Assembly: GCA_030390025.1 (NCBI GenBank)
Contig: CM059431.1
Coordinates: 127,040,001 to 127,104,000, forward strand
Source of the DNA: Squalus acanthias
Taxonomy: Eukaryota
Direction of reading: 5' to 3'
Length of the DNA: 64,000 nucleotides
Positions 1-64,000 of the stretch are shown here, piece by piece. Under the pieces are notes generated by a model. That model searched no databases, was not told the origin of the DNA, and was given only the letters and a program-made list of their open reading frames with translations. How positions within the stretch are numbered: the first letter of the stretch is position 1; every line of letters begins with the position of its first letter. The position numbers and the translations under genes were made by a program.

Positions 1-929
1 AGAACCATAATATTACCATAACTGTCATACAATGAATACATTTTCAATTATTACGATTTCAAACTCAGTTTGAACTCAGGAAAAACTCTGTTAATAGATT
101 AAAAAATGAGTTATGAAATATATATAATGAACAGTTGTGCCACTTTTCAGTTTTCGATTTTAGCTCTGATGTTGGAGCAACCTTGTGCCAGCTCCAGTAC
201 AAAAAACAGATTCAGCACAGTTCCTCGGAAACTGATGTGCAACATGGTGTCATGACAATACATAGAAACAAGTCTATCCACTTACTAGCACAAGTCTAAC
301 CCTCATCCCTGCCCGCACCTCATCTCTCCAGGTCAGTGCACTATTCCTGGTAGACTTCAGTGTGTGTGGCTGTTATGTGTCTGCACATGCAGTGGCTCTC
401 TGGGCATTGCATAAAACCTGATGGTGTGAGATGGTTTACTCCTATGACTACAAGATAGGTGGCATTGTTCAATGCCACTTCATTAGAGTTGTGCCCTAAG
501 GTGGCCTTCATATAACAGCAGCATAAATCACTTTTCATTCTTAACATAGTCAGTAAAATTTTAAATAAAACACTAAATAAAAAGGTTTCAAAAATCTGTG
601 GGACACGATGCTAGCTGTTACACAGTGATTGCGCCTGCCAGTGCCATCCAGTGTTGACCCCACTAGGAGCTGTGGGATCAGCAGGAGGGTACTTCATTTG
701 GATGGGGCCAATGGGTGCCCACAACTATTATGGGTGCATCTCCATTGCCCACCTGCCCCATACAGCTGAAAAATCTGGTGCCATCCTGCCTTTGAGAAGT
801 TGAGTGTTGCCCAGGCACTCTTCCAAGACAATCTTCCATCAGCCCCCTGTCATTTCCCAACTGAGCCAGGGAAGCAGAAACTCCTGGAGTACGAAGTCCC
901 TGCCCCCAGCTTAACACCCAGGTCTGCGC

Positions 930-1053
930 TGTTGGCGCCATTTACCTTATAACAACAGTGACTCCACTTCAAAAGTACTTCATTGGCTGTAAAGCGCTTT
1001 GAGATGTCCGGTGGTCGTGAAAGGCGCTATATAAATGCAAGTCTTCTTCTTTC
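930..1053 (+). mobile_element. 3' end of a Deu-type SINE (SacSINE1/AmnSINE-like, L2-derived tail)
   Basis: ACAACAGTGACTCCACTTCAAAAGTACTTCATTGGCTGTAAAGCGCTTT...GAAAGGCGCTATATAAATGCAAGTCTTCTT. A related decayed tail lies at ~1600-1710, and the same terminus ends the L2 at ~39120. Confidence 0.6.
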
Positions 1054-3662
1054 TTATAAGGGGTGGGTGAAGGTTTCACATCTTTCAAGGCTGGTTGTAA
1101 AATCCCAGAAAGAGCAGAAATCCAGTACAACCGTGTCCCTGCTGTTTTCTGACGGGTTCTGCAGGCATTGTAGCAGGGATCCAGTGTAACAGCCGTGGAT
1201 TTTCAGGTTCAGTGTTTAACAAAAATCATCGACATTAGCTCAGTATATAGCGCAATCTTTCATATAGTCAAGTTAATACATCGTTAATTAACACATTAAC
1301 TGACGTGAGGCCCAATATTCTGCAGGTTATCTTTCCCAGCATAAGTACCAGGATGCAACCTTCGGTGATTTCTGGCACTGACCCTGCCAAAGCGGTACCT
1401 CCTGGCCCGATAGCTCCCACCCCTAGCCATGCCCCAAACAAGGCCCCACAGAAACTGGTGGGGTAGGCTGGGACTTGGAACGGCTGTGGATTCTCAGCCC
1501 CATGCTCTCTAGCAGATGCTCATTTCCTCCAAATTGTCAAATGAAAACAGATTAGCTGGTAATTCATCTGATTTGTTGCTTCTGGGATCTTGCTGTGAGA
1601 AAAATTGGCTGCTGCAGTTGCCTAGATAACAAGATTTAATTAATTGTTTGCAAGCACTTTGGAACATAATGAGGACATGAAAAGGTGCTACATAAATGCA
1701 AGTTCTTTCATATATGCCTCTCCGCAAATCCTCCTTTCCATCTCTCTTCCATCTTGATGGTACATCTACTGGCTCTCCTAAAGAGTAAAGTGACCTTTTG
1801 CTCACTCTTTCTCCTCTAGTTCCAATCCTGACAATTTTCTGTTTGATTTATTATGATGACATCAGAAGAGCCATTTTCAAAGTTTGTACTTCTCGTGGCT
1901 AGCCTTACTTGCCAGAAGGGAATATTAGAAATTGGGGCATGGTCAGTACATTTTAAATTATTTATATTATATAGTGCCCAAATTTTCCATATGTGCTTCT
2001 GACAGGCAAGGCTCTCTGCTGGAAGAACAAAGTTGGAAAAATACTCTTCAAGTGTTATCTTAGCAGGCCTGTTGGATTCTCTGTTCTCTGGATGCCAGTA
2101 AGTTCCCTGGTCCTGATGGAATCCCCTATCATCTTCAAATTGTGTATTTCCAAACTTAACCGTGTCCAATGCTGTCTCTTCAATTTTTCTTCGCTGAAAT
2201 CTGTTCATGTTCATCCTATCCTTAAGGAAGTAAATCATTCTTCCCCATCCAACTATCACTTAATTATTTTTATAATGGTACTTTCTGGAATTTGCTGTTA
2301 TTTCTCAAATTGCCCTACACTTTGAAAGTTCGGGCTTAGTCCATGATCAGTAATTGTTTTTTTCCGTTGGTTATCTTGTTTTCAATGTTACACACCTCTG
2401 GAACTCAGCCCTTGAACTCTTTAGTAAATCATTTGTCATTGCCTTCAACTTCTCCAAGGGCACAGCATCTGGCATCATGGACTTCTAAAAAAGTTACCAT
2501 TGCATGACCTCACAACAAATGCATGCTCTTGACTATCCAGTTTCCCCATAATTCATGCCATGAGCACCATTAGTGGCTCATCCTTTCATTCTTTTCCCAT
2601 TAAATCAGGGGATCTTCAGTGCTCTGTCTACTTTGTACCTTCTGTATATCAAGTAGATTCTCCCCTCATCAATTAATAATATTAAAACATTTTGCTGATG
2701 ATTCCACTATATATTCAACAATTTGCTTCAGATTGCTCAGCTCAGTGGACACAACCTCCATTCCTATCAGCAAACAATGGTTGAATCACCACTCGGTGAA
2801 TTCCACCTTGACAAAAATTGGCAGTTTGCTGATATTATGTAGATGAGGTCAAACCTTGAAATGGTTCTGGTGCCACCATAGCAGAAACCCACCACCTGTC
2901 TAATTAACGACAAAGTTGAAAATTGCGCCCCTCAGTCTCTTCATGTCTCTCACAAGCCTAGCCCAAGTTACCCATTCTTACAATTGATAGCATTGCCTTT
3001 AGTACTTCTTTATATATCAATAATCTTGGCATCCCGACCTCCTATTATCTTCAATGGAACTCTCACATCCAATCCTTTGCTAATATTGCCATCAAAAAGC
3101 TAAGTTTCCTGTTTCACGCCAAACATTTGCTTTCCCTTCAACAATTTCCCTCTATAAAGCCTGATTTTAATAACCATAAATTCAATGAAGATGCATTTTT
3201 CAATGTTGCTAAATTGGTTAGGATCTATACAGAAGAGGCCATGAAAAAAATACTTTGTTTTATCTCTGCACTGACACAAAACAGATTCATAATTTTTGGG
3301 AATTAAGATATTTGTGGGACTATTGAATTATATATTGATTATAATGTTTATTCTTAGATGATGCAGTTCAAAGAAGGAAAAGGCCTTTGCTGGAGCAATG
3401 ATTCACTCTAACTTTACTCTAACACACTTAAACAGGTCTAAATATTTTTCAAAGTATTGATACAGGTCATTGAGATCAATGCATTTATGGCTGAGAGCAC
3501 AAAGTGTTATACTCCACTTACCAAGGTGTAATTTAAAACGGAGGAAACTCCCGGACACATTGAGTTGTACCCTGTCACGACCTAAAAAGCTGTGCGCAAT
3601 TGTATTCAAATGTTTTCAGTGTTCTTTCAAAAAAATTTAGTCAGAAAAGCATAATAACCTAT

Positions 3663-5440
3663 GGCCGCGATTTCGCCGACCGAGGCGGGTCCAGGGCGGC
3701 CGGGGTCGGTGTCGCGGTCTCAGCCCACTGCCTGCTCCAGCCCGCACTCTCCAAGTGATTTTACGTTAATTGGGCTTGTTAAGCCTGCCCTGCGAGGTTC
3801 CCAGACAATTAAAAGGAAGCTCGTCTGATTACGTCATCTGATGACGCGTCACCAGTCAGTTTCCTTAAAGGGGCCATTTCCAAATTGATTTTGACATTTG
3901 TGCTGTCAGTGTTCTACAGCATTGAGGTGCTGCAAACACTGACAAGCACAGCACAAAGGCATAGGGCTGCACCCAGGCTCTCCCTTGATTCCCTCCATAT
4001 GATCCCTCACAACACGCAGGGAGGTTCTCTTCCCTTCCCATGGGCGGGAGAGACCTCCCCAAGAGATCAACACAGCCTGGTTGCACATTGCACAGGAGGA
4101 CTCAAGCAGAGATGTCATCAGGAGGACCAGGCTGCAGTGGTGCAAACCTTTCAATGATCTCAGTAGATCACGAAACGTTACTGCCAAGCCTCACTCAACC
4201 TCATCCTGCTGTGCCACTCATCACATCCCCATCACTCTGCCTTCCCTACCCTACTCCTGCACATCTTTTCTCACACCAACTTACCTCCACCCAGCCCTTT
4301 CTATCTATAGTATCACTTCACCATTTCACTAACCACCCCTCACACTCACCCTCATCCTACTGCAAGCATACCAACTAACAATACACTCAGGTAGGCACTT
4401 GTGTGTTTTAGCCAATGTTCATGTGAAGTTTCTGGTAATGTGCTGTCAAACATTGAATCCTTTATTTTCAGCACTTTGCGTTCTTAGACAGATTTGTGTG
4501 CACCTTTGGAAGTGGCTTAGTGAGTTGCAGTGAATGGTGAGACATAAGGGTACCTCGCCCGCCCCCCGTGTAATGGTGACAGGTGTGAAAGGAATGGCTT
4601 GGGCATTGTAGGGATGCTTTATAGTGTTGGTGTGGGGTGGTACCAACCTGACACATCATGTGGCAACCAGGGTGTACAGCGTCAAATGAAGTAAATCTGG
4701 CCATGGTGAGGCCATCCCAGGCCTCCCGGGCAGCAATGTGCTCGGGTGTTCATGCCCTGTGTCCTGTACAGCATCAGTTGGTTGCGGAGAAGGTTGGTGT
4801 TGTTGTTGTTGCTGCTGGTGTGCCTGGTGATGCTGGTGTTGGGGCTGATCTTGGTGGGATTCTGAGGACCAAGGTGAGATTTTTTCAAGGGCAATGATGC
4901 TGATGGAATAGATAGCAGGTGAGGTTGAGATGACGGGAGCGGTCTGTCAATATTGGGAGAGGTTATTCCAATGAGGTGGCATTGGATAGAGAGTTGGCTC
5001 CAAACACTGGCAAGCTGCAGAAAGCTCAATATGTCTTCCAAATGCAATAACCAACAGCTTTGAAAGTGAACAGGTGTAGCATGGAATCTTTTATACAACT
5101 TTGGCAGCTGTCAGGTGATGAGATAATTCAATGCTGAATCCATTCACGACATACTGAGCTGACGTGTTCACCGAGCAGCGGGTAACCCGTGGGCGAGCAC
5201 GTAAAATTGAAATGTAGGCTTAAAATAACAGTTAATTGGATGTTAACAACCCATTTAATGGTGTGAATTGCCTCCCCCGCCGCTTGGTGTCAGGTCTGTT
5301 CAGCGCCGACAGACCTGGCACCTGGGAGACTCGCGTGGAGGCGGGCTGACAACGGGTTCACTACCCGCTGTCAATCTTTGCTATTTTTACAGCTGACCCG
5401 CCTCTAAACCTGCCCTCTGAGCACCGGCAAAATTCAGCCC
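3663..5440 (+). mobile_element. Non-autonomous, internally deleted PIF/Harbinger element
   Basis: Ends GGCCGCGATTT...AAATTCAGCCC. Contains a decayed Myb/SANT exon 1 (AAPRLS...SRDVIRRTRLQWCKPFNDL) on + and the transposase 3' end/UTR on - (homologous to 21950-22300). Homologous copies at ~30706-31650 and ~48500-49971. TSD not clean. Confidence 0.75.
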
Positions 5441-6046
5441 ATAAAGTACAAAAGCAAGGAATTTATGATGAACATTTATAAAACACTGCTTCGGCCTCAG
5501 CTGGAGTATTGTGTCCAATTCTGGGCACCGTACTTTAGGAAGGATTTGAAGGCCTTACAGAGGGTTCAGAAAAGAGGTACGAGAATGATTCCAGGGATGA
5601 GGGACTTCAGTTACGTGGATAGACTGAAGAAGCTGGGGTTGTTCTCCTTAGAGCAGAGAAGGTTGAAACGAGATTTGATAGAGTTATTCAAAACCATGAG
5701 AGGTTTAGACAGAGTAGATAGAGAGAAACATTGGCAGAAAGGTCGCGAAGCAGAGGACACAGATTCAAGGTGATTGGCAAAAGAACCAAAGACGACATGA
5801 GGAAAATCTTTTTTACGCAGCGAGTGGTTAGGATCTGGAATGCACTGCCTGACAGGGTGGTGGAGGCAGATTCAATCGTGACTATCAAAATAGAATTGGA
5901 TATGTACCTGAAGGAAAAATATTAGCAGGTCCACAGGGAAAGGGCAGGTGAGTGGGATTAGCTGAAATGTTCTTGCAGAGAGCCAGCATGGGCTCGATAG
6001 GCTGAATGGCCTCCTTCTGTGCTGCAACCATTCTATGATTCTATGC
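5441..6046 (+). mobile_element. CR1 LINE 3' fragment (ORF2 C-terminus and 3' UTR)
   Basis: YKTLLRPQLEYCVQFWAPY and FFTQRVVRIWNALP motifs. Tail GCTGAATGGCCTCCTTCTGTGCTG...TTCTATGATTCTATG. Confidence 0.9.
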
Positions 6047-6217
6047 TTGCTTTTTTGCTCTCTTTTCCATTTGTTTTCTTCGATCACCACCTTCTCAAGC
6101 GCAATTAGGGATGGGCAATCTGTCCCTGCTAGCACAGCAGTAGTGCTATACTATGCGATGGATGCTGTTCTCATTGTAGAGATGAGACAATGGCCCAAAA
6201 TGTGCAGTCAAAATAAT

Positions 6218-6960
6218 GGCCCAAAAATTAGTGCCGCTACGCAAGAGTACGCACTGTGTACTCTCGCGTATTCTGTCTCCAATTGCCGGTTTTCTGCATG
6301 CACTGCGCATGCGCTGAAAACCGGCACTTGGTGATTTCAAAAGGGGGCGCCTCCTAGGTGAACCACGTGCGCGCTACAGGCTGCGCGCACGCAGTGCAAT
6401 TAGTGCTTTGAACGCGCAGGTAAGCATGGAAGATTTTACACATAAAGAAAGGAGGCGTAAGGCCCTCTTTTAACAAGGTAAGTAGTTAATTAAGTATTAT
6501 TTTGAATTTTTTTCAACAGGTATATCTTTTTTAGAGACTTTAAAGAAAGGTAAGTTTATTTTTATAACTTTTAAAAAGATTTTAAATTTTTTCAAAAATT
6601 TAATTTTTTGTTTAAAGTGGTTAATTTATTTAACTATACTTATTTTATTAATGAGATGGCTTTTTTTTTAAATGTAATTGAGGTTTAGCTGTTCTTTTCG
6701 GGGGGTATAGATTCATAGCTTTCACAGCACTTATGTGAAAACTATGAATGAAAGATGGTGTGCTGCCATTGGCTCTAACTGAATCACGTGATCCCACAGC
6801 TCGCACGAATTAACTGCGCCTGTGGGATACGGAAGCCCAGCACAGCTGTTGTCCAGAACATCAAGTTAGTGCGAGCTGGGAATGAAAAAGCCGGCGCGCA
6901 GTGAGATATCGCGGGGAAGCCTTACCCCCGCATGAAGGCTCCCTCACTAATTTTTGGGCA
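6218..6960 (+). mobile_element. Harbinger-type MITE
   Basis: TIRs GGCCCAAAAATTAGTG / CACTAATTTTTGGGCA, 3-bp TSD AAT on both sides. Closely similar copy at 50818-51556. Confidence 0.85.
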
Positions 6961-7019
6961 AATAGCGAGGCTTTATGCGTAAATGCTACAGCAACTTCAG
7001 GCGACAGCACATTATTTTA

Positions 7020-7990
7020 TATTTGTTTATGGGATATGGGCGTCACTGGCAAGGCCCATCCCCAGTTGCCCTTGAGAAGGTGGTGGTGAGCTGCCTTCTT
7101 GAACTGCTGCAGTCCATCTGGTGAAGGTACTCCCACAGTGCTGTTAGGGAGAGATTCCAGGATTTTGACCCAGCGACGATGAAGGAACAGCGATATACTT
7201 CCAAGTCAGGATGGTGTGTGACTTGGAGGGGAACTTGGGAGGTGGTGGTGTTCCCATGCCTGCTGCCCTTGTCCTTTTGGGTGGCAGAGGTCGCGAGTTT
7301 GGGAGGTGCTGCCGAAGAAGCCTTGGTGAGTTGATGTAGTGCATCTTGTAGATGGTACACACTGCAGCCACGGTACGCCAGTGGTGGAGGGAGTGAATGT
7401 TTAAGGTAGTCGATGGGGTGCCAATCAAGTGGGCTGCTTTGACCTGGAGGGTGTCGAGCATCTTGAGTGTTGTTGGAGCTGCACTCATCCAGGCAAGTGG
7501 AGAGTATTCCATCACACTCCTTACTTGTGCCTTGTATATAGTGGAAAGGCTTTGGGCAATCAGGAGGTTAGACACTCGCCGCAGAATACCTAGCCTCTGA
7601 TATGCTCTTGTTGCCACAGTATTTATGTGGCTGGTTCAGTTAAGTTTCTGGTCAATGGTGACCCCCTAGGATGTTGATGGTGGAGGATTCAGCAATGGTA
7701 ATGCCGTTGAATGTCAAGGGGCTGTGGTTAGACTCTCACTTGTTGGAGATAGTCATTGCCTAGCACTTGTGTGGCGTGAATGTTACCTGCCACTTATCAG
7801 CCCAAGCCTGAATGTTGTCCAGGTTTTGTTGCATGCGGGCATGGACTGCTTCATTATCTGAGGAGTTGTGAATGGCACTGAACACTGTGCAGTCATCAGC
7901 AAACATCCCCATTTCTGACTTTATGTTGGAGGGAAGGACATTGATGAAGCAGCTAAAGATGGTTGGGCCTAGGAGACTGCTCCAAGGAAC
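7020..7990 (-). mobile_element. CR1/L2-group LINE 3' fragment (RT C-terminus, MSAAPTTLKKLDTIQDKA family)
   Basis: ORF 7144-7617 YKAQVRSVMEYSPLAW. 3' tail CACCACCTTCTCAAGGGCAA..GGGATGGGC on the minus strand. Confidence 0.85.
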
Positions 7991-8608
7991 AATTGTGTGT
8001 CAGCTCAGTCTATAACCTCATGGACTGGCACATTCCTCAATCCTCCATCTTCATTAAGCCAGGATGTCAGCCCAGATTCAATACACAGAGTATAAAAGCA
8101 TGAAAGGAACAACACGAGGCAAACTTTGGAATGGGGTACCAGGCTAGTGAAGCTACAACATAGGTTTATGCTAAACAGTAAGAGCAGCAGGCTGGACTTA
8201 GATCTAAGCGCACCCACAATTAATGGATCAGAGAAAAGCTCTCTCGCACTATCACATCCAGTCGAGAATGGTGGCAAGACAGCCAAGCAATTAACAGGAG
8301 GAGGAGGCTCCATGAATATCCTCAACCATGGTGGAGCCCAGCATATGAGAGCAAGGGACAAGGCTGAAATGTTTTCAAGCATTTTCAGTCAATCGTCCTG
8401 CGCCAGTCTACCCTCCCTCCGCTCTTCGCTCCTCCAAACAGACTTTCCAGCTGACTGCTTGGAGGCAAGGGCTATCCACTGAAGATGTGGCTCATGACAC
8501 CCTTGAGGAGGCCATGTCATGAGGCCCAGGAGAGATAGAATGAAAGCCACATTTCCAACAGATGCGCCATAGAGCAGACAATAGGCATGCTGAAAATGCA
8601 CTTCAGAT

Positions 8609-10249
8609 TGTAAGGGATTCTGACCCTGCGTGTCTCGCAGCCTGTGAGATTCACGCGGCTCTGTGCAGCCTGTATGTCAGTGCGGGTTTAGGCCTTGTTG
8701 CCTGTTCTGGTCTCCAGCCAGTCTGGGAGCACTAGGCACACCTGTGAGTGGTTCGAATCAGTCGCCCTTACGGTTCTAGACACTGGACTTAGATGCGAGA
8801 GCAGTAATGGAGATGAAACTCATGTAGACTCGGTTGAATGGTACGAAATGGAAAATCTTTATTGCATGATATTTAAGATTACGAAATACATGTCATAAGC
8901 ACAGATTAATGACAGTACAATCTTACAAGCAGTTATATAGCTGATCCTAGGGAAACGAGGAACGAACGACACACCGTAAATAGGGGCACACATTACAAGT
9001 ATCCTTAATACTTAAACCCTCCCCTATCAATATCTGTCCTAGCTAGATTCGTAGGATTTCGAGACTCATGCTCACCACTCGTGATAACTCGGAGAAATTC
9101 CGAATAGCTGATCGGATGTTTTTCACCGCAGCACCCACGTGTCGATCAGGAGGTCTCCTGGTCCCACTTGTTTACTTGCTTCTGCTCCGGCTAGCAGGCT
9201 GGACCGTCTGCTGTGATGAAGATCTGTGTTGGTTGGTTTAACAGGCACAGTCCGAATACAGCCCAGTCAATATCATCTTTGACGATCCGTTCTTGCAAGT
9301 TCAAAGAAGTCTTCCTGGCAAAGAAAACTTGGCTGTTCGACCTACAGGCACGGTCGGAATTTACTGACCGTGGCGATGAGTATGGTCTTCCTCTCTTCTC
9401 ATTTCATCTCATCTCATCTCATCTCATCTCGGGCCTTTGGTTCCGATGCCAGTTACCAACATAGGTCTTCGTTACGCGACACGAGGTAGATCCGAACGGA
9501 TCAGAAAGTTCAACAGTCTTTTTCAAAGAGGCACCAGGCAAGCAGACACAAGACTACGAGTCAAAAACACAGGAGCAGCCACGAGGTTACGAGTCGATCG
9601 GATAAGAGAATAAGAGAAAGATGGACGGTTGGAGCTTGTAATTATAGTACAAAATCTTCCGTTTCCCGCCCAACCTTAATGTCCTTTCTTTTGTTTGGGT
9701 TTGGCGCTCAAATGTCTTGTATGGGTGATCTCCGTTCTTAATGGGTTTCGGGGCTACTCGTAACTGTCTGAGTACCTGTTAATATTTCTCCCATTGTTAA
9801 ATCGGTCGGTGTTCTCCCTGGAGGGGTTTTGGGGCTTCCAAGTGTTTTGTATAACTACCTGCTAACGGCTCTCTCATCGTAGAGTCGTTGGAATTTTACA
9901 TATTAATGTCTTTTGGATGGGCCCTTGATTACTCGGTACAATAGCTTTCATTCGTACCTGGGAGACCGATTTCAGTATTTATGTGTATACTGCAAACCCA
10001 TAATGTCTCGTGTATTATCTTCACTGTGCTGAATCTTAATCGATCTTGCACAAATGTTTATTGGAACGCCATCTTGTCTGCCTGTCGAAAAGTCTAGAAT
10101 GTTCTGTCACGAGGTGCGGCGGCCATTTTACAGGCTGCTTGTGTCCACTTTGAGAAACCTGACAGCATTCTGCTGAAATAAAAGCTGTTTGAACGAGACT
10201 CTGTGTTTTCTCCTTATTAATAAAATCGCGATATATTGCGAATTCTACA
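8609..10249 (-). repeat. 3' LTR (1641 bp)
   Basis: Direct repeat of 20096-21726. Minus strand reads TGTAGAAT...CCCTTACA. AATAAA at 8863-8858; (ATCTC)n tract at ~9400-9430. Confidence 0.95.
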
Positions 10250-10261
10250 GTCCCTCCTGTT
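10250..10261 (-). promoter_or_regulatory. Polypurine tract
   Basis: Minus strand AACAGGAGGGAC immediately precedes the TG of the 3' LTR. Confidence 0.7.
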
Positions 10262-10700
10262 GATGCGAATAACTCCGCTTATCGTATCAAAAATCATAGT
10301 GGTGAGCAATATTATCTCGATTTCTCTCCGAATCCAGCAAATTAATCCCATACCTTTAACCTAAATAGGGTCTCTGTGTCGTCCTTATTTCCCAAGAAAA
10401 TTACATTTTATATCACCGTGGGCCTTTATTTGCCCTTAAACTTACACCACTTGTTTTCCTTCCCGGCGTAACCAGGCCGACGCCTCTCGTATCACCTGTA
10501 TATTCATCTCTTTATTCAGGGAAAGGAAAAACAAAACCCAAATCCAAACAATCATCTTTAACTACAACACCATCACCAAAATAATCAACACCAACTCTTA
10601 AACATGTCGAGTTCCAAACGTATTTACAGTCTTTGAAAATCATGATCGAGTACAAACTTCCGCGGCGCACGTGGCGAGCGGGAGTGACGCCATTTTCCGA

Positions 10701-13475
10701 TCACACGGTGCTTTCATCGTGCACGCGCACGTAACGTTCTCGCCACTCTCCCGTGTTTTCATGCTTGGTGAGGCATTTGTCTCTTTTACAATGTACGACC
10801 AATAGGTACACTACAATAAACACTTGACATACGACTAAAATGTGGGAGGCTATTCTGATCCATGAAGGCACTTCAATATTGGTGAACAGATTCCACCACG
10901 GTGGAACTACTATATCCAGAATGTCTGTTCCTATTTCGACAGTTTTCTGCTCTAATGTATAAAAATGTTTCTGTGACACCGCGACGGCTTTTAAAAGCTT
11001 GGTGAGGTGTTCAGGGAGAGGGGGAATGAGGTATCCGAAATGCGCGACGAATCGTTGCAAGTCGGTGAAATTCTCTTTTACTGTGAGATGAACAGTGGAT
11101 GGTTCAGGGATTGGGATAATTCGCTGTTGTGCTACTTGAACTTCCGCCCTGGGTTCAAAACAGAAACTGCTGTCACTCACCGGACACCGGCTACGGTTTC
11201 CATGCTGGTAGTGTTGCGCTGCAGTGGTAACACAATATGTTCCACCCCCGATGTATGCTACCTGCGGAGGCACATGATCTTGTGCCATTGCCTCCATGGT
11301 ACAATTCATGGACTTGGCGCCAGTCGTTCTGAACCCGCACTGTGGTGTTAAAAAGGCATTCAAGTGCTGGGGGCACAGTATTATGTGTGCTCCCCTGCCA
11401 CGACAACCAGAGAGATCTGTACCTGTCATCGTTTGCTCCCAGCGGATGACGTAAGGTGGAACCGCTGCATAACGAATGTGGGCTCCCCCCTGAATGACAA
11501 CAATGTTCTCTACCCGATACACCGGGGCGGGCTTTGCTGTGTCGCCCAAAACCGGCATGCGTAAAACTATACCCATAATGGTATGGTTTGATCGTCCGCA
11601 GTCCACGGGGACTGGGTATGCTTCTGAAGCTAGCCTGAGCTGGCACGGACTTAATGCGTTCTGAAAAGGGTGGAGCGCCCGCAGGTGTTTGTTACTTATA
11701 GAAACATAGAATCTAGGAGCAGGAGTAGGCCATTCGGCCCGTCGAGCCTGCTCCGCCATTCAATACAATCATGGCTGATCATCCAAATCCAGTACCCTGT
11801 CCCTGCTTTAATCCCCACAGTACACATATCCCACCCTACCCCCATAACCCCATGTATTTAATTCCCCCTAACATATCCCATCCTATCCCCATAACCCCAC
11901 ATATTTAATCCCCCCTAACACTAAGGGTCAATTTATCATAGCCAAATCAACCTAACCCACACATTTTTGGACTGTGGGAGGAAACCGGAGCACCCGGAGG
12001 AAACCCACGCAGACACGGGGAGAATGTGCAAACTCCACACAGACAGTCACCCGAGGTCAGATTCGAACCCGGGTCTCTGGCGCTGTGAGGCACCAGTGCT
12101 AACCACTATGCCACCGTGTTATCCAGGACGGGACCAAACCTTGTTTTAAATCCTCCAAATTACTGCGGCCCTCGCCCAGTAACCACGCCCCGTAAAGCAC
12201 GCACACCTCGTTCTGTGCAGCTTGATCGGATGCATTCCGATCTTCCCTAATCAGGGCATTTACCGTCTTTGCATGTTTCTCCAGCTCTGCTATAATTTCC
12301 TTTAAATGGAGAGTCATGGCTTGGTCCTCGTGTAAACCCGACCCTACCACTTTATTTTCATCTATTAGAATGTCTTTTAATTGCGTTTTTAGACCATTAA
12401 TCTGGGTCTGCAGCTCCACACTGTCTAGAGCGTTGACCACAGATGTACCCGTGTTAAAAGCAGTGAACGCATCGTTCACCAAACCCCTTCTTTGCCTCCC
12501 TACTTGATCCAAAACTTCCTGTGGTGCGGTGTACAAACTTGTTTTATCAATTTCTGCGAAATCGAATTCGTAAAATTGTCTGAACATCTTGGTCAACAGG
12601 ACCTGATACAACTGTTCCGTCTTTTTGGGGCACCACTCTGGTAACCGCACCTCGGTGAGATTTAAAATCACCGAGGCCACCGCGTAATGTACCCCCTGAA
12701 ATAGTATCTGGTCTGTGGGGACCAGTACCAAACCATTCCCGGGTCCCTTACTAGTTTTAGGGCACCCTTCTTCCTCAGCTAGAACCACCGGAATCGTGGG
12801 CGGGGCTTTGCGTGGGCGCGTAATCAGCTCAGTGGCATTTACCGGGATCGAAGAGTATGGGGCTCCGCACCCCCTGGTGCTTGCATCCCACCTCATCCCC
12901 TGTCCGTTATCCTGCCACTGATTAATGAAAAATATGGATATGCCTTTGGGGCAAGGGTATTTTGACCCCCACATGCATACATAAATTCCCTCGTCCGGTT
13001 CCCACCATTTGTCCCAACAGACTTTCACTTGTCCGTTTGTCCCCGTAATTGTCCGATGGGTATTATTACCCAGTCGTTCCCACTCGACCGACGAGTTCCT
13101 CATAGTTTTGCTCAGCTTTCGCAGCCACCACCATCGGCTCAATGGGACATTCCCACTACAAGTCAAACAAATCCGTTTGCCGACGGTGACGCTGATCCTG
13201 GGTGCGATGATCCTTACTTTGGGGCACATTAAAGAAGTCTCTTTGTAGGCAAACCCCGATGTGCTAGAATACTCCGTTGAGTTCGTTCCCAGCCATCCTG
13301 GCCACCTTCCCTTGTGGAAATAGGTGCTGGTCTCCTCTGCCTCCCGTCTTCCGGTCCCATCCACCGCGATGGGGGCCGTGTCCCCGGAACATCCAAACAC
13401 CACGACATCCTTGGTGCGGCCTCGATAGGCCAATCCACATCTGATTGCCACGAGCAATACTAGAATTCGTTCCAT
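10701..13475 (-). pseudogene. env: env: class I F-type fusion glycoprotein (~783 aa once the SINE is removed), interrupted by a SINE
   Basis: Signal peptide MERILVLLVAIRCGLA, N-glycosylation sequons, furin site RQRR|GLVNDAF (12497-12486), heptad region, Cys-rich ectodomain, and TM segment IASHILVVCQVFIVVYLLVV. ORFs 12099-13658 and 10701-11759 rejoin in frame as VPSWI-SNKH. Confidence 0.9.
11700..12118 (-). mobile_element. HE1-type tRNA-derived V-SINE inserted in env
   Basis: tRNA head CACGGTGGCATAGTGGTTAGCACTGG...GGGTTCGAATC; V-domain GTCTGTGTGGAGTTTGCACATTCTCCCCGTGTCTGCGTGGGTTTCC; CR1-like tail GGCCGAATGGCCTACTCCTGCTCC. Flanked by TTAT (11696-11699 and 12119-12122). Internal ~47-bp tandem duplication at ~11824-11917. 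Confidence 0.9.
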
Positions 13476-13761
13476 CCTTCCTTGGTTCCTGTGATCAGAT
13501 AGAATGAGGTAGCCAGCCTCGCAAGAGTCTCTGGCTTTTGTGAAGGGTGAGCGGGTCCCCTGACCTCGCCTCACGTAAACTTCAACGTTCGCTGAATAAA
13601 CTTTAACTAAACCTATCTTTAAAGCTCCCATCATTTTATCGTTTTCTGTTAAAAACACTACAATCTTAACCTTATTAAAACTATAAGCTTAACCTTGAAC
13701 TATGAACTTAAAACTTAAAACTTATTACTATACAGTGCCGCCCGTTCTCAGGGCGGCCCCT

Positions 13762-16700
13762 TTAAATTCTGAGAAGGCTGCTGCGAGCTCTTCCCGACGG
13801 TGGGAGGGCACTGACCCTTCCCTTTGATCTGCCGCAGCCTGTTGCTGCACTGATTCCTTCCTCTGATCTGCCGCAGCCTGTTGCTGCTGCGATGGGGCCG
13901 AGCTGTATCTGGGTTGCCTCAACCTTAAGTCTACGCCTTGGGGCAGTCTGGGGACATGACCACATCCTCCTGGGCTGGGGTTCTCTACTTGACCTACGGG
14001 GAGTTGCCATGGGCGGGGGTTCCGTGACTGACGGACCGGGTTCCGAGACTTCCATCGGGACGACCTGGGGTTCCACCACAGTCGCTGGCTCCGCCTCCGC
14101 TGACTCCGCCTCCCTAACCTCGGGGCTCGCAGTTTGTGGCTCCGCCCTGCTCGGCCCAGCAGGCGGCCCTTCACTCGTGATCTCTGCCTCCCCCGAGGAC
14201 GGGACGTTCAAAGCGGGCGGCTCTGTCTCTGGGGTCCTCACCGTCACTCCCTGTGCTCCCACAGCGGCTGGCCCCGCCTCCCCTAGCTCCTCCCTCCTGT
14301 CTTCGGGACCTGCAGCTTGTGTGTCCACCCTGTGTGGATCTCTATCTGCAGCCCGTATCCTCCCTATACCTAAAATGGGACCGTTCCCCAAAAACCACTC
14401 GTCTTCATCACTATCCTCATCTGACTCGAGTTCCCGGAATTCTCCCTCATCTGACTCCCAACCCCACAAAAATGCTTCATGATCTTCCAGGATGTCCCCT
14501 CCCCTGATGCAAGCTGCTTTGCCTGCCTGTGTGCCTTGTGGTCCTACCTGGGGCTGTGCTTCCCCACTGGCGGGGTTTACCCCTGTGGTTTTCCCTTGCG
14601 CACCTGGCTTGTACAGTTTGCATTGGTTTACGTGGAACCACTTAGTGCGCCGAGGTACTTTTACGGCGTATACCATGGGACTCGCCTTGTCTACAATGTT
14701 GTAGGGTCCCATATACAGTGGTTCCAGACTCCCTACTCTGGCGTAGTTTCTGACCATGACCTGGTCTCCTACTTCCCACTCCCGCGTTTTGCGGGGTTCC
14801 AGCAACAAGCGATTGCCCTGATGCTGCCTTCCCATGTTCCCAGCCGCCTGCTCATAAACCTGCTTCAGGCGCTCCAAGAGAGTCTGGGCGAACTTGTCCC
14901 TGCTTATCTCTTGTAGCTGACCCTCAGTGAGCACCGGCGCTAGCACATGGGTGGGGGTTCGCATGAGCCTCCCAGTCATCACCTCGTGCGGGGAGTACCC
15001 CGTACTTTTTGACTGACTGGCCCGGACCCCCATGAGGACTAAAGGCAGAACTTCCGCTCATTTTTGGGGCGAGTTCCTAGTCTCTTTCCTCAATTTCTCC
15101 TTCAGGGTCCGGTTCATGCGTTCAACAATCCCGGATGACTGGGGATTGTGTGCTACGTGCCACTTCCCTTCAATGCCCAAAAGCATGAGGGTGTTCTGCA
15201 TCACCTGGCCGGTGAAATGACTCCCTTGGTCTGACTCCACAAAACGGGGAAGTCCCCACCGCGAGAACACTTCCCGGACCAAGATTTTTGCTGTACCCAG
15301 TGCCGTAGCTGTTCGACAGGGGAAGGCTTCCACCCACTTGGAAAACACATCCACCAAGACGAGGCAGTATTTATAACCTCCCTGGGTGGTGGGCAGGGGT
15401 CCTATATAGTCGATCTGTATCGACTGCCATGGTCCCTCTACCCTTCTTACGTGTCCCATGGGCACCTTCCTTTTCTGGGGGTCTGGGTTGTTTGCAGCGC
15501 ACACAAGACAGTTTGCACAGAACTCGCGGACTTGTTCCCTGAGCCCTGGCCACCATCCCGCTTGCTCTACCCGTTGCCAGGTAACCTCGGGCCCGGGGTG
15601 CCCTGCCCCCGGTCCCTCGTGAGCCAACTGAAGGAATTCCCTCCTGTGCTGCTGCGGCACAACCCACTGCTCCTCGCGGAACAGCATGCCTTCCTTAACT
15701 GAGAGGGTTGCCGTACTGTACGGACCTTCTACCTGCCTCCCCTCAGCAATGGTTTTTAGGACTGCTTTTAGGGCGGGATCCTGGGTTTGGACGGTCTTAA
15801 GGTCTAGGGGCAATGCTACCCTGGTGTTCCCGGGATTCCCGTCCCTGCCTTGGATCGCTGCTATGGGTCTGGTCCCATAGGGGTCCCAGAAAATGCCGTT
15901 GCGGGCACCTTCCCTGGCTAGCGCATCCGCCTGCTGGTTGCCCTCCCCACGGGGCTCTGTGGAGGAGTGAGCTTTCACCTTATGGATGAAAATCTCTCCT
16001 TCCTCCCCTACTGCTGCTGCTAAGATCTTTTCCAGCAAGCGCTTCACCGTTAAAGGTCGCCCGTCCGCGGAGGTGTATCCACGGCGGGACCAAATGGCCA
16101 GGTATTCCGTACACGAATTGCAGGTGAACATACTGTCCGAGCAAATCGTGTATGGGGTTGGGAAAATGTCTGGGTGGGTAACAACGTACACCACGGCAGA
16201 CAGCTCAGCCTGCTGCGCGCTCATGGTGCTGGGGAGCTTGATCGCCAGGGCAAGGTTTGCCGCAGGGTCATAAACTCCACACCCCGTGAGTCGTTCGCCA
16301 GCAAATACTGTGCTAGACCCATCAACATAAATCTCGCGCCCAGTGGGATGTATCCCGGCCCGTAAACCTATGTTGACGTCCCACACCCCTTCCACCGAAC
16401 ACCGGTGGGCTGTACCGGGGTATACCAAATTGGCCGCAAGCCTGGGCTCGCAAAGACCTTTTACTCTAAGATCCAACTGGGAGAGAAGAAGGGTCCAGCG
16501 CGCAATGCGCACGCTGCTTACGGTCCCATCTTTAATCCTCCCATCTAGAAGCATCTTAGTTGGTGTGTGATGTGTGAGGAGAGTGATGGCAGAGAGCCCT
16601 GTGAAGATCGCTGATCTTTTCACAGCCCAATGCGTGGCTAAAAGGTGCCTTTCGCAATTGGAGAAACTTCTCTCCACATCCGTTAACACCCTGGATGAAT

Positions 16701-18282
16701 AGACAACCGGCCTCAGCTTGCCGTGACGCTCTTGGAGCAGCACAGTGCTCAAGCTGTCTCCGCTGGCAGCTACCTCCAGGAAAAACTCCTTCCCCCCATC
16801 TATGGCCCCTAAGGCTGGCGCGGTCTGCAGATCCCTTTTTAACTTCTCGAAGGCTGCTTGGCAGCCCTCGTCCCAAGACCACTCCACCCCCTTATGGAGG
16901 AGTCGGAGGAGCGGCACTGCTGTGGCCGCATAGTCTTCGATAAAGTCCCTGCAGTAACCGGTCAGTCCCAAGAAGGACCTCACACCCCTTATGTTGTTGG
17001 GAATCGGTAATTCTTGCACCGACTCCCTCCTCGCTTTGTCTATAGCTCTTTCCCCAGCGCGTATGGTCAGTCCCAGGAATTTTACTTCCCGCTGACCGAT
17101 ACGTGCTTTCTTAGGATTTATTTTAAAACCCTTTCTCGCTAGCAGCTCCAATAACTCGTCCAGTAGTGGTCCATGCTCCTCCCTTGAGTCCGTAAATAGG
17201 AGCAAATCATCCACGTACTGCACTATCTGATTGGGCTGACTAAACTCCTTTAAACTTCCTGCCATACACTGATGGAAAATACTGGGGCTATTGTGGAAAC
17301 CCTGTGGCAGACAGTTCCATGTGTACTGTTGTCCTTTGAAAGTAAAGGCAAACTTGTACTGGTCCTCTCGCCTCAGCGGGATGGACCAAAAACCGTTCGA
17401 GATATCCAGCACCGTGAACGTGGTCGCGGACGCTGGGATGCTCCCTATTAGGTCAGCAACTGCTGCTACCGTGGGCGCGCAGGCGGGAATGTTACTGTTA
17501 AGGACTCTGTAGTCCACCGTGGCTCTCCACGAATTATCCGGCTTCCTAACCGGCCATAATGGGGAGTTCACGTGTGTGGCTATCGGCCTCAACACGCCCT
17601 GCTGCACCAAGGAGGACATTGCTGTCTCCATATCGGGTTCTGCTTCTTTGGGGAAGTTATACTGCTTTTGGGGTCGGGTCATGGGGTCCCCATCTACGCT
17701 GACCTCAAACCCGATAACCCTCCCACAATCGTGCTTGTGGGTTGCTAACGCGTGCATATTATCTGACACGTACGTTTGCATGTCCGTTGGGACATCTGCG
17801 ACCATAAGCCTGAGGTCGTAGCCTCCGGATGGCTGTACAGTACACAGGACCCCTGTTTCTTCCTCCCCCGGAATCACTACTACCTCGCCTTTTTCACCCT
17901 TAGCCCCCCAGAGACAGTGATTTCTGAGGTCCACGAGGATCCCGTGTCCCGATAGAAGATCAGACCCGAGAATACCTCTTCCACCCCCCTCCTGCCATTC
18001 CATCAGTATACACTTCCACTTAAGGTGAAGTGCTCCCAAACGAATGGATAGCGGAAGGGAGAACGCGCCAGCCTGTTCTTTTCCTGTGAACCCGGCTAAC
18101 GTGAATGGGACCCTGGTAGATAGCGGCGAGTCAAAAGGGCTATCTGTATGGGTTATGGTGCAAGAAGCTCCCGTGTCCAACAAATAACTACCCCTCTGTT
18201 TCTCTACCTCCATCTCCACCAAAGGTCGCTTCCACGCATCATAGCTAAGCGGACACAGGTAGACGGGCTGCGCGGGTTCTAG
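13762..18282 (-). pseudogene. pol: pol: protease-RT-tether-RNase H-integrase, with one in-frame stop at 15058-15060
   Basis: PR LLDTGAS and ILGSDLL; RT LPQGFHNSP and YVDD; RNase H YVDGSS/AQQAEL/SDS/GNQQADALA; IN HHCC zinc finger, QIDYIGP, SDQGSHF, VERMNRTLK and GPY motif. ORFs 15058-18222 and 13762-15033 are in the same frame (SPQK*AEVLPLVLMG). Confidence 0.95.
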
Positions 18283-20091
18283 TCATGGGGTACTATTAGA
18301 CGGTCCTGCGGCACCTACGGGGCCGGTTGCGACCGCCACCTTTCCATGTGCACTCAATAGATTGCGCATGGCTCCTAACACTACTTCGAGGTCGTCGGGA
18401 GGGGTGGGTGCATTAGCTTCCCTAGCCGGGACAGGCGCCTGGGCTCGGACCACGGGATTTTTATCCTTGGAATCTTTCCAAGGGTTCCTGCAATGCTTGC
18501 GCCAGTGCCCTGTCTTCCCACACCCGTAACAAGCATTACTTGCCTGTGGGGCGCGATTACCCTCCTGATGCCACTCTCTTTGATACGGGGCTGCGGGTCG
18601 TACCTCATGTACTTTTCCCTTAAGGGGACGTGTTGCCATACCCCTTATATTGCGATATCCTAACGTGAGTCGATTCAAGACCGACTCTTCCGTAATGTTG
18701 GGGTCATTGGGATCAAACCATGCTTTTGCCTGCTCTCTGACGGCTGGTAAACTGTTGGCTATTATGCACCTAAGCCAATGAGCTAAACCGGCGCCTTCCA
18801 TATCTTCGCGCTCGGGCGCACCTAGACAGCTGCGCTCATATACTGGCCACAGCCTGTCGGCAAAAACCTTCGGGGGTTCTCCCTCCATCTGCACTGTCTG
18901 TCCCACTCTAGCAAACGGACCTTCATCGTCCGCCCCCAACACTTCCAGGACCTCATTCTTTAATGCCTCATAAGTCTTGGTTCCCCTCTTGCTCTCGCCC
19001 GAGAGACACTGAAGGATTGTACTGCCTAACGAAAACAACAGCATTTTTGCTGTTTCCCCATCATCGCAGCCGTTAATGGCTGCGGTTTGCTCAACTTCTC
19101 TGAAATGTACGGAAGGGTCGTCTGCCTCGGTTAGCTTCCGTACGTGATTTATCATAACTCTCAGCTGATGTGAACTGTGAGGCAATACAAGCTGTCCGAG
19201 GAGATCCCCTGGTTCTTCCCCACCGTTTCTGTTTGGGCCCCTTTTAATACCCGTTACTGGATACAACGGTCCCTTTTCCACTTCTTTCTCAATGGGCTCT
19301 TTCATTTCTTCCATTGCTTCCTCCCTAACCCAGGTTTCCGAATAGCTGGGTGGCGCGGAGGGCGCAGTGGCTACTACTTCCTCTGCTTTACTTGGTGGGG
19401 ATTTCTTAAACTTCTCACTTACTAGCGGCTGGTGTGCTGACGGACTGATAAGGCTCACCATGCCGTGCGCTTTGTTCACGGCCTTTTTGAGGTGCTCTAT
19501 CTCTTTTTGGCAGGCGCTATGATCGGCTCCCTGAAACTTATCCTCAAGGGCCAACTTATATGCCGCCCTAACCCTCGTTAAGCTCTCTTCCTGAGTTCTT
19601 ATCTGGGCAGCTTGGCGGGCACATCTTTCCTTTAACCTGCTCTCATTTAACTTTGCCTCAGTGACCTGGCACTCGAGGTAATCTATCCTTGTTTTATGGT
19701 GACTGGAGATTTCCTGGCGTTCTTGGTGCAACGCACTTAAATTCCTAATGAGCATTTCCCCTCCAGAAACCTTCTCATCCATTTCTCCCTCTAAATGACT
19801 GATTCGAGCTGTTAGCGCTGTAATGGTCTGGTTTGAAATCTGGACCTGCCTTTTGTAACACATTAGCCAGACTGCTTTCTCGAGTGTCTTTTTATGTTCT
19901 TTACTATCTGTCCACCTTTCGGCTGCCTCTAGCGGGCTTTTATCCGCTAACAATTCACTTATCCATTTCTTAGTTAAATTAACCTTTCCGAACACATAAT
20001 CTGCTATCTTTTCCTGCATAACATTTCGTACAGTCATTCCAAAGTCTAACACACTACCCTCTCGCTGCCAGTGTCCTGCCGCGGTCGCCAT
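18283..20091 (-). CDS. gag: gag polyprotein, 602 aa
   Basis: Uninterrupted ORF directly after the PBS. Coiled-coil-like N-terminal half, PSAPPSY motif, and CCHC knuckle CYGCGKTGHWRKHC. Confidence 0.92.
   Translation of the reverse strand: MATAAGHWQREGSVLDFGMTVRNVMQEKIADYVFGKVNLTKKWISELLADKSPLEAAERWTDSKEHKKTLEKAVWLMCYKRQVQISNQTITALTARISHLEGEMDEKVSGGEMLIRNLSALHQERQEISSHHKTRIDYLECQVTEAKLNESRLKERCARQAAQIRTQEESLTRVRAAYKLALEDKFQGADHSACQKEIEHLKKAVNKAHGMVSLISPSAHQPLVSEKFKKSPPSKAEEVVATAPSAPPSYSETWVREEAMEEMKEPIEKEVEKGPLYPVTGIKRGPNRNGGEEPGDLLGQLVLPHSSHQLRVMINHVRKLTEADDPSVHFREVEQTAAINGCDDGETAKMLLFSLGSTILQCLSGESKRGTKTYEALKNEVLEVLGADDEGPFARVGQTVQMEGEPPKVFADRLWPVYERSCLGAPEREDMEGAGLAHWLRCIIANSLPAVREQAKAWFDPNDPNITEESVLNRLTLGYRNIRGMATRPLKGKVHEVRPAAPYQREWHQEGNRAPQASNACYGCGKTGHWRKHCRNPWKDSKDKNPVVRAQAPVPAREANAPTPPDDLEVVLGAMRNLLSAHGKVAVATGPVGAAGPSNSTP
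20073..20090 (-). promoter_or_regulatory. Primer-binding site complementary to tRNA-Arg(TCG)
   Basis: Plus strand GTCCTGCCGCGGTCGCCA equals the recalled 3' 18 nt of vertebrate tRNA-Arg-TCG. It lies 5 nt from the LTR end. Confidence 0.85.
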
Positions 20092-20095
20092 TTTC

Positions 20096-21726
20096 TGTAA
20101 GGGATTCTGACCCTGCGTGTCTCGCAGCCTGTGAGATTCACGCGGCTCTGTGCAGCCTGTATGTCAGTGCGGGTTTAGGCCTTGTTGCCTGTTCTGGTCT
20201 CCAGCCAGTCTGGGAGCACTAGACACACCTGTGAGTGGTTCGAATCACTCGCCCTTACGGTTCTAGACACTGGACTTAGATGCGAGAGCAGTAATGGAGA
20301 TGAAACTCATTTGAATGGTACGAAATGGAAAATCTTTATTGCATGATATTTAAGATTACGAAATACATGTCATAAGCACAGATTAATGACAGTACAATCT
20401 TACAAGCAGTTATATAGCTGATCCTAGGGAAACGAGGAACGAACGACACACCGTAAATAGGGGCACACATTACAAGTATCCTTAATACTTAAACCCTCCC
20501 CTATCAATATCTGTCCTAGCTAGATTCGTAGGATTTCGAGACTCATGCTCACCACTCGTGATAACTCGGAGAAATTCCGAATAGCTGATCGGATGTTTTT
20601 CACCGCAGCACCCACGTGTCGATCAGGAGGTCTCCTGGTCCCACTTGTTTACTTGCTTCTGCTCCAGCTAGCAGGCTGGACCGTCTGCTGTGATGAAGAT
20701 CTGTGTTGGTTGGTTTAACAGGCACAGTCCGAATACAGCCCAGTCAATATCATCTTTGACGATCCGTTCTTGCAAGTTCAAAGAAGTCTTCCTGGCAAAG
20801 AAAACTTGGCTGTTCGACCTACAGGCACGGTCGGAATTTACTGACCGTGGCGATGAGTATGGTCTTCCTCTCTTCTCATTTCATCTCATCTCATCTCATC
20901 TCATCTCGGGCCTTTGGTTCCGATGCCAGTTACCAACATAGGTCTTCGTTACGCGACACGAGGTAGATCCGAACGGATCAGAAAGTTCAACAGTCTTTTT
21001 CAAAGAGGCACCAGGCAAGCAGGCACAAGACTACGAGTCAAAAACACAGGAGCAGCCACGAGGTTACGAGTCGATCGGATAAGAGAATAAGAGAAAGATG
21101 GACGGTTGGAGCTTGTAATTATAGTACAAAATCTTCCGTTTCCCGCCCAACCTTAATGTCCTTTCTTTTGTTTGGGTTTGGCGCTGAAATGTCTTGTATG
21201 GGTGATCTCCGTTCTTAATGGGTTTCGGGGCTACTCGTAACTGTCTGAGTACCTGTTAATATTTCTCCCATTGTTAAATCGGTCGGTGTTCTCCCTGGAG
21301 GGGTTTTGGGGCTTCCAAGTGTTTTGTATAACTACCTGCTAACGGCTCTCTCATCGTAGAGTCGTTGGGATTTTACATATTAATGTCTTTTGGATGGGCC
21401 CTTGATTACTCGGTACAATAGCTTTCATTCGTACCTGGGAGACCGATTTCAGTATTTATGTGTATACTGCAAACCCATAATGTCTCGTGTATTATCTTCA
21501 CTGTGCTGAATCTTAATCGATCTTGCACAAATGTTTATTGGAACGCCATCTTGTCTGCCTGTCGAAAAGTCTAGAATGTTCTGTCACGAGGTGCGGCGGC
21601 CATTTTACAGGCTGCTTGTGTCCACTTTGAGAAACCTGACAGCATTCTGCTGAAATAAAAGCTGTTTGAACGAGACTCTGTGTTTTCTCCTTATTAATAA
21701 AATCGCGATATATTGCGAATTCTACA
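20096..21726 (-). repeat. 5' LTR (1631 bp)
   Basis: Near-identical to 8609-10249 but lacks GTAGACTCGG. Followed on the minus strand by the PBS. Confidence 0.95.
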
Positions 21727-22899
21727 AGATGCCTTCACAGATCTGGAGGAACCCTTCAGAACGCACCAGCCAGGGTCTCCAGAATCATTGTGGTCTGCTG
21801 CACCCTGCACAACATAGCACAGCAGAAGGATTAGCGCTACCTAAGGACCAAGGCACTGAGCGCACAGCCTCTTCAGAGGAGGAGGAGGAGCAGGAGGAGC
21901 ATCAGCTTGAAGACGAGGAGGAGGAGCACGAGGAACCTGCGGCCCAGATCCCACCAGCACCCGAGCACATTGCTGCCTGGGAGGCAGGGATGGCCTCATC
22001 ATGGCCAAATTTACTTAACTTTACGCAGTACACCCATATGGCTGCCACATGCTGCGCCAGGTTGGCACCACCCCACATCAACACCTAAAGCATCGCTACA
22101 ATGACCAAGCCATTCCTTTCACACTGACCACCATTGCTGGAGGTAAAGTTATGTCTCACCATTCACTCCAACTCACTAAGCCACTTCCAAAGGTGCACAC
22201 AAATTTGTCCATGTCCAGAAAGTGGTGAAAATAAATACTTTTATCTGTGACATCACAGTAACGGAAACTTTACAGAAACATTTAATAAAACACCCGAGTG
22301 GCTACCCTTGTGAATCAACTTCTATTTCATCTTTCTCTTACGCGTGCTTCTATGAGGTGCTACTCCTGTGGCTTCAGCAGAGGTAGAGGCAGCCTGCTCA
22401 CTTCCCTGCCGTGACTGCATAGACGCTTTTGGCGGACATCCTCTGGGTTTTGGTGCCTGTGATGGCCCCGCCAAAGTCTCCTCCTCCTACGACTGTGCAG
22501 GGGCAGACTCGGCCATAGTGATCTGAGGAGGCATCTGAGGCTCTAACTGAGGGGGCGGGGTTGGGGGGGGGGCAACGCAGGGGAAGTGTAAGTGCTTTGA
22601 GAGGAGCCTCCACTTGCATGTCCCCTCTCATCATCATCCCTCTCGTGGGCCACCCGCACTTCCTGCTAGCAAGGAGCTGGAGAGCGCCTTGCTGCACAGC
22701 AATGGGGCCATGAGGATCCACGTCTACATTGACATCATTCCTAGAGAGGGTGTCTATCTGTCTCTGCCATCTATTCTCCATAGAGACCATGTGTTCCTGT
22801 GAGTGGAGCATTAGCTGCTCCAAGCAGGTGACCATCCTATCCATGGAAGAGCCTACAGTCGCCATCTCCTCGACACAGTGGTGCTCATGTTGGAGATGG

Positions 22900-25082
22900 T
22901 GAAGGGATAATTACAAGTCCTAGCCCTTTTCGGGCCACCCCGGATCAAGCATATTCCCCAGACATTCCCCTTCAACTAAAGTTAGAGATAGCCGAATCCT
23001 ATAAGACGCTTAATTGGGTCTAAAGGTCCAGACTATTTCTCCCTAAAGGAAAGAAATGACTTGAAGATATTACCGTCCTCCAGATAGCACTTTTAATAAG
23101 TTTAACTAGACTGTAACCTTCCGGACATTATGAGGGTCCGGGAACCCCCCCCCCCCAGAATTCTGCAACTCCTCACAAAAGAGTGTACAGAGATTTGAGT
23201 TTGCGAGGTTGATACAGAAATACTCTGTGAGACAATTCTAAAAATATATAGATTTATTAAGGAACCAACATTTAGTTAACAGTTGGTGAGTCAATCGCAA
23301 CTTTAACAGTTCAAAATACAAATAGCTTACATTTCTTATTCTCAGAGATCCTTATTCTCAAATCTTAACTTCATTACATTTTTACATTTCTACTTATTCT
23401 TAATCCAGAATATCCACCAAAATCAAATAAAAGTACCGTATGATCCCCGAGACTCAAAGAGTTAAAAACTTACAGAGCCTGCCTCTGAAGTTGAGAATCA
23501 CTTTCCCTTTCCAGTAACTTCTGTTTTCCCATTTGAAAATCCATATCTTATACTCTTTTGCAGTGGTATCCCCTTTGAAGTTTTCTGCTGATGTAAGCTA
23601 ATTATCCCTAGTCAGTCTTTCTGTTGACTTCTTTCTGTTCTTACTGTTAATTCAGCTGCTAACTCTCAGAATCCTGTCTGCTGTATAGGTGTTTCATAAC
23701 TTATCATATAAAATGGCTATTACAGATTTATCTCTTTGATGGCATTCTTACGAAGGTCTTCAATTCAATTCTTAATATCCCGTTAACTGGTTATAAGCAG
23801 ACGTTATGTCTACTAGCTGTTCCATTTTCAATACAAACACAATGGGCTGGATTTTCATTGACCAATGGGGGCGGGTTTAGAGGCGTGTGGGGGGTTAAAA
23901 TTGCGAAAACTGGCGGGCGGGCACAAGTCTGCCTCCATCCCGCCTCCACGCAATTTTCATTAAATCGTGTCTGCTGGTCCCGACTCCGTCCCTCCTCTAA
24001 GAGGCGGAATTGGCTGTTAAGGCCCTTAACAAGCACTAATTTGCCTCTATAATGCCATTTTGAAAGGCCTTTGTGATTTTAACCCTTGTTCTACGTGAAG
24101 CATGCCTGTTTTGAACCATGATTGTGAAACCTGGTGGGGAGCATGGCTGACTGGCTATAGGGATGCATATATGGATGGCTATGGGGATGGATGTATATAT
24201 GGATGGAGAGGAGACCTATCTGGGAGTGGTGGTGTAAAAATATCTGGGAGCAGACTTAGGACTGCTGCTGCTCATTTTGCAGGTCCTCTCACAGCAAAGG
24301 CCAGGCAGTCTTTGAAGACCTTCAATGCAGCAGCAATGATGACATCATCAAAGGCGACTTTCAGACTGAAAACACTAATTGGTTCATGGGTTCCCACATG
24401 CTGGAACTCAATTGCCCAATTAAGTGAAAATTGCATCAATCTCCCACATCCAATTGCAGTCGGGTGGATAACACGAAAAGTGCATGACACGACCCCAACC
24501 CGCCCCAGTATCAAAATCCAGCCCAATGTGATTGCTTGGTGTCATCTATTGATATTATATCTTCAAAGTGTTCTGTAGGTATCATATTTACAATATGTAA
24601 ATCAAAACCACTTCAATCAGGGTGCTCCATGCATTTCTTAGCTACTTCAATTGGTTGTGTTTCCTGTTTCATTTGATGTACTTTTACAAGGCACATGGTT
24701 TTTTAATGTTCTGTGTTTCTGTTCGAAGTGTTATTTTTAACACTTTAAACTGGGTATAGCATTGTGTTGGTTCCAAACTGCAGACTCCTTGGAAGCAAGC
24801 CTTTGCTTCTTCAATAGGGCCATTGTCTCAGTGTCAATAACCATTTCCCATTTCAAAAGCTTGTATGGTGTCTACAGCTTTGTGTTAACAAGCTCATCTT
24901 ATCTCAGAAGCCTGTATTTACAGCTTTGTGTCATTGAGGCTTTTAGATTTTTAAACCCAGTTTGTCATATTTTAATAATGTCAGAATTCTGTTCATAGGA
25001 TGGTGTAATTTTCTGAAATATGGCTCATTCCTTCACAATGGACTCCTCCATTCTCTGGACATTTTCAGACATCATGGTCACA
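22900..25082 (-). mobile_element. Probable solo LTR (second family), interrupted by a MITE
   Basis: TG...CA termini. Both ends are homologous to 39904-41258. TATA-like and AATAAA motifs on the minus strand. TSD not resolved. Confidence 0.6.
23844..24524. mobile_element. Harbinger-type MITE
   Basis: Perfect TIRs GGGCTGGATTTT / AAAATCCAGCCC with 3-bp TSD AAT. Confidence 0.85.
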
Positions 25083-26689
25083 AAACCCGTCAAACCCTCC
25101 TGCATTTCTTGCTGCACCTCCAGGAACGCTCTCTTTCTGGATGGCCCCCAAGGCTCAGCGTCTGCATGCAACTGAGCAGAGCTGGAAGCGTCCTGTGCCC
25201 TCCGTCAAGGAGTCTCCACTGCTGTCCCAGTTTCCACCATCTGTTCTTGCTCACCTGTGACTTGTGAGACACCAGGTGACAACACTACTCTATCGCGTAT
25301 GGCACCCACCAAGGTGTGCGTATCTGCGCTGGTGCTGGGTGCATTTATGTCTGGTGACGGTGCACCCTCAGAGACTGGAAGCCCCTCTGAGGAGTCTTCT
25401 TCCTCTTCCTCCTGGACAGTGGTGGGGGTGGGGGTGGGGGGGGGGGGCAGCTCTTGACGGACCTGTGGGAGAGTAAAGAGATGTGTTAGATATGTCAAAT
25501 GAAGAATGGGTAACGATACCATTATGCACATGATGAACATTCACTGGCTGCTGACATCAGTCCCCACATGAGTGACTGCTGTATGCCATTTAGCTGTATG
25601 ATATGTAATTCTGTCACCAGGTTGCTGAGGTGTCCCCCCCCCCCTCTCCGTTTCCCACCTCCAGCTGCTCGGTGACTCCAGAGACTTCCAAGGCAGTCTC
25701 CTCTGCTGATGTTATGGTGGCCAATGATGGAGGGCCACCTCCAGTTCTCTCACTCTCCCTCTTATTGTGGGCTCTCTTTTCCTGCAAGGAGGGAAAGAGA
25801 AGATTGAGTGAGAGTGATGGAATGAGTGTAAGAAATGAATGGGTTACATCTGTAGAGGGTGACTATGATGGTGTGGGGTGGCAATGCCAAGTGGCCTCCT
25901 TGTGTGTTGTTAGTTGGTATGATTGCATTAGGATGAGGGTGAGTGTGAGGGCTGGCTAGTCAGATGGGGATGTGATAATGTAAATAGAGAGAGAGGGATG
26001 GGTGGACATGCACGGTATGTTGGTGTGAGTAAGGATGTGCAGGAGCAGGGTTCGGAAGGCAGAGTGAGGGGGATGTAATGAGAGGCTCAGCAGGATGAAG
26101 GTGAGTGTGGCTTTGCACTCACCTTTCCTGATGTAATGAGATCATTGAAACGTTTGCGTCACTGCACCCATGTCCTCCTGACCACATCCCTGCTGTTGAC
26201 CTCCTCTGCTATTTGGAGCCAGGGTCGTTTTGTCTCCTGGTGAGGTCTCTTCCGCCCATTAGAAGGGAAGAGGACCTCCCTGCGTGCTCTCACTCCCTCC
26301 ACAAGCATATGGAGGGAATCATTGGAGAACCTGGGTGCATCCCTCTGTCTCAGTGCAGTCATTTTTGGCACTCTTTGTAGCAGTCCAATTGTCCAGTGTG
26401 CTGCCTGCATACTCCTAGAAGAACCTTCACATGCAATGTGGCCATGGCTCCTTTAAATATCCCAGCTGAAAACACGTCATCGATGACATCATCAGACCTA
26501 CACCATTTAATAGGGCTGGGAAACGCGCAGGGCTGCCTTAATAGGCTCCATTAATGGAAAGTCGTTCTGCAGAGCGGCATGGTATGAAGAACAGTGTCGT
26601 AACCCGCCACGGCAACCGCCCGCACCCGACCTGCCTAGGTACCGAATATTCAGGCCCTCATCGCAGCTTGATTCAGGCATAGTTGCAGA

Positions 26690-27815
26690 AGATAAATGTC
26701 AGAGGAGAGGTGAGAGTAGCTCTCGACATCAAGGGGGCAGTCAACTGCATATCACACCAAGGAGGCCTAGCAAAATGGAGGTCAGTGGAGATTAAAGGGA
26801 AATCCTACAGTGGTTGGAGTTGTACCTGATATAAAGTAACATGACCATGGTTCATAGAGGTAAATCATCGCAGCTCTTGGAACTGTAGGAATTCTTCTGG
26901 GAAGTGTCTTTGACCCAACCAACGTCAGCTGCTTCTTTAGGAGGTCTGGAGTGGGGATGTTCGCTGACGATTCTACATTCTATGTTGTTCAGCTCCATTC
27001 ACATTCCTATGGTAATGAAGCAGCCCATTCCAACCTACAGCAGGTCTTGGACAACATCCAGGCTTGGGCTGATACATGGCATGTAACGTTCACTTCACAT
27101 AAGTGTTAATAAATGCTCAACTCGAACAAGAGAAAGTCCAACATCTCCCCAACCTTCAATGGCACCACCATTAACAAATTCCCTACCAGCCAATATTGGC
27201 CAGAAACTTCTCTGGAATCGTCATATCAGCAATATGGCTACAAGAGCAGGGTAGAGGCTGGGTATTCTATGAAAAGTGGCTCAACTCCTGATCCCTCAAA
27301 GCCTCTCCACCATCTACAAAAGTTAAATCAGGATTGCGATGCAATACTCACCACTTGCCTGGATGGGTGCAGCCAACATCAAAAAGCCCAACACCATCCA
27401 GGACAGTGTAAAGTGCTTGATCGGCACTCCTGTCATTGGACTCAAATTGCATCCCTCCATCATTGGCACACTGTGGCTGTGCTATGTAATATCTACAGGA
27501 CGCACTGCAGCATGTCTCCATGGTTGCTTTGAAAGCATCCGGGCCCCCCTCCCCCTCCTCCGCGAGGCCTCTCCTATCAAGAAGGACAAGAGCATGGACT
27601 GTAAAGGATACACTGCCATCTCCAAGTTCCTCTCTAAGTTACACACCATCCTGACTTGGACATATATCCCACCATTGCTTCATCATCACTGGGTCAATAA
27701 TCTGAAATTCCCTACCTAACAACAATGCTTGAAGAAGAAGGCCCACCACCACCTTTAGGCAGCTAGGAATAGTCAATAAACATGGCCCTGCCAGCGTCAC
27801 CCCATCTCAAGTACA
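26690..27815 (+). mobile_element. Degraded CR1/L2-group LINE fragment (same family as 7020-7990)
   Basis: QYSPLAWMGAA and IYRTHCS remnants; tail GCCCTGCCAGCGTCACCCC. Confidence 0.7.
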
Positions 27816-29629
27816 AATTTTAAAAAAAGAATCAATCATCAGAATGGCTCGGTACGTGAAATTCACAATGAAGTCATTAACTGAAGGCTGAGGTGCAGTG
27901 TTCTCTACAGTGTACAGTTTAAATTGGAGATGTATGTTCAGGTTGTAAGAAACACATTTTTCAATAGGTGTTACACTATCTAATATCTGAAACCGCAGCT
28001 GTGAGTTGAATAGTTGCAGACTTAGGGGTCAAAATCTACAGCTCTTCCCATTGTAAAATAAAGCCAGGACTTTGATATGCAGTTCCATGGCAGTTTCCAG
28101 AGGCCCTTGTTTGGGGCTGAGCCCACATTAAACACGCTCCCAGTGTTGAGTCTCCTTCACAGGCCGAGACTTTCCTCATCGCCAGCCTGAGCGAAGATTG
28201 GTACATGCGCACTAACCTGCTGTTTGGCAGAAGTGGGGACCACCTGGGGGGCTCAGCCATGGCCTAGGCCACTGAAGGCTGAACTATTTTTGCCAGGTTA
28301 AAAGGGGCTAATGTGCACAGTCCTGAATCTTTTGGGGAGGGGGTGTTGCCCAAGTATTCCACCCATTTGCAGGTCGGGCACCTCGTGTGGAATTGGGGTT
28401 TCACCCTTTGGCAGGGACCTAAGATTTGCCCCCAGTGATGCAGGTGCCCATCCAAAATATTTAAATTAGGTTACTTCCCCCAACCCCAAATGCTTTGGCG
28501 GGGTCAGCACCAGTGTTCACTGCACTTACACCAGCCTGTAGATTTCGGAGCTTTATAGTGGAGCGTGTCCCTTTATGGAACACACATACAAATTACATAG
28601 AAGCCTCTCTACTTCAGTACGGTGAATTGCAGCGGTGGGAATGTAAGTATATGGAGATTTAAAGCAAATGCTCCATGTTGAATTCATGGTGAAGTTTACC
28701 TGAGTTTGGTTACCTGAGTCACAGTAACATGAGTAGCATCTGAAGCATTGTGGAAACGGTACATTCAGTGCATTTTTGCTACATCTGCTTCTTTTGCCAC
28801 TCTGCAGGGTGACTTTGAGCAGGCTGTTGTGAATAGATCTTACTGCTCAGCAAAGATCCACATCCACATCAAAGATCTTTTGTTCTGCCTTCAGGAGCTT
28901 CAAAACTCCTTTTAGCGAATGAGACTCCAGGTAACGGTTTTAGTTTTCACAGAAAAACAAACTGAATCCCAAAAGACTAATTAAAAAAACTGAAATATAA
29001 TATAATCAAAAATAATTTAAAATTATTTAGTCACCTTGAAGCAGGGCCATGGTCCTAGGCCTTTAATTAGGGCCCATTTTGAGCTGTATGTTGTTACTGA
29101 GTTGTCATCTGTTTGGGGGCTGTATAGGTCTTTCTAAAGCTGTTTTTATGCTTTTCCTTATTAGTTGTCATGCACAACCAAGAGACAGAAATCAAGTCGG
29201 CGCTTAGATGAAGATTTTCCACCTTGCCACCTCTCACCTACCTTCAAAAACTTTCTAAAAACCTACTTGTTTAACTGCACCTTCAACCGCCTCCCATAAA
29301 CCTCTCTCCCCTTCATGCGCAGTGTCTTCCAATCTCCTAAAGAGTGCTCAGGACATTGGTTATATGAAAGACATTATATAAATGTAAGTTGTTATTTTTG
29401 AACTATCAAGGTCTTGACAAATCTGAATGAATGAGAGAGAGAATTGACAAGAAAGGCTGGAGATTTTGAATGACTAAGGTACATAGTAACATAGCAACAG
29501 TTTCAGGCAGGAGACGACCTTCAGTCCATCTAATCCACCTAATCATAATTTTCTGATGAAAGGTCATAGACCTGAAAAGTTAACCCTACCTTCCTTTCTC
29601 ATCAGGTGCTGCCTGACCTGCTGAGTACA

Positions 29630-30415
29630 TAGGATTACATGCATAGGATACACAGCACAAAATCAGGCCATTTGGCCCAACCAGTCCATGTTGCCATTTA
29701 TGCTCCACTCGAGCCTTCTCCCGTCTTTACTTATCTAACTCTATCAGCATAACCCTCTATGCCCTTCTCCCTCATATGCTTATCTAGCCTCCCCTTAAAT
29801 GCATCTATACTATTCGCTTCAACCACTCCCTGTGGTAGCAAGTTCCACATTCTCACCACTCTCTGGGTAAAGAATATTCCCTATTTGATTTCTTGATGAC
29901 TATCTTATATTGAAGGCCTCTAGTTTTGTTCTAGCCCACAAGTGGAAACACTCTCCCTGTATCTACACTAACAAAACCGTTCATAATTTTAAAGACCTCT
30001 ATTAAATCACCCCTCAGCCATCTCTTTTCAGCCTGATCATCCTTTCCTGATAGATATAACCTTGCCTTTCTGGTATCAGTCTTGTAAATATTTTTTGCAC
30101 TCTCTCCAGTGCCTCTATATCCTTTTAATAATATGGCGACCAGAATTGTACACAGTACTCCAAGTGTGGTCTAACCAACGTTCGATACAAGTTTAGCATA
30201 AATTCACTACTTTTCAATTCTATCCCATGAGAAATAAACCCTCGTGTCTTGATTTGCTTTTTTTATGGTCTTATTAACCTGCGTCACTACCTTTAGTGAT
30301 TTGTGTATTTGTACTCCGAGGTCCCTTTGCTCTTCTACCCCATTCAGATACTTATTTTCCAAATAATATGTGACCTCCTTATTTTTCTTACCAAAATGTA
30401 ATACGTCACTTTTAT
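29630..30415 (-). mobile_element. CR1 LINE 3' fragment
   Basis: Plus strand CAGTACTCCAAGTGTGGTCTAAC (RPHLEYC on minus) and CCACTCTCTGGGTAAAGAA; CR1 tail near 29660. Confidence 0.75.
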
Positions 30416-30417
30416 AT

Positions 30418-30705
30418 GGGAACGGTAGTATAGCGGTTATGTTACTAGACTAGTAATCCAGAGGTCTAGACTAATGATCCAGCAACATGAGTTCAAATCC
30501 CACCACAGCAGCAAGGAATTTAAATGTAGTTAATTAAATAAATCTGGAATAAAAAGCTAGTATCAGTAATGGTGACCATGTAACTACCGGATTGTCGTAA
30601 AAAACCATCTGGTTCACTAATGTCCTTTAGGGAAAGAAGCCTGCCGTCCTTACCTGATCTGACCTGTATGTGACGCCAGACTCGCCACAATGCGGTTGAC
30701 TCTTA
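30418..30705 (+). mobile_element. tRNA-derived SINE, truncated by a Harbinger derivative
   Basis: A/B-box-like GGTAGTATAGCGGTTA and GAGTTCAAATCCC. A related fragment lies at ~50530-50640. Confidence 0.65.
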
Positions 30706-31650
30706 GGCCACGATTTACCCTACCGTGGCAGGTCTCGGCCCCTCTGCTGACTCCCTTCTGGCCTCCGAAATTAGTATCCGATGATTGGGCTTGTTAAGTC
30801 TGCCCAGTGAGTTTCCTGGCCAATTGAAGGAAGCTGGTCTGACGAGGACATTTATGGCGCGTCATCAGCCGGTTTCCTTAAAGGGACCATGCCTAAATTT
30901 ATTTTGACATTTGTGCTGTCAGTGTTCTACAGCATTGAGATGCTGCAAACACTGACAAACACTGCACAGAGGTGCACGGCTGCACCCAGGCTCTCCCATG
31001 ACGCCCTCCATATGCTTATGGAGGGAGTCACAGCACGTAGGGAGGTTCTCTTCCTGTCCCATTGGCACCAACACAGCCTGGTTGCACATTGCACAGGAAC
31101 ACACAAGCAGGGATGTCATCAGGAGGACCAGGGTGCAGTGGTGCAAACTTTTCAATGATCTCAGTAGATCACGAAACGTTACTGCAAAGCCACACTCAAC
31201 CTCATCCTGCTGTGCCACTCATCACATCCCCATCACTCTGCCTTCCCTACCCTACTCCTGCACATCCTTACTCACACCAACTTACCTTGCACCTCCACCC
31301 ATCCCTCTCTATCTACATTATCACATCTCCATCTCACTAGCCACCCCTCGAACTCACCCTCATCCTAGTGCAATCATACCAACTAACAACACACAAGGGT
31401 AAGCACTTGTGTGTTTTAGCCAATGTTCATGTTAAGTTTCTGTTAATGTGCTGTCAAACACTGAAATATTTATTTTCAACACTTTGCGTGCTTGAACAGA
31501 TTTGTGTGCACCTTTGGAACTGGCTTGGTGAGTTGCAGTGAATGGTGAGACATAACGGTACCCCTCCACAATGGTGACGAGTATGAAAGAAATGGCTTGG
31601 GCATGGTGGGGATGCTTTATGGTGCTGGTGTGGGGTGGTACAAACCTTCC
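30706..31650 (+). mobile_element. Partial copy of the non-autonomous Harbinger family of 3663-5440
   Basis: Starts GGCCACGATTT and is colinear with ~3770-4650. Confidence 0.75.
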
Positions 31651-33765
31651 ATAATTTTAAACAATTCTAGCAAATCCCTTCTCAGTCTTCTCTTTTCAAG
31701 AGAGAAAAGATCCAGTGTAATCAATCTTTCCTCTTACTTACTCCCTTACATTCTGGGATTAACTATGTAGCTGTTCTCTCTACCACCTCCAATGACTTAA
31801 TATCCTTTTTGAAAAAGTGAGACCAAAGCTGAACACCATACTCAGATGTAGTCTCACCAGGGCCAAAAACAATTTTAAAATGACCTCTCTGGATTTATAG
31901 GTTATACGCCTTGATATACATCCCAACATTCTATTGGTTTTTTAACTGCCTGGGTAGATTGTGCTGATTGTTTTAGAGTCCTCCCCATTAAATCTCAAGA
32001 TCTCTCTGCTGCTCTGATGCATCAAGTACATTCCCATTTAGCATATAATCCACATCAACCTTCTCTCTGACAAATCTCATAGCCTTATATTTCCCTGTAT
32101 TAAACTGTCATTTCTGTACCCACTGATCAAACTTGTAAAAATCCTTTTGATTTTGTGCATTTTGATATTCATCATTTGCCACTGCTTCTAAAGAATATAG
32201 CCAACAGTGGCCCCAACACTGAACCTCATGGTACTCCACTGGTAACTGGCTGCTAACCTGATACCTGCCTATGTATGCCTACTTGCTGTCTACCAACCAA
32301 CCATTTGTCAATCAATTTTAATACACTCACATCCATCCCATGGGCTTGAACCTTATGTAATAGCCAGATAGATAACATCCATTGTCTCTCCCCTATTTAC
32401 TAAGTCTATTATCTCCTCAAAGAAATGTAATACATTGGTCAAGTATAGCCTCCTAACTCTTAAAACGATGCTGACTGTCTTGGAATAGCTCCTGCCTGTC
32501 AAGATGCTCCCTCATAGTATTTCTCAAAATACTTTCAAATACTTTTCCAACTTACACCTCTATAATTTAACGGTTCATCCCTCACCTCATTTCTGAAGAT
32601 GGGAGTCACATTTGCTGTTTTCCAATCTTCTGGCATTTGGCCTGTGTCCAGTGAAAAGAGACATAACCACCAGCAATCGTTTGAGACAATTCCTTCAGAA
32701 CCCTGGGATGAAAGTTGTCAGAGCCAGGAGTCATAGCTACCTGCAGCTTCACCAACTTCCCCAATACGACCTCTACTGCGATTTTAAACATTTTCAGTTG
32801 ATATCCACTTTTAAACTGTACCCAACTCTGGCATTTCTGTCCCCTCCCCCTGTTTCTTTTGTGAACACTGTTAAGTACTTCAGCAATTTCTTTATCTTCA
32901 GACACCACTTCCACATTATCATTTTTTAATGGTTCAACCCTTCATTGAACAATTTGTTTACTCCTGACACATTTGAAAAATGCTTTACTGTTCTGCTTTA
33001 TGTTTCCAGTTATCTTTTCCTCAGCCTATCTTTCTAGGTCTCGCTACTGTCCTTCTTTCCTGTATGCTTTCACTTTCTCCCTAATGCCTTTCACAACTTT
33101 GTTAGTAAGGCAAACTGGACTTACTCTTTTATTGCTTCCTACTCATTCCTTAGAATTACATTTAATATTGCATTACCCCTTGTGGGCTCCTTAACATACT
33201 GTTTTAGAAATAAGACCCTCACAATTTGAATTAATTCCCACTCACATGTAGATTGTTCCCATCGTGCACTACAGTCAATATCAGGAAGATTAAAATTCCC
33301 CAGGATTCTACTGAAGATTTGACACAAAACTGTCCTTTTGTCGACCACAAAACTGCAACAGCCTCTCGCTGATTATTTGGAGGCCTGTCGTATATTCCTA
33401 TTACTAACGTTTTCCCTTTACTGTCCTGTATTTATTCCAAAGAGACTCAGTACTACTTCCAGCATTGTAACTAGTACTTCTCTAACAAACAATGCTACCC
33501 CACCTCCTGCCATACCTTACTGGTCCTTCCTAAAACACACAAAACCTTGCAAGTTAATTCCCAGTCATCAAATGATTTCGGCCAGGTTTCAGACACGCCT
33601 ACAACATCTATTTCCTCTCTATGTGCCAACACGTCCAGCACACCCATTTTATTCTTTACACTCCTTGAATTCATATAAACACTATTCTGGTTATCCCACT
33701 TTCCTAATTATTCTTAACCTACAGTCTGTTGTGTTTCCCCTCCCCCTGCCATGATAGTTTAAGTC
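31650..33765 (-). mobile_element. Old degraded CR1 LINE (endonuclease to RT remnants)
   Basis: GNFNLPDID, EPTRGNAIL and PGSDNFHPRVLKEL remnants on the minus strand. Confidence 0.7.
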
Positions 33766-35326
33766 CACCTCCACTACCTTACGGAGAGGGCGGGGAAGAC
33801 ATGTCCGAGAGTATCAGAAACAGAAGGAGAAAGAAATGGATTGAAGTAAAATTGAAACAAAACATTAAAAGACAAGATTGATGATAGTTATAGTGCTATT
33901 TTAGTTTGAATTGTAATTAAGCCTGTTTTCTACCAGTGTTTAGTATTTAATGTGATTTTATTAAAGGAATAATTAATAAAGTTTAATTGTTTCACAAAAA
34001 AATACACTGAGAAATGATTGAATTTGAATGAGCAGAAAATGATCCTCGGGGCTGCCAGTGGGAGGAGAATTCCTCTAAACCTGCCATTAATTACTTATCA
34101 GAAATGACTACGAGCTCTGCTGATCATCCCCTTTTTTTCTTAGAACTTTACACCCATTCTGAATGGGACGAGACAACACAATTTACTTTAATACGACCCA
34201 CAGAAGATAATCGCACATATCTCTTAATGCAAGCTCTTTACTGTTATTGGCAAGCCCCTAATAATTTTTTCTCTGAACAACAATTCAGATATAGCACCTT
34301 TAATATAGTAAAACATTCCAAGGCACTTCACAGGACTGTAAGCAGACATGAATTACACTGAGCCAAAGAAGGAGATATTAGGACAGGTGACTGAAAGTTT
34401 GGCCAAAGAGGAAGGTCTTAAAGGAGGAGAGAGAGGTGGACAGGTTTAAGGAGATAATTCTAGAGCTTAGGGCCTAGACAGCTGAAGGCACGGCCACCAA
34501 TAGTGGGACAAAGAGACTGGATGTTGGACAAGCAGTCTGACAACATAGAAACAGTAGACGGATCGAAAGAGGGGTAGTGAGGTGGAGCTGGGCGTCGTTG
34601 GCATACATGTGGAACCTGACATTATGGAGGCTATTTTCCCTGCTGTAGTGCCAGTACTTTAGGTGCTAAACGTGGCTAGGCCTCCAACGTGGCAAAGATG
34701 GGGTCTTGAGCTGCAGCGCCTGGTTAGCCCACCTTCAGTGCAAGATGCCATCTTGGTAAAGGAATTTAAGCGCACACAAAGAACGGCCACCATGAGGATG
34801 ATTAAGCCTATGATTACCAATTAAATAATTAAATTGTTTCCTGATGATCATTAAAGAGGCTGCACGCCGTTTTGCTGGCTAGCACTGCAATTAACAACCT
34901 CTCCAAACAGCGACCAGCTGAACAGGAGTAAAGAAGTCGTTGGTGAAGATTGGGAGCGCTACTTACTGATTGAGATCGACTGACTACACTGCATTTGAAG
35001 AGGACTTTTGATACACATTCGGAGACTTTCTGGAACACTTTGTCAAGACTTCTACCAACATTTTTGTCAGAAATTATCTGAGGACTTCACCTAAAAGAGT
35101 CAGTGCTGTGCTACTTTACCTTATTAGAGACATTTTAGTTGTCATCAGGAGAAAGGGAGTGCTTGGTCATGGGAATCTTGCTATGGGTCCCCCTTGGTGT
35201 TGAGGATAAATGGGAGGAGGAGATGAGGTCAGGATGGATCAGAGAGGGAAAGGAGAAACTGGAAGGCAAGGATGGTGCTCAGCAGGAGGCCCGATCCACC
35301 CAGAGTATTCAGAGAGGCCAGGCTAG

Positions 35327-36101
35327 AAGTGCCAGGCAATGACTATCTCCAACAAGCGAGAGTCTAACCACCGCCCCTTGACATTCAATGGCATTACCAT
35401 CGCCAAATCCCCCACCATCAAAATCCTGGGGGTTACCATTGACCAGGAACTTAACTGGACCAGCCACATAAATACTGTGGCAACAAGAGCAGGTCAGAGG
35501 CTAGGTATTCTGCGGCGAGCGTCACACCTCCTGACTCCCCGAAGCCTTTCTACCATCTACAAGGCACAAGTCAGGAGTGTGATGGAATACTCTCCACTTG
35601 CCTGGATGAGTGCAGCTCCAACAACACTCAAGAAGCTCGACACCATCCAGGACAAAGCAGCCCACTTGAATGGCACCCCATCCACCACCTTAAACATTCA
35701 CTCCCTCCACCAACGGTGTACCGTGGCTGCAGTGCATACCATCTACAAGATGCACTGCAGCAACACGTCAAGGCTTCTTCGGCAGCACCTCTCAAACCCA
35801 CGACCTCTTCCACCTAGGAGGACAACGGCAGCAGGCGCATGGGAACACCACCACCTCCAAGTTTACCTCCAAGTCACACACCATCCTGACTTAGAAGTAT
35901 ATCGCCGATCCTTCATCGCCACTGGGTCAAAATCCTGGGACTCCCTACCTAAAAGTACTGTGGGGAGTACCTTCACCACACGGACTGCAGCGGTTCAAGA
36001 AGGCGGCTCACCACCACCTTCTCAAGGGCAATTAGGGATGGGCAATAAATGCTGGCCTTGCCAGCGACGCCCACATCCCATAAACTAATTTAAAAAAAAA
36101 A
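35327..36101 (+). mobile_element. CR1/L2-group LINE 3' fragment with A-tail
   Basis: ORF 35339-36088 (ILGVTIDQELNWTSHI, YKAQVRSVMEY); tail GGGCAATAAATGCTGGCCTTGCCAGCGACGCC followed by poly-A. Confidence 0.9.
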
Positions 36102-36489
36102 TCATTATAGCCCAGGGATGGGCAGTAACTTTAGAAATGTTTGAGAATTACCGCCAGGCGCTAATGCTTTAGAATGCATGCAAAATTCATTCTCACTACT
36201 CAAAGAAATGATTGGGATGCTAAATCAAGTCTTAAAGGCCTAGCTCAGTGGGGTTACACTCAAAGGGTGGAGCAATATCGGGTGCAGTCTAATCTCAACT
36301 CATCATTGCCACAGGCTTTTCCCAGTACTTAAAGGGGAGGTTCATTGATACAACAGCACCTCATTCTCAGCATTGCTGGCTGTGCAGCTGCCTTAGCAAG
36401 GAGAAGCACAACAAGGAGAAGGAGCCAGAGGACTGAAGCAGGTGTGCCCATGGCAGATCCACCTCAGTCAGGTGGTCAGGGTGATTGAA

Positions 36490-37617
36490 TGCTTCAACAA
36501 ATGCTACACACCACAATCTGTACCACAAGCTTCACACACTGCCCAAAGCACCACACCCCCAGTGCTCACCCACCAACAATCTCTAACTACCAACACTCAC
36601 ACCCACATCTCACGCCTTGCACAGAATGACAGCTGTTCAACTATGGCAGGAACAAGGGTAATTATTTATTAGAATGAATGTGATGTCTGTGATATGTTTA
36701 TGCATAAATTTATTGATGGAGTTTGCAATATTTTGTGGTTTCTCTCATTTCACCTTTGCACCCAGGAGGATGCTGTGACATGGCATGACACAGCGATGGT
36801 ATGATGGGCATTTGGTGAGCAAAAGGGATCTGGGGTTTAAGTCATCCTGGTGTGAGGCTGGAGGTCTGTTTGGAGGAGGTGGCACAGTTCTGTGACCACC
36901 ACCTTGGTGATGCAGAGCCATCTAATACACTGCTCCTTGTTTAATTGAAGGTAGGAGAAGTGCTGTTTGAATACCCTCGGAGGGTAAGGCCTCCTGGTGA
37001 GAGCCCTGATGCCCCTCCTCATCCCTCTGCGTACATGTTCCCGTATTTCTGGCTGCCTACGCTCCCTCCGCCGTAGATCCTGAGGGCGAGGTGACACCAG
37101 TACAGCCCCCATTAATGTTGCCAAGTGTAGCAGTTTGAATATTTGAACAATAAATGTAGCCACTTTGCACTTGCCAGAAGACTGCTGATAATAAAGAAGC
37201 TTGCAATTACTCATAGGAACTGATCCACTGGGTGAAACTTACAAGAAACCACTGAAACTGACCTGCCCTGACAGCTGCGAGTGATTAATGCTGATACCTT
37301 TAAATAACGTCACTGGAGCCGGCTTCCCGCAGCTGTGCGCCAGCTCTCCCTGTCGCTGGCTGGTCGAGGGGCAAAGGTAAGTGGCAACAATGAATTTTCC
37401 AGATCAGGCGCCCAGTGAGTGTTGCTGATGTCATGATCTGCCTGGCGTTGACATCCCCGGCTGTACCTCATACCGGCAGTGCAACGGGGGTGGGGGGGGG
37501 GGTGCGGATTTGCCATGCGGCGCTGGATTCGTCTCGCCCCGGTGCTACTGCATAAGCACCCCGTTACCGCCCTCTGCAGGTGCTAACCGGAGGCGCTAAC
37601 CTACCAAATTTCCCCCT
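36490..37617 (-). mobile_element. Harbinger derivative carrying the transposase N-terminus
   Basis: RRPYPPRVFKQHFSYLQLNKEQCIRWL...VTELCHLLQTDLQP matches the N-terminus at 59430-59290. GC-rich end AAATTTCCCCC. Confidence 0.65.
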
Positions 37618-37619
37618 CC

Positions 37620-38420
37620 ACCCCCACTCCTACATTCACATGACCCAAAAACCAGCGCATGAGGGGACTGCACTTTACCAAGCAGGTTGTCACAGAGATC
37701 TGTGGCCTCGTGGAAGGAAGACTCAGATCTCACAGCACAACCAGAATTGCATTGCCCGTGGCAGTCAAGGTCACAGTAGCACTTAATTGTTATGCTGAAA
37801 CCTTCCAGGCTGCCACAGGTGATATCTCACAATCCTCTGTGCACTTCTGCATAAGGGAGGTTGCTGAGGCTCCTTAAGCTCTGAGGAATGATTATATCAT
37901 TCCCTATTGTCAGAGAAGACCAGAGGCAGAGAACTCTCATTTTCGACAGGATTTCGGGTTCCCCATGATCCAGGGAGCCATTGACAGCACACAGGTGCCT
38001 CATTTAAATTCAGAGGTGTTCAGGAACAGGAAGGGACTCCATTCCCTCAAGCTGCAGCTCGTGTGCGACCACTGGCGACGCATCATGCAGGTGAATGCCT
38101 GCTATCCAGTGAGCTGCCACGATGCATTTATAATGCAATAGTCATATGTCCCACAGATCTTTTAGCCCCAATGCATTGTGCATGGCTGGCTACTAGGTGA
38201 CTAAGGATACCCTCTGATGCCATGGCTCATGACTTCCCTGAGAAAGCCCCAGACACCAGCTGAGCATTCATACAATGAGAGGTGCTCTACCACCAGGAAT
38301 ATCATTGAGCAGACCATTGGGATCCTCAAGCAGAGGTTTACATGCCTTGACCGCTCAGAAGGTGCCTTGCAGTTCTCAGCCGAGAATGGCCCCAAACTCA
38401 TGCTGATTTATTGCATCAAA
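37620..38420 (+). pseudogene. Decayed Harbinger (HARBI1-like) DDE transposase
   Basis: ALPVAVKVTVALN, QGAIDST, NRKG.HS, GD*GYPLMPWLMT and IEQTIGILKQRF. The acidic C-terminus continues at ~39160-39245 and ~39790-39890. Confidence 0.85.
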
Positions 38421-39140
38421 TGACCCTGAAATGAGCTTCCGACCACATATCCGCAGCATAACAAAGATCGCCTACTTCCACCTCCGTAACATTGCCCGTC
38501 TCCGCCCTTGCCTCAGCTCATCCGCTGCTGAAACCCTCATCCATGCCTTTGTTACCTCTAGACTTGACTATTCCAACGCACTCCTGGCTGGCCTCCCACA
38601 TTCCACCCTACATAAACTTGAGGTCATCCAAAACTCGGCTGCCCGTGTCCTAACTCGCACCAAGTCCCGTTCACCCATCACCCCCTGTGCTCGCTGACCT
38701 ACATTGGCTCCCGGTTAAGCAGCACCTCGATTTCAAAATTCTCATTCTTGTTTTCAAATCCCTCCATGGCCTCGCTCCCCTCCCTATCTCTGTAATCTCC
38801 TCCAGCCACACAACCCCCCGAGATATCTGCGCTTCTCTAATTCTGCCCTCTTGAGTATCCCTGATTATAATCGCTCTACCTTTGGTGGCCGTGCCTTCTG
38901 TTGCCTGGGCCCCAAGCTCTGGAATTCCCTGCCTAAACCTGTCCACCTCGCTACCTCTCTTTCCTCCTTTAAGACGCTCCTTACAACCTACCTCTTTGAC
39001 CAAGCTTTCGGTCACCTGCCCTAATTTATCCAAATGTGGACCGGTGTCAAATTTTTTGTCTTAAAATACTCCTGTGCAGCACCTTGGGACATTTTACTAC
39101 ATTAAAGGCGCTATATAAATACAAGTTGTTTTTGTTGTTG
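38420..39140 (+). mobile_element. L2 LINE 3' fragment
   Basis: HLRNIARLRP, LIHAFVTSRLDYSNALL and LHWLPV; tail AAAGGCGCTATATAAATACAAGTTGTT. Confidence 0.9.
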
Positions 39141-39249
39141 TATCATCCACAATCCAGTGATCATCAGACAACAGCTGGTGCCACCAGAAATTGTGCCAGA
39201 GGGTCAAGCTCAGGAGCCACAACAGGAGGAGAAAGAAGGGGAGGTTATT

Positions 39250-39795
39250 TTATTCATTTTTATGGGATGTGGGCTTCGCTAGGAAGGCCAGCAGTTATTG
39301 CCCATCCCTAATTGCCCTTGAGAAGGTGGTGGTGCACCACCTTCTTGAACCGCTGCAGTCCGTGTGGTGAAGGTACTCCCACAGTGCTGTTAGGGAGGGA
39401 GTTCCAGGATTTTGACCCAACAACGATGAAGGATCGGCGATATACTTCTAAGTCATGATGATGTGCGACTTGGAGGGGAACTTGGAGGTGGTGGTGTTCC
39501 CATGTGCCTGCTGCCCTTGTCCTTCTAGATGGAAGAGGTCGCGGGTTTGGGAGATGCTGCCGAAGAAGCCTTGGCAAGTTCCTGCAGTGCTTCTTATAGA
39601 TGGTACACACTGCATCCACGGTGTGCCGGTGGTGGAGTGAGTGAATGTTTAAGGTGGTAGAGGGGGTGCCAATCAAGCGGGCTGCTTTGTCCTGGATGGT
39701 GTCGAGCTTCTTGGGTGTTGTTGGAGCTGCACTCATCTAGGCAAGTGGAGAGTATTCCATCACACTCCTTACTTGTGCCTTGTAGATGGTGGAGA
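39250..39795 (-). mobile_element. CR1/L2-group LINE 3' fragment
   Basis: ORF 39308-39736 MSAAPTTPKKLDTIQDKA...HHHLLKGN. Confidence 0.85.
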
Positions 39796-39903
39796 AGGTT
39801 GAGAAGGAGAAGGAAGATGAGGGGTTTCCAAGTAGATGGTTCACACCTGGGAGGGCTGCTCGCATGCCATCTAATTGAAGACCACTTTTGAGAGATGTCC
39901 TCC

Positions 39904-41258
39904 TGAAGGGATAATTACTAGTCCTAGCCCCTTTAGGGCTACCCCAGATCAGGCGTATTCCCCAGACGTTCACTTTCAACTAAAGTTTGAGGTAGCCAAA
40001 TCCTAAAGATGCTTAATTGGGTCTAAAGGTCTGGACCATCTCTCCCTAAAGGAAAGGAACAACCTGAAAATGTTACCATCCTCCAGATAGCACTTTTAAT
40101 AAGTTTAGCTAGACTGTAACGTTCCGGATATTATGAGGGTCCGGAAAACTCCCCCAGAATTCTGCAACTCCTCACCAAAGAGTGTACAGAAATTGAGTTT
40201 GCGAGTTTGATACAGAAATATTATGTGAGACAATTCTAAAAATATATAGATTTATTAAAGAACCAACATGTAATTACAGTTGGTGATTCAATCGCAACAT
40301 TAACAGTTCCAAAAACAGAAAGCTTACAATTCTATTATCAGAGATCCTTATTCTCAAATCTTAACTTCGTTACAGTTTTACAGTTCTTAGTCTTATTCAG
40401 AATATCCACCAAAATCAAATACAGCACCTTTTGATCCCGAGGTACTAAGAGTTATAGACTTACAGAGCCACCTCTGAAGCCTGAGAACCGCTTTGCCCCT
40501 TTACAGCGAATCTATTATCCCATTTGAAAGTTCAATATTTATACCCTTTTTCAGTGGTATTTCCTTTGAAGTTTTCTGCTGATGTAAGCTAAGTATCTCT
40601 AGTCATTTTTCTGCTGACTTCTACAATTCTTACAATCACTTCAGCTGGTAGCAATACAGACTTGTGTCTCTCCTCTAGGTGTTCGAAGCTTATCATAAAA
40701 AACGGAATAATAGCAGGTGTTTCTATTTGATGTCATTTTTACTAAGGACTGCTGTTTATGCTGTTGCAATTAGAACACCGTAACTAGGGTGATCTATGCA
40801 ATTCTTAGTCACCTGAGCTGGTTGCAATACAGAATTATGTCTCCTGTGTAGGTGTCTTAAGCTTAACACAAAAACAGTGTGATGGCAGGTGTTTCTTTTA
40901 CTTGATGTCTTTTTTACGAAGGCATATGTTTCTTAATGTTATGTGCCTGTTTATGAAGTGTAACTTAGAACACCTTAACCAGGATGCACCATTGTCTTCT
41001 TTCCAAAGATTCAGACCATCAGGAGCCACCAACCTTCTGTTTCAATAAGGTTATTGATTCAGTGACAACAACTATCTTATCTCAATAGCCTGTATGCTGC
41101 TACAGCTTTAGATTGTTGAGGCTTCCAGATTTCCAACACCAGTTTGTCATGTTTTAATAAGGCCAGAATTCTTTCATGGAATGGTGTATTTTTCTGACTA
41201 GGTTATATGGCTTATTCCTTCACACTCCATCACTGGACTTCAGAACATTGTTGCCACA
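39904..41258 (-). mobile_element. Probable solo LTR (family of 22900-25082)
   Basis: TGAAGGGATAATTAC...TTGCCACA. Homology to the other copy stops at both termini. TSD not resolved. Confidence 0.6.
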
Positions 41259-41759
41259 TGCCTTAACTTCCAGGACTGAGGATCCATCAAGAAGTCCATC
41301 ATCTGCACTCAATCCTTTCAACACCTTCCCCATGAAGAACACAATAAAAAAGACCACCAATTCCACCACTACCCAATTACCATAATCACTCTTTGTCTAT
41401 ACCAAAAACAAACAGTGAAAACATTACAACAAACAACAGCACTTACAAATATCCAGTGATCTACTGGAGGACAGATCTTTGGGCAGCTGGGACACTCTGC
41501 AAGCCCCTTTCAACAGATGAGCCCAGAACCACCATAGCAGCTAACTGAGCTTCCATTGCAGCACTTTGTCATTCCATGGAACCTGTTTGACGTTCCCTGG
41601 TAGCTGCTATGACTGCAATGGAAGCTATGACTTGAGTCATCAGACGCTGCATGATGTCAGGCTCCACAGGTCGCTGGCTGGAAGTCACCAGCCACTACAT
41701 GCTGGAGAGGATGGGTTCCAGGCTCTGCTTCAAGCCACGGGCCAAGCTGGAGGCTCGAA

Positions 41760-42644
41760 GTGTTGAGTAACTTGTACTGTGTGCGCTCATCCACCAGTCC
41801 ACACACAAACTTATCTCGCAACGCACGATCCAAAAATGTGCCCAAGTTACAATTGAAAGATAGGTTCTTAAGAGCTACAATGTACTCACTAATGGTTTCA
41901 CTTTGTTTCTGGTTTCTGGTACCAAACTTATTGGTTTCTGCTATTTCTACCAGCTTTGGGTTGAAATGGTCCTCGAGTTTCTCGACAATGACTTCAAACA
42001 ATGCATCTTTCCCTTTCCCTGGCGCGAGTAGATTTGTCAACGTTCTGTAGACATCTGGCCCAATCTCCCTTAGAAAAATTGCTTTCTTCCATTCATTAAT
42101 TACTTTATTTTGAGCTTGAACATTCTCACCTTCAGTCTCAATAATGTTATTGGCCCTAAAAAACATCTCCATCTGCTCAATGTAAGAACTGAATGGTTCA
42201 CGAGCTCGGTCATACATGCCGAGGCTTCCGATGAATCCCATAGGCGCGGCCATGATTGTCCTGATCCCATTGAACAGTGACTCAGCATGCTACCTGTGTA
42301 CCTGTGAGAATCAATGCCATTGTTGCTGTGTATACGTATGTGCGAAGGCAAAGCACAGACGATTCTGCACGAGCATTAACAGTAACACATCGCAAAAATT
42401 CAGTTTAGGTGTCACAAATTCATCTTAAACTTTTCCACTCGAAGGTTGAATACTGTCCTTCCAGGATCCCTAAAAATGGCTTTGGGATCCCATTCTCGTC
42501 GCCAAAATGTAATATATGTGGGTAGAACAAATGAATGACAGAGACACAATGAGTTACTAGTCAAGGTGCTTGCTTTACTGGGCCAGAGCGAACTGAGCAT
42601 GCTCATACTAAACCATACGACAAATCATGTGTTAATACATTACA
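41760..42644 (-). mobile_element. 5' fragment of a Ty3/Gypsy retrotransposon: 137-bp LTR, tRNA-Ser-type PBS, truncated gag
   Basis: LTR 42508-42644 (TGTAAT...ATTACA). PBS TGGCGACGAGAATGGGAT at 42504-42487. gag from 42253 (YIEQMEMFFRAN...QKQSETISEYIVALKNLS...LRDKFVCGL). Confidence 0.85.
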
Positions 42645-44049
42645 CCTAAGTACTTCTTAACTAATTGAACAACCATTTAACCAGTATCATTTGGCCAGCT
42701 CTCTCTAGAGCATAGTGTACGAACACCAGTATGATCATCAGCTCAGAACTGTCAAATTTCTGCCCAATAATATTCCTGCCTCTCAAATGTATCTCAAAGT
42801 AAGCTGTTCTCAGAGGGCTATGGTTTTTTTGTAGCAGTGTCATGAGCTAGGTTTCAAGCAAAATCACTCATACTTCTGAGAAGTCAACAATTCAACTGAT
42901 CATTCTGGAATATTTGGAAAAGCCACGATTCCCTCAAGATATTTTTGTCATAGGCATTTTCTGGAAAGCATGTTAACTTCTTTGACAGTAGATGCAGACC
43001 TGTTGGAGGGGCATCCTTTTAACCATAGAAACTCTTGATCCCAATTTTAACTCCCCCCTCACCCCCTCCGCCGACCCAACCCCCCGTGCCTGCCAGAAAC
43101 TGGGCGGGGGGGGGGGGCAGTTAAAATGATGGGAGAGACTTACCTCCTCCAACCTTAATTTTTTTAAAGATGTCTTCACGCTAATGCCCCAACCATACTG
43201 AAAAGCAGGGCGATCATGAGTGAGAAATAACCCCCCACCTCCGCACAACTCTTAACATCATCAAGAATTGCTTCCCGCTGAAAAACAAGTGTCCACACAA
43301 ATTAATGCGGCACATTTTAATATGGGGGCAGAGATGAATTTTCCGGATTATTTTCTCCCCTAATTGGCCTGGGCTTTTATCTGTTTTTTTTCTCTCCCAG
43401 GAGATCACAGGATGGGCTGGGGAGAGTACGTATTGTGATGCACAAGACATCACAGCTGTATGGGACAGGCAGGAAGGACCGATAGGTCTTATCCTGGCCA
43501 TCATTCTTTGTACGTTTGTACGATCGAAAACTGCTGGAATACATCGAACAAAGAACCGCTGAACATCAAAAATACTTCATCTGGTACACTTTGGCACCAT
43601 TAGCTTATTACTTATGCAGTTCGGTCAGTCACTGAATAATCTTGATATTCATCATTCTCCTGTCTCATATCATTTATTTTCCTGTTTTCATTCAACCAAT
43701 TTCAATTAAATTAAGAGCCAGATAATTGTTTTAAATGTTTACCAATATCAGTTTATTGAACTTTGAAATCAAAATTTAACGCAGCTTTGATAAAGTTTGC
43801 ACAGAGTCATTGGATTATTTTCATCAGTTCCCTCTGCAGTTTGAAGATTAGAAAAAGAAAGGAGCTTCAAGAAATGTAGGGTTCTACTTAGCTCGTACTC
43901 TTATGACTTGGAGCACCTGATGTAGCCAGTGAATTATATTCATGATCTGTAGATACACAATATATAAGGCAGCAATTTATTTGCCTGTACTTTTGAAACA
44001 CTTCTGAATTTTCCTCAGCCTGGAAATGAACATGCTTTTCTATCTTTTT

Positions 44050-44807
44050 TTTAATTCGTTTATGGGATCAGGGCGTCGCTGGCAAGGCCAGCATTTATTG
44101 CCCATCCCTAGTTGCCCTTGAGAAGGTGGTGGTGAGCCGCCTTCTTGAACTGCTGTAGTCCGTGTGGTGATGGTACTCCCACAGTGCTGTTAGGTAGGGA
44201 GTACCAGGATTTTGATCCAGCGACGATAAAGGATCGGCGATATATTTCTAAGTCAGGATGGTGTGTGACTTGGAGGGGAACTTGGAGGTGGTGGTGTTCC
44301 CATGCGCCTGCTGCCGTTGTCCTTCTAGGTGGAAGAGGTCGCGGGTTTGGGAGGTGCTGCCGAAGAAGCCTTGGTGAGTTGCTGCAGTGCATCTTGTAGA
44401 TGGTGCACACTGCAGCCACGGTACGCCGGTGGTGGAGGGAGTGAATGTTTAAGGTGGTAGATGGGGTGCCAATCAATTGGGCTGCTTTGTCCTGGATGGT
44501 GTCGAGCTTCTCGAGTGTTGTTGGAGCTGCACTCATCCAGGCAAGTGGAGAGTATTCCATCACACTCCTTACTTGTGCCTTGTAGATGGTGGAAAGGCTT
44601 TGGGGAGTCAGGAGGTGAGACACTCACCACAGAATACCTAGCCTCTGACCTGCTCTTGTTGCCACAGTATTTATATGGCTGGTCCAGTTAAGTTTCTGGT
44701 TAATGGTGACCCCCAGGAAGTTTATAGTGGGGGATTCGGCAATGGTAATGCCATTGAATGTCAAGGGGATGTGGTTAGACTCTCGCTTGTTGGAGATAGT
44801 CATTGCC
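44050..44807 (-). mobile_element. CR1/L2-group LINE 3' fragment
   Basis: ORF 44108-44623 and the family 3' tail. Confidence 0.88.
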
Positions 44808-45473
44808 TCATAGTCATAGTCATCTCTCCCTCCAATCCTGTCTCCCCCACTCCTGAAGGCACTGACTTATAGAGGTGCAATTCAATGAGTGATGGCTTCC
44901 CTTTCCGACCTCACTCAAGTGGCTTACATAGTGACTGTCAGCAAGCTGTTTGACACATCTGCACTTTCCAGGGGAATCACTGGCTGGCAATTCGGAGCAG
45001 GTATGCTGGCTGATTTCCCCCCCCTCCCCCCATTTCAAGACTAAGAGGCCAATTGCAATGGTTGTACTGCCACCCTGGCTGAGATCAAATTAATTCAGCA
45101 CAGACTGAATTTTTTATTAACACACTTCCTAATTTGTTATGACAATTCCAGTAATAAGTAAGGTCAAAGAATGACTTCCTGTGTAAATCAAAACATGCAG
45201 TACCACAATATTCTTCAGATACTAAAATATTTAGCATATTGCTAATGTCAAACATTCCCCTAAGTTACCTCTTTTCACCATTTGGAGACTATTGCCAGAA
45301 CCATTATTTCCAATCTGTTTTTTTTCATTCATGCATATATATGGTTGTTGCTGGTAAGGCCAGCATTTATTGCCCATCACTAATTGCCCTTGAGAAGGTG
45401 GTGGTGAGCCGACTTCTTGAACCGCTGCAGTCTGCGAGGTGAATGTATTCCCACAAGGCTGATAGAGAGGGAG

Positions 45474-48400
45474 TCACAGAGTCATAGAGTCATAGAGTTA
45501 TACAGCACAGAAAGAGGCCCTTCGGCCCATCGTGTCTACGCCGGCCATCAAGCCCTGTCTATTCTAATCCCATTTTCCAGCACTTGGTCCGTAGCCTTGT
45601 ATGCTATGGCATTTCAAGTGCTCATCTAAATGCTTCTTGAATGTTGTGAGGGTTCCTGCCTCTACCACCCTTTCAAGCAGTGAGTTCCAGGTTTCAACCA
45701 CCCTCTGGGTGAAAAAGTTTTTCCTCAAATCCCCTCTAAACCTCTTGCCCCTTACCTTGAAACTATGCCCCCAGGTTATTGACCCCTCTACTAAGGGGAA
45801 AAGTTCCTTTCTATCTACCCTATCTATGCCCCTCATAATTTTGTACACCTCAATCAGGTCCCCCCTCAGCCTTCTCTGCTCTAAGGAAAACAACCCCAGC
45901 CTGTCCAGTCTCTCTTCATAGCTGAAGTGCTCCAGCCCAGGTAACATCCTGGTGAATCTCCTCTGCACCCTCTCCAATGCAATCACATCCTTCCTATAGT
46001 GTGGCGACCAGAACTGCACACAGTATTCCAGTTATGGCCTAACTAGCATTTTGTACAGCTCCATCATAACCTCCCTGCTCTTATATTCTATGTCTCGGCT
46101 AATGAAGGCAAGTATCCCATATGCCTTTTTAACCACCTTATCTACCTGTCCTGCTGCCTTCAGGGATCTATGTACATGCACACCAAGGTCCCTCTGATCC
46201 TCTGTCCTTCCTAGGATCCTACCATTCATTGTGTATTCCCTTGCCTTGTTAGTCCTCACAAAATGCATCACCTCACACTTTTCAGGGTTAAATTCTGCCC
46301 ATCTAACCAACCTGTCTATAACGTCCTGTAGTCTAAGGCTTCCCTCCTCGCTATTTACCACTCCACAAATTTTCGTGTCATCTGCGAACTTACTGATCAT
46401 ACCTCCTACATTCATATCTAAATCATTAATGTACACTACAAACAGCAGAGGACCCAGCACCGATCCCTGCAGTACACCACTGGACACAGGCGTCCTGTCA
46501 CAAAAACAACCTACGAACATCACCCTCTGCCTCCTGCCACTAAGCCAATTTTGGATCCAATGTGCCAAATTGCCCTGGATCCCATGGGCTCTTACCTTCT
46601 TGACCAGTCTTCCATGCGGGACTTTCTCAAAAGCCTTACTGAAGTCCATGTAGCCTACATCAAATGCACTACCCTCATCCACACACCTAGTCGCCCCCTC
46701 GAAAAATTCAATCAAATTGGTTAGACATGATCTCCCCCTGACAAAGCCATGCTGACTATCCTAGATTAATCCTTGCCTCTCCAAGTGGAGACTAATTCTG
46801 TCCCTCAGAATTTTTTCCAATAATTTCCCTACCACTGATGTTAGGCTCACTGGCCTGTAATTCCCTGGTTTATCCCTACTACCCTTCTTGAATAATGGTA
46901 CTACGTTAGCTGTCCTCCAGTCCTCTGGCAACTCCCCTGTGGCCAGAGAGGTTCTGAAAATTTGTGTCAGAGCCCCTGCAATCTCCTCCCTTGCCTCACA
47001 CAGCAGCATGGGATACATCTCGTCTGGGCCTAGGGGTTTATCCACTTTTAAGCCCGCTAAAACCGTTAGTAACTCCTCCCTCTCAATACTAATTTGTTCA
47101 AGTATATCACAATCCCCCTGCCTGATTTCTATGCCTACATCGTCCTTCTCCATAGTGAACACAGATGCAAAATATTCATTTAAAACCTCACCCACATCTT
47201 CCGGCTCTACACACAGATTGCCACATTGGTCCCTAATGGGCCCTACTCTTTCCCTGGTTATCCTCTTGTCCTTAATATACTTATAAAACAACTTGGGATT
47301 TTCCTTTATTTTGCCCACCAGTGTTTTTTCATGCCCCCTCTTCGCTCTCCTAATTTCTTTTTTAAGTACCCCCCTGCACTTTCTATACTCCTCTAGGGCT
47401 TCCACTGTTTTTAGTCCTTTGTATCTGCCAACAGCCTCCCTTTTTTTCCTAATCCATTCTTGTATATCTATAGACATCCAGGGTTCACTGGGCTTATTGG
47501 TCCCACCCTTGACCTTTACGGGAACATGTTGGTGTTGTACTCTCTCTATTTCCTTTCTGAAAGACTCCCACTGCTCTGATGTGGATTTTCCTACAAGTAG
47601 CTGATCCCAGTCCACTTTGGCCAGATCCTGCCTTATCATATTAAAATCGCCCTTCCCCCAATTTAGAATCTTTATTTCTGGTCCATCTTTGTCCTCTTCC
47701 ATGACTACCTTAAATCTCACTGAATTATGGTCACTGTCACCAAAATGCTCTCCTACTGACACTTCTACCACTTGCCTAGAACTAGGTCCAGTACCGCCCC
47801 CTCTCTTGCAGGACTTTCTACATGCTGGCTCAAAAAGCTCTCCTGGATGCACTTTAAGAATTCCGCACCCTCTAAGCCTTTCACACACTGACTATCCCAA
47901 TTAATAATGGGGAAGTTGAAATCCCCTACTATTATTACCCGATTACCCTATTATTTCTACACTTCTCTGAGATTTGCCTACATATCTGTTCCTCTATCTC
48001 CCCCTGACTGTTTGGGGGCCTATAGTGCACTCCCAGCAAAGTGCTTGCCCCCTTTTTGTTTTTAAGTTCTACCCATATGGCCTCATTAGAGGAACCTGCT
48101 CAGATATCATCCCTCCTTACAGCAGTAATTGACTCCTTGATTAATATTGTGACACCCCCTCCTCTTTTACAACTCCCTCTCTCTTGCCTGAAGATTCTAT
48201 ACCCCGGAATATTGAGCTGCCGGTCCTGCCCCTCCCTCAACCATGTCTCTGTGATAGCAATAATATCATACTCCCATGTGTTCATCAACACCTTCAATTC
48301 ATCTGCCTTACTCGCAAGACTCCTTGCATTAAAATAAATACCATCCAGCCTTGCCATACTCCCTTGTGCCATTACATATTTGCTCTGCCTTCCAGACTGA

Positions 48401-48500
48401 TTTGTTTTTTCCTCTATATTTGGCTGTGCATCACCCCCTACTATAGCACCACTCCGAACCCCATCCCCCTGCCAAGTTAGTTTAAACCCCCCCCAACAGT
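45474..48500 (-). mobile_element. CR1 LINE with near-complete but frameshifted ORF2 (APE endonuclease + RT)
   Basis: YFNARSL, ITETWL, SDHN, NYRPVSLTS, DFSKAF, QGSVLGP, FADD and FFTQRVV; (CATAGAGT)n tail on the plus strand. Confidence 0.95.
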
Positions 48501-49971
48501 ACTACCATACTCCCTGCATATGCTTATGGAAGGAGTCACAACGCGCAGGGAGGTTCTCTTCCCTTCCAATGGGCGGAAGAGACTTCCCCAGGAGATCAAG
48601 GCAGCCTGGTTGCACATTGCACAGGAGGACACAAGCAGGGATGTCATCAGGAGGACCAGGCTGCAGTGGCGCAAACTTTTCAATGATCTCAGTAGATCAC
48701 GAAACGTTACTGCAAAGCCACACTCAGCCTCATCCTGCTGTGCCATTCATCACATCCCCATCACTCTGCCTTCCCTACTCTACTCCTCCACATCCTTACT
48801 CACACCAACTTACCTTGCACCTCCACCCATCCCTCTCTATCTACATTATCACTTCCCAATCTCACTAGCCACCCTCACACTCACCCTCACCCTAGTCCAA
48901 TCATACCAAATAACAACACACAAGGGTAGGTAGTTGGGTGTTTTAGCCAATGTTCATGTCAAATTTCTGTTTATGTGTTGTCAACCATTGAAATCATTAT
49001 TTTCAACATTTCTTGGACAGATCTGTGTGCACCTTTGGAAGTGGCTTAGTGAGTTGCAAAGAATGGTGAGACATAACGGAACCCCCCCCCCGCCAATGGT
49101 GATGAGTGTGAAAAGAATGGCTTGGGCATTGTAGGAATGCTTGATTGTGTTGGTGTGGGGTGGAGCCAACCTGGCGCATCATGTGGCAGCTAGGGGGTAT
49201 AGTGTCAAGTGAAGCCAAACTGGCCATGTTGAGGCTATCTCTGGCCTCCCGGGCTGCAATGTGGTCGGGTGCTGTTGCCCTCTGTCCTGTGCAGCCTCAG
49301 GTGATTGCGGAGAAGGTTGGTGCTGTTGTTGGTGCTGCTGGTGTGTCCAGTGATGTTGGTGTTGGGGCTGATTGTGGTGGGATTTTGAGGACCAAGGTGA
49401 GATTTTTTCAAGGGCACCGATGCTGATGGAATAGATGGCAGCTAAAGTTGAGATGACAGAAGTGACCTGTCAATGGTGAGAGAGGTTGCTCCAAGGTGAT
49501 GACACTGGATAGAGAGTTTGCTCCAAACACTTCAAACCTCCATTAAGCTGAAAAGTGTATTCCAAATCCTGAAGGCTCCAGCTTCTAAGATTGGAAATTG
49601 AACAGCTGCGAAATGATAACTTTTATACCACTTTTGCAGCTGTCAACTATTCACAACAATGCAGAGTCATTGAGAACCCGACACACTTACCTGACGTGAT
49701 CCCCGAGCATCGGGAACGTCGTAAAAAACATGGAAAAATCATTCGGACCTGGTAAAATGCTGCTTAAATACCTTTAAGCAGCTTCTTAATTATCTCAATT
49801 GCCTGACCCGTCTCTTAGTGCCGGGTCTGCAAACTGTAGGCAGAGCCGGCACTTGGGAAATTAACAAGGAGGCGGGTTCAGAGCGGACTTCCGCCCCGCT
49901 GTCAATCACTGCCATTTTGACAGCGGACCCGCCTCCGAACCCACCCTCTGAGCTCCGGCAAAATTCAGCCC
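48500..49971 (+). mobile_element. Non-autonomous Harbinger (family of 3663-5440), left end missing
   Basis: Myb remnant MLMEGVTTRREVLFP...RKLFNDL, colinear with 3990-5440; ends AAATTCAGCCC. Confidence 0.8.
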
Positions 49972-50450
49972 ATGATTCCAGCCAGTGGAGAGTTTCCCCC
50001 CTGATTCCCATTGACTTCAATTGTACTAGGGTTCCTTGATGCCACACTCGGTCAAATGCTGCCTTGATGTCAAGGGCAGTCACTCTCACCTCAACTCTCG
50101 AATTCAGCTCTTTGTCCATGTTTGGACCAAGGCTGTAATGAGGTCAGGAGCCGAATGGTCCTGGTGGAACCTAAACTGAGCATTGGTGAGTAGGTTATTG
50201 GTGAGTAAGTGCTGATTAATGGCACTGTTGACGACACCATCCATCACTTTGCTGATGATTGAGAGTAGACTGATTGGGTGGTAATTGGCCGGATTGGATT
50301 TTTCCTGTTGGACAGGACATACCTGGCCAATTTTCCACTTGTTCGGGTAGATGCCAGTGTTGTAGCTGTACTGAAACAGCTTGGCTAGATGCGCAGCTGG
50401 TTCTTACAAGTCTTCAGCACTACAGCCGGGAAGTTGTCGGCGCCAATAGC
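49972..50450 (-). mobile_element. LINE RT fragment
   Basis: ALDIKAAFDRVWHQG...LHWLES on the minus strand. Confidence 0.8.
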
Positions 50451-50817
50451 CCACTTCACATAGGCCCAATCGACAAGCTACCTCGGCTGCATGTAAATGA
50501 GGCCTGCGTATTAAATATGGCAGGATACGATAGCACAGTGGTTATATTATCAGGCAAGTACTCGTGAACCTGGACGACTAACCTCAGAGAATGTGAGTTT
50601 AAATCCTGCCATGCCAGCTTGAATATTTGAATTTATTTTTGAACACGAAGTGAATCAAGGGATTTGGGGATAGGGCGGGAAAGTGGAGTTGAGGTAGAAG
50701 ATGAGCCATGATCTTATTGAATGGTGGAGCAGGCTCGAGGAGATGTATGGCTTACTCCTGCTCCTATTCAAAAGAAAAATATTTGCCTTGCAGAAACCAT
50801 TTCAAGCTTTTGCTATT

Positions 50818-51556
50818 GGCCCAAAAATTAGTGCCTCTACGCGAGAGTACGCACTGTGTACTCTCGCGTATTCTCTCTCCAATTGCTGGTTTTCTGCATG
50901 CCCTGCACATGCGCTGAAAACCGGCACTTGGTTTTTGGAAAAGGGGGCGGTTCCTCGGTGCACCGCGTGCGCGCTGCAGGCTGCGCGCACGCTGTGCACT
51001 CAGTGCTTTGGACGCGCAGGTAAGTACGGAAGATTTTAGAAATGAAAAAAGGAGGAGTATACCCACTTTTAACAAGGTAAGTAGTGAATTAAGTATTATT
51101 TTGAATTTTTTTAACAGGTATATCTTTTTTAGAGACTTTAAAGACAGGTAAGTTTATTTTTATAACTTTTTAAAAGATTTTAAATTTTTTCAAAAATTTA
51201 ATTTTTTATTTAAAATGGTTAATTTATTTAACTATACTTATTTTATTAATGTGATGTTTTTTTTTCATTTAATTGAGGTTTAGCTGTTATTTTGGGGGTG
51301 TGTAAGATTCATAGCTTTCACAGCACTTATGTGAAACTTATGAATGGAAGATGGTGGGCTGCCATTGGCTCTAACTGAGTCACGTGATCCCACAGCTCGC
51401 ACGAATTCACTACGCCAGTGGGATACGCAAGCACTGCCCAGCTGATGTCTAGAACATCAAGTTCGTGCGAGCTGGAACTGAAAAAGCTAACGCGGAGTGA
51501 GAGATCGCGGGGAAGCCTTACCCCCGCGTCAACACTCAGTCTTTAATTTCTGGGCC
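50818..51556 (+). mobile_element. Harbinger-type MITE (family of 6218-6960)
   Basis: TIRs GGCCCAAAAATTA / TAATTTCTGGGCC, TSD ATT. Confidence 0.88.
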
Positions 51557-52315
51557 ATTATATCAATTAAACTGAAATCTCATTAATATAACTCTTCTGA
51601 AATGCAGATGGTCTGATTTTAAGTGACTTTGCCTGGCGTTAATGGGGCGGTATCAGCCTGCAAAGTTTAGAGGCCTGAGCAGCCTCCAGCAGTCCCTTTG
51701 AGAACTGCTGATTAGGCTGAAAATGGCATTGGGTAACTTACCGCCACGTTTGTGCTAGTGCTCCAGTCGCCCCCCATCTTTGGTAGGGTCCTGAGATGGG
51801 TGGCCAGCGTCTTTGCCTGTTTCAGGTGGGAGTCCACTTGTAATGTGAAAATCAGGGTTCCATGATGTACATAGGACCCCGATTGCAAATTGAGGGACAA
51901 ATGGGTGGGGTGCATGCTGTGCACGCACACTCTTCCCATTTGTACCAACATTGAGCAACCTAACCAACGGTTCTTAAAGGCAGAGGCAGTATTTTCTAGA
52001 CTTTTATGTTTCTGGAGTCAGGAGGAGCAGGAACTTCTGGCCTATGCAACCCTCCCACACCACCCCCCACCTCCTTTCCAGGATTGACTCCCTTCCCTAA
52101 GGCGCCAATTATCAGCCCATTTCAAGTAGGCCCAACTGACGAGCTGCCTCAGTTGCAAGTAAATGAGGCCTTAAAATTAAAATGGCTGAGGCCTCACGGT
52201 TGTAACAATGGGCATGCTCAGGTGAACTAAACCTGCTAACCACCCATTTTGCACCTCATGGTTTTAATGTGTAGAGTGTCAGTGATTTTAGTGTTACAGC
52301 AGGGAAAACACAATT

Positions 52316-53075
52316 GGGCCAGAAATTCGGCTTTCTGGCTTCCTGCGGGTGCAAGCATCGCGTGCGTACTTGCCTACCGCGCCTGCAGTTGTGCTTCGGG
52401 CCCACGAGGACTTCAGGTCCTGGGCCTCCTGCAGTTGCCGGCGCGCAGTGCTTGCGTATCCCAGGGGCGCAGTTAGTTCGAAGCATCCCCTGGGATCACG
52501 TGGGCCATGGAGAGCCAATTGGAGCAGGGCATTTTCATTCATAGATTTGACAGGAAGACCTGTCAAATCTATGAATAGAGATCGGCCCCAAAACCACACT
52601 TAAACTTCAAATATTTTTTTTTTAAATCACATTTTTTAAATAACTATAAGTTACATAAATTAACTACTTTAAACAAAAATTTAAATTTTTGAAAAAATTA
52701 ATTATACTTTTTAACGGTGCAAAAATAAACTTACCTTTCTTTAAAGTATCAAAAAAGATAAACCTGTTGAAAAAATGTTTAAATTGTAATTAATTAACCA
52801 CTTACCTTGTTAAAAACAGACCTTGCGCCTCCTTTTTTAAAGCGCAGCTTCTCCATACTTACCCTCCCGGAGAAACCTGAAAAAAAAAACGAAGTTCGCT
52901 GCGTGCGCGCAGCCTCTCCCGCGCATGCGTTCGACTTCTGAACCCCTTCCTTCAGGGGGACGGAAGTTCCGGTTTCCCGCGCATGCGCAGTGCATGCAGG
53001 AATCCGGTACTTCAGGTGGCCTCACGAGTGAGTACACAGCGCGTACTCACCCGACAAGAGCCGAATTTCTGGCCC
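52316..53075 (-). mobile_element. Related Harbinger-type MITE in reverse orientation
   Basis: Perfect 17-bp TIRs GGGCCAGAAATTCGGCT, TSD ATT. Shares the AT-rich core ACTTTAAAGAAAGGTAAGTTTATTT with 6218-6960. Confidence 0.88.
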
Positions 53076-56000
53076 ATTGTCTGAATGGACCCACAATAAT
53101 ATTACTTGGGTTGTGAATAATTTTAGGTTAGCTAGCAAGTCTGATAAATATCCAGTCTGGACTATCAATAAAACTATTTAACTCCTAATTCTGTTTATAA
53201 AATACAGAAATAAGTTTGCATTGCCAATAGTCTCGTTTCCTGCAATGTTAAAAACGTCTGCCTAATTGCTAATTTTCACAGTGCAGCATAAAAAGAAAGT
53301 GGAGTCGGATCTGCAGCATAGCATCATGTTGTGTATATTGTCTAGAATGAAAATGAAGGGTGGTTTAGTGAACAGAACCAGTCTATAAAAGCTTGAAACC
53401 TGCAGGGCATGTTTGTGCCTTCAATTAGTTTGCAGTGCTGCTAGAAAACTGAGAAGAAGTTAAGAAGCATTTATAAATGACAGGCAAGTTATTTAAAAGA
53501 ATGTTTTTAAAACTTGAATAAAGTGATAATATTTTCGGTCATTCCCCACTTAAGTACAGCCACCAGTGAAGTATGTGTTCAAATAAAAATGTTTTTGGAA
53601 GGAGAAAATTAAAAATGTTGTTCATTAAACAAAACATCACAAGAGTCAACTAGTGAAGAACTGCGGGTACTACTTTCTTGCATATTGATTCAAAACGTTT
53701 GCATTTTTTGAATTTTTGTTATATAAATCAGTAATGTTTTGTCTGGACAGTAAATAAAAGCCTCAATGAATGCTTTGCTGTTGAACATTACTGAATCTTT
53801 AGCTGTCCCCATAGATATACCAAGGCTATGAATTGAACTCTGAACTTCTTTGCATGCTGATCACTGAAGTAGAGTATACAGGTAGGAGTATATTTATAAC
53901 AAGGTCTTTTTTTTGTTCGAAAACTATAATTGCCTTGTAGGGAAAGAATAGCACAAAGACGGTGATCTTATGAAAAGCCAACAACATTTAGTTTCAAAAC
54001 TTGCAATCTATTTCAAGTTGATGAGAGTAATTTCATCAAGATATTTCTTTGTAGTTATTCTACTTAATAGATACAGGCGCATTAGCACTGCAAGCATTTA
54101 ACAGTTTTCTCCCCTGTCATGAAATATAGAAAAGTTGGTTTTAAAATGATATGTTCTAATTTAAAACAATTACCTTGCATGAGATATTGATTAAAGTTGT
54201 GTCAGCAAATTCACAAAACAGATCTGTGAATCACTGGTGTAGAATTAGTAAGAAAGGTTCGTTTATAAACTTATTTACGGCAGAGCGAAGGTAATATTTA
54301 TCACTACAAAGCAATTTGTTGACTTGTAAATCTATCCAAAAGCCTTTTGTCTAATACTTATGTCCCTTGCAAACTGGAAGAATTACCTACATCCCCAAGG
54401 AAAGCAATGTTATTCCACTGTGGCCTCAGGCTTTTAGGACTTTTACAGAAAATCAATGAGAACTTGAATGTTTTAAATCAAGTATAAACACATTGCAAGA
54501 CTTCAGCGGCAATAATAATTCACTAATGCTTCCGATGAGCAACAAGTTGTGTTTTGTTTCAAAATATTAATCTATGTTGGTTCTGAGTATGCTTGCTCTT
54601 TATTAGGAATCAAGATAAAATGTAAAATTCTTCCAATTCTACTATTCAGCTGATTGAAGAACTGATTGTGCCATCAGTAAACAATCTCTCTCTCAATATA
54701 GAGCAAACAAATTGCATATTCATTATATTTTTCTGAACTGCTCACACAGAACTAAAACATTATTCATATCGAATCATTTATTAACCCATCATTCAAATGT
54801 GTCATGATGCCTACACTTCCATTTATATAATGTGTTAATCCAGTCTTCAAAACTAATCAAAGAGGGTGATATTCTGGGAAACCCCACACTGCCAGTGGTC
54901 ATGAGGCAGGATGGGACTTCCAGCCACCATTCTGGCCCAATGGTGACTCCATCTCGAATCCTGGGGGGCTCAGGGTCATTAACATAAAGGGAATGGGTGC
55001 CCACATCCTTCATGGTGCTTTCTGGACATCTTCCCCAGTGAGGAGGAGCGGGAATATCAGAATGGCACTTTGCCACGCTATCAGGAAGCCAGTGCTATTC
55101 TGGCCGACAATCCAATTAAAAAAAACTGTTCCAAGTCCTTTGTTGCCAGTTTTCTAATTCCAATCAATCATTCTACAGTGGGAGTCTGGACTAAACCCTA
55201 ATTGCCACATAGAGATTTCCATAAATATGTAAATTTGTGGCATAACTGGCAGTCATATTTTCGTTTAATATTAATATTTCTGTCATATTTCTAAAATAAG
55301 TGTTGCAAAAATACAAAAAAGTAGAGCAAATAAAGTACTTTATTTAATTATGTTAATTACAGTAGTCTTTCCTTTTAGAATCATAGAGTGGTTACAGCAC
55401 TGAAGAAGGCCATTCAGCCCGTCCAGCCCGTGACGGCTCTCTGCAAGAGCACTTCAGCTAGTCCCACTCCCCCGCCCTTTCCCCGTAGCCCTGCAAATTT
55501 CTTTAATTCAGATACTTATCCAACTCCCTTTTAAAAGCCATGACTGAATCTGACTCCATCACTTTCAGGTAGTGCATTCCAGGTCTTATCCACTTGCTGC
55601 GTAAAAAAGATTTTTCTTACGTCGCCTTTGGTTCCTTTGCCAATCACCTTGAATCAGTGTCCTCTGGTTCTCGACCCTTCTGCCAATGGGAACAGTTTCC
55701 CTCTATCTACTCTGTCCAGACCCCTCATAATTTTGAACACCTCTATCAAATCTTCTCTCAATCTTCTCTGCTCCAAGGAAACAACCCCAGCATCTCCAGT
55801 CTATCTACGTAACTGAAGTCCCTCATTCCTGGACTCATTCTCCTAAATCTTTTCTGCACCCTCTCTAAGACCTTCACATCGTTCCTAAAGTGTGGTGCCC
55901 AAAATTGGACACAGTATTCCAGTTGGGGCCGAAGCAGTATTTTATACAGGTTCATCATAATTTCCACACTTTTGTACTCTATGGGGGAGAAATTCAGTAT

Positions 56001-56342
56001 CGCCCCATTTGGGGCGCAATTATCGGCCGGGCGCAAAGATTAGTGCCTGGCGCTAATTATCGCCTCCGACTGCAAACTTGACTTTTATCGCCCCGGAGGT
56101 GATTGGAGCGCTAAATCAGGCGCTACACATCTGTCTTAAGGCGCAAAGGCCGAGGAGCGAGGCGCTAACTCAGAGCGCGGGCGCAGCGCAGGTGCTGTCA
56201 GTTAGCGATGGAACACAGACACACTGGCGCCGGCCAGTTCTTAAAGGGGAGGGTCGATCTTGCACTCCAGCCACACCCTGCTCATTGGAGCCTTGAATCT
56301 CGGCCTGGAGAGACCTGTGCCTAAATCTTCCAGCCAAGGACT

Positions 56343-58108
56343 ATGGAGAGGGTGAGAAAACGAGCTCAGCGCTTCAGCGAGCGGGCCTTGGATGCTCTGG
56401 TTGGCACGGTGGAGCGCAAAATATCAATACTGTACCAAGAGAGTGGCAGGAAGCCTTTGCCGTGCGAGTACAGAAGAGTGTGGAGGGAGGTGGCTCAGAG
56501 CGTCTCCTCCAGGAGCATGGTGCCCAGGACCCATATTCAATGTCGAAAAAAGTTCAACGACCTAACTCAGGTCGTCAGGGTGAGTGGCTTTTTTTCAATA
56601 CCTCTCCATTCCACCATCTCAACCTCACTCTATGGCCAGAGGGTCTTAAAACCCCAAAGCCCAACACTCATCCAACACCTATGCCTCTCTCATGAAACAC
56701 ACACGCAAATTCCACACTTTGCATAAGGTAAGGGCTATTCACCTATGGGAGGCACATCAGGCAAGACCATGGCTGTATATTTACTCAGACGCCATCCTTT
56801 TTCTTGCAGACCAAGCTATCTCATAATAGGAGACAGCAGCAACGGACGGGTGGAGGGCGGCCTCAGCTGCAACCCCTCAGCGATCTTGAGGCGCACGTCC
56901 ACAGGATTGTGGCAAGCCGGGTGATCGGTCCCGTCGCCACTGGAGACGCCGACCCCGTTCTGGACAGCAATGGTAAGGTCATCACCTTTTTGTCCTCTCT
57001 CCTTCCACTTGTCCCTCACAACACCAGCCTTTGACACTTTCAATCCAACTTACTAAATTGCTGCACTCATTCCTCCCTTACTGCCCCCCTGTCCTCACGC
57101 TAAAGCCACTCTTGTACCTCCCTGCTTTCAGATGGTGATTCACCAGCTGAGGAGACGGGCCCTCAAGCTGCCAGTGGGAGTGAAGCTGCAGGCGAGGAGG
57201 AAGATGAAGGTGGAGCATCAGCGCCACCCTCTCCCGAGGAAGCCCATGCCCACACTGGGAACACGCCTTCCCTGGAGGGGAGCAGGGGGGAAGGGTCTGA
57301 TGAGGGTGAAGCTCCAGGACCCAGCGGGCTGCAGCAACGCGATGGGCGTAGGGAAGCTCGGGGGCCTTCTCCCCGGAGGGAGAGTATGCCAGCGAGTCCT
57401 ACTGCACTGGACGCAGAGGAGGATTGGCTGATCGCTGAAATGAACACCCAGGCGGTGGACATGCACACTGAGCTCATGGGTGCAGTGGGAAGGGTGCCCG
57501 AATGCATTGAATCACTGGCAAGGAGTATGGAGCACTTCGCTGTAGCACAGGCGGATGCCATGCAAATGTTTAGTGCTGCAATTCAGTCACTGGCTGCCAT
57601 GACCCCATCCCTGACTGCTCTCATGCAGACTCAGATTGAGGCCACGCGAGCACTGACTGCTGCCATCCTCACTGGTTCAGACTCATTTCCCCGGGGCTCT
57701 CACCGTGCCGCAGCAGGCCAGCAATCTGTGCTCCAGCAGATTGCTCCGGATGCTGAAGTGCTGCCCCGTGGGAGTGCCAGTGTGTCGGTCGAGCAGGGAG
57801 TTGCTGACCTCTCTCAAGATGACAGCATTCTTGCTGCCACCACTGTCACTTCTCCACTGCACTTGCCACCGCCTGTAGGACAGACAACTGCCGCCCATGT
57901 AGAGTTGGTGCAGTCTGCAGCCGGGCCTTCCAGGCCCAGAGCTGGTCGAGGCTGTCCTTCAAGGGCATCTGCAGTCTCAGGTTCTGACAATCAGCAGCCT
58001 TCCAGCAACCTTGCTGCAGCCACTGGGGTCCCATTACGGAGGAGCAGTAGGGTTAGAAGGGGGGAAATGCGCAAGGGTAGGAGATCACCCTCAAAGGGTA
58101 AAAAGTAG
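56343..58108 (+). CDS. Harbinger Myb/SANT-like DNA-binding protein, 3 exons (56343-56579, 56810-56972, 57132-58108), 458 aa, intact
   Basis: RFSERALDALV...W.EVA..V...RTHIQCRKKFNDL, then RTGGG. GT-AG introns of phase 0 and 1 give an open 1377-nt CDS. Confidence 0.85.
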
Positions 58109-58390
58109 GAGGCGTGACAAAATGTTGGTCATTTTTTTATTAAAGGCCGAGGTTCGTGGTCCAACTTTTCTTTAGTGTTTTGGACATTATCTCCAGGTTG
58201 TGAGAACCAGTTATGTTAATGACTGTTTTTGTGCATTTCTTTCTATTAGTTTGTAAAATAAATAAGTTTTTGTATTCAAAATGTACATGTTTGGTCTTTG
58301 GAATCATTGCTGCCTTTGCCGGCTTCGAGGTTGCGGGTTGGTTTCATTCATGTTGTTCTCAATGGCAGAAGCCATTTCCTCAGCAGGGGC

Positions 58391-59620
58391 CTAGAAGTGG
58401 CTTGCTATCAGCTGTTGACGGACGGCCCTTCCAGTTTCTACATTGTGGGCCTCCCTCCCGCCTTGGTGCTGCTGATGATCATCCTCCTCCTCTTCCTCCT
58501 CCTCTTCCTTCTCCTCCTCTGGTGGTGCTCCAAGGCCTGGTGGCATTGGCTGGGTCCTGAGGATTGCCATGTTATGCAGCATGCAGCACACAACCACGAA
58601 GTGGGAAACTCGCTCAGGCGAGTACTACAGGGCTCCTCCAGAATGGTCCAGACAGCGGAATCGTTGCTTCAGCATGCCGATTGTGTGCTCAACGATGTTC
58701 CTGGTAGCTTGATGGCTCTCGTTGTACCGCAGCTCAGCAGGGGTGTTGGGCGTACGGAGCGGTGTCATCAGCCAGGTGCTCAGTGGATATCCCTTGTCCC
58801 CGAGAAGCCAACCAATTGGCTGATGCGGTGCCTGGAAAAGTTCTGCTACAGTAGTCTGGCGCAGGATGAATGCATCGTGGCAGCTGCCAGGATAGTGGGC
58901 ATTGACAGCGAGTATCAGCTGTCTGTGGTCACAGACCAACTGAACGTTTAAGGAATGGAACCCCTTTCTGTTGCGGAAATCCTCGGCATTCTCATGCGGA
59001 GCACGCAAAGCCACATGCGTGCAGTCAATGGCGCCCTGCACCATGGGGAAGCCCGCTATCTTAGCAAAGCCCATTGCGCGTTCTTGCTGCTTGTCTGTGG
59101 TCATGGGGAAAGAGATGTACTCTCGTCTCCTTTTAAAGAGGGCATTTGTGACCTGACGGATGCAGCAATGCACCGCGAACTGGGAGATATTGCCGATGTC
59201 CCCAGTAGCTGATTGAAATGAGCCAGTGGCATAAAAGTTCAGAGCCACTGTGATCTTCACTGCCACCGACAGAGACTACCTGGACCTCAGTTGAGGCTGC
59301 AGATCTGGCTGCAGCAGGTGGCAGAGCTCAGTGACTGCCTCCTTGCTGAAGCGCAGCCTTCACAAACACTGCTCCTCAGACATATTAATATATGTGAATT
59401 GTTGGCGATATACCCTGGGAGGGTAAGGTCTCCTGTACTGAGGCCTGTTGGCCCTCCTCCGTCTGGCCATGATTGCTACTCTCTCTCTGCGTCTCTGTGT
59501 CCTCCAATTCTGGTGGCGCAGGACGATGCCCCCAATCAGTGCAGCCCCCCAAGTCTCTTGGCAATCAAAGTTCTGAAGGTCAAAAACCAAAGTATCTGCA
59601 AAGTTATGATCAGTAGCCAA
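58391..59620 (-). pseudogene. Harbinger (HARBI1-like) DDE transposase with three in-frame stops
   Basis: GAIDCTHV, NRKGFHSLNVQ, PGSCHDAFI, LLGDKGY and VEHTIGMLKQRFRCL. Stops at 59360-62, 59276-78 and 58625-27 with no frameshift. True start uncertain. Confidence 0.92.
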
Positions 59621-62161
59621 AACTACCTCACACAGCGTTGACTCAATGCAGATGTCTCTCTTTCTCTCTCTCCGAATCTATCTCTCTCTCAGAACGAGTG
59701 GTGCAAAAATGTCTACCACAGAGAAAGACAGGAAGAGGCCCCCTTTAAATAGCACCCCCCCCAGCCCCACAGCGACTGGGGAGCGTTCCAGTCTTCCGGT
59801 CGTTTGTTGCACCAGGCCGAAAGGATGGGGGCGCCACTCAATTTCCGCTCCAGGGTGCCACAAGGGAGTTGCACCCTCGTATGACGTCAAGATCTGCGTG
59901 CGCAGGAGATCGGGGCGGTAAAGTTTAGCGCCGCCGCAAACTGTCTAGTTAATTTCGCGAGTGGCGCAAACATCGCTGCGCCCGGGCGCTAGTTGCTTTG
60001 CGCCCCATTAGCGCCCTCTTAATGTGCAACCAACTGAATTTTTCCCCCTATACCTCTATTTATGAAGCCCAGGATTCCGTAAGCCTTTTTAACTGCTTTC
60101 TCAACCTGCCCTGCCACCTTCAACGATTTGTGCACACATACCCCCAGGTCTCTCTGTTCGTGCACCTCCTTCAGGATTGTACCATTTAGTTTAATGTCTT
60201 CTCCTCACTCTTTCTACCAAAATGTATCACTTTTCACTTATCTACGTTAATTTCACCTGCTACGTGTCTGCCCATTTCAAAAGCCTGTCCGTCTTCCTGA
60301 AGTCTCTCACTCTCCTCCTCACTGTTCACTATACGTCCAAGTTTTGTGTCATCTGCAAATTTTGAAATTATGCCCTGTACAACCATGTCCAAGTCATTAA
60401 TATATATCAAGAAAAGCAGTGGTCCTAGAACCAACCGCTGGGGAACACCACTGTATACCTTCCTCCAGTCTGAAAAACAACCGTTCACCACTATTCTCTA
60501 TTTCCTAACACTTAGCTAATTCCATATCCAAGCTGCTGCTGTCCTTTTTATTCCATGAGCTTCAACTTTGCTGGCCAGCCTATTATGTGGCACTTGTTGA
60601 ACGCCTTTTGGAAATCCATGTACACTATGTCAACTGCATTACCCTCATCAACCATCTCTTTACCTCATCAAAGAACTCAATCAAGTTAGTTAAACATGAT
60701 TTGCCTTTAACACATCTGTGCTGGCTTTCCTTAATTAATCCGCACCTATCTAAGTGACTGTTAATTTTGTCCCTGGTTACTGTTTCTAAAAGCTTCCCCA
60801 CTATCGAGGTCAAACTGACTGGCCTGTAGTTGCTGGGTTTATCTTTACACCCTTTTTTGATCAATGGTGTAACATTTGCAATTCTCCAGTCCTCTGGCAC
60901 CACCCCCATATCTAAGGAGGATTGGAATATTATGGCCAGTACCTTCACGATTTTCTCCCTCAATTCCCTCAGCATCCAAGGATGCATCCCATCCGCTCCT
61001 GGTGATTTATCTACTTTAATTACCACCAGTCTTTCTAATACCTCCTCTTTATCAATTTTTATCCTATCAAGTATCTCCACTACCTCCTCCTTCACTATGT
61101 CTATGGCAGCATCCTCTTCCTTGGTGTTGACAGATGCAAAGTACTCATTTAGTACCTCAGCCTTACCCTCTGCCTCCATGCATAGGTCTCCTTTTTGGTC
61201 CCTAATCGGCCCCACTCCTTCGCTTATTACCCTTTTACTATTTATATGCCTATAGAAGACTTTTGGGTTACCTTTTATGTTGGCTGCCATTGTATTCTCA
61301 TACCCTTTCTTTACCCCTCTTATTTTCTTTTTCACTTCTCCTCTGACCTTTCCATATATAGCCTGATTCTCAGATGTATTTGCAACCTGACATCTGTCAT
61401 ACGCGCTCTTTTTCTGCTTCATCATATTCTCCATTTCTTTCGTCATCCAGGATGCCCTGACTTTTGTTGCCCTGCCTTTCTCCCTAGTGGGAATGTACCT
61501 CAACTCTACCTGACTATTTCCTCCTTAAAGGCAGCCCATTGTTCCATTACAGTTTTGCCTGCCAATCTTTGATTCCAGTTTACCCGGGCCAGATCCGTTC
61601 TCATCCCACTGAAATTGGCCTTCCCCCAGTTAAACATTTTTATTCTAGATTGCTCCCTGTCCTTTTCCATAGCTAATCTAAACATTATGAGATTATGATC
61701 ACTGTTCCCTAAATGTTCACCTATTGACACTTGCTCCACTTGACCTATCTCATTCCCCAGAACCAGATCCAGCAATGCCTCTTCCCTCGTCGGGCCAGAA
61801 ACATATTGATCAAAAAAGTTCTCCTGAACACACTTCAGAAATTCTTCCCCTTCTCTGCCTTTAACACTATTAAGATCCCAGTCTATATTAGGATAGTTGA
61901 AGTCCCTCATTATTCCTACTCTATATTTCTTGCACCACTCTGTAATTTCTCTGCAAGTTTGCTCCTCCATATCTTTCCCACTATTTGGTGGTCTATAGAG
62001 TATACCCATAGTGTAATGGCACCTATATTATTTCTTAATGAAGAAAGATTCAGAAAATATTACAATTATTATCTTTTCTGGATTGGATTGCTGACACTCA
62101 TAAGGCTACATAAATCTGTCTGAAATCCTTTGGCTGTATTATATAGATCTAGGTCATGAAC

Positions 62162-63994
62162 TGTAAAGTTTCCAAAATTTGCAGATCCCCAAAAATATCT
62201 AAGGGAAAAAAAAATAAGGACTTTGGAACTTTAAAGGAACATGTCTGGACATGTACTGCACGTGATCTACCTCTGTGAATAGCAGGCTCGAGGATTGCAT
62301 TGTCTGGGAATTCAAAGCCCAGCAAACATTAACATTTGGACAATAGGCCCTGGGAAAAGGCCGCCCCACCCAAAACACAGAACCCATAGGAATGCGAGGC
62401 CCAGCAAGGAACCCAAAACATGAGAACAATGCAAGCTTCCATAATACAACAGCTCAACAGGACGCAAACCATTTGATTTGGTTTAGCATAGTTGAAGGCC
62501 CATCAAAATTTAACAAGACAATGAACAGGCCTCACCTGAAACTCACTTCATTACGAAACCAGTTTTCGTGAGGAGTTTTTGGGGGGGGGGCGAAAAAGGA
62601 CTATAATTGCAGCAGGACCCAAGATTTCTTTCTCTTTTGACTCGCCGACAACGCTGGCACAACGCTCCCTCTCAGCTCTGCCCAGAAGCCGCATGGTAAA
62701 GGAAGACATTCGATGACCAGAATCACCATCAACTTACCTGGCTGGATTTCGTACTGTTAATACCCCTGTTTGGTGAGCATTATCCCTGATCTCCTGAAAC
62801 CGAAACCTAGCTAGATAGTGGGATTTCTGGGAGGGATAAAGGTTTTTCTTGTATATTGTCATTCTCCCTCGCCGGTAACCGTGTGTTCCCCAAACCTGTT
62901 TAAGTGTGAAGTGTGTTTAAGTTTGTTACCTTTTATTTTTAATAAAAGTTATAGGGGGAAAAATTCAGTTGGTTGCGCATCCCGTTAGCGCCTTAAGAGG
63001 GCGCTAATGGGGCGCAAAGCATCTAGTGCCCAGGCACGGCGAAGTTTGCGCCGCTCGCGAAATTAACTAGACATTTTGCAGCGGCGCTAAACACTACCGC
63101 CACGATCTCCTGCGCCGGCAGATCGTGACATCAGTCGAGTGCGCAACGCCCCGGTATCACCCCGGAGCGGATATTGAGTGGCGCCCCCTGCCTTACCGCC
63201 TGACGCTAGCAACGACAGGTTGAGGGGAGCGTTCTGCAGTCATGAAGGGAAAGGGGGAGCGTTATTTAAAGGTGACCGCTTCCTGCCTTTTATTGTTGGT
63301 GCCATTTTTGAACTACGCATTCTGAGAGAGAGAGACAGAGACTTCTGGAGAGATTCAACGTTGTGTGAAGGAATTTTGGGTACTGAGCAGCACTTTGCAG
63401 GTTCATTTTGATTTGCCATTCCTTGCATCGATTTAGAAGAGACTGTGGGGGCTGCACTCTGAGCTCTTTGCCTCGTACTCTCCATTGTTCTTTCCAGCAG
63501 ATTTGATGTGCAGGTCTCTCCAGGCCGAGATTCAAGGCTGCAATGAGCAGGATGTGGATGGAAAGCAAGATTAACCATCCCCTTTAAGAACTGGCCCGTG
63601 CCATTGTGTGTGTGTTCCATTGCTGACTGACATTACATGAGCTTCGCCAGCGCTCTGAGGTAGTGCCTCGCTCCTCGGCCTTTGCGCCTTAAGACAGGTG
63701 TGAAGCGCCTGATTTAGCGCTCCAATCACCTCCAGGGTCGATAAAAGTCAAGTTTGCAGTCGGTGGCGATAATTAGCGCCAGGCGCTAATCTTTACGCCC
63801 GGCCGATAATTGCGCCCCAAATGGGGCGATACTGAATTTCTCCCCCATAGTTCTTTAATCGGAATCTGTTGTCTACTGCATCTTTATTCACAACCCCTAA
63901 ATAAGTCCAAGTTTTGAACCTGGGGCGTGGGAGCGATTTGAACCGCTCACTGAGTCAGGGGAAAGGCTGACCCCTACCACCACCACCCCCTACA
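62162..63994 (+). mobile_element. Solo LTR (~937 bp net) interrupted by a Harbinger derivative
   Basis: TGTA...TACA termini with 4-bp TSD GAAC (62158-62161 and 63995-63998). TATAA at ~62602 and AATAAA at 62941. Confidence 0.75.
62954..63846 (-). mobile_element. Non-autonomous 893-bp relative of the 55983-60048 Harbinger, inverted
   Basis: Same TIRs and several hundred bp of homologous subterminal sequence; TSD ATA. Confidence 0.92.
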
Positions 63995-64000
63995 GAACAA

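Follow-up and report, generated by a model that had tools for sequence, protein, structure and literature searches.

The family of endogenous retroviruses, apparently of class III, that is represented by a provirus in Squalus acanthias very probably makes its Gag-Pro-Pol protein by programmed readthrough of the UGA codon that ends gag, a process that would be driven mainly by the bases immediately around the stop. The provirus lies in the window, by which is meant the whole stretch of 64,000 nucleotides analyzed here (assembly GCA_030390025.1, contig CM059431.1, positions 127,040,001 to 127,104,000). In the proposed mechanism, the majority of ribosomes would terminate at the UGA and release Gag. 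The CUAG on the 3' side, together with the CAA that stands in front of the stop in many copies, would weaken termination, and a few percent of ribosomes would insert an amino acid and continue in frame through the protease, reverse transcriptase (RT), RNase H, and integrase. The spacer that leads from the CCHC knuckle to the protease start contains the stop, so the inserted residue would be cut away from the enzymes. The mechanism is a known one; its context appears not to have been described for retroviruses.

The provirus is 13.1 kb long and spans 8609-21726 on the minus strand, with its features collected in Table 1. The LTRs are identical at 1625 of 1631 positions, with 6 substitutions and a single 10-nt indel separating the 3' LTR from the 5' LTR. 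The provirus is young but defective, and because it is broken elsewhere, by a stop in the integrase and a SINE in env, this copy cannot itself make the full Pol. The integrase TGA reads as a lesion; as an internal control, it differs in context from the gag stop and is absent from homologs. A Pfam search of Gag gave no match, and the top match of the protein is a skate gene model at 52% identity. Both Pfam matches of the protease (RVP and gag-asp_proteas) fall below the cut-off. The insertion in env has what we take to be A and B boxes and resembles a shark SINE family; a tRNA gene search with ARAGORN found none. For env there was no Pfam match, and the structure atlas was blank for its 5' part. 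The 3' part has viral fusion glycoproteins as look-alikes in the atlas, with weak recognition, and a single-sequence structure model of env reached a pLDDT of only 38.5.

Table 1. Features of the provirus and its gag-pol junction, in window coordinates
Feature	Position	Strand	Remarks
5' LTR	20096..21726	-	1631 nt, TG...CA ends
3' LTR	8609..10249	-	1641 nt
Target site duplication	8605..8608, second copy 21727-21730	.	4 bp
Putative primer binding site	20073..20090	-	begins TGG, 5 nt past LTR; overlaps first gag ATG
Short polypurine tract	10250..10260	-	
gag	18286..20091	-	602 aa; N-terminal half a coiled coil; capsid-like region; single CCHC knuckle
gag stop codon TGA	18283..18285	-	same frame as pol; candidate site of readthrough
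UGA-CUAG context (Beier-Grimm type II)	18279..18285	-	CTAG at 18282-18279
Block of about 35 nt, stop to protease start	18251..18285	-	alignable in diverged relatives whose flanks are unalignable; from loose ends
Aspartic protease	17950..18234	-	catalytic DTG at codon 36 after stop; Pfam RVP E 0.0027, gag-asp_proteas E 0.025
Reverse transcriptase core	17062..17550	-	YVDD; RVT_1 E 3e-36
Tether (first RNase H-like domain)	16477..16875	-	RT_RNaseH_2, RT_RNaseH
Second RNase H domain	15904..16335	-	RNase_H E 1e-19
Integrase and C-terminal tail	13765..15660	-	broken by stop; Integrase_H2C2, rve, SH3-type C-terminal matches
Premature integrase stop	15058..15060	-	TGA then G; closest Pol homologs open here
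env, 5' part	12126..13688	-	Ig-like stretch, furin-type RQRR site, helical region; motifs judged by eye
tRNA-derived SINE-like insertion	11715..12125	-	breaks env; about 410 nt, ends approximate
env, 3' part	10701..11714	-	membrane anchor

A preliminary description of this DNA had placed the junction at 18223..18300 and read the end of gag as ACC CCA TGA CTA GAA CCC. The feature is real at that position and the reading is borne out at 18291-18274, on the minus strand, which the description had left unstated. Upstream of the stop, the frame is open for 626 codons from stop to stop, or 602 counted from the ATG at 20091. On the downstream side the open stretch is 1074 codons long and covers the protease, RT, tether, and RNase H as well as most of the integrase. 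The earlier remark that the open frame leads within 20 codons into the protease holds for the first protease strand, with RPLV at codons 19-22 after the stop. A frameshift, which had also been dismissed, is ruled out by closed alternative frames, since each of the other two frames is interrupted by stops both before and after the junction, and by the distance of any slippery site: there is no slippery heptamer within 140 nt, the sole example in the 600 nt around the junction lying at position 18139, 140 nt downstream. An in-frame stop, closed other frames, no slippery site nearby, and homologous Gag proteins that end alike together favor readthrough.

Type II readthrough is defined as UGA followed by CUA or CGG (PMC13517186). 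At the junction, a UGA is followed by CUA, in frame with a long downstream open reading frame. The full heptamer is rare: TGACTAG accounts for 6 of the 2409 TGA trimers on both strands of the whole window and for 1 of the 113 on the coding strand of the element, that one being the junction. The other three stops that end reading frames in the element have contexts other than UGA-CUAG. Within gag-pol, CTA followed by G makes up 10 of 2107 codons (about 0.5%).

The stop and its context are conserved among relatives, as judged from the ends of Gag proteins and from the best 40 of 70 rows of a variant survey. Three of three Gag homologs (53, 46, and 35% identity, compared as proteins) end at the same place, 12-13 residues past a conserved V/I/M-A-x-T-G motif; this Gag ends 12 residues past it. 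The survey used contigs from 4 of 24 listed runs, covering four organism codes, aligned to 18030-18530. No variant fell within 18279-18285 in the best 40 of 70 rows from the four runs, a result in which seven invariant nucleotides alone are not significant at the density of variants observed. A minority subfamily, at up to about one-third of depth, that is changed inside TGACTAG may be compatible with these rows. The private changes of this copy, at 18152, 18452, and 18475, were shown at or near full depth in the four runs, so a private nonsense change would be expected to show likewise. At least five contigs (records 4, 12, 13, 14, and 29) bridge the stop with at least 31 nt on each side.

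The codon before the stop is CCA in this copy and CAA in many others, as seen from an 18287 G>T variant present in all four runs. A CAA on the 5' side of a stop favors readthrough. It precedes the stop of Venezuelan equine encephalitis virus (VEEV) and tobacco mosaic virus (TMV) (PMC13517186). Alignments also break off near the junction. Read by eye, three groups of loose ends occur at 18285, 18286, and 18287 (runs X3 and X12 at 18285-18287), which look to be other families whose gag ends are unalignable and which nevertheless keep the stop. Further loose ends lie at 18251 in three runs (X6, X12, and X13), and the two sets of breakpoints suggest that the block from stop to protease outlasts its flanks.

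It is scarcely credible that gag and pol were once a fused frame and that the TGA arose in it as a nonsense lesion. In its favor, this copy is damaged elsewhere too, once by a TGA; a fused relative is known in P0007, a coelacanth gene model of the same RT group that is one continuous Gag-Pol protein and that also counts against a universal stop in the group; and among the 24 consensus sequences of lokiretroviruses, 10 carry the label of fused reading frames (PMC7947760). Against it, homologous Gag proteins stop at the same place, and the best 40 of 70 variant rows from the four runs hold no sense codon here, though other private changes show. A weak search for the fused form gave 0 of 7348 longer protein candidates, and the 1 of 29 matches that spans the junction is an unrelated protease. 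At the DNA level, the locus searches gave no close relative, the best reaching 37% and 35%. Over the Gag ends and the variant rows listed, the check on other copies proposed beforehand came out as that description expected: its view that the stop is not a lesion stands, and its view that Pol is made by opal readthrough is supported as something we infer.

Pol could also be made without decoding the stop at all, from a spliced mRNA, an internal promoter, or reinitiation of the kind seen in Tca2, and this is improbable. Foamy viruses make Pol from a spliced mRNA, and the element has long LTRs and a foamy-like integrase. The CTAG itself holds an AG, and a second AG at 18246 follows a tract of 70% pyrimidine that ranks in the top 6 of 386 YAG sites. 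However, the AG of the motif has a tract of only 55% pyrimidine and another AG 14 nt upstream, which makes it a weak acceptor, and no joint or loose end was seen at 18279 or 18246 among the contig rows listed, which is weak evidence against splicing. An internal start would have to use the first Met of pol, at codon 24, past the RPLV of the protease, so the first protease strand would be lost. Tca2 is a precedent for bypass: when tested in yeast, the bases flanking its gag UGA failed to direct readthrough (PMC2194720), so such flanks need not be enough. If the stop were bypassed, though, the arrangement of gag and pol in a single frame with one stop would be needless.

A less remote alternative, though still an unlikely one, is that readthrough is real and CUAG is not its main signal, the bases being kept for a protease cleavage peptide while a long-range RNA element sets the efficiency. 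The conserved block of about 35 nt extends well beyond CUAG, and UGA-CUA sites of alphaviruses have conditional downstream stem-loops (PMC13517186). Folding windows of 160 nt gave z scores from -1.5 to -2.4, the latter the best of 25 windows compared with shuffles. In contrast, windows of 50-130 nt folded no better than shuffles (best z -1.2). The fold of the downstream 100 nt that had been suggested gave nothing significant, and a 151-nt fold of the junction gave z +0.99 and no structure. The downstream stem-loop that is a conditional feature of type II sites was not found in these folds of local pairing. Also against this alternative, CTA is the rarest of the six Leu codons in gag-pol (23 of 186), and all seven lokiretrovirus junctions described below read CTA.

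Published rates allow a rough estimate of what the local bases could do. UGA-CUA alone gave 1.5% readthrough (PMC4132726), and UGACUAG gave at least about 1.3%, with structure needed only conditionally (PMC13517186). Readthrough driven by local bases, rather than by a distant RNA element, would then proceed here at a basal 1-2%. Moloney murine leukemia virus (MoMLV) reads through at 2.5-12% (PMC13517186). The basal 1-2% for the motif is lower than this, which counts against the proposed mechanism, as does the lack of a stimulatory structure in the local folds.

The element has the domain order of Retroviridae (PR-RT-tether-RNase H-IN), with dual RNase H. An RT tree of 38 rows, chosen from 134 so that each group was represented and built without foamy or class II RT, placed its RT inside the retrovirus clade and apart from Ty3/gypsy (100/96), in agreement with a quick tree of all 134 rows (86). 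The RT lies outside the gamma/epsilon (class I) clade (100/99). Elements of amphibians and the coelacanth share its group (87/82), which meets rows presumed to be snakehead-like (L001) and ERV-L-like (L020-type) at an unresolved fork. The element is therefore probably to be assigned to the class III or clade Huo grade (SnRV, ERV-L, and ERV-S), described in PMC6001957, an assignment from RT sequence in which the tree does not imply monophyly. A gamma- or epsilonretrovirus is ruled out by the RT clade and by a junction that is not UAG-G (type III). A lokiretrovirus, which the env motifs and dual RNase H had suggested, is ruled out by its RT motifs, compared by eye with all 24 lokiretrovirus RTs, and by the tree, where the only row of that type (P0039, assigned by motif) falls outside the retrovirus clade that holds the element (100/96).

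Lokiretroviruses nonetheless have a junction much like this one. The supplement of the paper on them (PMC7947760) gives 24 consensus elements, whose junctions were read by eye. In all seven readable junctions separated by a stop, the protease leader follows TGA-CTA in the same frame; the next base is G in Ofa, Cne, Pyo, and Sau and A in Bsp, Dcl, and Lro, and the Bsp consensus slips frame farther on. In Tfu, the corresponding position has an ambiguous residue and then Leu-Ser, and six others lack a readable junction. The two groups also have dual RNase H in common and, by eye, a similar order of env motifs. They differ in an RT motif, LPQGFHNSP here and CPFGY-NSP or xPFGYIN in lokiretroviruses. 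The env of lokiretroviruses is similar to the Mononegavirales fusion protein PF00523; env of this element has no Pfam match, and its look-alikes are viral fusion glycoproteins with weak recognition. Lokiretroviruses are the sister group of all retroviruses.

By term search, the main text of the lokiretrovirus paper has no mention of readthrough, stop codons, or frameshifts, nor does the Odin paper, and a 2026 review (PMC13517186) does not mention "loki"; no literature was found that links lokiretroviruses with readthrough. We lean slightly toward the view that UGA-CUA(G) is an unrecognized third readthrough route to retroviral Pol, one that dispenses with a pseudoknot and serves two deeply separate fish lineages, this family and a large share of the lokiretroviruses. 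If so, the signal arose at least twice or is very old, each time borrowing the grammar of leaky stops from the host. The junction would also supply a missing part of lokiretrovirus biology, namely how Pol is expressed. For annotation, the lesson is that this gag stop is not to be taken for a pseudogenizing mutation, and filters that demand intact reading frames may miscount such elements.

The general picture of retroviral junctions is unchanged, in that an in-frame gag-stop-pol arrangement is common. After 4 of 34 fetched retroviral loci were left out as having no junction, 21 of the 30 that remained, several of the 21 being duplicates, have gag, a stop, and pol in one frame, and 9 are broken or slipped. 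The 21 stops comprise 16 TAG and 5 TGA, with no TGA-CTA. These loci, like the seven lokiretrovirus junctions, count in favor of readthrough. When viral contigs were searched for a TGA-CTA-R with a protease motif downstream, at least 120 loci came back; two are retroviral, both of MuLV type and out of frame, and the others are due to chance. The literature search found no retrovirus with a UGA-CUA context, with subscription journals, Repbase, and the sequence supplements of ERV papers poorly covered; in the part of the 2026 review that was available, UGACUA is named solely for alphaviruses and PSIV, and no retrovirus case is given (PMC13517186). Among retroviruses, readthrough is known from experiment only for gammaretroviruses, by UAG and a pseudoknot, and the same review calls the cis-elements of the fish viruses unclear.

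Gammaretroviruses had been the earlier choice for comparison; the right one is with class III or snakehead-like viruses and with other retroviruses of fish and frogs, which as a rule have an in-frame gag stop. Since UGA is already known at that stop in such viruses, the stop type is not new, and it is the CUA(G) context that appears unusual for retroviruses on the sequences compared. The best RT match of a named type is L001, at 43%, and it too has gag and pol in frame around a stop, dual RNase H, and a place outside the gamma/epsilon clade. Its junction, UAG-GGC, is the one given for SnRV (PMC13517186), as against UGA-CUAG here; the RT of this element belongs to a separate amphibian and coelacanth group, and its Gag and env can hardly be aligned with those of L001 (E 0.007 and 0.4). 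SnRV-like ERVs are known in the elephant shark (PMC4422223). XtERV-S of Xenopus is likewise of class III, with gag and pol in one frame split by a TGA for which suppression was proposed, but it differs in its ERV-L-like Gag with GR boxes and its class I env (PMC8278194). SSSV (UGAAGA), ZFERV (UGACGA), and RMEV (UGAAGU) also have a UGA at the gag-pro junction and proposed readthrough (PMC13517186). Their contexts are different, they are related to epsilonretroviruses, and the UGA-AGA locus in our set (L011) falls in the class I clade.

In MoMLV, suppression of a stop does the same job of making an in-frame Gag-Pol, by means of UAG-G and a pseudoknot (PMC13517186), neither of which was found here, with the folds confined to local pairing. 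The heptamer is identical to the opal sites of the alphaviruses ONNV and CHIKV at nsP3/4 (UGA CUA G; PMC13517186), though here it would set the ratio of Gag to Gag-Pol, and no extended stem-loop is predicted. It is also identical to the heptamer of four mammalian genes (PMC4132726). A UGA-CUAG junction that is free of structure would be a short signal linking retroviral recoding with a motif of vertebrate cells.

At the lokiretrovirus gag-pol junctions, TGA-CTA is found in frame with the protease in all seven of the readable stop-separated cases, as judged by eye from the available part of the supplement to PMC7947760 (Dataset S1), where 10 of the 24 consensus sequences carry a fused-ORF label. 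As far as these consensus sequences go, the lokiretroviruses would be a single lineage with two modes of Pol expression, one stop-separated and the other fused, a pattern that receives no comment from the authors in the accessible parts of that paper.

The heptamer TGACTAG also lies at the end of gag in the MuLV-type genomes (L004-L008, near 1965-2255), but there the in-frame triplet is TAG, whereas in the element it is TGA. In the coelacanth gene model P0007, Gag and Pol are fused, with Gln-Gly-Cys-Gln at the junction (residues about 225-245), the pattern that follows TAG in two other retroviral loci, L010 and L018. The fusion may reflect a natural sense codon or an artefact of the gene model.

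Only 4 nt separate the 5' LTR from the first gag ATG, which overlaps the putative primer binding site. Two homologs share the initial residues of Gag, while every one of the four aligned sequences keeps a second Met, at residue 25, so that either Met is a candidate gag start.

Features of the element and of the surrounding window
Feature	Position	Strand	Remarks
LTRs	8609-10249 and 20096-21726		long (1.6 kb), nearly identical
Putative primer binding site with first gag ATG	20073-20095	-	the two overlap
Pol tail past integrase	13765-14600	-	about 280 aa
env	10701-13688	-	paired with class III pol
SINE-like insert in env	11715-12125	-	internal 47-nt tandem pair and LINE-like tail
Strongly skewed stretches	45500-47900 and 60600-62100	-	ORFs of 170-380 codons

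Despite the near-identical LTRs, the interior already carries a nonsense change and the SINE insertion. The Pol tail is unusually long, acidic and proline-rich, with short repeats close to its end. Around the SINE-like insert, a target duplication was looked for and none was found; the sole part recurring in the window is a 69-nt piece at 50697-50765. The skewed stretches, which did not match the element's Gag or Pol, are probably LINE fragments.

The N-terminus of Env has an Ig-like stretch (DEGIYVC), and the protein is an unproven candidate for likeness to a fusion protein. Its motif order is similar to that of lokiretrovirus Env: GPxxG-VL, a furin site, a hydrophobic stretch and L-x-G-x-VP-S-W.
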